A stretch of DNA of 64,000 nt, from NCBI GenBank assembly GCA_052327205.1, contig CM126210.1, forward strand, positions 163,246,001-163,310,000, given 5' to 3'. The DNA comes from Somniosus microcephalus. Its lineage: Eukaryota. Below the pieces are notes generated by a model, which saw only the letters and a program-made list of their open reading frames with translations, searched no databases and was not told where the DNA came from. Below are positions 1-64,000 of this stretch, piece after piece (position 1 is the first letter of the stretch; each line of letters begins with the position of its first letter). A program made the position numbers and the translations under genes.

Positions 1-1087
1 AAATATGCAAATTGAAAAGATAAATTGCTCGATGCATCTGGAAATGTTATCTAATTAGGGCGTAAGAAATTTAATCTTTACAGCGAGCAGGTCAAATAAT
101 TACTGTTAATTTAACGCCCAAATTATCTTTCATTGATTTGTATTCTCTTAAATGTAGTTTGGCAGGAAACCATGATCCATACCAATGGATTTTACTTTAT
201 GTGTGAACACGGTGGGCCTCAGAGTGAATTATTGCAACCCTTCCCATACAAATAACAAGATCACATCATGTATGCATTATTAAGCCATGTAATTGAATGT
301 TCCATAGTTTGCATATCAAACTATTAAAATAATGTGTTTTTCTTTTCTTCCAACACGTAATGTTTAAGCCTCCGCGTCTATTTTGTGACTCTGATAATTA
401 TGACCCAATTAGAGTAAATGTTCTCTTCATTTGGATGATTTTTTGCGTACATTTTTGCATTTCCAACCCTTAACGGTGTAGCCAGTGACGTACACTGTTT
501 TCCGGAATCAATTGTTTTGCATGTATTTGTTGTTGCTACTGACCTTACTTTTCAGAAGAAAATAGATCAATTACTCCATTACTTAGCCGGAATCCCTCTT
601 TGGGAAATAGCGCCAGCTACTTCCCCACACCAAAGGCATAAAGACCGGTCATTTTTAAGCACGGGCTATCAAACTAAGTAATATTCATTTTCATACCTAG
701 AAAAAGGCAGGAATTTTTAACAAAGCAGATGAAAAATTGTGTCCCCATCACGGCATTATATTTTCATTGGAAACGATGTAGTTTTTTTTAGCCAATATGG
801 CTCTTTTATATCTTGATATGGTATTACTAAGTAATAGATATTAGTAACATATTACTAAGTAATAGTTATAGTAACTAACTACTGGGATACATCATTAGAA
901 AAATGTTATCCATTACTAATTAATTAGTTTATCTCAGCTACCTTGGCTGTCCCTGCAACCCATAATTCCCATTTGCTTACCTAAAAATCATACATGAAAC
1001 ATGCACACAAAGTGCATGCATGTCAGCCGATGTGCTGCATACCTGTTTGCATGCGTGTGAGTTTATATGTAATACACATTAATAGAT

Positions 1088-1229
1088 NNNNNNNNNNNNN
1101 NNNNNNNNNNNNNNNNNNNNNNNNNNNNNNNNNNNNNNNNNNNNNNNNNNNNNNNNNNNNNNNNNNNNNNNNNNNNNNNNNNNNNNNNNNNNNNNNNNNN
1201 NNNNNNNNNNNNNNNNNNNNNNNNNNNNN
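1088..1229. other. Assembly gap (142 N)
   Basis: Run of n characters. Confidence 0.99.
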
Positions 1230-4200
1230 TCTTCCTTTTTTCTCGATCACAGTATTCATTTTCTCTCTTACTCCCATTTAATTTGTTTTTTAGTATTACC
1301 AGAACTAACCGTTAAGTCTTTTGGAAGCCATGTAGTACTGATAGGAAAGCAGCTCACAACCATCGGCTCTGCACTTTGAAACATCTTTAGGGTGAAAGCC
1401 CTCTACAGCCTCCTTTCTGCTTTATACTATATATTTTTATTTCGGTTTTATGCGCCACTGGAACTTCTCCCACAGCGGTTACTTATTTTCTACAAGCTTT
1501 CATAGAGTTGCAATACAAAGCTAATTGCATCTCCATTGCAAAATAAGAGTCCCGCGATTTATCGCAAAAAAACATGTTGTCATCGCTCTGTGCATGTGTT
1601 GAACGCTGACCTCAGGTATCATTAAGGAAAGACGCCTTGCTACTTGATTTTTAATGTGCATCGCTTTAATACGGGAGCAAAGTTAAAGGATGTACAGGAA
1701 TTTTCTTCAATCAGTGTCTGCAAACAATCCTGCGCCTCCGGAAAAAGAACAAGGCTATTGATGTAAGTTTGTTATGTGCAATATAAGAAAGCACATATCA
1801 TTTACCAAATATGAAAGCACTGATTACAGCCTTTTCAAAAGAAAGCAGAAGTGAAGCTGTCTAGTAATCTTGCCACTTTAAATCATTGGTTTTAAATTAA
1901 TTATTAGCTGAACCCTCCCGTAATTGACTGACATTGTCAATAGTGACATCGTCACCGACTTGGATCTAAGTCCCAGACCCGATAATAGATCTAAAAGAAA
2001 TCATTTTGCTCAAAGCATTTCATTCGGTTAGTCGACGCTCAACGCTTTCATTCTAGTACTGAAGTCAAACCCGATTTGTTTATTTAAATCATTTGCTGTG
2101 TTTATTTTTGCCCATTGGCCTAAAGGAAAGCCGCATCACCGGCCTCCTCCACTCAGTTAGTCCCGCTGTACTGGACTTTTATTTTGGCTGAGGCTCGCCC
2201 ACTTTCAGAGAGTTTAAAAGAAGCCTTCAGATGTGCGAGGACACCCAAACACAGCTTTAGTGTGAGCTTTGTTATTTCATTTCTGCGCCTCACTATAGCA
2301 ACGCCGAGCGTCTCGGCAAAAATGCACCTTCTCGGGACAATGGGACATCCTGCCGGAGCCCAGAAAGAGACGCATCTGTTACATTTACTGCTCAAATTGC
2401 TGCATCACCCAGCACGGGGAAACGAGCGAACTTCAGCGCACTTTCTGTCTCATAAGATCCAGAAAACATGCTCCACATAGCTTATACAAATAAACATGTA
2501 TTCAGAAAAGAGTCAGTGTAACGATTGAATGAATTGGTGCCGTATTATGCTGAGGGTTACGTTCTAAAGCCTCTCTAAAACGACTGCAGTATATCACGGG
2601 GATTGGCGGCGGGGGGGGGTTATCTTGGGAGTTTTGAAGATCATTAAAAGTTCACTGAGTAAATGACCGTGCAGCAGACAATGTACGGTAGTTTTAATAA
2701 GAAGATCCCAAAGCAAGCGGCGCTCGCTCTGTACGGGGCACTGGGTCAGCGCGAACAGGGAAACAGGCTCGCTGTCTGCAAAGGACACAAATTTCGTTGA
2801 GAAGAAAGACGTGACCCTGTTTGAAAGTCTAAACAGAAATGCAGCTCCATCTTCTGCCAGTGCAAACTTCTGGGAAGAATGACATCATCAGTGAAAAGGC
2901 AAAGCCCGCCTCACAAGTGGGGCTTTGACCAGATTCTGCTCTCCATTCAGAATAGATAGGTGGGATGTGAAAGTGATTGAGTCGTGTTTTATGGTTTAAA
3001 GGCGGAGAAAAAAAAGTTATTTTAATTGGCGAATACTGCTGTCTGTGGGTTCCATTAGAAAACTGGATTTCAAAGAAAGCTTCACTTAAAAAAAATCTGA
3101 TTTAAAACACAATGCGTTAAACCCCTGTGTGGAGTAAAACGGACAGAATGCTGGATAAAGCGGGCACTGCACACAGCCGTTCAAAACAATCATTACATAA
3201 GCGCAAAATGCCAAGTTGACAGCTCACTGTCAGAACTTAAACGCTCTTCTTAATTTGTCCTTCTTCAGTTTGTCTTTCTTCTTTCCACGAGGCAGGCGGT
3301 GAGGGAGGGGAGATGTAAGTAACTAATGTTTGTATTCATTAATTAATAGGATGGATGTACCTGACTTGTACAATAGATAAGATACTACAGGAGGAGCATT
3401 CCAACTACTGGTTCGAATAGAAATGGGAGTGGCATGAACACGTCCTGGTCCATTTTTCTTGGGAGTCCAATTGGTGCAAGTCTAACAAATATGAGTCTCG
3501 CTGAACACTTCCGGTTCAGTGTTGAAAGCATCTCTGGCTGTGATGTAAGTGAAAGTGACTAGACTGCAAATACTGTTTCCAAAGCAGCGTCTGTCAACAA
3601 CGCACCCAACCCGTGAGTTTAAGAGGCAGCTACATCTATACGTAGACACAGCTAAGTGGACGGATAGAAACGGATAGGCAGACAGATAGCATAGAGACGG
3701 ACAGAAACTTTATTAAAATACACCAAATAAATAAGTGTTGAAACGAAATGTCTCAGTGTTGTCGGTCGCTTTGCGAAAGGTTTGTACAGCACAGGCGAGG
3801 GAATCAACAGCATTTTTCATCCAGGCAGCCAATATGAAACCGATCAATTTTTAAAGCTGTTATACTCTGCATGGGTAGATAGGTAATATATACCTAGATT
3901 ATATCGATATACAGACAGAAAAGATAGAACCATGTAAAGCTAACGATAACAAAGGAAAATAAATATGATACAAGTTTCTTGTTGTGTTCCAAAACCCATA
4001 TAAGGTGCTACACAATACAAACTGCAAGTAAAATCTGCATTATTGTAGTCGAGAAAAAATCACAAATAAAGTAAATGCATTAATTTTAAAGATGATCAAA
4101 ACCTGCTAAACGGTTGCCCGAAGAAATCATCTTTTTTTATGATTTTTCTGTTCACTTTCAATTGCCTGCGGATGCATTTAAACGAGGACAGAAGGCTCTT

Positions 4201-5803
4201 AAATAAACCAGCTGAGAAACTTCCTGCATCGGAAAGAAGGCTACATCACAGATCTTTGTGCAGTTCAAAGGTTTGGGGCCCTTTTAAAACCCCCGTCACG
4301 TCACAGTTAGTAGCTCTTGTATTTGAACAGCTGCTCGGGGGCTGAACTGAAGCAAACACAGCAAAGTCTGGCTCTGAAACTGCACTGGCTGCAACGCCTT
4401 GCAACCTGCTCTTCCAGAGACCGAGCCCTCTCTCAGCAGCTTGAATATGTCCAGAGAGCCCGAGGAATGGGATATCATCAGGGGCTGCACGCGCGCCTGT
4501 CATATCCATATGCATATATTGGCACTTGGACCTCAAATACCCAAAACAAACACAAATATGGGCAGTATGTAAGCATGCACACAGCACACACGTACACACA
4601 TGTAGATGCAATATATACATATGGGTAAAATACACTGATACGCAAATGAAAGGTTTTGTATAAGCGAACACACATTTTTATACATATTATATATATTCAA
4701 ACCACATTTACACCAGAATTGAGGATACTGTCTTTTTCACATGGGTCCAGATTGTAACTGACTCAGTGTGATTTCAAAGTGTGGTTTGGCCTCGGACTCG
4801 CTGACAGCTTCTGAATCTTTGCTATGTCTTTGTTATGAATGGAAGTGCCGATTCCTGAAGAAAACAGCATTCGATGCCCTTCTGCTGTCCCGGCTTCACT
4901 GGAGCCGCTGCAGTGGCCACTTCCACTTTTTCCCGTTACTTGAAGCACCATCATACAGTACTTGCAAAAGGATGCTTGTACTACTGCATGTGTTGGACAT
5001 GTGGCCGCAAAGGGCGCTGTGTCCAGTTTCAGAACAATATAACCTGACCAGTACACCTTACACTTTACTTACCAGCACGTCGTCTATTGACCTCAGGAGT
5101 CCGACATATCTACTGTACCACTTGCATTGGACTATGGGCGCTGCATCTATTCTTCCTGTTATACTGCAGCCGACACAATGCCAGCCTGGTGTTAAGCCCT
5201 CACTTAGGATAAGCTCAGTTAAAAGTGACATAGTCGGGAGCTGGAAAGAATTGGCAGATGTATACAAGGATTTTTATGCACCTTTGCAAGTAAATTGTGT
5301 CAGTTAGCATGAATATCCCACTAGAACAAACTCATTAGTCTTTGATTTAGGTTCAGTCTCAGGTCAGGTTTAGATTCAGACTCGGGCCCTTTGGCTGAGA
5401 GCTGAACACTGCGGCTCACAACCCAAGTTAATGTGTGGTCCCTGAAATTCGCTTCACTGTGAGGAGATCTGTGCAGACAGCGCTCCACTCACAGCAAACT
5501 CGCAAAATATTTTAAAACGAGATTTATGAAGTATCCAGGCATGCTAAACCCGACTGTGCACGGCCCTAGAGTTATTCCGTGTAGTTCCAAACCCAAGCGT
5601 TGTCAAACAACCTACTCGACCGGTCTCACATTCCTGCATTGTGCCGTCAGCTTGGAACCTGACAACAGACTAAACCGGCCAGGTGCGAGCCTCTGAAAAG
5701 TGGAAACAACTTTGCAGTGATGTGAAAATGGTAATATAATTACATCCTTAGGTACAAACTCAGGTTTAATCTCAGACTCACTAATAGACTCAGGTTCAGT
5801 CTC

Positions 5804-7142
5804 AACAACAACTTGCATTTATACAGCGCCTTCAACGTAGTGACGCGTCCTATGGAGTTTCACAGGAGCATTATCAAACAAAATTTGAAACCGAACCACG
5901 TAATGAGATATTAGGGCAGATGACCAAAAGCTTAGTCAAAGAGTAAGGTTGTAAGAAGCATCTTAAAGGACAGAGAGTTAGAGGGGTGGAAAGGTTTAGA
6001 GAGGAAATTTCAGAGTTTAGGGCCTTTGCAGCTGAAGGCACAGCCACCAATGGCAGAGTGATTAAAATCGTTTTTTTTTAAATTTTCAGTGTGGGCGTCA
6101 CTGTTAAGGTCGGCATTTATTGCCGATCCCTAATTGCCCTTGAGAAGGTGGTGGTGAGCCGTCTTCTTGAACCACTGCAGTCCGTCATCTTTGCAGTGGT
6201 TTGGTACGACTGAGTGGCTTGCTAGGCCATTTCAGAGGATAGTTAAGAGTCAACCACATTGATGTGGGTCTGGAGTCACATATAGGCCAGACCAGGTAAG
6301 GACGGCAGATTTCCTTCCCTAAAGGACATTAGTGAACCAGATGGGTTTTTATGAAAATCTGGTAGTTTCATGGTCACCATTTGTATTCCAAGAGGATGCT
6401 CAACAGGCCAGAATTAGAGGAGCACAGAGCCTTGTGGGGCTGGAGGAGATTACAGATATCGCAGAGCCTTGTGGGGCTGGAGCAGATTACAGAGATAGGG
6501 AGGGGCGAGGCCATGGGGGGATTTGAAAATAAGGATGAGCATTTTAAAATCGAGGCATTGCTTAACCGGGAGCCAATGTAGGTCAGCGAGCCCAGGGGAG
6601 ATGGGTAAGTGGCACTTGGTGCGAGTTAGGACATGGGCAGCAGAGTTTTGGATCACCTCAAGTTTACAGAGGGTTGAATGTGGGAGGCCGGCCAGGAGTG
6701 CATTGGAATAATCAAGTTTAGAGGTAACAAAGGCATGGATGTGGGTTTCAGCAGTAGATGAGCGGAGGCAAGGACGGAGGCGGGCAATGTTCCAGAGGTG
6801 GAAATAGGCGGTCTTAGTGATAGCACGAATTTGTGGTCGGAAGCTGATCTCGGGGTCAAATATGGCAACAAGGGTGAGAACAGTCTGATTCGGCCTCAGA
6901 CAGAGACTAGGGAGAGGGATGGAGTCGGTGGCTAGGGAATGGAATTTGTGGTGTGGACCGCAGATAATGGCTTCGGTTTTCCCAATATTTAATTGGAGGA
7001 AATTTCTGCTCATCCAGTACTGGATGTCGGACAAGCAGTCTGACAATTTAGAGACAGTGGAGGGTTTAAGAGAGGTGGAGTGAGGTAAGGCTGGGTGTCA
7101 TCAGTGTATATGTGGAAACTGGCACTGTGATTTCTCAGCCGC
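5804..7142 (-). mobile_element. 5'-truncated L2-clade LINE (RT C-terminus and 3' tail), decayed
   Basis: Minus frames give [11 protein letters not shown] (YADDTQLY motif), CLSDIQYWMSRNFLQLNIGKTEAI, LDYSNALLAGLP and LADLHWLPVKQ. The 3' tail is GGCGCTGTATAAATGCAAGTTGTTGTT at ~5804-5830. There is a local 37-bp duplication at ~6426-6497. Confidence 0.9.
6071..6392 (-). mobile_element. Internally deleted CR1-like LINE fragment nested in the L2
   Basis: It interrupts the L2 between AAAATCG and GAGGATGCTC. Its 3' end (reverse complement CACCACCTTCTCAAGGGCAATTAGGGATCGGCAATAAATGCC) resembles the copy ending at ~33580. Confidence 0.7.
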
Positions 7143-8045
7143 ACTATCAGGCTCAGGTTCAGTCTCAGACTCATTATCGGGCTCAGGTTCAGTCTCAGAC
7201 TCATTATCAGGCTCAGGTTCAGTCTCAGACTCATTATCAGGCTCAGGTTCAGTCTCAGACTCATTATCAGACTCAGGTTCAGTCTCAGACTCATTATCAG
7301 GCTCAGGTTCAGTCTCAGACTCATTATCAGGCTCAGGTTCAGTCTCAGACTCATTATCGGGCTCAGGTTCAGTCTCAGACTCATTATCAGGCTCAGGTTC
7401 AGTCTCAGACTCATTATCAGGCTCAGGTTCAGTCTCAGACTCATTATCAGACTCAGGTTCAGTCTCAGGCTCATTATCGGGCTCAGGTTCAGTCTCAGGC
7501 TCATTATCAGGCTCAGGTTCAGTCTCAGACTCATTATCAGACTCAGGTTCAGTCTCAGGCTCATTATCGGGCTCAGGTTCAGTCTCAGACTCATTATCAG
7601 ACTCAGGTTCAGTCTCAGACTCATTATCAGACTCCGGTTCAGTCTCAGGCTCATTATCAGGCTTAGGTTCAGTCTCAGACTCATTATCGGGCTCAGGTTC
7701 AGTCTCAGGCTCATTATCGGGCTCAGGTTCAGTCTCAGACTCATTATCAGACTCAGGTTCAGTCTCAGACTCATTATCAGACTCAGGTTCAGTCTCAGAC
7801 TCATTATCAGGCTCAGGTTCAGTCTCAGACTCATTATCAGGCTCAGGTTCAGTCTCAGGCTCGTTATCAGGCTCAGGTTCAGTCTCAGACTCATTATCAG
7901 GCTCAGGTTCAGTCTCAGACTCATTATCAGACTCAGGTTCAGTCTCAGACTCATTATCAGGCTCGGGTTCAGTCTCAGACTCATTATCAGGCTTAGGTTC
8001 AGTCTCAGACTCATTATCAGACTCAGGTTCAGTCTCAGACTCATT
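7143..8045. repeat. 30-bp minisatellite, ~30 units, consensus TATCAGGCTCAGGTTCAGTCTCAGACTCAT
   Basis: Exact 30-nt periodicity with few substitutions and no indels. Each unit is five NNTCA(G/T) hexamers. Confidence 0.98.
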
Positions 8046-9268
8046 GGCCCAGTAATTCGGGTCCAAATGCGTGAGTACGGTCTGGGTACTCACGCATCTG
8101 GCCGGATGAAATGCCGGCATTCAGGAAACACCGTGCATGCGGAGAACGCCGGCATTTCCGGTCCTCTGAACGAAGGGGTTCAGAGGCACAGCGCGTGCGA
8201 CTGCACAGGCAGCGCGTGCGCAGTGAACTTCGTCGATTTCATTCATGGATTCAGTGAGGGTAAGTCCTTACAAGTTACACTTGAAAAAAGCATGTGTAAA
8301 GTTGGTCCAAGGCTGCGGAGGAAGATATATTTTATCGTGGAGCTTCTGAAAGGCAATATTTTTGTTTGGGAAAGGGAGCAAAGTTATTTTAAGAAATGCT
8401 GAGGTTAGTTTTAAAGTTTAAATTTTTTTTTTTAAACGGGTTTTCAGTACAGCAGGTAGAAGGAGCAATTGTGGCTGTGTGAATTGAATGTGAGAATGAG
8501 TGTTCTAAAATGAGTAATGCAACATTTCCAACACTTTTAAGAAAGAAACTTTTCATCAGTAATAAGTAATTATGTATGTATGTATGTCCGCATATATTCC
8601 TTTACGTATATGTATGTATGTTTTATATTCCTTTACTTATGTGTATGAATGTATGTTTTTAATTATGATTTTCCAATAAGTTACTTTCTCTGAAAGTCAT
8701 AATTAAATACATACATTCATACACATAAGTAAAGGAATATATTCATACACGCAAAGGAATATATACAGACATACATACATAATTACTTAAAAGAATATAT
8801 TACTGATGGAAAGTTTCTTTCTTAAAAATGTTGGAGTCATTTTCACATTTAATAAACACAGCAAATTCAATTCACATAGCCACAATTGATCCTTCTACCT
8901 ACAGTACTGAAAACCCGTTTTAAAAAACAAAAATAAACTTTAAAACTTACCTCAGCATTTCTTAAAATAACTTTAATCCCTTTCCCAAACAACCGCAGCC
9001 TCTGGAGCAACTGTACTCATGCTTTTTTCATGTGTAAGTTGTATTGACTTGACCTCACTGAAAGCATGAATGAAAGCGGCAAATTTTACTGCGCACGCGC
9101 TGCCTGTACAGTAGCACGCGTTCTGCCTCTGAACCCCTTCGTTCAGAGGACAGGAAATGCCGGTTTTCCCCGCATGCACTGTGCATGCTGAAAACCGGCA
9201 TTTCCTCCGGACAGATGCGTAAGTACCCCGACCGTACTCGCGCGTTTGGAAGGGAATTACTGGGCCAA
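8044..9268. repeat. ~1.2-kb imperfect palindrome (arms ~8044-8673 and ~8692-9268)
   Basis: The reverse complement from 9268 inward reads TTGGCCCAGTAATTCCCTTCCAAACGCGCGAGTACGGTC..., colinear with 8044 onward up to a short central loop. ORFs 8067+ and 8973- share GIS.PLNEGVQR..AC.CTGSACAV.F. Confidence 0.95.
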
Positions 9269-9364
9269 CATTTTACATGTCAATAAAATGAAAAATTTAA
9301 CAATTGCACGATTTGCCCCCTCGCATCTGCGACTGAGGGTCCAAGGAGGTGCATTGCGCAACAG

Positions 9365-10301
9365 GTCATCGTCGTACGTATCCTCACACTGTTCCCTTTC
9401 GGGAACTGTATGAAGTGGTGGAAGGATTTCTGGCCACGTTAACACTCCTTCCGTGACCATAACCATCTTCATACCAGCCATTAGGGTGGTTAGTCCTATG
9501 GCGTGAGGGTTTTACGGGCTCCCACAACCCATCTGAGGGGGGGGGGCCACCCACACCCGCGGACGCAAGTATCCCGCTGGATGTCCACCCAGAATTTATA
9601 GTTGGAGCTCCGACTCCACTTGCCGGGACTGTCTGGAGCGGGGTTTGAAACCCTACTCCTTCTGGCCCAGTGGCGGGGATGCTTACCGCTACGCAAAAGG
9701 CCCACTCCGCGCAAAAGGTGACACCCATACGTTTCCTGCGCCTTTTCCCTCCCCGTGACTGGAGCCCTATGCTGCCACTTGAAAGACCAAGCTATCATCT
9801 GTCCTTTTTGCGGCGCCTTTGACTTCTCATTACCAATGATGAGCAGGCGCTGTGCCTCCACCTCGTTGAGGAGATTGCTGAGGTCATCATCAGTTCAATT
9901 GTGAGTTCTTTTAATGCCGTGAATTGTGCTCATTCCAGCCACTTCACGTTGCTAATCGGATTGGGCCTTTGGCGTAGCGGTAGGATCCCCGCCGCTGGGC
10001 CAGACGGGGTAGGGTTTCAAACCCCGCTCCAGACAGTCCCGGCAAGTGGAGTCGGAGCTCCGGCTCTAAATTCTGGGTTGACATCCAGTGGGATATTTGC
10101 GTCCGTGGGTGTGGGTGGCCCCCCCTCCTTGTATAGCTTGTGGGAGCCCATAAAACCCTCCCGCCATAGGACTAACCACCCTAATGGCTGGTTCAAAGAT
10201 GGTTACGGTCACGGAATGAGTGTTAATCACGGCCATAAGTCCTTCCACCACTTCATACAGTTCCCCAAAGGGAACAGTGTGAAGACACGTATGACAACGA
10301 C
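9365..10301. repeat. Second inverted repeat, ~345-bp arms (9365-9709 and 9957-10301) with ~250-bp spacer
   Basis: ORFs 9384- and 9901+ share GVGFQTPLQTVPASGVGAP...KPSRHRTNHPNGW. The nucleotide match is visible directly. Confidence 0.95.
9787..9933 (-). pseudogene. N-terminal remnant of a Harbinger-type Myb/SANT-like DNA-binding protein
   Basis: My translation is MSTIHGIKRTHN*TDDDLSNLLNEVEAQRLLIIGNEKSKAPQKGQMIAW. It fits the R..N(W/F)(S/T)..E...LL..V......L.G...........AW pattern, with a TGA at the expected W. Confidence 0.7.
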
Positions 10302-10751
10302 ATTGGTAAATAAATAAATGGAATTAAAAAAATTATTTTAGGGCTTTTAAAAGTCTTTAAATAACTTTAATTCTGTTTAAAACTACTTCAGATTCTTCAA
10401 AATAATGTAAACGTTTTAAAAAGTTTATAAAAGTTACCAAGAGCTTCATAAAAATACCAAAAACCTATTTAAAATGCTGCTTTGCATGTAAAAATGCTTA
10501 GCAGCTTGTGAGAAACATTGGGGGCGTGTCCTATTAAACTGAGACCTCAAGGGGCGTGTCTCACTTGCACAGCGCGCTCCAGGCTTCGCGCTGGCTGCAC
10601 TCCTGGGTGGCGTGACGTCAGACGCTGCCCGGGATTCTTCTTTTTCAAACACGAATTCCAGGTGTCCCTGGAGGTGAAATGTCAGCGCGTCGGGTAAGTG
10701 CATATCAGGGGCTTGCACGCGCGGCAAGCCACCGACCCGAATTACTGGGCC

Positions 10752-10872
10752 AATATCAGGCTCAGGTTCAGTCTCAGACTCATTATTAGGCTCAGGTTCA
10801 GTCTCAGACTCATTATCAGGCTCAGGTTCAGTCTCAGACTCATTATCAGGCTCAGGTTCAGTCTCAGACTCT
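10752..10872. repeat. Continuation of the 30-bp minisatellite (~4 units)
   Basis: The same unit resumes in register right after the right TIR. Confidence 0.95.
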
Positions 10873-10924
10873 ATCACCATTGTCTGAGACCCAGGTTCTG
10901 ACTTTGTATTGGACTGAGTCAGTA

Positions 10925-13461
10925 CAGTTAGAGAATGTGTTCTGACTCTCCGAGGTCTACTTTCTTTGCACTAGTATTGTAAATGTGCTGTTTATATCTT
11001 CGAATGTGAAATTGCTTTCAGATTTTGCACTGTAAAGGTCTCCATGGATCATAAAATCCCCTTGCTGTCAGCAGAAGACACAATCGGTGGCTCACTGCTG
11101 TCATCATCTTTGTCTTCATCGCTGTCAACTGTACCTATGTTTGCAGAAGTTTTAGATGGGTTCACAATATTCATGATTTGGTAATCTATTAGCAGCTCCT
11201 CACATGGCACACGTCATTGTTAAGAGTTTCCACAGCAACAAATGAGACCTGCCACTTGAATTTTGATGTCATTGGTCCATTCTTCTCTTGGTATTTGATT
11301 TGGTGGAAATGTTAGGTGTTGTGTCAACAGTTAGCAATAGTTTCAATCTCATTTCATTAAATGCAGCACAGATGAAGAATAGAGCTTGTTTTATATTCAA
11401 GCTAGGTGTGAGAACATGCACTCCAGGGATTATAGGGATGCAGATAGATAACCAACTTCTACTGAAGCTCCACAGCTTCAACCAGTAGAATGACCAATCA
11501 ATAGTGTGTATCCATGATGTTGTCAGAAGGACGGTGGGAATGTATTCACATTTTATATGAGTTGTGCTGCTCACTGTGTTGCTTGCAAGAAGCTCCTAGC
11601 ACCTCCTGTGCACCCAATGAAGATTCCAATCTATGGTTGTCAATTGTCTAATGACCAGCTAATGATTATCCTCCTTGGGGAGTAGAGAGCTATATGAGGT
11701 CTCTTTGGTGTTGAGATGGCTCTAAGATGACATGCCAGATTTTGGAAGCTCAGAACCAAGTAGGCACTCCCTGACAGACTTAGTAATATATTAGAAACAC
11801 TAGGTTAGTACTCTAAAGTACTGCTGATGATTGCCTATCCTGGGTAATTAATGGTACCTGAAGGAGGAGACCCTTCTCTGGGGTTTGTTATTCTTCCTAC
11901 TCAACTCCAAATAAGCCTGCAGACCAAAGCCCTAATTAGAAAGCTGGTCCTAACTGCACACGCAGATTACCGGTGACCTATTCTGGTGGTCTCGGAGACT
12001 TGGCTTTGTCAACTTGCACCTAAACTTTCTGGATTTGGGTAAGTGAGACTGGTATGCACTCTATATTTGGTAGACAGACCGACATCTGGGAATCCCTGGC
12101 CCAAGACTGTACAAAGTGGAGGAGAAGCATCCGGGAAGGCGCCGAGCGCCACAATGTCTCTTCGCCGGTAGCAAGCAGAAGCCAAGCACAAACAGCGGAA
12201 GGAGCGCACGTCAACCCAAGCACCCCACTCACCGTCTGCCCCACCTGTGACAGAGACTGTAGGTCCCGCATTGGACTCATCAGTCACCTGAGAACTCATT
12301 TTTAGTGTGGAAGCAAGTCATCCTCGGTTCCGAGGGACTGCCTAAGAAGAGACGAGGTAGACAGGACGTCTACAGGTGGGCGTAGATTTCTAAGTAGCTT
12401 GAATTGGATCATCCTGAACATGTTGATTGGTGCCTTAGGTGCAGAAACACATCTATCCAAAAAAAAACACGTGGGCAGTTTGGGTCTTCGCATTCCAATG
12501 TTGAAATGATCCCAGCATTCTATGGGCTAGTTGTGGTCTCTCATTGAGTATCAAAAAGTGTAGGTAAATATGCCAGTGAGGTGTTCACATAACTGACTAT
12601 GTTGTCCAAAACCAAGATTAAATGTTTAATGCATATTTCTGTTGAGACCGTGCACCAATTCTCTAAAGACCATTCACGCCTTATTGTTTGCATACCTTTT
12701 CGATGATGCTGTTTGGATCAAAAGCTTTGAATCAACGTAGGCAAGCATACGTTTAAATCACCTCCTCTGTCGCTTTAGAATTGGTAACAACATGACAATC
12801 AATTCATTTTTGCATTCCTTCCTTTATACGCATTTGGTTCCATCAAGAAAAACATCTCTCTCGCCACATAAAGGCTGATAGCGTCACATTCCTCGAAAAT
12901 CTCACGAAGGTGTGCGCATGTCTCAGCAACATAGGTTGAATTTGTAGATGGGAATTCTTCATGTATCTTGCAGTTCTTGATTCCATACTGGGTCCTGATT
13001 ATCCTTGTGAAATGAAAGATTCTGCATTCTCAGCTCTCTCCCAGAACTTTGACCAGTGAATGCGGCACTTCGCTGACTGTGAAGCTACAACTCGTAAGGA
13101 GTTTCTGTAGATCTTCCCGTTTAGGGCGATAATCTTATGTTCCTGTCAGCAGAGTTCAGTCACCTTGAACTTTCTCTGAGAATATTAGAGACCATTGAGC
13201 TGCCAATCTGGATTGTAAATCTCGATTCTGCAAATGTAGACAGTTTGGCCTGTGTCATCGAGGGAGTTTTTCTCCCTTCTGTTAGATGCATTTGCAGCGA
13301 TCTCGAGGTGTCTTCTTTTTTCATCGTCAGATATCTTGGCTTTCAAGAGATGTCAGTTTGTCAAGCGAAAGAAGATTGTTTTTGTAACCAAACGGGATTG
13401 ATCCCAACATTAGTGTATTGGAATCAGAGTAGAGGATTTCCGGATTAACAAAATGCACTGC
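10925..13461 (-). mobile_element. Highly decayed Tigger/pogo (CENP-B-like) transposon fossil
   Basis: Minus-strand pieces occur in the expected order: MTQAKLSTFAESRFTIQIGSSMVSNILRESSR* (HTH, from 13258), RTQYGIKNCKIHEEFPSTNSTYV, YANNKA*M, KHLILVLDN (ends 12601), P*NAGII, LNIKQALFFICAAFNEM, then the acidic tail DSDEDKDDDSSEPP. A TIR-like CAGTGCATTTTGTTAATCCGGAA starts at 13461. The other end is uncertain. Confidence 0.75.
12070..12352 (+). mobile_element. 3' end of an RTE-clade LINE inserted in the Tigger fossil
   Basis: WESLAQDCTKWRRSIREGAE and a C2H2-like C-terminus CPTCDRDCRSRIGLISHLRTH, followed by a short 3' UTR ending GAGGGACTGCCTAAGAAGA. Confidence 0.8.
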
Positions 13462-14093
13462 AGCAAATCATTCTCCGACTAGCAATCAGATAATCTAGGC
13501 TCTAGATTAAAGTTCCAGATTAAACAGAGTAGACTGCTTTAGGCCAAGGCTCGATATCATACTCTTTAACAGCCTCAGTTTCAGGTGCCGACTCAGTTCT
13601 AGATCTAATATCAGTCTTGGTCTGGGACTAAATCTTGGTCTCAAGTTCAGACCAAGTTTTGGTCTCAGACTCGGTCTCAGATTCACTATCAGACTTAGGT
13701 TGCTATTATATTACTGCCTTTATACTCAGATCATTATCTGTATGGTGTGATGCACAGCTGCAGTCCCGAGTTAGTGACGGCTGCACCACACACTGAGTTC
13801 AGCAACAAAGAAGCGCTGCATATATATGCTTGGACACACGCACAGAGCTCTGCTCTGCAGGCAGCTAATTCTTTATGTTAAAAGAAAGCAAATAGAAGCA
13901 CCATCTCACTACTTAACATTAAAAAGATTCCACACGAGGTTTAATAAGTTCCCAGGTAGTCACACAGACTGCTTGGAATTGTTTTACAAAGCCCACTACG
14001 AAGCCCAAATGCTGTGAGATTACAGGTGCTCTCACACCTTCCAGCTTCGTAGCATTCAAGGGGACATATTATCAACCTGACTCCCTAGTTATA

Positions 14094-14790
14094 CCAGGTG
14101 AAACAGCGATTTACTTGTACTTCTTGCAATTTAGTATACTGTATTCGCTGCTCACGATGTGGTCTCCTCTACATTAGGGAGACCAAATGCAGACTGGGTG
14201 ACCGCTTTGCGGAACACCTTCGTTCAGTTCATAAGGGTGACCCCGAGCTTCCAGTTGCCTGTCACTTTAATACTCTGCTCCATTCTCATTCTGACCTCTC
14301 GGTCCTCGGCCTCTTGCACTGTTCCAACGAAGCTCAACGTAAGCTCAAGGAGCAGCACCTCATCTTTCGATTAGGCACTTTACAGCCTTCTGGACTCAAC
14401 ATCGAGTTCAACAATTTCAGACCATAACCTCGGCCCCTATTTTTTCACATGGCAGCCTTTGATGATTCTGCCATTCCCATTTACATTTACACCTCTTCTA
14501 GGCCCATCCTTTGTTTCTTTATTTGTCCCCTTACCATCTCCTTTTGCTTTGTGCAATCATACCTTTTGTCATTTAACCTCTCCTGCCTTCCACCCTATCA
14601 CAGACCTTCCCTTTTGTTCTTTTCTCCCCTCCCCCCTTTCACAGCCCCTACACTTGCTAAAAGTCTGTTACATCTCGAATTTTTTCCAGTTCTGACGAAA
14701 GGTCATCGACCTGAAACGTTAACTCTGTTTCTCTCTCCACAGATGCTGCCTGACCTGCTGAGTATTTCCAGTATTTTGTGTTTTTATCCC
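14094..14790 (+). mobile_element. Penelope-like element 3' fragment (GIY-YIG endonuclease and terminal region)
   Basis: ORF 14098-14427 reads FTCTSCNLVYCIRCSRCGLLYIRETKCRLGDRFAEHLRSV...PVACHFN...EQHLIFRLGTLQPSGLNIEF. It is followed by a pyrimidine-rich UTR and a hammerhead-bearing end. Confidence 0.9.
14688..14724 (+). ncRNA. Minimal type I hammerhead ribozyme motif (Penelope-associated)
   Basis: AGTT-CTGACGA-A-AGGTC-ATC-GACCT-GAAA-CG-TT-AACT. Stem I is AGTT/AACT, the core is CUGANGA plus GAAA, stem II has 5 bp, and helix III is the palindrome ACGT. Confidence 0.7.
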
Positions 14791-17439
14791 TTGTTATACT
14801 CACGCGTTTGTGCGCCTGCAGGTCGGAAAGTGCTGTGCATCCGTGTAAAAGTGTTAGAGTTAGTCTCCGAGTCGTGTTCAACATAAGCATAATCCCAGAT
14901 TCAATCCCATGTAGAAAAACATGTTGGCAATATGAAATACAAAAGAGAAAAGATAAGTGGTTAATGTTTCGGTCTAGACCAGTTGTCAACAGTACTAACC
15001 GATGTTTCTCTTTTCAGTTATTTATAAACGTGCTGTATTTTCCCCAGCATTTCCTGTTTATTTTTAATCTCAGGATTAGTTTCAGAGTTTTACTGCATTT
15101 ATAGCGTAACTATCGATTTCAGACAGGTACCAGCCCATTTATATTGCTTAGCTGGAAGTGCAATTCCCCTGCCCAGGAGGGAGCGCTGCACATGTATGGT
15201 TACACACGTGCACAGCATTCCTCTCCCAGCAATTACCAGAGGGCAGCTGCCTGCACTCCCTCGGCATTTAAGTCAATTCCGAGTAGGTTTAAGGAACGTC
15301 AGAAGAATCCCTGGGACCCCCTGAGCTTTTGGTTAGTTCCATACGGCGTCAAACTCGAGCAGTGTGAGACCGCCTCCTCCAAGGCTCCCACGCTGTGGGG
15401 CTTTGGGTGGGCTAACACAATCAAGTGCTATATTGCAATTTTAGCATCACTGCAAAGATTTCCCGCGACACTGCAGTTGAAATATCAATGTACCTTTAGT
15501 CTAGTCTGCGTTTACAGTACACTGCAACTCAAAGTCTCAGATCAATAGGCTGAGATTCCCAGCCAGGCAGCACTCTGTTAACACTGCCCGGTTCGGTCTG
15601 ACTATCTCTCCAGTGGTCCTACCCAAGGAAAGTCCTTTGTGCATGGATGCACAATGCACCTCTCACATTAGATATCATTTAAATGTTTAGAAAGTGCCCT
15701 GGGGAAAATCCCCACTCTCCAAACTTTCAAATGATCTTCCGAGAGGTTCCAAGTATGTCCGGGGGAGGCCCTGAGGTTTAGATGTAGTGTCAAACCAAAG
15801 CGTGTTAGACTCAACCCGCCCCAACAGTGTCTGATCGCTTCTCTTTCGAGCGAGTTTGGCCCTTGCTACAGATTTACACTAGAGGTTTAGCGTCGTGCTA
15901 AACAGAAAGAGGAGCTGAATTTCCCAGTACAAAGGCGCCCTCGGTTACCCCATTCAGTCTCAGACTCAGGTTCAGTATCACTGTCTCTCATTACATTACA
16001 AAAAGTCTGACAGTGTTCTTTGCAAACCAGACTGCACCGGAAATGGGAAGAGCTCAACGTTGCAATTTAAAGTACAACTGTTAGTCTATGGTTCAGCATC
16101 GGACTCGTCCTCGGGATCACTCGAAGGCCCCTTTTATTCTGTCATTTGCAAAGTGAAGCATTTCCCATTTCCAGCGTAAATATTCGCAGAATGGACTGAA
16201 GCAGGTGCTGAGATCAATCCTGAGAACAAGCCTGGCTTGATACCAAACCTGGGGCCAGGGCGAGTGCTCTGCTGACTGTGGGCCGAGTTTAGAGTTAGGC
16301 GAATTTGGTTGTATTCCGATTTAAACTGTAGTGGATTCTGCAGTCCACGAGCAATGACAGGACTGTCGGAATCTGCTTCCAGTCCAGTCTGGGGCACTTG
16401 TATTACCATCTGTGAACCAGATCGCACCGGAAACGGGGAGCGCGCTGGTCTGCAAATGACAATATGAACGGAGTTATCACTGAAGTCCCAGTCCCGGGCT
16501 CTGCCCCGGTCCCTGCCTCGGGAAGTAGTCTGGGATCCATCACACGAGAGGGAGGGGGAGCAGTGCCTGGAGCAGCTGGCGGAGGCGGAGGGGGGAATCG
16601 CCATCCTTCCCGAGACGGGCAAACTTTGGTGCCAATGGACGCGGACACTGGCGGCAGATCTCGCCGCTCTCAGCGCAGGAGGGCTGACAGACAGGGACAA
16701 TGTATGAAACAGAGCTGATCACACAGCCAGCGGCAGAGGCCGCCCCGATCTCTCGCTAGTGGCCCTGAACAAGTGTGGACGGAACGGGGAATAGTTTTCA
16801 CTAAATTGTAACATTTCAAAGACCATTTTTAAGTTTAACGACCCGGAACGAGCAGGGTTGGATTAACTGGCCGAGTCCTTGGAGCGGCAGACAGTTTTAG
16901 GAGTTGCTAAACGTCGAGATCCATCCTGATATAATGAGCTGGTCGCTCGGTGGATCCAAGAGCTCCTGCGGCAGGAATTTAAACACTTTTAAAAAGTAAC
17001 CGATCCTGCAAAATAAAGGGAGTGCGCGCTAAAGTGCACAAAAAACGAATTCTGTAGAGGAGCGAGCCGCGTTTGCTGGTTTCACTTCGGCACAGGAAGG
17101 TAGACGAAATGTGTTAGAAAGTTGGAACATTGCTCCCTTGTGAACATATTTCTCTTTTAACCCAACAGGGCAGCCACTGTGAAACGCAGGGAGCTCTTGA
17201 GTTGTTTGGCAGCTTTCCCCGAGTGTTTGTTAATGTGTTCCTATTGTTTCCTAGTATTTAATACACTTGCACTTTCTTTTTTCTTCTTCTTCTTCTCAGG
17301 CCTCCTGCTTTTCAGGTCGGGTTTGGTTTGAAACCGCACGGTATTATCTTCCGCCGTTACACCGAGGGGCAGACTCTGGAGCTCTCAAGCTGTTCACTTT
17401 GCTGCTTTTGTTTTGATTTCTATTTCTAAGAACAGGAGC

Positions 17440-17796
17440 GAGAGCTTTTTTTTTTGCTCTGCTCTCCCCCCTCCTCTCTTCTCCTCCTCCTCCTCCCCTC
17501 CTCTTCCCCTTTTCCTCCTTCCGCGTGGTTGCCCTGCCTGCATGGGTCCAGAGAGCAATAAAAGAAATCCCCCACCAGGCCCGGGCGGCCAATCGCCTGC
17601 CTCGGATGCTGTTACCCGGCCCGGGTTGCCATGGGTCCTCACATCAATCAAGAGGCGAGCAGCCAATGGGAGGCCGGGGCCGGCGCGCGCACAGCGTCGG
17701 CTTTTCCTGCTCGGCGCTGCAAATGATCCGAGCTCGGTGCAAGTTGTCAAAGGCTCGGCTCGTTTAACAAGTCAGATCACTCCGGCTTAGCAAGTC
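17440..17796 (+). promoter_or_regulatory. POU3F2 proximal promoter / 5' UTR in a CpG island
   Basis: CT-rich tract (17460-17522), two CCAAT boxes (~17589 and ~17663), and high GC/CpG content directly upstream of the ATG. Confidence 0.65.
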
Positions 17797-18948
17797 ATGG
17801 CGACCACAGCATCTAATCATTACATTACGAGCGGCAACATCCTCACCTCCAACTCCATCGTGCACGCCGAGCCGGGGAGCATGCAACAAGGGACAGCCTA
17901 CAGGGATGCACAGAAACTGGTCCAGAACGATTACATGCAAAGCAATGGGCACCCTCTCAGCCACGCTCACCAATGGTTAACGGCTCTCTCTCACGCCGAG
18001 GGGTCTCCGTGGTCGGCCGGCGTGGCGGCCAGTCCCCTCGGCCAGCAAGACATCAAGCCCTCGGTGCAATCGGCAAGGGACGATCTCCACAGCGGGGGCA
18101 CCCTGCACCACCGGCCCCCTCACATGGTCCACCAGCACGGCAACCACCACGGAGCATGGGGCAACACCACCTCAGCCCACATCCCCAGCATGACATCCAA
18201 CGGGCAGAGCCTCATCTATTCCCAGCCGGGCTTCACGGTCAACGGCATGATCAACCCGGCAACGACCCAAGGCATGCACCACGGGCTCAGGGAAGCTCAC
18301 GAAGAACAGCACCACGGGGACCATGGTCAACACCACCAGCAGCAACATCATCAACAACAGCACCATCAGCATCAGCATCAGGGCCACGACCACTCGGACG
18401 AGGACACCCCTACCTCGGACGATTTGGAGCAGTTCGCCAAGCAGTTCAAACAGAGGAGGATCAAGCTCGGATTTACCCAGGCCGATGTGGGACTAGCTCT
18501 TGGGACCCTCTATGGCAACGTCTTCTCGCAGACCACCATCTGCAGGTTCGAAGCGCTGCAGCTGAGCTTTAAAAACATGTGCAAACTCAAACCCTTGCTG
18601 AACAAGTGGCTGGAGGAGGCTGACTCTTCGTCTGGGAGCCCCACCAGCATAGACAAAATCGCTGCCCAGGGCAGGAAGAGGAAAAAGAGGACCTCGATCG
18701 AGGTGAGCGTCAAGGGGGCTTTGGAGAGCCATTTTTTGAAGTGCCCCAAGCCCTCGGCCCAGGAGATCAGCTCTCTGGCGGACAGTCTGCAGCTGGAAAA
18801 GGAGGTGGTCAGGGTTTGGTTTTGTAACAGAAGACAAAAAGAGAAACGAATGACTCCTCCCGGAGGAGCTCACCCCGGAGCCGAGGATGTATATGGGGCC
18901 AGAGACACTCCACCGTCACATCATGGGGTTCAGACTTCTGTACAGTGA
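17797..18948 (+). CDS. POU3F2: POU domain class 3 transcription factor 2 (Brn-2), single exon, 383 aa
   Basis: N-terminus [18 protein letters not shown] motif, POU-specific domain ([25 protein letters not shown]...), homeodomain ([10 protein letters not shown]...[14 protein letters not shown]) and the POU3F2-type C-terminus GAEDVYG..DTPP.HHGVQT.VQ. The convergent FBXL4 neighbour matches known synteny. Confidence 0.96.
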
Positions 18949-20655
18949 ATGGTCACTCCTCTCACTTTTTGTTCCTTTTATTTGTTCTTTTCTTAACGAA
19001 CAGCTTAAAACACTGGACTATCGTTACGATAGCACATGTTAATGATGTGTTTTGACCTATACAGAAGGAGCTCGCAGGCAAATGGAGTGAGTATATAAAT
19101 AATAACAGAGGCACTGATATACATACCTTTACAAAACTGTGGCAAAGAGACACAAAACTGCCTAGATAGAATGTGACCTGAAAGGCTGCTATAATTGTTA
19201 ATGTATAGATCCACTGTGACAGGCGGGGGCAAAGGGATTTTTTTGTAGGAAAGCAGAGGAGGATTTGGCCACGAGCTGCAGTTTTGTTTGTTGGAGGAAA
19301 GGGCAAAAGGAAGAAAAAGGAAATTCCAAGACACTGCTCTCCGGACTAGCCACCGTCCTAGTCATTTGCGGGTTTAAAAAAAATCTCAACAGAATGGGAG
19401 ATATTTCTCCTGAGCGCTGAATTGTAAGAGACGAGAGGCTGTGTATGTGAGCAGAAAATAGGCTGTGTCAATCAGGCAGAGAGGGGCTCAGCTCGAACGA
19501 CACAATTCTCTCCAGGATCTGAAGTTGGGAGCTGCGAAATAGCAAACGGGATCAATTCACACAAACAAACAAAAGTAAATAAATGAATGATAAATCGATA
19601 AATATCAGGCGCTATAAAGTACTACGGACCACCGACTAAAAGTTTTATCCCTATGTTTAATAAGAACTAATTCCGGTGGCAAGAAATGCAATACCTTTTT
19701 ATATGACAGGAAGATTACAAATATGCTAGCTAGCGTCTTAACGCCTCCGAATTAGCACTGTACAATAATGAATAAAGAAAAACTCAGAGTCAAAATGTTG
19801 TAGTTCCTGCCACATTTTTTTCCCGAAAAAAATATATTGCAGTATAAAACATTGTACTTATTAAACGTGCGCCTACAATCTAACATAAAAACAATCTACA
19901 GTCGGATACAAATGAGACAAAAAACCTTTAAAACATATCAGTATATTGCGCTTTCTTACAAAGAACATATCCAAACATTCAAAATTCTAGAAAAGGTATG
20001 TACATATTTGAGATATTTTGATGTGGTGATATGATTGTAATTTAACCGCAGTTATAGCGATTCCTAAAGACAATAAAATTTAGTGAAGTGTTAGAAAAAC
20101 ATTTAAAAAAATTAAAAAACGCCGGGTCAGATAGGTTGGTACAGAAAAAAATAATCCTGAGACACGAACTAAATTTGTGTCTGTCCGTTTAGTAACATGA
20201 AGTTGAACGTGGAGTACTTTGTTAGAACCTTTTCTCATAGGTTTACGGAGAGCGGTTACCATGCACATCTTATACCACTATGTATATATGTTGCATATAT
20301 TTGTCTTTTGAACTGAAGAAGAAAAACATTATCTGAATGATTTTTTTTTCCTTGTATACATTTTTTCCATAATGCTGCCCAGGGAATTTTAATATCATTT
20401 TCACGTGGCCTGCCTCAATGTATTTATTTCTTTAAAAGAAGTTCTGGAAACTGTTTCTTCTGTAGCTTTCATTGATTAGATGTTATGTGTGGGATGTAAA
20501 TTTTTCCGTTATGCTTTTTTTCCCCTTCTCTTGAAAAGATTGTTTTTTGGTACATTTCAATGTGTCTTGTGAAGATAAAAGAAACAACGCAGAGTCCCTT
20601 ATATATTTATGTTAAAGTAATATTTTATTACTTACATAAAACAAGCAATCGCACA
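18949..20655 (+). other. Probable POU3F2 3' UTR
   Basis: AU-rich and repeat-free, with TATTTAT elements near 20420 and 20605 and a CATAAA variant signal at ~20635. The end point is inferred. Confidence 0.4.
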
Positions 20656-21679
20656 ACCTTGAAGTCTTATGTCTTGGTTTTGTGGGGATATGACATTTTC
20701 TGAGCGGGTGGCGAGAGCGCATAGTTTGTCTTCCAAATCCGTATCATGGCCTCACTTATTATTCTATAATAAGGGTATGAATATAATATTCACTTCCATA
20801 AACACGGCATTAACCTTATAAAGATAACCCCGACAGATATTGAGAAACACACACATATATATATATATAAATATACACACACACATATCTACGTATGCCT
20901 TACAAAATATGCTGATTTCGTAAGGAATATGTATTTTATTTATTTTTAATGTGCGTATACAGACAAAACATGCTTTCAAATCATGATTTAGCACGTTCGA
21001 TCTGTATGTGTCAATGTTACATTCGCGCACACATATTTGCTTACTTACTGAATCAGCAGTTTAGATTTTAAAGCCTAAAATCTTAATTTAGTATATATTG
21101 CATATACTTTACATGATAAATAATACGAATCACACAGATGATCCCCTTTAGGAAATACATATTGGTTAAAACTAATCTGCACGCATTTTATTTATGTGCC
21201 ACATCTACTTTTTGTTTTAGATTATTGCATATTTTAACTTAAATACCATAGTGGTCAGTTTCCAGTATCCTGCACGTGTTACTTCCCGGGTAGTGTAAAA
21301 CTACCGGATTTCTCCCATGATAAAAAATATTTTATTCTATTTATGTATATTTTAAATAACCGCTTGCAACGTGTCTTTTTTTTTGAATTGGTTGCAACAT
21401 TTGGTAAATTGGATTTCTTTTTGAGGATTAAAAGCTCCGATCGGCTGGCTGGACACCAGCTCGCTTCTGCGTTAAGTCAATATTACACGCGTACAGAACA
21501 TATTCAGCTAAATTATCTTATCAATACAAAGAGAAATTTGACAGAAAGAAGAAGTGTTTTCTGACCACAAACGTGCTGATCGGGTGAAATGTTTGAGTTG
21601 GGTATGGATCCGGGTGCATTGTTCAATAGCAGCCACTGCATGGTCTGCAAGGAGTGCGAGTGCCCTCTACTGGGCAGCG

Positions 21680-21712
<33 letters not shown>
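21680..21712. repeat. (CA)n microsatellite
   Basis: Direct reading. Confidence 0.95.
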
Positions 21713-21714
<2 letters not shown>

Positions 21715-24700
21715 GCCACGATCAACCGGCGGCTTTCCGCCAAAGCAGTTCAATCTTACCTGCTGGCGTTTAATATCATTTGTTGGTCTCGTAGAGTGAG
21801 CATTTATTTAAATTTGTGACCAATTTAGTTCTTCTGACAAGCTATCATTATTACAGTTAACTATCGGATATGCTAGTTATTTGGGGAGGGGGAGGGAAAT
21901 GTGGTTAAACTGGAGGAAAGCTATTACATCCCGTATTCTTTCCTGCTGAATATTTCCTTGTATTGTGGTTCCCGTTGAATTGCTAAACTTTAAGAAAGTG
22001 ATAACTATATCTGTGAAGTGAATATGTCCTTGTGACTAATATAGAAATGCGTTACTTCAGATAGTACCGTTGTCGTTGTATTATATAATAGATATTCATT
22101 GTAGTCAATCCAACCTGCACACAGCGCGTAGGTGGCCAAAAAGTAATGACTATTGGATAATAACAGAACTTTTTAGTAAATGCAAGTTTTATTTATTTAT
22201 TCAGTGCAAATTTAAATTTACAAACTTCTAAAAAAAAAATACCCCGAGTTTCCAGATTATCCTTAGTTCTTATTGTAAGTGCAATCGTTACTTAAAAGTT
22301 GTTCAGTCTGTAGAAAACGGTGAGCGCCGCCTCCTTCGCCGAATTTCCTGTAATAGTTCAATGTTTGATGCGACAATCCACTTTTAAATTAGTTTCACAC
22401 CAACAAGTGAAGTGAAGCCGCGCAAAAAGAAAACCTGTTCTAAATGGATTAGCTCCGAGATCTAACGCGAAGGGGATGTTTCGGATGCATTTCACTATTA
22501 AGAGGAATTATTAAATTAGGTTCACATAATATACCCATTAATTTGTTTTCATATACTGTTTTAAAACACAGTGTTCAGTCTCCCCTCCCCCCCCCCCCCC
22601 CCCCATCCACAACCCCAGGCAAACTAAACTGAAGGCAACCTATAAAATTGGTTAACTTTAATTCCGTCTGTCTTTTTGAGTCATGCCATAGATTTTCCCG
22701 GAGAGAGAGAAATTGCTTTTGACTTCAAGGACGGATTGTATAATGGACTTGCAATTTTAAGCTAGTCGAAGTTAGAATAGTCAGCTGACATATAATATAA
22801 TTAATACAATATATTTGCGCTGCCCTGTTTTTGCATTCATTCAAGTTAATGAGTATTATGAACATGAAAGATTGTTTTCTGTTCCAAAAACTTAGTGGAG
22901 TGACAGCGAGCGATTTCCTTAAAAACACAAACCTTTGCAATAGATTTAAGTGATATGTTTGTTGGCGAAAAAAATGAACTTCGAGACCAAACACTGCTCT
23001 GTCCGAGGCTACAACGTGCGCGATTTGAAAGAGTTTGTGTGGTTTCCAGACGGTTTCTTTACCGGGGGGGGGGGGGGGGTGCAATTCGAGCAGCTCACAC
23101 ATATCGGATATTACTAACATATTATTGCGAAAATGCCGGTACGATGAGCATATTCAAATACTGTCCTAATTTGAGTAAATTACAGTAAATTCATGTTTCG
23201 GATAGTGTCATTATATTTATATATAGTGATAATTACATCATTCCATTTTTTAAACACTGCAATATTTATATATTTAAAAACCAGGATGACATACCTGAAC
23301 GCTGATAAGTTTTTTAAATCGTTAAGAACCTTTAAAAAAGATATATTTAAAACCGGCAACTTGCGATTGTGAGAGTGCTGGTGCCTGTGTGTTGTGGTTT
23401 GGACCTCACGTCTTGTGAAGGATATGTTCAGAACCGTGAGTTACTTGTTGGACGCCTTTCAATCTATAAATAAACATCTCGGTGCGTTCAAACAGTCCCC
23501 TCCCCAGTCCATAAAACATTCAGACAGCGCTTCGACCCGCTGCTCATTAACACCATACACAGAATAGATTTTAACCCAGGATTTCAGGGGGAAAACGCGA
23601 ATTGGACATTGAACGAAATCAGTTAAATTAGAACTTTCAGGTTTTTTGTTTCAATCCTAAATTGCGACCATTCCGGTTGTATAATTAACGGGTTCATTTC
23701 ATTTGGGGGGACGGATGGACGGTTTATTTACTTCCAGTCAGAAAGAGGGCAAAATCAGGGGCGCGTTCGTTCACACGTCCTTCAAAACTATGCAAACTTC
23801 AGTAGAAACTACTAGAGGCCGGTGTGTGCAAATGCACGAACAAAGGCAACCACACTAATGTCCAAAGTAAGCATACGGGCTCACACGGTACAAACTGGAA
23901 CAAAATTGCACAGGAGTTAATGCAAGTAAAGGCTGGCGTAGATTCTAACAAATCCGACAGAAACTTCTAAAGACACGTCAACGTGCAAGGGCAGATTTAG
24001 ACACATGCACCCCAGACACACGTATGGTCATACAGACATGTACACTTACACCGACACGTTCAGTGCATTGAATTAAGTGAACATGTAATTGACTCGAAGG
24101 GACCCGAACAAACAGAGCACTCAATAATACCGAAAATCAGATTGTATATTAAATCAACGCGCTGTCCAGCCAAACGGTCAGACTCGCCCAACTACACCAG
24201 CACCGAGATAGTGGGACAGATTTGGAAGCAGAATCTGTTCACACAACTATAGGCGTACAGAACTGTCAGAGACCCAATTCGTTAAATACACATTGATACG
24301 CTGAACATTGAAATCCACGGCTTGTACAGACGTATAAAGTGACGCAGAATGCATAAATCATACAGCGCACAACCAAGATTATATATGTACACAGGCAACT
24401 GGGATGTCCAGACAGACGAATATGAATACAGATGATGCAGAAAGATGGGAGAAATGAAAGTTATAGAAAGTGGATTTAACGAACACGAATGTATACTTCA
24501 GCACCAACACTCATGTACCGATCATGCACACATAAAACACACACACATAGGTAGACAATTAGAAGGTGAAGGGTGCTGTCGCAGCTACAATAGAGATGTC
24601 TCATGTCAATCATTGACCACAATGGCGAGAAAGTAATCTGAGACCGGTGGAAAGGAGTTTTTGTAGGAATTCCCGAATCAAGTTGCATTGTCAATGGCTT

Positions 24701-26891
24701 TAGAAGAACATTACCGTGTATTAACAAAGTTACTTGAGTTTGATTGTTGATTATAATTAGAATAGTTTATATACATATATGCCAAATATGCGCATTTTAC
24801 TACCTTAAACAATACTCCATGTGTCGCAGACACTGAGGGGATATTTTCAGGTATAAAGTTAAAGAATGTGTTTTTTTATTAACCTGTTATTATAAGTAAT
24901 GGTAGTTTAATAAAATCGTTTTATTTAACTTTGAGCAAAATATATCCTTGAGACTTCACTTACATTCACATAGCTCTAGTATTCCAGTCAGTAAATATGC
25001 AAGTTGTGTCTCTTAAAGGATAGGGACGCGAAAAAAAAGACACGTGTGTAAATTATTCTGCCGATCAGACGGTCACATTCCCCGTGCCTATACCCCAACA
25101 GTATGTGTAGTGTTACAGCTAAACTATCTGGTGATATCTTGCACGATAATTGTTAATCTTTCGATGTTTGCAGTTTGCACAACAATGAACAAACAGGCAC
25201 GTAAAACAATCAGGAACGACAAGGAAATGCTCCTTATTTCCAATACAATCCCAGAGAACCGTATGGGTGGCTGTTATCTGATAGAAAGCACGTGCGTTTT
25301 ACAAAAAGTGGGAAATAAGTATTCAAAGGGTTAACTACACATCATTTCAAGTTGGCGAGCTTGTTTATAGCATAGTCCATCAGCTCCTTCATGTGTCTGA
25401 AAATCATCAGCGCTACACTGAAAAGGAATCTACATCCAGCACACCACTCCATCAATACACAGCACGTCGCTGCAAGTAGAAAAGGGCACACCTTCCAGGA
25501 GCAGTAGGAAATAATTTAGGCCAGTGTATTTTTGATTCTGCTTATTGAAAGTTATCCAAAGATCCATAAATTATAATGCGCACTGGTTGCAAATGAATCA
25601 CGTATAATGCCGGTTTATGAGCAGGTAACGGATACCTGGAAATGGTGTTTTGGAGGCATAGATACAGTTGATCATAATATACACGATGAAGGGAGACCTT
25701 AGATCTTCATCTATTAACGAATAAAATATTTCCTCTGTTCAGTATCAGCAATCCCGTACCACCAGTGCGATCGCACAATAAAACAATTTAAAAACGCCCA
25801 TTTCTAATTAATATGATTTATATTTATTTAACCTCATTTTCAACAGCCGCGCTGTTCTTTGTTATTAAAAATGTAAATTTTACTTAATTTTATTTCTCCT
25901 AACATTTACACCAGTTCGGGGATATATCCGCCGCAATCTTTATGCGGTTCTTACGCTGCTGCTGGACTGCAGCAAACTCACGGGCCGGCCCTTTTGGGAT
26001 CTTTATTTTCAATAATGATTTTATTGTAGATGCGTACATATATAATTTATAATTTCGGTGGCAACACTTCAATAGCGTCTACTTGTGAGTTACTGCGGGT
26101 TGTTTGGTTAGTCACTGGCACTCGTGGGCCGGGCAGACTCGTTTAATTGGAGTTGCACTTGCAATTTGAAATGAAGTTGAACACTGAACGAAACTCATAG
26201 CAGGAGTAATAATTGTACATATGTTTGCATATGTGCGTGGGGGGAAAGTTAGGAGAGTTTAAAAGTCATCAAAAGATAAACGCAGGAAAGGCATACATGT
26301 CAGTAGATACTGTTGAATTTTTAAATATTTCAGATATATACTTTTTTAATAAATAGAAATGAAGCGTTGGCAAAACAAGAATTCGTAATATTGTTAAAAT
26401 AATTAGGGGAAACATCTCCACCGCATTTCCCATTACACCAGTTTCGTGCCTTTAGAATTGTAGCGACCGGTTTGATATATATATAAAAAAGCCAGTCACA
26501 TAAAAAATGAAGGATAGAAACCAGTTTTCAACATAACATGAAAGACGACTGTCTGTTGTAAGATGAGAAAGTTTCTTGGTGCACCGTGGATTATAAACAA
26601 TGAATTGGGCTTTTTTAAAATTCCTGGTCCCAAAGCAATGGAGACAGGAACAGAGCGGAAAGACAATCAATTATTCATCCATTTACAAAGTCTTTGACTT
26701 TCGTGGAATTGGGATCAGAATCTGCTCTTGTGAATCTTTAATAAGAGTGCGGAGTTAACTGGCGGACAGGTAATGATCGCACCAGCTAGCACGCGTTCCT
26801 TTTCCGAGAGCATGTTGTATACAATACCATACCAATGTACACCGCCGCAGCAAATTGTGGCCCCGTGCTGAGAAACCTTATCAGCAACTTC

Positions 26892-26948
26892 GAATCATAG
26901 AATGGTTACAGCACAGAGGGAGGCCATTCGGCCCGTCGAGCCCGCGCC
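26892..26948 (-). mobile_element. Short CR1-type 3' tail fragment
   Basis: GAATCATAGAATGGTTACAGCACAGAGGGAGGCCATTCGGCCC, nearly identical to ~29604. Confidence 0.7.
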
Positions 26949-29597
26949 AACTTAATGATTTAAAAAAAAAGTAGGTCACTTAATTGAGAGACAACTTCGA
27001 GGGTAAGCAGTGTTCGAGGCAAGTCTAAATTATAGAGAAATATGGATATTGTCATTGCTACCAGAATTAATTCGTTGTATTTTGCGCCACAAACAATTCC
27101 GTGTTTACGTCGATCAGCCTTGATAAGCGCACTACCAGAAAGTAAAACAAAATACAAAGTCATCTACAAATATTGAATATTCCAGCTCACGTCAACTGAA
27201 TAAATGCCATCTCGTAAACGTTTTTTGTTGTTGCATATAACAGGCTGAAAAATACATTTCTAACATGTCTTTGATAGGTTTTCTGTTTGATCTCTGGGCG
27301 CCGTCTTGTAAACCAACAGGACCAGACTAATTCAGCATATTTCAGTCAGTTCAGGAAATCTAATGCAGTTCATCCGAGGAAATCAATGTAGTTTTCATAT
27401 TGCAGCACAGTTTTGTACGCCAGCAATAAAAAGAAAGAAAGCCTACTGGAGTAGCACTGCTGTCAGCTACATTGCTGAATGTTTACTAACAATACTGCCA
27501 ACTTTCTGAAAGCATTCAGGCAAGTGCATGCTAAGCTGGTACAGATAGGATATTTTGTCAGTTGTTAAATACAGTTTATCTATGGCTTCGAAGGAGACAT
27601 ATTTCTTTCATGGAAACCTGATTTGAATATTTTCCTGCACCGACACATTCAACAGCATATCCAAACTTCTTAACATACACACAAAACATGAAGTGTTTTG
27701 AAAGTTCGTGTGTCTGTGTGCTTGTAAGCGCTGACTGTCTCCGGTCCCGACTGTCCGAACATGATACACTGGCGCGCCCTATCGGTTAGAATGGGCAACT
27801 ACCGCTTCCAGCGGTTTTCGAAACATTCAGGTTCCTTTACACCAAAAAAATCTGCCCGAAGTGACTGCTTTTGTGAAATTTTCCGCGACGACACCATTAC
27901 AGATCTTCCAACGAAAAACGAAACCGAATTGTTTGAAAAGTCGATGGTAAACGGAGGTTTATTTGCAGAGTCGGGAACAGAGCGAGTGTCGCTAAACGAT
28001 TGGCTGATTGTTCTAATCAGAGTGACGGCTCTCTGATCAATCAATCACCTATTGATCAGTCCGTCAAAAAGAGGGGACGCTTGTTTTACATGTGATGTAC
28101 AACACGGGCAGAAATAACAGAACAAGGATTGCATTGCCACCTCAAATTGGCATGTTAGTTAATTTACGGTAAGTGTCAGTTGTAGATACACCATCCTGCA
28201 ATGTTTATTATTAATCAAACAAAATGTTGCTTTATTGTGGTCAATACTTGTTAGTTCCGGTGGAGTAGAAATGTGCACGTTAATGAATATTGTATTGCTT
28301 CCATTGAGGTTGAATGGAATTAGTCGTACTTGGTTGAACACACACATGATGCCTCCCATAAAATATAAAACACAAAACTACCCAGCACTGTAATACTGGT
28401 CATACGTGGAACATTACAGGACTAATTTTTATCTTTAGAAAAATGTCTCAATGGTGGTCCCTTTAAAAGTTAGCCGCGTGTGTTTGTGTTTGTCATCATG
28501 TAAAGCAGAACAATCCGATCTTTAGGAGAAAGATTAGCGATTACTTCGCACGGCCAGTCACGGAGTTGAACTTGGTTTCCAATTCTTCCAAAGCAGAGCA
28601 CAATCTATGAAGTCGTCCCGCGTTTCCGAAATAGGCTGGATGGCAATGCCCAGCAGACACGCTAGTGAACTATTGACGTTTACACGTTGTAGCCGCTGGA
28701 AAACAATACCAAAGTAACGATATATCTGTGTGTATGTATATATAAAATGTACATCGGTAGGAGACGGTAGTTGAATGGAGGAAATTATATATGTTTTAAG
28801 TTTGAAGAAAATTACTGGATAGGTCATCACTCTAACCGAATTCTTTCTCTTCACATAGCTTATACTTTTTTCTTCAGATGAGGAATACAAGCTTAAGTTT
28901 TGCGCCAAATGAGTGAGATTCCGATTCGAACATTAATTTATACTATTTTCAACTTTTCTTATTGGGTATAGTCTAACTCATGTTTGACTATAAACATTGA
29001 ATTGACTCGGTATAGGTTGGTAAATGCGAAATAGTAATACACATCCAGACTGCTGCTGCAACCTAGAGTGTCGACATGGACATTGATGTTCTCCGAGCTG
29101 TTGGAGTAAACCAGGTTGGAGCCCATCAACACCAGAGAAAGGGGTTAACACTGTGAATTAACCTGCGATCTCATACTTCAAAATAGAATGGAAACTTGGA
29201 AAACCTTGCCACCCTAGGGATGCTGTAATTTATCCTGTAAACCCTTGACTTCTACACACTACAATATTTATGATTATTTATATGTGTGCGTTATTGTGAA
29301 ATTCGCTAATGAGGAAGTTTCTCTCTGCCGTCCTTAAAGGTATAAATGTTTCCCGCAGCGCCCTTCCGCGATAATTACAAAATGCAGTTACGAAACACGA
29401 CTGTGGCAAATTGTTGGGCGCGTAAATCGGTGGAACATCTGCCTGGGGGAATGAGTTACTTTTTTTTTTATATAGGGGGGAGCCTTATGTAGCGAATGAT
29501 TTAAATTGTATACAGTTAAACGACAAGAAGAAATCTGAAGAGACTTTGTTCATTTATTTTTAGAATGAGTAATCTGGAGTCAGATTTACAAACCGTC

Positions 29598-29706
29598 TTC
29601 ATAGAATCATAGAATGGTTACAGCACGGAGGGCGGCCATTCGGCCCGTCAATCCCGTGCCGACTCTCAGCTAGTCCCACTCCCCTGCCCTTTCCCCGTAG
29701 CCCTGC
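29598..29706 (-). mobile_element. Short CR1-type 3' tail fragment
   Basis: CATAGAATCATAGAATGGTTACAGCACGGAGGGCGGCCATTCGGCCC, with the 8-mer tail repeat. Confidence 0.7.
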
Positions 29707-30044
29707 ATTTTACATAATTGCGAGCACATTAAAACAGAAGAGCCCACAGCAGATTGTGTAAATGAAGCAAGAGTTCACAACGAAAGCAATCGTCAGTCAG
29801 AATATGCAGCCAGTGCCTGAATGTTAGTGTAATGTTACTGTAGAAAGTGTAAAAATTAAGTCTTAATATACAGTTTTGCATCCGCTTGATCACTATCATC
29901 TACAAACTGGCACTGAGTCAATCTGTCCCAGCTATATACAAACAACTTTAGGATTTCACTAAGGTCAAGTGTAAAAGTACCAAGAAAATTCACCCCTCCC
30001 TCAAAACACACGACACAAACTCTTTAAAAAAAACACATCCTTAT

Positions 30045-30152
30045 CGTTATCCTACATTGCAACAGTGACTACACTTCAAAAGTACTTCATTGGTTGCAAA
30101 GCGCTTTGGGACGTCCTGAGGTCGAAAAGTGCTAAATAAATACAAGTCTTTC
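30045..30152 (+). mobile_element. SINE 3' tail, SacSINE1/DeuSINE-like with an L2-related end
   Basis: CCTACATTGCAACAGTGACTACACTTCAAAAGTACTTCATTGGTTGCAAAGCGCTTTGGGACGTCCTGAGG...AAATACAAGTCTTT. Family assignment is from memory. Confidence 0.6.
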
Positions 30153-30393
30153 ATTCTTTATAAGTTCGAAGAGCGTGGACCCAGTGACCTGTCCGCACCG
30201 ATGTTCCGGAAGCCTGTCACATTCCTCTGTTGAATGTGTCTATTTTGGTCCATGCATTGAATATCAAAGAAACCCCAGGTCTGAAATGTCAGCATGTTTA
30301 CAGCAAGTGCAGGCCGAGGGACAGGGAAACTCATTTTGTAATGAGCTCGTGATTTTTTTGTTGTTGAGGCATTTTTGTTATATCTATTTGTTT

Positions 30394-30478
30394 AATAAGA
30401 ACATAAGAAATAGGAGCAGGAGTAGGCCATACAGCCCCTCGCGCCTGCTCGGCCATTCAATAAGATCATGGCTGAACT
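30394..30478 (-). mobile_element. CR1 3' tail fragment
   Basis: TAAGAACATAAGAAATAGGAGCAGGAGTAGGCCAT...AGATCATGGCTGA, similar to 36277 and 47545. Confidence 0.7.
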
Positions 30479-33049
30479 TTTACAAAAACTCCACCTGCCC
30501 GCCCTCATTACTCTCTACTCAGGTTGCCTGGAAATGCAAAATAAAAGAACGGAACCAGCACAAAATCTTGACAAATACATTTAAATTAAAAATAAATTCC
30601 AAGTAGGCAGTTTCACACAGGTGCTTCTGTCAGCAGTGTGAAGCACGCACACCCACCGATTCCTGGATTAAACAAGCCCTCTACTTTCAACGAGTTATTG
30701 CAGTCTTTAAAATTCTCAACCACCAACATTCCCGAGAAGGAATACGTTTTGGATGGGAAAAAAACTTTGATCTGTGCGATTGCAAAGTTCAGACTCTATA
30801 GTCAATGAAATGACAGGAAATATGTCACTTTGACAGTGCAGGGCAAAATGCTGCATTGAACCAACAAGGCACCCTCTAGGCAAATTGCTTTGGTTTTATT
30901 TAAGGACTGTAATATGCTATAGTGCAAGCAAGTGTTTCCCAGAATTTCTCTTCAACCATTCAAAGAACGTGTCACCCAATAATAGATGGCAATATACTCA
31001 AATTTTAATATAACATTTGAGTATATAAATGCCAATAGCTTTGAAACTTAGCACAATAGATTTCGGGAAGTTTGTGACAGCCTGACAATAGTTACAGTGT
31101 AGACAGGTATAGAGGTCTCAGACCCAGCGAGGGGTGCAACTTCTTCGGGTTGAGCCATGCGCCGACTTTTTCCGCAAATAATTGAATCATTGCAATTTGA
31201 TTTCCGCCATTAACTTCGTTATTACCAACCTCAAATCCGAGCAGGTTATTTCATAATTTAATAACGGTTTTGATTTACAAAATTAGTCTAAATTCCACTG
31301 CTGGCCCAAATCTATTGTTTACATCATTCATAAAATAGATTAAACCTAAATATTTATTAGAGAGCTGTGAGATCGATTTTTATTTATGCTGAAACATATA
31401 GTACCTCCCGAGTGCATTTCAATCTTATCAAATGCCGTAGTAAATATTTCCGGCAAAACAGATACTACAGTTCCTAGAATCTCCATTTAAGAAATAAAAT
31501 TCACAAATGCAGGTCAAAATTTTAATACTTTACCATCAATAACTGAATTCAGGAATAGTGGAAACTAGTCCACCACGCCTTTGGACCTAATACACACACA
31601 CACATACGGAACTGATAAATGTTCCAGTTTGTTATACTGACTTTATAGGGAACAACTTCATGCTGTGATATTTCCCCCTGTTTGTGAAACAAAAGCAACA
31701 TGTGAGGGTCCACTGGATACACGGACCGTGGGCCGTGTACATACAAAGACCGCGACAATGCTGCGGCCCCGTTTTAAACAAATATTTCAATCATTTAAAT
31801 CTTCAGTTTAAATCATTAGGAAGCAATATCTTGCAATGCAAAGTCCTATTTTACACGTTGCTGAGAAGCACGCTGTTAAGCTAAAGCTTTAAGTGAACAG
31901 TCCCATCCCAATAAAAGTAAGGTTTCACGTGGCACTCGATTGGTCTGGGGAGAAGTACAGTATTCATTCTATACCTGTTATGTAAACACGGCAAACTATG
32001 TTAATTTCCATCATTTCTTTACAGGTTCCGCTGAAAGACATGAAACAAACTGGTCCTATGTAACGATATCCAGCGGCACTGTCCAGATTTAACCGATGTT
32101 CAGGTTACAACAGGCACTGTGAGGCTGCGCCTGACAGGAGCGTTGCACAGTGCAGGTATATTTCTTAAGATCAATACTTGCGACGAGGAAGCTAGTTACA
32201 ATAATTACTGGCTATTACAGTAATTCACTTTTAACTAGCTAGTTGTTTCACTGTGCGTATATTTGCAGTATATTTAAACATCTTTTAAAAACCGAAGAAT
32301 TGACGGGAGGTTCGATTGAGCAACTGATTGAAATATAAACAATAATGGGTCAAGGGTTATTTTCAGTTAAAATGATGGCTCAGATATAGTGTATGTAATT
32401 TGTAAATATAGGATGTAACTTGTTGAAATAAGGACACTCTCCAAAATGTAGGTCATAAAATAAAATATTCTCCTCTACCTTAGGCTTATCTCTCCTTTTC
32501 ATAGCTTCTCAGCAATGTTGTGTAACAATGACTATCACTTGACAAATACCGTGTCCATTCAGTTTCATTGTTAGATCTTGGTTCTCGCTTTCGAATTGGA
32601 ATATGTCAAATCCAAACTAATTAAACAGTTGTAATTTCGGCTCCCTCAGTGGCAGCTTAATTTATTAATAGAGGAGAGACCCCCATCTCTCTCTAAATTA
32701 GGTACACACCTTGGCCCCGAAGTTCATGTGGTAGGGAACGCTGCTCTCCATCTCTCTGCAGATTCAAATCATTGAATGGGTCTCTTCATTCTTCGCTTGG
32801 ACCACGCTCACGAAATATCTGAAGAAGAAGCGAATTGCCTTTTTAGAGAATAAGGTGGGCTTACACTGGGAGTTTAATTTCATAGACTGGTGCCTACCAT
32901 TCCGCATTTACCGGAGAAGGACGTCGCAATATTTGATTCATCCCACTCACATCTTGATGGGGAAATCAAAGCACAAATGAAGCAAGATCAAATATATTTT
33001 TTTAAGGTGAGCCTCATATAGTATACAACAGAATAGCACGATTATAATT

Positions 33050-33582
33050 ACTCACCTCCTGACTCCCCAAAGCCTCTCCACCAACTACAAGGCACAAGTC
33101 AGGAGTGTGATACTTCCTATTTGTCTGGATAAGTGCAGCTGCAACAATACTCAAGAAGCTCCACACCATCCAGGATAAAGCAGTTCAATTGATTGGCATC
33201 CCATCCACTAACCTAAACATCCATTACCAGCATACCATACCCGCAGCTGCAGTGTGTATTATCTACAGGATGCACTGTAGCAGCTGCCAAGACTTCTTTG
33301 GTAGCACCTCCCAAACACACAAGCTCCACCACCTACAATACAAGGGCAGCAGATGCATTGTAAACACCATCACCTCATAGTTTCTCTCCAAGTCACACGC
33401 CATTATGTCTTGGACATATATCAACGTTCCTTCATGGTTGCTGGGTCAAAATTGTGGCAGCTCCTTCACCACATGGACTACAACGAAACAAGAAGAAGGC
33501 CCACCACCATCATCATCTCATGGTAACTAGGGATGGGCATTAATGCCAACCTTGCCAGTGATGCCCACATCCTGAGAATAAT
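33050..33582 (+). mobile_element. Decayed CR1-like LINE 3' part
   Basis: Colinear with 63805-64000 (CTCACCTCCTGACTCCCCAAAGCC...CAAGGCACAAGTCAGGAGTGTGAT). It ends in CTAGGGATGGGCATTAATGCC. Confidence 0.75.
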
Positions 33583-35546
33583 ACTTTTAAAATACCAAAC
33601 TTAACTGTAAGTTGATAACAACCAAACGTCTGAGGTAAAATTAAGTACATCAAGAGCGAAGTTGAAGGATCATACAAGCTAAGACAAGAGGTATTATGGT
33701 GAGAGTGTGGACAAGAGAGCTGGGAAGAACCATGGGAGGTCTATTCTGGCTTAATATTGATAGGTTGCTTAGAACCCTTACAGTAGGTCAGAGAATTTAC
33801 ATTAATAAAGTTGTTAGGCCTGATCTTCAGGGGTCTAAAGGACCAGTCTGAAAAGGATCAAGTATTTGGAAAAAATAAGTGGATACCACACCTGTGGGAG
33901 AATGAAACTCAGAGGAAAATTGGCAACAGTAATATTTGAAGGGGAGGGCAGGGGAAGGGAGGCGAGGAGATGAGAGGGACAAGCAAGCAGGGCAATGTTT
34001 GTGGCAGATCCCCCCCTCCCCACAATATAATGAGAATGGGAGAGAAAAGTACAGAGTCCTCCAGGACTGCGGCATCACCAAGTCCAGCCCTAGAACAGGC
34101 CCAAGGATTAACTGTGAACAGTGGGACCAGCACAATCCACTATTTCTTCATGCACAATAAGTCAAAAAAGGAGGCTATATGCAAATTTAGCTTGGGGTAT
34201 ATGAAAAGAATGCATCATTCTCCCTGATTGAGTCACCTTCTATAATTACCCCTTTCACACTGAGCAAGGTAGAGAACCAGCAGCCCCCAGAGAACTGGAA
34301 AGGAACGGTAAACAGGTAAATTAAATATCCCATTATGGAACCTAATGGGACCTAAACAGGAAGAACAAAGACATAATGCAGTTGGTGGAGTATGATCCAG
34401 ATAACTGTAGTGGACTTGATCTCTTGTAGTATCATGCCCAATATGACTGGACTAAGGAACGAGTCCAGAAGATATTCAAGTGGGAGTTAATTTTGCTGCG
34501 CCCTCTCAAACACTGAACTGTAATCTCAGGCCAGCCATACAACTTTACTGGTATGATGTAGGCACAATGGAGACTTTTCAATTGTCTCTTTCACAGGCAC
34601 TTGTTGGTTAATAATATGGCAATTGAAGCCCAAATAGCTCCTCATTCATCAAACATAAAGTGAAACAAGCGCAGCATGCCCATAGAAAAAATATAGAATA
34701 CAATTCTAAAATCAACTCATCTTCCTCAATCAATCCATGCAGAACAACTGCAGCCTCAAACTCTGCCTAGAAACTCAACACATGACTTGTGGTGTAGAAA
34801 ACAAATGGTAGATCTGCTGATTTTGTAAATTAAAAGTCATAATTTTTAAGCAAATACTTGGTTCATAGGAAAGTGAGGGTCTGAGTCAGCCTCCAGCAAA
34901 TGGGAGAGCCATGAAAACCCACAATCGCACCAATTAAAGAAACATTGCAGGGTGAATATTAAAGTTGTTCCACAGGGGGAAAGAGATATACAAACTTTGT
35001 GCATAATGTTTCATTTGACTTTCACGATAACGCACAAAATGAGATAAGTCTTCACCACAATGGTGACTCAAGACCATTCAAAAGAACTTGGAACAGGGCA
35101 TGAGAATACATGTTGAATCTTCATCTATAGAATATATGCCCATTTGCCAGCTGATCAACCCAAAAATAGTACAGGCAATTGGGAATGCTAAACCAGCCTG
35201 ACAAAAGATAGCATTGCAACAAGGTTAGTCTGTTCTGCACATACCAACAATTCAATATGAAATGTAAATTTTTCTGATCCAATTCCAAAAAGGTGGGCCA
35301 GAGAGTATGAACTAGGAGCATTTCAAATAAATAGCATAATATTAATTTTAAAACACTCAGGCAGTTATGAGAGAACATGCAAACATATGAAAAAGGTGGG
35401 AAAAGACCATTAAGCCCATCAGCTCACTCATCCAGACACAGTGCAACCATACACACCATTGACCAACTGAGCAATCACCTGGGAGAGGCAAAAAGGAAGA
35501 AACATTCCTGCAGGCAGTGCAGGATAAACTCTGGGAAATTCCTATA

Positions 35547-35715
35547 CAATAGCAAAATACTGCGGATGCTGGAAATCTGAAATAACAACAGAAAATGCTG
35601 GAAACACTCAGCAGGCCAGGCAGCATCCGTGGAGAGAGAAACAGTTAACGTTTCAGGTCTGGGACCCTTCATCAGAACTGGAAAAAGCTGGAGATGTAAC
35701 AGATATTAAGCAGGT
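35547..35715 (-). mobile_element. Penelope terminal-repeat fragment with hammerhead motif (35642-35680)
   Basis: The reverse complement CAGTT-CTGATGA-A-GGGTC-CCA-GACCT-GAAA-CG-TT-AACTG is homologous to 14688-14790. Confidence 0.8.
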
Positions 35716-35892
35716 GAGGAGACAGGATGGGAAATTCCTCCCTGACTTCCTAAGGCAACCAATCAAGACTCCAATAGCCCATAATTCCTACTGACTGGCA
35801 ACTCACTCTCTACAACTGAAAAGTTCTAACGGTGTGTAGTGAATCCATAGTGAAAGAGAAATACCATCTAGTCATGTATCCTACTAAGTATG

Positions 35893-36072
35893 GACAGCAT
35901 CTATGGAGAGAGAAACACAGTTAACGTTTCAGATAGATGAAGTTTCATCAGAAAGGTGAAAGGCCATCGACCTGAAAAGTTCTCTCTCCACAGATGCTGC
36001 CTGACCTGCTGAGTAGTTCCAGCATTTTCTGTATTTATTTCAGATTTCCAGCATCCACAGTATTTTGCTTTT
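35893..36072. mobile_element. Inverted pair of Penelope terminal fragments
   Basis: A minus copy at 35893-35953 is joined to a plus copy at 35957-36072 (GACCTGAAAAGTT...CCACAGATGCTGCCTGACCTGCTGAGT). Confidence 0.75.
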
Positions 36073-36276
36073 CTGCTAAGTAGGGTTTTAGTTAGCATAG
36101 TATAAATGCCTCAGATATGCTCCCCCAAATACCAATGCCTGATGCAGTCCAATAAAATGAGTAAAATGTTCAAGCTGAGGAAAGTGGATATTTATCCAAG
36201 CCATTTCCTCTGACTTGACCTTATAAACATTCACATTTTTAATTGTCTGGAAGCAAGATTTTCTCAAAAGAGTCAG

Positions 36277-36350
36277 AAACATAGGAGCAGGAGTAGGCCA
36301 TTCGGCCCTTCAAGCCTGCTCCGCCATTCAACGAGATCATGGCTGATCAT
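36277..36350 (-). mobile_element. CR1 3' tail fragment
   Basis: AAACATAGGAGCAGGAGTAGGCCATTCGGCCC...GATCATGGCTGATC. Confidence 0.7.
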
Positions 36351-36372
36351 CCAAACCTTAGCACCTGGTCCC

Positions 36373-36635
36373 TACACCGACAGCCATCCCACACAAGCCC
36401 TATCCCCGTAACCCCATGTATTTAATCCCCCCTAACACTAAGGGTCAATTTTTTTTTATCATGGCCAATCAACCTAACCCGCACATCTTTGGACTGTGGG
36501 AGGAAACTGGAGCACCTGGAGGAAACCCACGGAGAATGTGCAAACTCCACACAGACAGTCACCCAAGGCCGGATTTGAACCCGGGTCCCTGGCGCTGTGA
36601 GGCAACAGTGCTAACCACTATGCCACCGTGCTGCC
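36373..36635 (-). mobile_element. tRNA-derived V-SINE (shark HE1-like)
   Basis: Minus-strand A box TGGCATAGTGG, B box GGTTCAAATCC, and V-domain GTGTGGAGTTTGCACATTCTCC...GGGTTTCCTCC.GGTGCTCC.GTTTCCTCCCACAGTCCAAAGA. A second copy lies at 52.5 kb. Confidence 0.85.
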
Positions 36636-39600
36636 ACAGTGATGTAAACTTGGATAATCTGCTGGATGATAGTGATGGGGTAGAAAGTATGCCAGTTAAA
36701 GCATCCAGCAAGCACCTCAAACTGCAAAAAAAAACCTTGAACTATTTTGCTAGCAGTCAGTAAAACCATTTGGATAAATCTGCGAGTATGTCAGGACCCC
36801 AACGTGTACATGGAGCACTGAAATAGCAAAGATGGAAGTGGATTGTGTTTGTTGTGATTTTTAAAAATTATATGCATGCAATTTCAAACAGTATCAAAGA
36901 TGTATTTTGATATTTTGCAAATATCAAACACAGAAAACACAAGGTCACCTTTACTTATTTGTCAAGTTGGAGCAAGCAACGCAAATCTAGCTGCAATTGG
37001 GAATTTCTGAATCAAAAATCATTCAAACACTGGGTTTTCTTAAATCGTTCAATTCTGTACAAAATTAGAATAAATCAGAAAAACAAATAATTTAGATTTG
37101 ATTGGTGAGTGACTGGGTAGCAGTGTGGGTTACAAAAATTTCCTTCCATCTGGAAATCCACGTTTGAATCTAGTTGGTCACGAAGTTGAAGGCACTTGGA
37201 ATTTTGCAACCAATGTGAGACAATTTTCACGTTTACATGTGAAGGTTAGCTACGCATTTACGCTCACATGCCACGAACCTGAGAGCCAAGCGGTGCGGAC
37301 CCGACAGTATAACTCATTCTTTGCGGCTTGTACCGCTCGAAAGTGGCTACCAATGTCAAACAAGTACCCGCAGTAAAAACGGAGCAAAACCTGGGAATGT
37401 TTGATGCTGGTGCCAAAAATGAAACATATGTTTAATCTGATTAAAATAATATAATTAACATTTTTAGCTATGGGAAAATGTGTTTCAGTATGCGAATCTT
37501 CTCATTTAGAAATATTTCCCAGCATGTTTATTTATTGAGCATGTAAAATAGTATAACTCATAATTACGCTATAGTGCAGGAATATCAGAAATAATGCTCA
37601 ATACAAGATTTAATCTTTGACATTGCCCGCGATGTGAAAATTTATGCATAAATTTAGTTAGAAACAATCTGAGGCAAGGTTAACCTTGTAGATTACAATG
37701 TCACTTTTGAAAAATGTGCCTTTGCCACTCACACAAGTTCTTCACAATAGCCCAAATGAGGAATTACATAGGATTACATAGGATCTTTTGTTACATTACA
37801 TGGAGACTGGACAAAGCACTATTTCAAATATCATAACCCGAATTTATTTTCATCTACATACAAAATAGTAGCAAACAGCATTTAAATACGGCAAAACTAC
37901 AGTTGTTTACGTATTCATCAAGTTAATTAGACGAGCAGATGTGGGTGCTTAATCTTTCCCATCTCCCCATTAGTGGCAACCCATTCACAATTTAGCATCA
38001 TGGCCTGATTGCAAATTACAGATCGACTGTTACACCGGGTCCAAATAGGATAATGTATACAAAGAACATATCTTTTCAGTGTACACATTTCTGTTTTATT
38101 TCAAATTTCAAGACATCATCAATTTTAGTGCAGTCTAATTGTACGCAGGATTAAAAAAAATAAAAATAGCTTTTATTAGAAACTTACTTGCCAATCTGTC
38201 ACCACGAGAAGTTTTAATTACAAAGGCGAGTGTTTGCTCAGTTCAGATATCCACGCACACGGAGATCAGAACAGACTTTTATCTTCAATTTGTTGAAACT
38301 ACCCTTCACCGTAAAAATAGGCGTCATCAAAGAAGAAGATTTTATCGTGATGGTTATGTAAACAACAATGTGCAATATTTACCACCTGTTATTGTTTTTA
38401 AAGTAAAAGAACATTCAAGTTGAAGGACAGTGTTTGCTTACACGAATACTGGACTTGGGTCTCCAAATTTGGAAAGCAAGACCCAGCCAGCTACCAACAA
38501 ACAGAAACCACCACTAACCCCACTTTAGCTTTCTTTCCGCACATCTCTCCAAAGAAACGGAAGCACTATATATTAACTCAATAACATCATGAGGGTTTTC
38601 ACTGTAGCATGTTAGCACAGTAAGGAGATCGCTCCCACTGCAGCTGATGGCAGTAAACTGTCTATTGTCAAGTATTATTATGGTTACTCAATGTATCATT
38701 GTCAGTTATTGTTGGTCGGGCTTCCTGCTATAATAGTGGGCCTTTTCCCCCCCAAAATTGAACGCGAATGAACAAAATTCAAGAAGCACGAACTACATCG
38801 ATTTAACCGAGACAACAACTTTGAAAGTGCTCAATCAACTACAACTCGTTTTCTGCCAGATCCTACCAGCAGAATCCTGCTGACCCAAGCACATCATTAT
38901 CAATCTTCCGTCCTTTTACAGGAGCCTTTGGGTAGTTTTGCAGAAACTCTACTGGCGATGTTCAAAATAAATGTGTTGTAGGTATGAAAGAAGATTTTGG
39001 ACTATGCAATAACGTTCTGACTAGTGAATTTAGGTTTCCCTCCGCACTTCTTATCAAAACCTTCGCTTTCTTCCATCTACCGTGGTTTTGAAATGACTGA
39101 GGCCGCTCAGCGAGTACTCCCAACTATAATATCGGTGTCAACTGGGTTTTCTTTGCAGGGATACTGCAGTTATAGTGTAAATAGATTATAAATCCGGCGT
39201 CAGGGCCTGACCTGATTCCCTAACCAAGTGAGTGAGACTCCGTAAAGGAGGGGCCTCTAAACGTTTAAATTCATATCAGGTGGGATTAAAAATGTGACAG
39301 GGATCTAATGAGCCCCAAAACACTTTGTAAACCAGTTTTGATGTTGTGCTGAATTTACACTCTGCAGTCTCAAACCCAAGCAGCGTCAAACGCCCTTCTC
39401 TGGGAGTTCCATCCTCTTCGCTCCAGGGTTGGGTTGTGGTTGGGCCGACTTTGGATGTGCACTGTAAGCGTAGCATCTTCAAAGAATACGAAGTTCTTTC
39501 TCCCAGTGCCCTATGTAAAGCATATTCGTGGGGCCTGGTTGGGCACAAAATGGCTGATGCATTTTACCTATACAAAGTTTTGAACTTTAAACTGGTTTAT

Positions 39601-42600
39601 TGCATGTGCAGTGCTTTGAGATGCTTTGGAAGACGTGGTAAGCCACTCATGCAATTTTTCAAAATTATTTTCTAAACCAACCAAATCTACGACAGCTGCC
39701 GATATAACGCATGTTCTTGTGGTCAGCAAAATACCTGACACCATCATTTTGTCACCAAATGTCGAGTTATACCAGCAAGTTCTCATTTACTTTTAATATC
39801 TCGTAGAAATTGATCAAATCCAAATTGGTTACGGACAGCACATTGATTTTCTTTCGATTCCAATACTTTGTTCATTTGTCCTCAAATCTAGTGCCTAGTG
39901 AGGCTTTTATTAAAATCATGTTTCTTTGTAAGTGGGACATGAATTGATCACATCAGTTTTACTTTTAATTATACAGGAGGCCCTCTTCCCACTCAAACAC
40001 ACACATACAACCCAGAATAAGCCAACAGTTGCTAAATTTGACTGGGATACAAATGGAGATAATTATATCTATTTATTTGAGGGGGAAATACTGTTCCACT
40101 TAAAAGCTTAACAAATAAAATCTTGGGGAAATATACTTTACTGTATAAAACAGCAAAATGCCACTTCCCATGTGACAGCTTAGAATAATTTGCATTTGCA
40201 GGAACATTAACATTCGCCATCTCACCTACAGATTTGAATCTCGCTCTTACCTCTCCTCACTCTTGGTAGTGGACAGTACTTAGTGTATCACAATCTGAAG
40301 TGCAGTCCTTGCTGTCCCAGTTTCTCTAAAAACTTAGCTTCCAAACCTTTACCGTTCCTCTGTGAGCTTATGCTCTGGGCCTTCCGTCCTGTTGAGAATT
40401 TCTCCTTTCCACTCTATAATATTATGCTTGATTGGCTATATAGATATATGTCTGGTTTTGCTGCTCTGTTTTCTAACCATACAGTTCATAAAATTAAATG
40501 TCTGGAATTCAGCTGGCAGATCTGCATATGTATTGGGAGCCCTCTGGCTAGTTTGCTCAAGCATTCGTTGTTGTAGTCTAATTGGGAGTCAGCTGACTGG
40601 TTTGGTTGGCATATGCATTGGAAACACCTGAGAGAAATCAGCTGGTTAGAAGCAGTAGGAGGCCTTTCAATGGTAGGAGACAGTAGCCACTTTGTACATT
40701 TACTGACACTATGGCCATTCATTATCATGTGGGAATTGTAATCTAATTTGGGTTGCATATTGGAGTTCAACATATGAACTCCAAATATGAGAATCAGCTG
40801 TCCAGGTAGGGTTTGTGAAGACTTTGGAAAGTGGGTGGGAAGCATATACAATGAGGCCAGGATGTTCAAAGGTCCAACAGAGAATATCACATTGTTTAAT
40901 CTCATTGGGTAAGTTTACTATCTTGTAAATCTTAAATGTTTGTTCTGTGCTAAATTTTATTTAGTATATAATGAAGTTCAGAACTATCACACTGGCTACA
41001 TCTTAGAGAATTCACTTTGCTGTCTTTGGATTCTCAGAGAAGACAGATTCAACATACACATTTAAAAAATATTTAGTGTTAGTCCTTTATTATAGTGACC
41101 TGGAGCTGAAATTTTTGTCTTTGTTCATTGCAGTAGAAAACGAGAAGCGAGTAGAAACTGGTATTCTACAACTTTTTGTTGACCTCTACTTTTTGTTAAA
41201 ATTAGCAAAGCCAGAAATTTTGGTTCATGGTACATTTGATCACATCCTCATTCATTCTTGGGCTGAAGGTATATTGCACGACTGGCTTAAGACCAGTAGC
41301 TTTAGAGTGCAAAATGCAGCCAGCACATTTGTGTTGTATTTTGGGTTACAAATTTCATTTCCCCCCAACAAGTGCACTGTACTTGCATGCATACTCACAC
41401 CAAGCTCTGGTAAAATTACAAGTGTCAATTTTCTTGACCTTTGTCTCTGGGGAACACCCATTCCCTGGGTGCAAAGAGAAGGAAAAAGGGGCCAGAAAAC
41501 CCATTGCTTTGGCTCTCTGCCAGCTTTATGAGGTTGCAGGTTTTCCAAAGGAGTGCGGGAGGCAGAACATGGCCTGTGACTACAATAGGAAGAGCGATTT
41601 CTGGCTTCTTTCTCCTGGACTTCTGATCGTGGGACACATTATGAAGCTGGTTTTGGAACTTGCAGCAGGAACCCCCTTAAATTGGAGGGTTTGAGAGGGG
41701 CAGGTAACAAGCTGAAGAGGAACTCCAAAGTATGTTTAACATTAAAAAAAAACTTTCGTAGTGGCTCTTCCGACCTTCTGGCTGTTGCTTTTTAGCAGTA
41801 GCCAGAAGACCCCAAGGATGGCCGTTTCCTGCTCTGGTTTCTGGCACTAGGCCTAGCCAGGGTGGAGAAGCCTACACAGGGAATGCTGAGACTTAGCTTA
41901 GGGCAGGAAATTTAGATAGATGTGGGCCTGTACAGGCACAGCATACTTTAGCTGGGTGCATTGGTCCTTCCCAATGCTGAGGCAGGAAAATTGGACCTGA
42001 ATGTTTTCAGAATGTGAGCAGGAATGTCCTCGCACTCAACGTTAAAATATATTGTAGTAAGGCTAGAAAATGCTCAGAAGGGCCAATGGACTGCCTGACC
42101 AATTTAAAAACTTGGCTTCACACTTTACTGTGGTTATACTGCGGACAGTACTTGACTCCAGTTATGATGGCACTTTCCTGCCATTGAATGTCTGAAACTC
42201 CTTTGCATTGACATGAAAGTACCAGTATAATTACACCCTTGTATGCCTTTAGTTTTAAACCTATTTTAAAACTTCAGAGCATGGTTGCTGTCAAATTTTG
42301 AATGCTACTTACTGGCATTCAGAAATGAACAATTATAAGATCTACTTTTCCACTGTCTACCTACCTATATTTATATAAACACACACCTCTGTATTTAATG
42401 AAGTACACTGTTATAGCATTTAGTATCAGGCAGCATGATGCTTTACAATCACAGCCACAATGAATAATTACAGCTGCAAAGCGGCGAGTGGAGAATTGTG
42501 AAATTGCACTCTTGGAATAGTAAATAGCACCCAGATAATTAGACAATGGCATTGAAAGATTTTATTAACACAAGGAATATTTATAAAAATAATGACTTTC

Positions 42601-45600
42601 TTTAGCATCAAACACAAACTTTATTTTACATCAATAGTCATAGGGATGATACTGCATTGTAACAAGCCTTCAAAAATACAATTCATCAAAAAGTGACTAT
42701 ATTTGTTAACACACTGCACAAGTCACTGTCAAAAATTGCTCAACTGTTCCTAGAAAAAGCATTCACCGATATCGTGCAATCTAATATAGACTAAAGATTC
42801 AACAGAAAGCTGCATTTTAAGTTTAAAAATGGTTAGAAAATCCACCTGGTGTGATAACTTATGTAATCTTTAACAGGAAGCGTTTCTTCATTTTTCTTCA
42901 CCCCTCTGCATCGTTTCTTCAGCTGGGAGGGTAAGAAAACAAGTTGTCAACCCCTTGTATGATTTCCAACAACCGTGCAAATTCATGGCTCGTCCAACCA
43001 AAAGCAGACGGACAGCAGGATGAGATGGGCAGAAGTCTTTTCTGCTGAAATGCACCCCGTGGTCCTATTAACACGTGTCTCACTGATTCTCCTGCAGTGT
43101 GTCACTCACCTCAGGATGGTTTAGATCACAATGCTGTGAAGGAAATTTCTTAATTCTAATCGCTTTGCTGCCAAATTGCTCAGATGTATCAGAACTTTAA
43201 AGGAACTACCTAAAGCACAAGAAGAGTTTTGGAATTCTGACAAATAAAAGCCTACAAAGTCTAAATTGGCAGTACAATGAGTCTTTTATTCATATTTCTT
43301 TTTTCCCCCATTTTTTTCTTTTGGTGTCTACTTCCCTGCAATATGAACATTACCTTCTTGGACATGAAAACACAACAGTTCAGTGGATGCTGATTGGTGC
43401 TAAGCTGCAACGCCAATGCCAGTACTTGGTTAGCCCATATGCTCAAACAATCCAGAGGATATTTCTGACCATGCTATCTCCCATCACCCGCCTCCCTGTT
43501 AGATTTCCTTCCCTTCATCTAATTAGGAAAAGCAAATGTGTGAATTTCCAAGTCAAGTGTTCATTGGTCACATGTTGTAGATAAGCAGGCACTACACAAT
43601 ACCAACACTACGAATGTAACTGCTGAAACTATCCTCTCCCTCCTTTTCAAATGATTAATTTCACTGGTTCATATAAAAGGCTGAATAAACAATAAAAAAT
43701 ATATGGTCAAAGATGCAACTTTGGATTGGTTTACTATGTCCTTTTGAGAGGAAGGGGAACAACATAAATGACAACATTTAAAATAAATCTTAAGATTTTA
43801 TGGTTTTGAACATTATAGGTTTCTTACGGGACCCAATTATGTGCCAGAATTAAAAATGTTTGCTCTTGCAGACCTTTACCGTGGGGATTTACTTTTAAAA
43901 GAGCTCACTCCAAAAGCCTTCTTCAATGCAACAGAGATTTCACAAGGTTGGACAAATGAATAACATTTTCATAACACTGCTCTTGCTCCTAATAAAAAAG
44001 AAACATACAGCTTGTTCATTTCAAAGCCACAGATTGCTAAAGCATTTGCAGCATTAAAATCAGCATCCCGTTGTGTGTAGACTGGTTATTCTTCCAGGCT
44101 ACACACTTTATGCACATATCTTGCAAAAGGGGGAGAAACACATTAAGTTGATAAAGTAAGTAAAATTACTGCTAAATTATTTGTACAGATCCAGCATTAT
44201 AAACAAGGTCTTTTTTCTTAATGCAAATACCAGTCTAGGAAAATCATAGCTGTCAACAATATAGTATATAGTACCTTGGCTTGGAGAACAGATTGTAGCC
44301 TAATACTCCACAATCTATATAGATTTCCAAAATACTGTACATTGCAGTAACATTTAAATAACGCATTATTTTACAAAGTATTTCAAAACATGGAAACATG
44401 TTTTATGCAAAATGGACCCAGAAGACTGACTGAATATTTGTTTTGGTTACTCTCATTAAATGCAAGGTTAGAACAAGTGGTTAGTACAAAAAAGTTAACA
44501 TTTTGGGGACAAAACATAGTTTTCCTGCCCTTCTTCATTCCCATTGTTTTTAATGACAGGATATTTTCACAAAAATGATTTATAACTTATCAGCACTATG
44601 TACAAATATTTACCGATAATGAGGAAAGGAAGTTTTTTTTTACAATTCGATACATATTTCTTAACTTTATCTATATATTTAAACCTGCTTTGAGAGAATT
44701 TAAGGTTACTGGCAATTAAAAGATGTAATGTAATTGTCAACATTTACTCAATCACCACATTTAAAATCATTATAACGTGACTTTAGTGGGTCACCTAAAT
44801 ACCAATGAATTTCCCAGAAATTAATTTGTTAATTTCTTCATAAACCTGCAGTTGCACTACCACTATCTCTTGTGCGAGCAGTTATCAGTCATTAAATACA
44901 CGGAGCACAATATCACATTGACACCAGCTGTGAGACAAGAAATAAGCCCACCTAAACTAAAACAATATGGATTGTAAACAACAGATATCAGGAAGTTATC
45001 TGAATTAGATTACTGCCTCGTGTTCATTCAGAGCTATCCTTGATTCTGCATTTAAATAATTGACTGCAAATTGAGGACTCCATGGAAAGTTGGAAAATTT
45101 ACACCTAAGCATATAGATCAGAGGTTGACCAAAACATATATTAAAGAATATTTCACATTTTTATCATTTATCGTGCAAATAAGCCCATATTCAGCAAATA
45201 CATGGTCATTATTTTTTAAAGCAAATATACAGATGTGTAAATCTGATAAGTAAATCCCTGATTTAAGCTATTCTTTTAAAGTCCAAATTTGTTCCTGATT
45301 TAGCGAGTGCGAATGCAGTTAGGTTCGAAGCAACCTTTATCCATTGCAAAACCCATTTTCATTAATAGGGGGAATTACAATAGAAACTATCTTCTTTCTA
45401 AATATTAGCTAAATACTTTCTAAAAGAACATTTCAGCTTGTTTTAAGAACACATTTCATCATGTATTTAACTCAAATTCCTTGTAGTCTAATTCTGCACC
45501 AGGTTTTATACCTGCATTAAAATAAAGAAAATTAAACTTATTCATTACAAAGCACAAACAAGAAAAACTTATCATGCATAAAATTAATCAAAATATGATT

Positions 45601-47150
45601 TCATAATACATCAATATTTAAAATTTAAACTAATCAACAGATGGAATACAAGGGTCAACTGGTCAATGCAGTTGGTTTAATAGTGTGATTGTTTTTACTT
45701 TAAGCTATGAACACACTTCACACATATAATGCAAGTAATAGTATGTAAAAAATCCAGGTAGATGACATACCCGATTAACTTTACCTAGACAGGGTCCTCA
45801 CTCATTCAGTGCATTCCCAAAATACCCAATTAGAATTAAAATGGTAAAATATGTCAAACTTGAGAAGAGATACAAATCTCAATCTATAATGATATAAAAT
45901 TTTAAACTCTTTTGATATCCAACTTCATGTGACCTTCCGAAATGGCTAAAGTGATTGATTTTTTTTTGGTATGTTGCACAATCTATATGGCAAAGCTTGA
46001 CAAATTGCTGAGTAGACAAGTTTATACAGGTCTTAATTGAATAATGAACAGGCTCCAACACACTGTGTCATGATAGGAAAGTACAACTACAAGCAGTATT
46101 AACTTTTTATTCCTGGCCAATGTAAGCTAAAACTCAGAACGCAAGTCAAACGTAATCAAAGTTGCAGGTAAACATGCTTCATTGTGGATTTATGTCCTTT
46201 AAACATAGGAGAGCAATGGCATGGTTTAAAAGTTTTTACAGAAATGACAATTTATAAAATATGGCTAATTTACACAACATATTTTATCATAATTTTTTTT
46301 AATAACCAACTTTTTTTCTAACAACGCTCCATCCTATTGCATGGCTAAAAGATTTTTGTACTGGGATAATGTGATATGTGAAACATTGTATCAGTACTGT
46401 GAGTAATATCAGTGTAGTGACATTTCAAAATTCCAAGATTTCCCTCAAAAGTTGTGTAAACGTCTGGCCATATACATCAAAACATCCCACCTTCAGCACT
46501 ATGAAGTGCACTGAAAGTTTTAGTTTGCACTAGCAACTCCATTTTTGAGATACACAATTAGTTACTCAGTGAGCGATGTAAATATCAAAATGCAAAACAG
46601 ATTCCCAATGCAAGCTTTCAAACAATGCACTCCTCCTTCTGTCTAAACATCCTTTATATCAACTCTGATTTACACTCATTCCACTAAAGTGAGCTGCTCT
46701 ATAACAGAGGTTTAAAACCTTGTGGCATTTAAAAAATGTGCGTTTGGGGAAGAAAAGTATTTCTTACCTATTTTGAAATTTTACTCATTGTTACTAAAGC
46801 AATTTGTAGTAGGAATCCAGCTGAAAACAGATCTGTTGTTCATCTTGCATCACCTTTAGGTACTTACTGAGTTATTAGAAAGACACCTGTTTGGTTTCTT
46901 GCAAACCTCCACTTTTACTCATTCACATCATATTGTCATCATTAATTTAGTCGCTGGAGCCCAGATCCACTCTGCATGATTGCAACAATTACACCTTTTG
47001 GCACCTTCCCAGGAGGGACTGCAGTGGGAATAGTGTCAAATGGCAAAGGAATTAAGTTTCAAGTTAAGATTCATTTTGTTAAACTCCAGAAACCAAAACA
47101 GGACAAGAGAGCTGATTATCATTTTGGGCAATGAGAAGCAGCAAGGTTGG

Positions 47151-47314
47151 TCACTGAGTGTAACTCTTCTTAATTGACACATTTGGGAAGTTGGCATTGA
47201 GTTCTTGCACCACTCGACTATCAATCTGGGAGCAGAAGGAAACGTCTAGCAGAGAGAGCTCCTTACAGAACTGTAACAGCTTTCGTAAAGCCCCAGGGCT
47301 CACCATTCGTGTTC
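47151..47314 (-). CDS. FBXL4: FBXL4 last coding exon
   Basis: Acceptor CTATAG|GA, phase-compatible with the upstream exon. It translates (G)[53 protein letters not shown], matching the FBXL4 C-terminus. Confidence 0.93.
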
Positions 47315-47540
47315 CTATAGGAAAATGCAGGAAGGAAAATAAGTCATAGGTTAAATAATCTTAAGGAGTTATTTGATATGCAAAAAAATAAGGCTAGTAT
47401 GTCTAGAAGTAGTGTCTGTAACTACATATTTATTTCCTTCAATTGTAACCTTGTATTACAGTCCAATTTATTGGTGAGCAACTTAGTAATCAAGCGTCCT
47501 GGTAACAACAGTGATGGAGCAATTAACTCCCAACGAGAGG

Positions 47541-47975
47541 TTATAGGAATAGGAACATAGGAACAGGCGTAGGCCATTCAGCCCATGGCTGATCTGTATC
47601 TTAACGCCATCTACCCGCCTTGGTTCTGTAACTCTTAATACCCTTGCCTAACAAAAATCTATCAATCTCAGTTCTTAAATTTTCAATTGACCTAGCCTCA
47701 ACAGCTTTTTGGGGGCGAGAGTTGCAGATTTCTACTACCCTTTGCGTGAAGAAGTGATTGCTGACATCACCCCTGAACGGCCTAGCTCTAATTTTGAGGT
47801 TATGCCCCTTGTTCTGAACTCCCCCACCAGAGGAAAGAGAGAATTTCTCTCTATCTACCCGATCAAATCCTTTAATCATCTTAAACACCTCAATTAGATC
47901 ACCCCTTAATCTTCTATACTCAAGGGAATACAAGACTAGTCCAGGCAATCTGTCCTCATAATTTAACCCTTTTAG
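47541..47975 (-). mobile_element. CR1 LINE 3' fragment
   Basis: LYSLEYRRLRGDLIEVFKMIKGFDRVD...FFTQRVVEI and tail repeat ATAGGAAC. Confidence 0.9.
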
Positions 47976-48907
47976 CTTAATTTAAATTTTGTTTAAATCC
48001 CAGCAGCAAATGCCATTCAGGGACAACACTCAAATGTTTCACTAATCACTAGCCCGGCTCCTGGATCGTGCACTTTGTGGCAGCGCCTCAATGAGTATCA
48101 GTAAATACTGACGATCCTTTCCAACTTAAGAGCATTGTCTGCTGGCTGGTCCTGCTGTCCAAACTTAAGATAAAGCAGCAGGATGCACATACAAAACTCT
48201 TCAGACCCTTTTGGAGTAATTTTATATGTTAAGGATTCTCAACGTTAAAATGTGTTCTTTAAATCAGATTATACGACTAGAAATGGCAGGAAACTGTCAC
48301 AGCATGTCTACGTCAGTGTCTAACAGAGCAATCTACAAATGTTAATACACACATCATTCAATTTTCTCAAAACTTGTTAAATCACCTTCTTCCATCAGAC
48401 TCTGGTGGAAGCCACCAGACTGTCTGAAAGCACTAACCTGTTTCCTGAGAATATTTCAAATACTACCAATTTGATCTCCTGTGGCATTACACACAGGGAG
48501 CCAAGGGCACGTGCAGGCTTCAGGTAGCTGGGTTAGAGGCAGGGGAGTAACTGGACCCAGGGCATGGAGACATACTTCAGTCCCCATTATAAAGTCATAG
48601 ATTCAGTACTTATTTTTCTATTTCAATTATAAATTCCTACGAGCATATATATAAATGGGATCTGCCTATGTAAAATGGTTATAATGTAATGACACCATCC
48701 CACCAGTGATAGCACTGCAGCACCTTCACTAAGGGAGGTGCAATTACACCACGGCATAGGCAGGTTCCATTATAAAAGTGGGCACAGGAATTCATAATGG
48801 TTGACAGGAAGTTGAAGCACATGCATACGTAAGGTTTTTAATATATTATAAATATCAATTAACTCAGTCAAGGTAGAGAGACGGCGAAAGAGTGAGAGAG
48901 AATGCAC

Positions 48908-49165
48908 GCTATAATTGGCCTCAGTGTTCCTTGGTGGGGAGAGTAAAAAGAAAATGAGCCAGAGTTCCTGCTCCTGATTCTTATCTAGTGATCCCTGCTG
49001 GAGAACGTGGTTGTTAAGAGGAAGAACAGAATCAGGCTTGATGCTCCTTACAATAAAATAGTCCATCAATATTCTCTACCTAGGCTCACTTATGAAGACC
49101 AGTCACTTGGGGGAGGTACTGGAGGGCTGCTCATACCTGTGGAACTGCGTGCCACCAACAGAAGA
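48908..49165 (+). mobile_element. Old SINE-like interspersed repeat, family not named
   Basis: Shares AAAAT.AGC.AG.GTTCC...TATCTAG.GA.CCCTGCTGGA with the inverted copy at 49530-49745. Confidence 0.5.
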
Positions 49166-49529
49166 CAGAAAGGGGGGAAAAAATAATAAATCTGTGGAAA
49201 ATGTACATATCAAGAACCTTTTGTGCTGCTGACCAAAAGAATCAAAGTATGTGCGTCAGCCAAAATCGTTTATATAAAAAAAAAAGTTGCTCATGATAGT
49301 AGGTTCAAAATAGGCTTTAGTTACTGAGTTTGGTGACATCCTAATAAAGCCTGTTGATAAGCTGGTACTTATATATATCTAAGGTTCCTGCTTTATTTGA
49401 AACTTCGGAAAAGGAAGGCGCTCGTCAAATTTAACATCCAGCAGTATTTTTATTTTCAGTTTTCCAACTGAATTGATGTTTCTTGGCAAGAAAATTTTCC
49501 ACACATCTATCATTTCGTTCTCCCCTCTT

Positions 49530-49745
49530 TTGCCGGTGTCTGGATCCACAGGTGCCAGTAGCCTTCTGGGATCTTGCCCAAGGGGCCTATTTTTATGAGT
49601 AGATCACAGTCAAGCCTGATCATGTTCTAAATAGATGTCAGCACGCATGTTTTCCAGCAGGGGTCGCTAGATAGAGACGCGGACCGGGAACCCTGCTGAT
49701 TTTCCCTCGCTCTAGCCCAGAGGCACGGAGGACAATTGTACTGTC
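49530..49745 (-). mobile_element. Second, inverted copy of the same old repeat
   Basis: The reverse complement TACAATTGTCCTCCGTGCC...GGAAAATCAGCAGGGTTCC...TATCTAGCGACCCCTGCTGGAAAA aligns to 48910-49005. Confidence 0.5.
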
Positions 49746-52048
49746 CCAACTTTTCTCACCAGGCCATTGAGGGAACCCAACCACACATTTAAAGCTTACA
49801 TTTCACCACAACAGATGAGCTCAGTTCACATCAGTGATCACTAGGTTTTACCGTTGGTTGATTTATGGACCCACCAAAAACTCAGGCCCAGTAGTGCTTT
49901 AGGAGAACAACTGCTGCTTGGCATCCAGGAAGGAAAACTATGCCAACTTCAATTTCTTTGGCAGACAAGCAAACTGGTGAGATTCATCGCTGAACTCGGG
50001 AGAGTGCAATTATTCTGATGAAATGTCTGTCTGCTTAAAGTTGTGATGGGGACTTTCACTTAGAGAGAATTGAGGGGAGTATGTTCTTTAGGTAGAAAAT
50101 ACCTGGAGGAGGTAGTATTTTCGGCTTCAAATTTAAAACTGTTTTGTTGTATTATATTCAGATTTAATAAATGATTTCATCAGATATTAGCTTAAGAACA
50201 GCACATCCTGGGAACTAACCATGTAACTGCACATCCATGAAAACCACTGAAATTTCTTTCCAATACCAAACTTAACAAATAATTTCATTTATTAAAGTGG
50301 GATATTGGGAAATTGTTGGGGCATTCTCTCATGACTATTGGCTCGGTTAACTCAGAAATGCAAGATGTAGGTTAAATGCTGTTTCCTTGAAAAATAAATA
50401 ATTGTAAACTGTAAATATGGAAAAAACACTATGTAAATGAAACGGCTATGAAACATGTTGGATACACTGAATAAGTAAGGATGTCTAAAGTAAGCTGATG
50501 ACAAATGGGATTTGGTTGTTTTACTTTCTTTACATTTTATTAATAAATTACACAGTACATCCTGTTTGACAGTTTTGGTAATGCTTGAATGCCCTGGAAT
50601 ATTGTTCATGAGAAACATAAGGGAGTAATGTTCACTAAGGAAAGTAAGAGAAGAGCCCAGGCCCGTAATGCAGATCACCAGTAAGGAGATGAAGTAAACC
50701 AGGAAGTAGTGTATAGGTGATGCCAGGCTGTGGCTTTAAAAGTCTGAAAATTGTAGGATAAAGGAAAGATTAGGTGATGTCTGGAACTTTCAGATCATGA
50801 GAAAGAATGAGTTCGCCTCCATGACAGTGCAACGAGTCTTGCTTTCATAAAGTGTGGACACAGGTAGCAGAGCAAGATGCCAGAAGAGGAGGGAAGGGAA
50901 GAAAAATCCCTCTGAAATTGATCTGAAGGTAGACTTGCAAAACAAGTTTCACGAGTAGGGGAGAACCACAAGTGAGGAAGTTTCTATCATGCAATGTTTC
51001 TTAAAGCCTGATGACTTGCTGATTGATGCCTTCAAAAATTTGCAAGTTCAAGGTTTTAATACCATAACCAAAAAGCACAGAATACTTTTCCACAACTGCA
51101 AAAATGGTCTCGACAGGATGAATACAATGACCCAAGTGATTGCAAGGGAAAAACAAGTGAGGAATGGACAATCCACATCATCACAAATAACCTTTCAGTT
51201 GCCCTGCAATGAAATATGCACTCGCCTTTGGATAGACTATCAATATCTGTTGAGTAGCATCTTGCATTTAGATTACTGACAAGATACTGCACAAGATGAA
51301 GATGTTGGTAAGCACATACAAAATACAATGTTTCCCAAATGATTTCCTTTGTAACTTTGTTTTAAGTATATAATAATTGTAATTTAACAGTTCAATGCAA
51401 TCACTATAAAGTCTGAAATTTTAAGATAAATTCTCTTGCACCTTTCTTTAAATATTTTACAAACTATCAACCATAAAAATATAATCACTGTTGGAGACTG
51501 CATTTGTATTCATACTTTTGCATGCTAAAAATATTCTGGTTTACTTGTCTATTTCTTAATGCTACAGATGATACAAGCTTAAAATTGCAACTGATAAATC
51601 TTAGAATCTGAAAAATAAAAAAAATATTCTATTTGCAGCAATATTGAGAAGTTGGTGTGTTTACTTCCCTTCATCCGTCACCTCAGATTGATTTCTAAAA
51701 TCTTCTCCAGGAATACCTCTTCTGCCACAGGGATTTTGAGAGTTTTTCTCTCTTTCTGGTAACAGTTTATTCTGTTAGTAGCTAAATATTAAAAATAACA
51801 GACTTTCCTGTTCATGAACAATATTTGCAAATCCCCTTCCCGTTAAATATGACGAGCACTATTTAATGATTACAAATTATTAATAATTTTAAAAGATTGG
51901 CATATGAATAATTCAAATTATTTCCAATCCATTAAGCTCAAAGTTTACATTTTTCTTAAGGCAGAATCATAATTTGTGACTTTATTTTACAAATCAAAAT
52001 ACTTGCTGCATTAAATTCTCACTGAAAGAAAATGAGAAAATAGATACA

Positions 52049-52050
<2 letters not shown>

Positions 52051-52101
<51 letters not shown>
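52051..52101. repeat. (CA)25 microsatellite
   Basis: Direct reading. Confidence 0.97.
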
Positions 52102-52103
<2 letters not shown>

Positions 52104-52530
52104 CATATTGCTATTAATGTGCACAGGCACACACAAACTAAACAAACGTGCTAACAAATTTACAGAAATAATTTACTGGCTCTTTCAGTCATTACTGAAC
52201 TGAAAAATAAAGTATATTGCTATATTATATTGAATTTTGTGACTATCTATTCATTTAGTTTTTTGGAAGTTTTGCTGACCACACCGAAGAACTTAAATAC
52301 AGGTACAGTATATTAATAACAAATGATTCAGAATTTATTAGAGGTATTTGTTGACAATGAACGGCTTGTAACAAGGTGAGAAAAATCTCAAAATGAGGTG
52401 GCCGTTGTGAAAAATCTGAACTGTGTTAATTAAGCAGTAAACAACTGAACAAAATAGTGGTGTATTAATGTACCATGCCAACTAAATGGCAGGATTTGGT
52501 ATATGTCTCAAAATAACCACCAAGCCATAT

Positions 52531-52853
52531 TCACAGAATCACAGAATCCTCACAGTGCAGATAGAGGCCATTTCGGCCCATCGAGCCTGCACCGACACAT
52601 ATCCCACCCTATCCCCATAACCCCACGTATTTAATCCCCTAACACCAAGGGTCAATTTATCATAGCCAAATCAATCCAAATCAACCTAACCTGCACATCT
52701 TTGGACTGTGGGAGGAAACCGGAGCACCCGGAGGAAACCCACGCAAACACGGGGAGAATGTGCAAACTCCACACAGACAGTCGCCCGAGGCCAGATTTGA
52801 ACCCGGGTCCCTGGCGCTGTGAGGCAACAGTGCTAACCACTATGCCACCGTGC
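52531..52853 (-). mobile_element. tRNA-derived V-SINE (shark HE1-like), near full length
   Basis: A and B boxes, V-domain and a CR1-like tail (CACAGAAT)2. Highly similar to 36373-36635. Confidence 0.88.
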
Positions 52854-52942
52854 ATATTCTTGATATTAGGTGTCCTAGCAATGGGGAGAAGCGAATTGTA
52901 GGGCTAGGTGCTTATACAAAGAAGTAAAAAAAGAGGCAAGAT

Positions 52943-53376
52943 CCAGGGATGAGGGACTTCAGTTACGTGGATAGACTGGAGAAGCTGGGGTTGTTCTCCT
53001 TAGAGCAGAGAAAGCTAAGAGGAGATTTGATAGAGGTGTTTAAAATCATGAAGGATTTAGATAGAGTAAATAAAGAGAAACTGTTTCCAATGGCTTAAGG
53101 GTCGATAACAGGAAGGCAGAGATTTAAGGTGATTGGCAAAAGAACCAGAGGTGACATGAGGAAACACTTTTTACGCAATGAGTGGTTAGGATTTGGAATG
53201 CACTGCCTGATCGGGTGGTGGATACAGATTCAATAGTAGCCTTCAAAAGAGAATTGGATAAATACTTGAAGGAGAAAAAATTGCAGGGATTACGGGGAAA
53301 GAGTGGGGGAGTGGTATTAACTGGATTGCTCTTCCAAAGAGCCGCTGGGCCGAATGGCCTCCTTCTGTGCTGTACT
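52943..53376 (+). mobile_element. CR1 LINE 3' fragment
   Basis: RLEKLGLFSLEQRKLRGDLIEVFKIM, VRIWNALPDRVV...FKRELDKYLK, and tail GGGCCGAATGGCCTCCTTCTGTGCTGTA. Confidence 0.88.
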
Positions 53377-54079
53377 ATTAACTTGGGTACTGTGGTGCAC
53401 TTTCCTGCAGCCAGCTGAAGAGTGGGATTCTCAAAGGCCTGGAAGGAAAATGTCTGCTTACTGTCTTGTTTGGTAAATGGTCCAGGGATGGATTACAGAA
53501 GGGGTGTGGTAAGAAACAGATTAATGTATAAAGTCACAGAACTGAAAAAAGGCTAGTGATACTTATAAACCAAACTCAACTGTGACACAGAACTGTCATA
53601 CAGTCAAACTATTAATTAGTTGGTTGGCTTCTTTGCTAAATATAACTTTAATGTCTGGCTGGAAGGGATTTCGGCTGCATAAATTTTAGAACTGGCAGGG
53701 TAGCTCAAGGAATTTAAAGTTAAGTTTGTACTATCTAAAAGACAGACTTTTTATGGGCCATCTTTGTAAGGTTCATATTTGGAATACTATTGCATTGCCT
53801 TTTTTGGTATGTATGGAGGTAATCTTACAAAGCTGTGCTTCTGGTGAGACGCTTTGTCTATTGGAGTGCATATTGCAAAGGACAAGCATTTATTGAATGG
53901 TCAGAAATTTGTGGAAAGTGTGTGCACCTGGTGGGTGAGGCTCCCCTCCCCAAGGAACATGAGCTCATAAAATTACCCCTGTATGGGTAGAGCTAAGGAA
54001 CAGCAGAGGATACGGGACTGTAGTAGTTGTCATCTACAGACCTCCAAATAGTAGTGATGAAGGGGGGCAGGGTTACATA

Positions 54080-54835
54080 GAATGTGCAGCAAGTGTGAGA
54101 TCATTCACTTTGGGCCTAAAAAGGATAGATCAGAGTACTTTCTAAATGGTGAAAAGCAAGAAACAGTGGAGCTCCAAAGAGACTTCGGGGTCCATGTAAA
54201 TAGATAGTTAAAATGTCATGGACAGGTACAGAAAATAATCAAAAAGGCTAATGGAATGCTGACCTTTATATCTAGAGGACTATAATACAAGGGGTAGAAG
54301 TTATGCTACAGCTATACAAAGCCCCTGTTCGACCACACTTGGAGTACTGTGGTCAGTTTTAGGAAGGGTATATTTGGCCTTGGAAGGAGTGCAACGTAGA
54401 TTTACCAGAATGATACTGGAACTCAAAGGTTAAATTATAAGGAGAGGTTACACAAACTAGGGTTGTATTCCCTGGAATTTAGAAGGTTAAGGGGTGATTT
54501 GATCAACGTTTTCAAGATATTAAAGAGAACTGATAGAGTAGATAGAGAGAAACTATTTCCGCTGGTTGGGGACATAGCCTAAAAGTGAAAGCCAGGCCTT
54601 TCAGGAGTGAAGTTAGGAAACACTTCTCCACGCAAAGGGTGGTAGAAGCTTGGAACTCTTCTACAAATGGCAGTTGATGCTAGAACAATTGTTAATTTTG
54701 AGATTGATAGATTTTTGGTAACCAAAGGGATTAAGGAATATGGGGCAAAGGCAGGTATATGGAGTTAGGTCAGAGATCAGCCATGATCTCAGAGTGGTGG
54801 AACAGGCTCGAGGGGCTAAATGGCCTACTCCTGTG
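54080..54835 (+). mobile_element. Decayed CR1 LINE RT/3' fragment
   Basis: KCEIIHFG, RPHLEYC and RRLRGDL motifs. It ends in AAATGGCCTACTCCTGT. Confidence 0.85.
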
Positions 54836-55178
54836 TACATTCAGCCCAACTGGTCTATGCCGGCGTTTATGCTCCACAAGAGCCTCCTCCCACCTCTCTT
54901 CATCGAACCCCATCAGCATATCCTTCTATTCCTTTCTCCTTCATGTGCTTATCTAGCTCCCGCTTAAATGCATCTATACTATTCACTTCAACCACTTGCT
55001 GTGGTAGCAAGTTCCACATTCTCACCACTCTTTGGGTAAAGAAGTATTTCCTGAATTCCCTATTGGATTTATTGGTGACTATCTTATATTTATGGCCCCT
55101 AGATTTGGTCTCTCCCACAAGTGGAAACATCTTCTCTATGTCTACCCTATCAAACCCCTTCATAATATTAAAGACCTC
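54836..55178 (-). mobile_element. CR1 LINE 3' fragment, tail-to-tail with the previous copy
   Basis: EVFNIMKGFDRVDIEKMFPLVGETKSRGHKYKI...FFTQRVVRMWNLLP. Confidence 0.88.
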
Positions 55179-55194
55179 AGCCTTTGCTTTTCTA

Positions 55195-56098
55195 GATGTA
55201 TAAATATGGAAATCAGGGAAGCATGTAGCAAAAACAATGTGGCTATAATGGGAGATTTTAATTTTCACAGACTGGGAGAATGAGTACAGCTCAAGTAGTA
55301 AAGGCAAAGAATTTCTAGAATGTATTCAGGGCAGTTTTCTAGAACAGTGTGTTTTAGAAGCAACAAGGGAACAGGTCACACTGGATTTAGTGATGAGTAA
55401 CAAACCAGAATTAGTTAACAATCTGACAGTGAGGGTGAATCTTGCAAATAGAGACCATAATATGACTGAATTTGATATTAGGTTTGGGAGAGAGAAGGGA
55501 GAGTCACAAACCAAGGTTTTACATTTAGGAAAGGCACATTTTGGAGGAATGAGAAATAAATTAACCGCAGTAAACTGAGCTGAACTGATGATGGGTAAAC
55601 AGACAGACAAACAGTGGGAAGTATTCAAATAAATATTTGGTACAGTACATACCACTAAAAAGGCAAAGGTTCCATTTGTGTAGTTAAGCAACCTTGGTCA
55701 ACAAATGAGGTAAAAGACAGTATCAAGCCGAAAGAAAAGGCTTACACAAATGCAAGAAAAAATGGAAATCCAGCAGACTGGGAGAGCTATAAAAAGCAAC
55801 AAAAGGATACATAGAAAGTAATAAGTTCAAAAAAATGAAAAAACTTTCAAGGGATATCAAAGCTAACAGCAAAAGATTTAATAAATATATTAAGAGGAGA
55901 ATGGTAAAGGGGAATGTAGAAAAAAGATGCAGGCAAAACTATAACAAATAATAAGGAAATGGTGGACTTGTTAAATGAGTATTAGGATCTGTGAAGGAAC
56001 AAAGGGCGTTAGGTGTTCATGTAGACAAATCACTAAAAGCTAGGGCACAGGTACAAAACGTAATCAGAAACGCCAATGGAATGTTGGCCTTTATCCCA
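55195..56098 (+). mobile_element. Decayed CR1 ORF2 (APE endonuclease-linker region)
   Basis: IMGDFN, LDLVMSNKPELV and DHNMTEF motifs. Confidence 0.8.
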
Positions 56099-57995
56099 AC
56101 ATCTTAGTACAGCTTCTAGGTTTTGGTCCAGCAGCTGCAAGTGGTACTTTGACTTATCAGAGCGATTGCTGAGGATATTGACTCGCACAATATTTGGCGC
56201 TGCTTGCCCTTCGCCACGACGTGCCCCATTGGCGCTGCTAGTTATTGGCTGGGCTTGCTTTCTTCTGCTGGCCTGGAGCGGTTATTCCGATTAGTCGAGT
56301 TGACCATGATGACAACGCCCCTCTCCATGTAATGTTGATGGTGCTGCCATGGTGCTGAAGTCTGGCATTTTTACCCAAGTTACGCACCATTTTAGCAGAT
56401 AACCACCAATAAGCAGTAACCAAGCAAGTAAAGCAGACACATAAAAAAAAACACACTTGTACACTTTGGTTTTCATCTTACCAACAAATGAACAAAAACG
56501 TTAAAGTGCTTATGCATACGCCGTGCAAATATGAGTATTGAGATCGCATGCTCAAGGATGATGTCTATTACTCTCTTTTAAGTTACTAATCAGAAATGCA
56601 ATTAGCAGCATCTGGATTCCCAATTAGCCGCAAGTGGCTAATGAATTGGACAACACTGGCCTAAATGATGTGCTCAAGTTCACTGCTACACACCTCTAAA
56701 TTGTCCTGGCTCTGGGTTTTGTTGATCTAGAGGCAAGTAATTATTTGTTAATGTGGACTGCTTACACTGTAGTACCTAGCCGGAGTCCATTTTTTTGGTC
56801 AGGTTTAATTTTTGTTTAGTTTCTTATAGAGTATTAAACTAAAATAAAATCATTCTCCAGGGGAGTGAGGTACATTTTGTTAAAGTGCTGCTTTAAATGA
56901 CTAAAATAGAGTCAACAAATGACATGCCTTGCTAGAGGATTGTCTTCAATTGAGTTCAATAAAGCCTTGCACTGTACTACAGACCAACAAAGCTCAAGAA
57001 GTTGGCAGACAAAAACAGCTTGATATTTAACATGTTTGCCTTTTCCGAGTATTTTTTTTTGACAGAGGCAGCTTTCTCGAACACAGCATAAGTGGACATG
57101 GCTCGTTTCTCTCATTGCAGAAGTTTCCTTAATTTTGCAGTGTACACGTCATATAGCACTAAGTTAACAAGAAACAGAGGCTGGTAAGACTACCATTAGT
57201 ATCCACCCAGCCCTACTGGCACACAGCTGCTGCTTAGGGTGCTTGGAGGCAGGGGATTATCAGTTTTACTGATAATATTCATTTAATTAATAAGAGTATT
57301 TCCCTCAGTCTATTAGGGATGGGGGAGGGGAGGATTATAACCAAGCACTGCAATGCTTTAAAATAACACTGTAGTCTCTAAGCACTATTCAAAATGTCAC
57401 AAACTGCAAAGAATACAAACCGGCTTAATTTTATTGTACAGAGATTAGGTCTAAGATCAGATATAATGAATTCTTGGTTTTCCAATGTAGAATATACAAA
57501 AATAGGCTGGAAGTTGGATTAAAAGCAAACTTTTAAAAAAAAACTCTCTTTTAAAAGTGGACGCCTTCGCTTTTTCTGGAAACCTTACCACAGCATAAAT
57601 GTTTACAATGTACCCAGTTTCCATGGTAGAGTTCACCTGGCTGGTACTAAGCTTAGTAAATTTAAAAAAAAAAATTCTGAAAAACTCAAAGGGGCTAAAT
57701 TCGACAAGGCCTGAAAACAGGCGTGGGGATCGCGATGTGTAATCTGCCCGCGCCTGTTGAAAGTAATGCAGGCAGCACACAATATTGGTGCTGCCTGCTC
57801 ATTAACATGATTGAAGCACTGAGCCCAGCGCTGCTGGTTGGCTGAGCGCTCAGCAGGGGGGCCAATTTCACGGGAAGTGATCTCTTTTTAAAGCTAGCCT
57901 GCAGTGTGAAACGCAGTCTGCACTTCTTAAAGGGGAGGTGCTTGCTAAAATAAGCACCTCACTGTAACTGTTGCAAAGAAAAGTGGAAGGTAGCT

Positions 57996-59510
57996 ATGGC
58001 TGAACAGGGCAGAGAAAGGGTACCTAGGTTCTCCGACACATCACTAGAGGCCTCAGTACAGGGGGTCGAAAGGAGGAGACAAGTCCTCTACCTGCAGGGG
58101 GCCAGGAGGCCTTCCAGACTGAAAGGCGGCAGTGGGAGCAGATTACTGAAGCCGTCAGTGCCACCAGTCTTTTCCCCCAGGAACTGGATCCAGTGCCAAA
58201 AGATGTTTAATGACCTCACACGAGTGGTGAAGGTGAGTGAGTGCATCTTCAAATGCCATATCCCACCAACTGCACCACTAGCCTCACACACTGCTCAATG
58301 CACCATACCCTCATCACTCACCTACCAGTAATCTCTAGCAATCACGACTCATACTCACACTCAAAGTTTCACCTCACCCTCACATCTCACACTTTGTGCA
58401 CACAGTCAGCTATTCAACCATGAAAGGCATATCACCCAAACACATTGCACCACACTCTCAGACACACTTCCCTTTCTCTTACAGGCCAAGGTGGCGCATA
58501 ACTGGCGCCAGCAGCAAGCAGGCAGGCACGGCTGCATATCCTGACCCAGCTGGAGGTGACGGTGCTAGACATCATTGGAGAGAGCGTCACTGAGGCCGTG
58601 GTGATCGGCGAGGCTGAAACCATTGATGATGACGGTATGCTCATACCTAATCCTCCTTCTCACATCCCACTTCCTCCTCATTCCACAATCTCTTCTCACT
58701 TATAAGTTACAGATAATGCAAGCATGCACATCTTGCTTCTCCCCCGCACCCCCCTCACCACAACCCGACCCTTGTGCCTTTCTCCTTTCAGATACCAAAG
58801 AACTCCAACCAGCCCAGCCAGTGCAGGAAGAACAAGAGGAAAATGATGGAGAAGAAGCACCACCATCACCCGATCCGACACTCCCAGGCACCAGCTCAGA
58901 AAATGACACTGCGCGTACTTTAGAGGTAGTATAGAGACGGGATCTGCACGTGGTGAGTCACCATGCACGAATGGCCTGCAGCCAAGGCAGGGGAAAAGGT
59001 AGCGCAGGTGCCAGCTCTGCAGACGCCGAGGTTACACACAAGTTCTGCTGCAGAGGAGTCAGATGAGGACTTTGATGGGGCGGCCTTCAGAAGAAGGGTG
59101 ATGGCATGCACAGAGAAATGTTTGGTGCATTGGCAGGCTAGCCAGAGAGCCTGTTGTCACTGTCAAGGAGCATGATGGAGTCCGGCTCCAACCTTGCACA
59201 GGGCTTTGCGCAGAGCTTGGACCCCATGATTTCCAGGATGGAAGTGACAGACAACTCTATTAGAGCACTTGTGGACCCAACCATGATGCAGGATCTGATG
59301 GGTGATGTCTTGGCCTCAATTGCAGCACAAGTGGAAGCGACCCAAAGTCTGAGTGCTGCAGTGGAAGCTCAGATGGCTCTCATGCAGGCTCAGTTTGCTG
59401 CCATCGTGACTGTGTTTACCAGTGTGGAAAGGGACTTGCAGGGTCTCACAGCAGTCCAGCAATCTGTCCACCAACAGATTACTAGGATTGCTGAGGTGGA
59501 GAAGTGTTGA
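57996..59510 (+). pseudogene. Harbinger Myb/SANT-like partner gene, spliced and frameshifted
   Basis: MAEQGRERVPRFSDTSLEASVQGVERRRQVLY...WEQITEAVSA...RNWIQCQKMFNDL. Putative exons are 57996-58232, 58485-58634 and 58792-~59510, with GT-AG introns. The tail is acidic and coiled-coil-like. Confidence 0.8.
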
Positions 59511-59519
59511 GCAACGGGG

Positions 59520-60620
59520 ATCTGGGGTTTCATTCAGGGGAAGCGGAGTCTGATGATGCGCTCACAGACAGCCTGTCCAGAATGTGGATTTGCAGGCTGC
59601 CTCCTCCCTTCCTCCTACTGAGATGGTCGCGGAATCCATGGTGGCAAGGGCTGTGCCCTCATGATGGCCCAAGTTGTGGAGGATGCAGCAGACCACCACG
59701 AAATGAGACACCTGCTCCGGCGAGTACTGGAGGGCTCCTCCCGAGCAGTCAAGGCAGCGGAAGCATTGCTTGAGCACCCCGATGGTCTGCTCAATGACGT
59801 TTCTCATGGCAGCATGGCTGTCATTATGAGTGCTGGCCACAAGTGGTGGGGTTGTAAAGGGGAGCCATCAGCCAAGTGTACAGCGGATAGCCCTCGTTGC
59901 CTCGCAGCCACCCTTGGGTTCGACGTGGTAGCTGGAAGATTGCTGGCACAGCAGACTGGCGCAGGATGCAGGCATCATGACCGCTGCCAGGATACCTGGC
60001 ATTCACCATCATGATGTGCTGGGCGTGGTCTCACACCAACTTCACATTAATGAGTAACCTTTGCGGTTATGGAACATCTCAATATTGATATGCGATGTCC
60101 GCAAAGCCACCTGTATGCAGTCGATGGCGCCCTGCACCATGGGGAAGCCCAATATCCTGGCAAAGCTACGTGTGCGCTCCTCCTTAGAGAGAAGACAATG
60201 AAGTCCCCTCTCAGAGTACAGAGCCTCTGTGACCTCCCGGATGCAGCGGTGGATGATGAACTACGAGATATGTTTATGTCACCTGTTCCAGCCTGGAAGG
60301 ATCCGCTGGCCAAAAAATTCATGGCCACAGTCACCTTGAGGGCCACTGGCAGAGCCTTCGTTGCCTTGCTCTGAAGATGCAGGCCTGGTTCCAAGAGGTG
60401 GGAAGAGTTCTGTGATCACCTCTTTGGTGAAGCTGAGGTGCCAAACGCACTGCTCCTGGCTTAGATGCAGGTAGAAGTGCTCCCTGAAGACCCTAGGTGG
60501 GCAAGGCCTCCTGCTGAGAGCCCTCCTCCCCCTCCTGCTCTTCCCTCTGCGAGCAGCTTGTCTTTGCTGCCTCTTCCTTTCATGCTGCAGTGCGAGGTGG
60601 ACTGCAAATAGAGCCGCCAT
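59520..60620 (-). pseudogene. HARBI1-like DDE transposase, frameshifted
   Basis: ALPVALKVTVAMNFLASGSFQ, VNARYPGSGHDACIL, GWLRGNEGYPLYTWLMAP and HNDSHAAMRNVIEQTIGVLKQCFRCLD...CCILHNL occur in successive frames. Confidence 0.92.
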
Positions 60621-61201
60621 GACTGGGAGCAAGTGGTGTACTCAGAGGCCTTCCAGTAGCAGCCAACACCTTCTCAATGTCCAGCAGCACTCCCTGCTCA
60701 CTTTAACAACCTTTTAAATGTCTTCCAGCAAGCCAGTACTCATACAAACTCTGCAAGAGCCAGTACAAGAGAAATAATCAACTTACCTGCAAGTTGGATG
60801 TTTCCCTTTAAATTACGCTGGTGGGGTCCCTCGTGCAACTGAATGCACGTTCAGCTGTGTGTGTTTAGGAGAGGGCGTTGAATGGAGCGCGATGTCAAAA
60901 ATGGCAGGTCGTGCATCAAATCAGCATTGCACGCTGACTGGCGTCATGATCTGCATACCGCCAGCGTCTGTGCCAGAAGTGGGCAAAGCGGACGCCAATT
61001 AAAAAAAACTTTTAACTACCGGTGCTAATGTGCCGAATTCTGCAGCCAACAGGTGTGACCAAGAAACTGGAAAATATGAATTGCGAGGGAAAATATATCT
61101 TGTGAACACTTTTTTGAAATCAAACCATTTTTTCCCTATACAAAAGGCTGTAAATTCCAAAGCACATTCGCAAGTCTCAGTCTGCTAACCTATTTTCTTA
61201 C

Positions 61202-61514
61202 CTAATATATCCACATGGAATAGATGAGGGCAATTTGTAGCCAGCTCCTCGATATCTGTGTCACAAACAGATCTATTGGCTGTCAGGAAGATCTTGCGCA
61301 AGTTGGGAAGCTTGCGAGCGAGCCTCATAAAGCATCCAGTACTGCTCTGTAATGTCGGGCACCATCCAAGGTCCAGTTCTTCCAGGAGCCGACAGCCTGC
61401 TACTATAGCAGCGATGCCATTTTCTGTGATATTTTTACATCTCCAGAGATCGAGGGATCGCAGGTTTTTACACTTGGCACCGATTACGCTTGCCACAAGG
61501 TCATAGTCATCAAC
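61202..61514 (-). CDS. FBXL4: FBXL4 penultimate coding exon (leucine-rich repeats), 313 nt
   Basis: Acceptor TGTCTAG|GTT and donor TTAG|GTAAGA. It translates [34 protein letters not shown]...[16 protein letters not shown]...[17 protein letters not shown]...DIL(G). Confidence 0.95.
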
Positions 61515-63684
61515 CTAGACAGTAGAAGGCCAACAATTAACAGTGATCCAAATCTCATGCGGGTAACTGTTGTTTATGCTCTTTAGGAAGCGTGTGCTGA
61601 AAAATAAATGCATTTTCATTAAAATCAAGTCTGGGAATTTATGTAAGGGGTACGTTGGACAAATAGTATAAAACACTCCACTTTTTCCTAAGTAAAAACC
61701 CGTCTAATCAAATGGGATTTTAAACTTACTGAGAATATTCCCTCTCAGCAAGAATTTATTTACACTAAGATTTCTACTGTATGTGGACCCCCAGCTTATT
61801 CTACCAATCTGTTGTTCAGATGACAACAACAGACATAATAGTCAGGAAAGTAAAGAAAGGTCAGCTGGACATTTAAAAGACCACTAGACAGTTATTCTTA
61901 CCAGGGAAGATGATGTGTACTACCAGGCAGACTTTCAAATGGAAACAAACAAATCGCAACTCTCTAGGAAAGATATCGATTTACTTCATCTATATTACAT
62001 TCCACACAAGGTGCATGCACGGTACTCAAAAGCCAACTTTCAGATAGTGATAAAGAAGCAACCAGAGAGACTCTAACAGCGGATTATCCCTTCAAGTGTT
62101 TAAGCGAAAGTTTTTGAAAAGGATTGACAATTCTCAGCTCCACCCCCCGTCACATCACGCTCCGAATACAAGAACAAATACCTCTTTATTTACAATTATT
62201 TTATTTACATCCATTTAGCTAAGCTTAGTGAGACCAACTATTTCAGGTCTGCTGCATACTAAGCCAGTTGAGTGTTTTCTTGGGGTTACATCAGGACCCA
62301 GATGGATCCGAAGTTGCCGCCCCCATTACACCGAATGGAACTACTCCAGACACAAATGCCAGTTACATCAACTGAGCAGTTCTGCAGGGTAGGAGACCCG
62401 AAATGTCAGCACACGCCAAGAAACACGGCAGGATTTTAACAGCAGTAAGAGATATTTTTCTTCTATTTTTCTTTTCCCAAAAGAGAAACACATGGAGCAT
62501 TTTAAGCAGAAATTACTCTCCCTCCACCTCCCTTCCCCTTTAAAAAGACTGAATTTTCCATCATGCTCTTTGTCACTATGGTACGATAGAATACCATTTT
62601 AGTAAATGTGTTATTGGATATTTCAGATTTAATCCAAATAACAGGTCTACGAAATACAGAATAATGCAGTTATTAAAAAAAAACTGCAGTGCTACACAAA
62701 TTAAGTGCAAATGCTTTTCTTATACTCAAGCTTTTCTTCGCACAACCAAATTAAATGCATAATTGAAAAGCTTTGTTGTATTATACTGATCAAAAGGATC
62801 CCTTCTCAAATAATTGTACATAACGTGACACCCTAGTCACATCACAAAAGCCTCAGAATGTTTAAATATTCTTAAAAAGAGGATATCAATAATAGTTTCA
62901 TATGTCGCTATGGTTTTCACAATTATGGGGCTAATACTTTACTACTCAATAGACTTGTAATCATGCTGTGGAATACCAACGTAAAAACATTTGACGCATT
63001 TGTCTGAAATTCTTCTCTATCTGCTATTTAACAGATACATTAACCCATTTATTTTAAACAGGTTAACATCTCCACTGAACAGCAAAAAGAGGAACTTCAG
63101 TCAAATGAAGTTCTCCCTACAGAACAATTTCAAGGTCAATATCCTTTATTTTTATTAAAGCGATTTCAATTGATTTATTCATTGGTGGTAGAGGGTAGTT
63201 CAATTCCTGTTTACAGGGCTGTGGTAAAAAGTATTTTTTGTAAAAAAAAACCTCTAGATTAAAGTTCAAAATCTAAACAATTTTAGTTAAGTTAAAGTAT
63301 TTTGTTGAAAATTCTATTAAGATGAATTGATGGTAAAATGCAAATCAGATATTTTAGCCCAGGGAATTGCTGCTATTTTCAAAATCCCTGAAAATAATAT
63401 TTTACCCTAGTGAAAAGTAAAATAATTAAGTGTGAACTCATCAACCAAATAGTGTACACTTCTGACTTCATCCTGAGAGGGTTTTAATCTCAAGGTCAAC
63501 AATATTCACAGAATACTGCTGCAAGTACAAAATGTTTTGTGTTATTTTCTCCTCATGAGAAAAACCATGATAGTTCACCCACACCCATGTTTGCCTGAGT
63601 TATGAGTCTTGCATATTTCTAAAAGATCAGTGGGAGCACAGCAATAGTAAATTTAAATGTAAATCGGTCCACGCTACAAATGCC

Positions 63685-64000
63685 ATTCCCTTGCCACCGA
63701 TTCCAAACCTCTCCCTGGCTACTTTCATAAACTTAACTGGACCAGCCACGTAAATACTGTGGCTACAAGAGCAGGTCAGAAGCTGGGCATTCCGTGGCGA
63801 GTGTCTCACCTCCTGACTCCCCAAAGCCTTTCCACCATGTGCAAGGCACAAGTCAGGAGTGTGATGGAATACACTCCACTTGCCTGGATGAGTGCAGCTC
63901 CAACAACACTCAAGAAGCTCGACACCGGCCAGGACAAAGCAGCCCGCTTGATTGGCACCCCATCCACCACCTTAAACATTCACTCCCTCCACCATGGTGC
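63685..64000 (+). mobile_element. CR1-like LINE fragment running off the window end
   Basis: KLNWTSHVNTVATRAGQKLGI...KAQVRSVMEYTPLAWMSAAPTTLKKLDT. Same family as 33050. Confidence 0.85.

Follow-up and report, generated by a model that had tools for sequence, protein, structure and literature searches.

The window analysed here, a 64,000-nt stretch of the Somniosus microcephalus assembly, contains a 2,706-bp element whose two ends carry identical 18-bp terminal inverted repeats (TIRs), as had been recognized in an earlier sequence-only reading of the locus. The element interrupts a 30-bp minisatellite and is flanked by ATT on the left and AAT on the right (Table 1). A clean insertion into one minisatellite unit had been proposed from these flanks. 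The repeat is indeed split by the element, but 34 of 38 votes give ATT for unoccupied units, so the right-hand AAT does not faithfully repeat the target. The degenerate third TIR that had been described inside the element was found to end at 9266. Its outer 13 bases (9254-9266) are exact and are followed by AAC. The internal TIR is a direct repeat of the right TIR, which places left and right ends in direct orientation.

As first estimated, 70% of the element's length consists of fold-back arms, 8046-8673 paired with 8692-9266 (hairpin 1) and 9365-9709 paired with 9957-10301 (hairpin 2). Despite the perfect TIRs the arms differ. Hairpin 1 has 63 mismatches over 563 aligned pairs and a further 78 gap columns (85% within the outer 274 bp), and hairpin 2 has 33 mismatches over 344 pairs. 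Predicted folding energies were -776 kcal/mol for hairpin 1 and -703 kcal/mol for hairpin 2, the latter with a z value of -65 against 20 shuffles. The abundance of intact CpGs noted earlier is reflected in an observed/expected ratio of 0.83 in the element vs. 0.48-0.63 in the remaining window. In young copies CpG sites depart from the consensus five times more often than other sites (3.75% vs. 0.70%), from which we infer that the family is methylated. With CpGs changing this fast, those of the window copy, which is 0.8% from its own subfamily consensus, are intact because the copy is young. An open reading frame for a POU domain and a homeodomain, which from its N-terminus we take to be POU3F2, begins at 17800, and the element does lie 7 kb upstream of it, as had been remarked. 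This position carries no weight, since with about one copy per 0.9 Mb nearness to such a gene needs no explanation.

Table 1. Features of the element and its insertion site, in window coordinates.
Feature	Position	Strand	Evidence
Whole non-autonomous Harbinger-type element, youngest-looking 2.7-kb subfamily	8046..10751	+	near-full-length matches; unique flanks; 3-bp target duplications
Left TIR	8046..8063	+	sequence
Right TIR	10734..10751	-	sequence
Left flank ATT, original minisatellite target	8043..8045	+	34/38 empty-unit votes
Right flank AAT, differs from target; probable donor-site carry-over	10752..10754	+	AAT/ATT pairs in 23/139 copies
Outer arm of hairpin 1, the clan's left end with TIR, subterminal palindromes and the region upstream of the transposase gene	8046..8673	+	autonomous-element bases 1-650, 70-79%
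Hairpin 1 loop, 18 nt; runs on in parent left-end sequence to 5-bp natural inverted repeat	8674..8691	-	alignment with six parents; apex 41-mer, 5,024 exact matches
Inner arm of hairpin 1, the clan left end in inverted form with the internal TIR (9249-9266) as its end	8692..9266	-	tree: near L206/L207, not body donor L199
AAC target joining inverted left end to parent body	9267..9269	+	AAC and following bases without TIR in L199/L200; junction 24-mer, 4,412 exact matches
SINE copy 1, hairpin 2 left arm; 10-bp target duplication 9357-9366 / 9710-9719	9365..9709	-	94% to free-SINE consensus; empty in L214, filled in L199-L205
Myb/SANT first-exon remnant, cut by 1.4-1.5-kb deletion near 9785	9784..9951	-	56 aa aligned with parent L212 at 75% identity, E 7e-25
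SINE copy 2, hairpin 2 right arm; target duplication 9946-9955 / 10300-10309	9956..10301	+	95% to free-SINE consensus; empty in L199, L201
Parent's right end, unpaired; editing control region	10302..10751	+	common to autonomous and 1-kb elements
30-bp minisatellite, left part, 30 units	7133..8045	+	
30-bp minisatellite, right part, 4 units	10754..10871	+	

Comparison with the element's own genome showed that 39 of the 40 scored matches are near full length with 96-100% identity, and that the copies are dispersed, each with unique flanks. Exact genome matches numbered 4,412 for a 24-mer across the internal-TIR junction and 5,024 for a 41-mer at the hairpin 1 apex, with none for the controls. 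Among 20 apex matches lacking the exact junction, 18 were full composites, with both hairpins, and two were truncated. Capture-recapture along the first 110 Mb of contig C1 (markers shared in 67 of 100) gave roughly 6,600-7,100 copies, a rough figure as the two markers are not independent; at about 7,000 copies the family amounts to ~17 Mb, or 0.27% of the genome. A single-copy element with fold-backs produced by local rearrangement, considered at the outset, is contradicted by at least 5,024 dispersed copies. A rearranged single locus or an assembly artefact is hardly credible, given the thousands of dispersed copies with flanks of their own and six public runs (four studies, three organism labels) in which 0.27-0.76 of the element's words are present.

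Both hairpins and the same arm mismatches are common to other copies. Among the 30 copies most similar to that of the window, which lie on average 1.0% from consensus, a copy keeps a mean of 59 of the 63 mismatches of hairpin 1 and 32 of the 33 of hairpin 2; being common to the copies, the mismatches were already in the master copy, as had been supposed. For an unselected view we used 80 junction copies taken sequentially along contig C1. Both hairpin 2 arms were found in 79 of them and the full layout in 69, which bears out the idea of a mobile double-hairpin layout. Both ends could be seen in 71 junction copies, of which 42 belonged to a 2.27-kb type, 13 to a 2.5-kb type, 15 to a 2.76-kb type and one to the type of the window. 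These four subfamilies differ mainly in their outer ends and in deletions inside hairpin 1, each with a spread of only 0.8-1.8%. L115 is an example of a rearranged copy. Simple elements of 765 bp and 1 kb use the same ends (34 of 40 loci with a perfect TIR). Hairpin 1 as a free MITE was rejected, as it stood alone in none of two targeted sets of 11 and 20 matches, which points to a requirement for both a left and a right end. No description of the family or its layout was found in the literature search; Dfam or Repbase may already contain an entry for it. A passage of a teleost survey states that Harbingers were not detected in the elephant shark and recommends looking at further cartilaginous fish (PMC9179366).

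A genome search with PF13359 gave 96,623 first-look candidates, of which 150 were scored, and open 386-aa frames were present in many of these. Of the best 30 loci, 28 contain left-end sequence of the clan and a further one contains its body, and seven carry SINE 1 without SINE 2. Twenty parents were extended; the composite's TIR type and 650-bp left end recur in the parents. Full parents measure 4.6-5.1 kb and encode a 386-aa transposase on the plus strand (PF13359, E 6e-44) and a Myb/SANT protein on the minus strand (PF13873, E 1e-11). Six parents of 3.55 kb have lost 1.4-1.5 kb of the Myb gene and gained one SINE. The composite body is 97-98% identical to parent L199 and has the same Myb deletion, with codons 1-56 of Myb exon 1 retained; a Pfam scan of this spacer remnant by itself gave no match, and it was recognized only through the parent. 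The proteins closest to the parent transposase in the databases are shark HARBI1-like (60-67%). The view of the element as a non-autonomous Harbinger-type derivative is thus supported by parents that encode DDE transposase and Myb.

Target duplications of 3 bp were exact in 19 of 30 young copies, compared with 0-1 at lengths of 4-10 bp, and tabulation over the clan gave exact 3-bp duplications for 83 of 139 elements. ANT accounts for 68 of these 83 (AAT 34, ATT 32, AGT 1, ACT 1), AAT or ATT for 66, and TAA/TTA for none; the AWT target lies in a palindromic context. The AWT target suggested earlier thus held, whereas its supposed atypicality did not, since a moth study gives AWT among the targets of PIF/Harbinger MITEs (PMC9033116, Table 1). 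On these sequence features the element is filed as one that would work like PIF/Harbinger within the PHIS superfamily. According to Han et al. 2015 (PMC4482050), PIF/Harbinger elements likewise have short G-initial TIRs, a 3-bp duplication and relatives with a DDE transposase and a Myb/SANT protein; their strict target duplication is TWA, unlike the AWT found here, and three termini, two internal fold-backs and a SINE pair set our element apart. In that source, Pangu of PHIS shares GG-initial TIRs and an ANT duplication that includes AWT, but its second ORF is given as free of known motifs, in contrast to the Myb/SANT gene of our parents (PMC4482050).

The sequence-only reading had assigned the element two fold-backs. 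Hairpin 1 is a mirrored left end, but hairpin 2 did not arise by fold-back duplication and is made of two separate SINE insertions. A pattern that excludes the composite had 17 matches, 12 of them free SINEs of 311-351 bp, of which nine have target duplications of 7-12 bp and a (GAC)n tail. A free-type marker of this SINE matched the genome 1,548 times, and none of the 31 matches checked lay near a composite marker. The hairpin 2 arms are 94% and 95% identical to the free-SINE consensus and 90% to each other, and each is flanked by its own 10-bp target duplication. Empty sites are preserved among the parents: L214 is without SINE 1, and L199 and L201 have SINE 1 and lack SINE 2. The separate duplications and the empty parental sites together identify hairpin 2 as two independent insertions, head to head, 250 bp apart. 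We considered (TAAA)n as the SINE tail and rejected it, since these bases are parental and the true tail is (GAC)n. SINE 2 contains an A-box-like (9970-9980) and a B-box-like (10013-10024) motif, as polymerase III boxes of a tRNA-derived head would be. The SINE head gave no tRNA match in Rfam and weakly matched another SINE-like head (E 0.008-0.025); no LINE-borne match to the SINE 3′ end occurred within the 1.24 Mb examined. Sub-threshold Rfam matches of the apex to miRNA hairpins were rejected as generic hairpin matches.

The SINE owes most of its copies to hitch-hiking in the DNA transposon, with at least 8,800 copies counted by junctions vs. at least 1,548 of the free type, two lower bounds obtained with different markers. 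Inverted Alu repeats, which are likewise inverted SINE pairs, are the main ADAR substrates in primates. Like hairpin 2 (arms here about 250 bp apart), they consist of opposite copies of one SINE, and they are edited when transcribed, as hairpin 2 probably is; they are new at each locus, whereas the pair described here is always the same one, multiplied as cargo of a DNA transposon. Another parallel is Tol2, a DNA transposon whose internal inverted repeats derive from another element, Angel. It differs from the present case, in which the repeat is a retroposon pair with its own target duplications and is joined by a second hairpin made from the element's own end.

Both arms of hairpin 1 match parent bases 1 to about 650-677, the transposase ATG lying at 852-862. 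The AAC at the internal TIR is present and empty in parents L199 and L200, so the inverted left end would have come by transposition. We built a tree from the first 290-300 bases of 44 rows (20 parents and, for each arm of each subfamily, no more than three copies). Outer and inner arms of every subfamily formed one group (100/99) beside L206/L207 and away from the body donor L199, with parent L217 falling among the outer arms, in a tree that is blurred by exchange of arms and ends between subfamilies. Starting from the inner arm, parental sequence continues across the 18-nt loop as far as a natural inverted repeat of 5 bp, where it reverses. This turn-back is the pattern expected of fold-back priming, and copying of this kind likely produced the hairpin.

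An origin from two different elements nested head to head, with the middle deleted, appears unlikely. It would account for the internal TIR at a genuine target and for arms that are only 79-91% alike, depending on the subfamily, and it resembles maize double-Ds and sesqui-Ds, where an extra end in backward orientation also brings left and right ends into direct orientation, albeit in a different superfamily. Against it, the loop continues parental sequence to the 5-bp inverted repeat, and both arms group with one parent lineage rather than with the body donor, a grouping that later conversion between the arms could mimic.

The arms have gone on exchanging sequence: in one subfamily they are 87-97% alike, in L124 nearly identical, in L068 hairpin 1 is flipped, and outer ends track other parents. 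Across subfamilies the inner arm is conserved and the outer end replaced. The conserved inner arm and the closely matching arms would also fit selection at the level of the element, in which the inverted left end is kept as an aid to movement, by offering more Myb or transposase sites or by arm-to-arm repair that refreshes the outer end. The composite further outnumbers simple elements with perfect TIRs, by counts from different markers. We regard such selection as possible but doubtful, considering that the 765-bp and 1-kb simple elements with the same ends are abundant as well.

The unequal flanks of the window copy are one case of a wider phenomenon. Among the 139 clan elements counted, from which L062, L067 and L139 were left out as internal TIRs rather than simple elements, 83 flank pairs were exact, 23 were AAT/ATT, 25 AWT/other, seven other/other and one a reverse complement. 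Single mismatches fell on the middle base in 28 of 43 cases (p 2e-5). Four of 30 young copies had AAT/ATT, compared with 0.05 expected from the A/T exchange rate (p 3e-7), and the share was similar in older sets (13/69 and 6/34). The excess over mutation and the similar share across ages point to the time of insertion. Empty paralogous sites were available for 13 AAT/ATT pairs; in 11 of these the original target read AAT or ATT, and the foreign side was the left in eight and the right in three. Fold-back correction between the TIRs was disfavoured as a cause, with 25 AWT/other pairs and only one non-AWT reverse complement. For mPing, a cut outside the target duplication that leaves 5′ overhangs has been proposed (PMC4561436), and piggyBac is likewise described as cutting outside it (PMC7351741). 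Staggered excision of this kind predicts donor bases at the new site and mismatched flanks such as those seen here; unlike our data, the passages of these two papers that treat excision report no mismatched flanks at new Harbinger insertions (PMC4561436, PMC7351741). We lean towards donor bases carried on the element ends and resolved as a mismatch. The main rival explanation is conversion between copies running into the flank. If donor bases do become part of the new site, the elements mutate the targets they insert into, and the flanks provide a genomic test of the proposed PIF/Harbinger staggered excision. piggyBac reportedly mutates its targets at non-canonical sites.

Transcripts of the clan were followed in two raw RNA runs of one study on organism B, perhaps not the species of the window, together with two contig runs of unstated run type. 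The reads represent the whole clan, including simple MITE ends, free SINEs and autonomous ends. In the fold-back part (counts obtained by subtraction, hairpins 1 and 2 pooled), A>G plus T>C changes were seen at 214 and 264 places vs. 162 and 193 for transversions. The unpaired right end, used as control, gave 19 and 19 vs. 74 and 84 (contrast p 1e-8 and 3e-11). The contig runs, which drop rare variants, gave 46 and 47 vs. 100 and 100 in the fold-back part, with no contrast to the control (p 0.5 and 0.6). RNA and contigs, not from the same individual, are set apart by the fold-back part (p about 1e-7), whereas the control end shows no difference between them. An excess of this kind is what A-to-I editing of dsRNA would be expected to leave, here at the level of the family and in organism B, and hairpin RNA is probably formed, in line with the early suggestion of a hairpin-RNA source. 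Read depth over the flanks of the window locus in organism B was uninformative on the window copy. An apparent RNA joint at 8501-8575 was discarded as a DNA deletion of another subfamily, seen in the contig runs too.

By structural analogy, such RNA could also make the element a self-spreading silencer. About 7,000 copies of a mobile cassette would then have their hairpin 1 RNA diced into small RNAs against the promoter-bearing left end of the Harbinger clan, with A-to-I editing as a check and the inverted SINE pair as a second source of dsRNA. Hairpin 1 has the layout of Mu killer, in which the 5′ end of a DNA transposon, TIR included, is duplicated in inverted orientation and can give hairpin RNA; Mu killer and Ac killer, both of maize, are individual loci with transposase coding sequence in them and with demonstrated silencing activity (PMC3440606; 10.1101/2020.01.07.897926). 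The likeness is structural only, as our element, unlike those loci as described there, is mobile, has thousands of copies and bears no coding region in its arms (PMC3440606; 10.1101/2020.01.07.897926). Reads covering hairpin 1 on both strands and looking edited, and perfect stems of up to 33 bp, would agree with a silencer. The arms, however, stop ~200 bp short of the transposase ATG, so that no coding sequence would be targeted. Four subfamilies were amplified with the narrow spreads given above and many parents keep open 386-aa frames; a clan active after the element arose argues against strong silencing. Editing and arm mismatch (11-21% here) would moreover hinder the dicing of hairpin RNA. 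We consider a silencing cassette improbable. If true, the element would be a vertebrate DNA transposon equipped with a silencing hairpin of its own, which it disseminates.

Most likely the element is a selfish passenger rather than a working silencer. We are largely confident in the following picture. The element is a non-autonomous transposon of Harbinger type and high copy number, and both fold-backs were fixed in its master copy, hairpin 1 probably through fold-back copying of a left end inserted backwards and hairpin 2 through opposite SINE insertions. It is likely moved by the transposase and Myb protein of its relatives, and its transcripts likely fold and are A-to-I edited as a by-product. 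An autonomous element of 4.6-5.1 kb with DDE transposase and Myb genes first lost most of the Myb gene and gained SINE 1. A left end of the clan would have inserted backwards at AAC and been mirrored by fold-back to give hairpin 1, and SINE 2 landed opposite SINE 1 to give hairpin 2. Among 100 composites and 20 parents there was no intermediate, neither one combining hairpin 1 with a single SINE nor one having the two SINEs but lacking hairpin 1, for which reason we only infer the order of the last two steps. Mobilization in trans by autonomous relatives would require one left and one right end, leaving hairpin 1 alone immobile, and ends may have been exchanged with whichever autonomous lineage was active. 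Read-through transcripts would fold into dsRNA and be edited. The hairpins would thus be passengers, accidental in the master copy, that did not stop its spread.

With each new copy of the element, hairpin-forming sequence is likely delivered ready-made to another place in the genome. The element represents a DNA transposon route to mass-produced dsRNA substrates, with about 7,000 copies of two long hairpins each, and provides a near-identical, defined set of ADAR substrates in a cartilaginous fish, a test bed for dsRNA tolerance. All steps of its assembly but the last two are preserved in the same genome.

The two arms of hairpin 1 (window 8046-9266) are separated from each other by 69 differences, 47 of which are transversions, and these changes often come as doublets, a pattern unlike that of ordinary ageing. 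Among the relatives of the composite, L073-L111 are simple non-autonomous elements of 765 bp and 1 kb with the same ends. The outer left end of the window subfamily is common to the loci L088 and L100 (93-96%), and its inner left end is shared by L065. Three further loci were rearranged: L115 consists of two composites placed head-to-head, L068 has the entire hairpin 1 inverted, and L090 is a simple element with a composite nested inside. These layouts are possible traces of arm recombination or of alternative transposition.

Across 139 clan elements (L001-L258), the AAT/ATT mismatch between the flanks was far in excess of the expectation from mutation. L100 and L229 are among the few elements with matching flanks that are at odds with their own empty sites, as expected if donor bases, carried from the old site, prevailed on both sides.

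The free SINE related to hairpin 2 (L153-L167) is 340 bp long and present in at least about 1,500 copies in the genome; judged by its 2.9% divergence from the consensus, it is apparently young. Its target duplications start with an AC that overlaps the (GAC)n tail, and no partner LINE was found within the 1.24 Mb examined.

The window also carries a decayed Harbinger of a family other than the clan, the transposase pieces of which are 31-49% identical to the clan enzyme.

Further features of the window
Feature	Position	Strand	Remark
Decayed Harbinger	~57690-61050	transposase pieces -, Myb-like exon +	
Transposase piece	59565-59867	-	PF13359, E 2e-11
Myb-like exon	58014-58259	+	weak
TIR-like ends	near 57691 and 61047		
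Leucine-rich-repeat exon	61185-61511	-	possibly FBXL4

FBXL4 is a neighbour of POU3F2. The 30-bp minisatellite appears to have grown within a decayed LINE frame (6450-8045, minus strand), presumably of reverse transcriptase, judged by a motif; Pfam gave no match there.

A profile search of the genome returned 96,623 first-look PF13359 candidates. The clan of the window element accounts for 28 of the 30 best loci, and many clan loci retain open 386-aa frames. These results indicate that the Harbinger clan of this shark is a very large, recent expansion.
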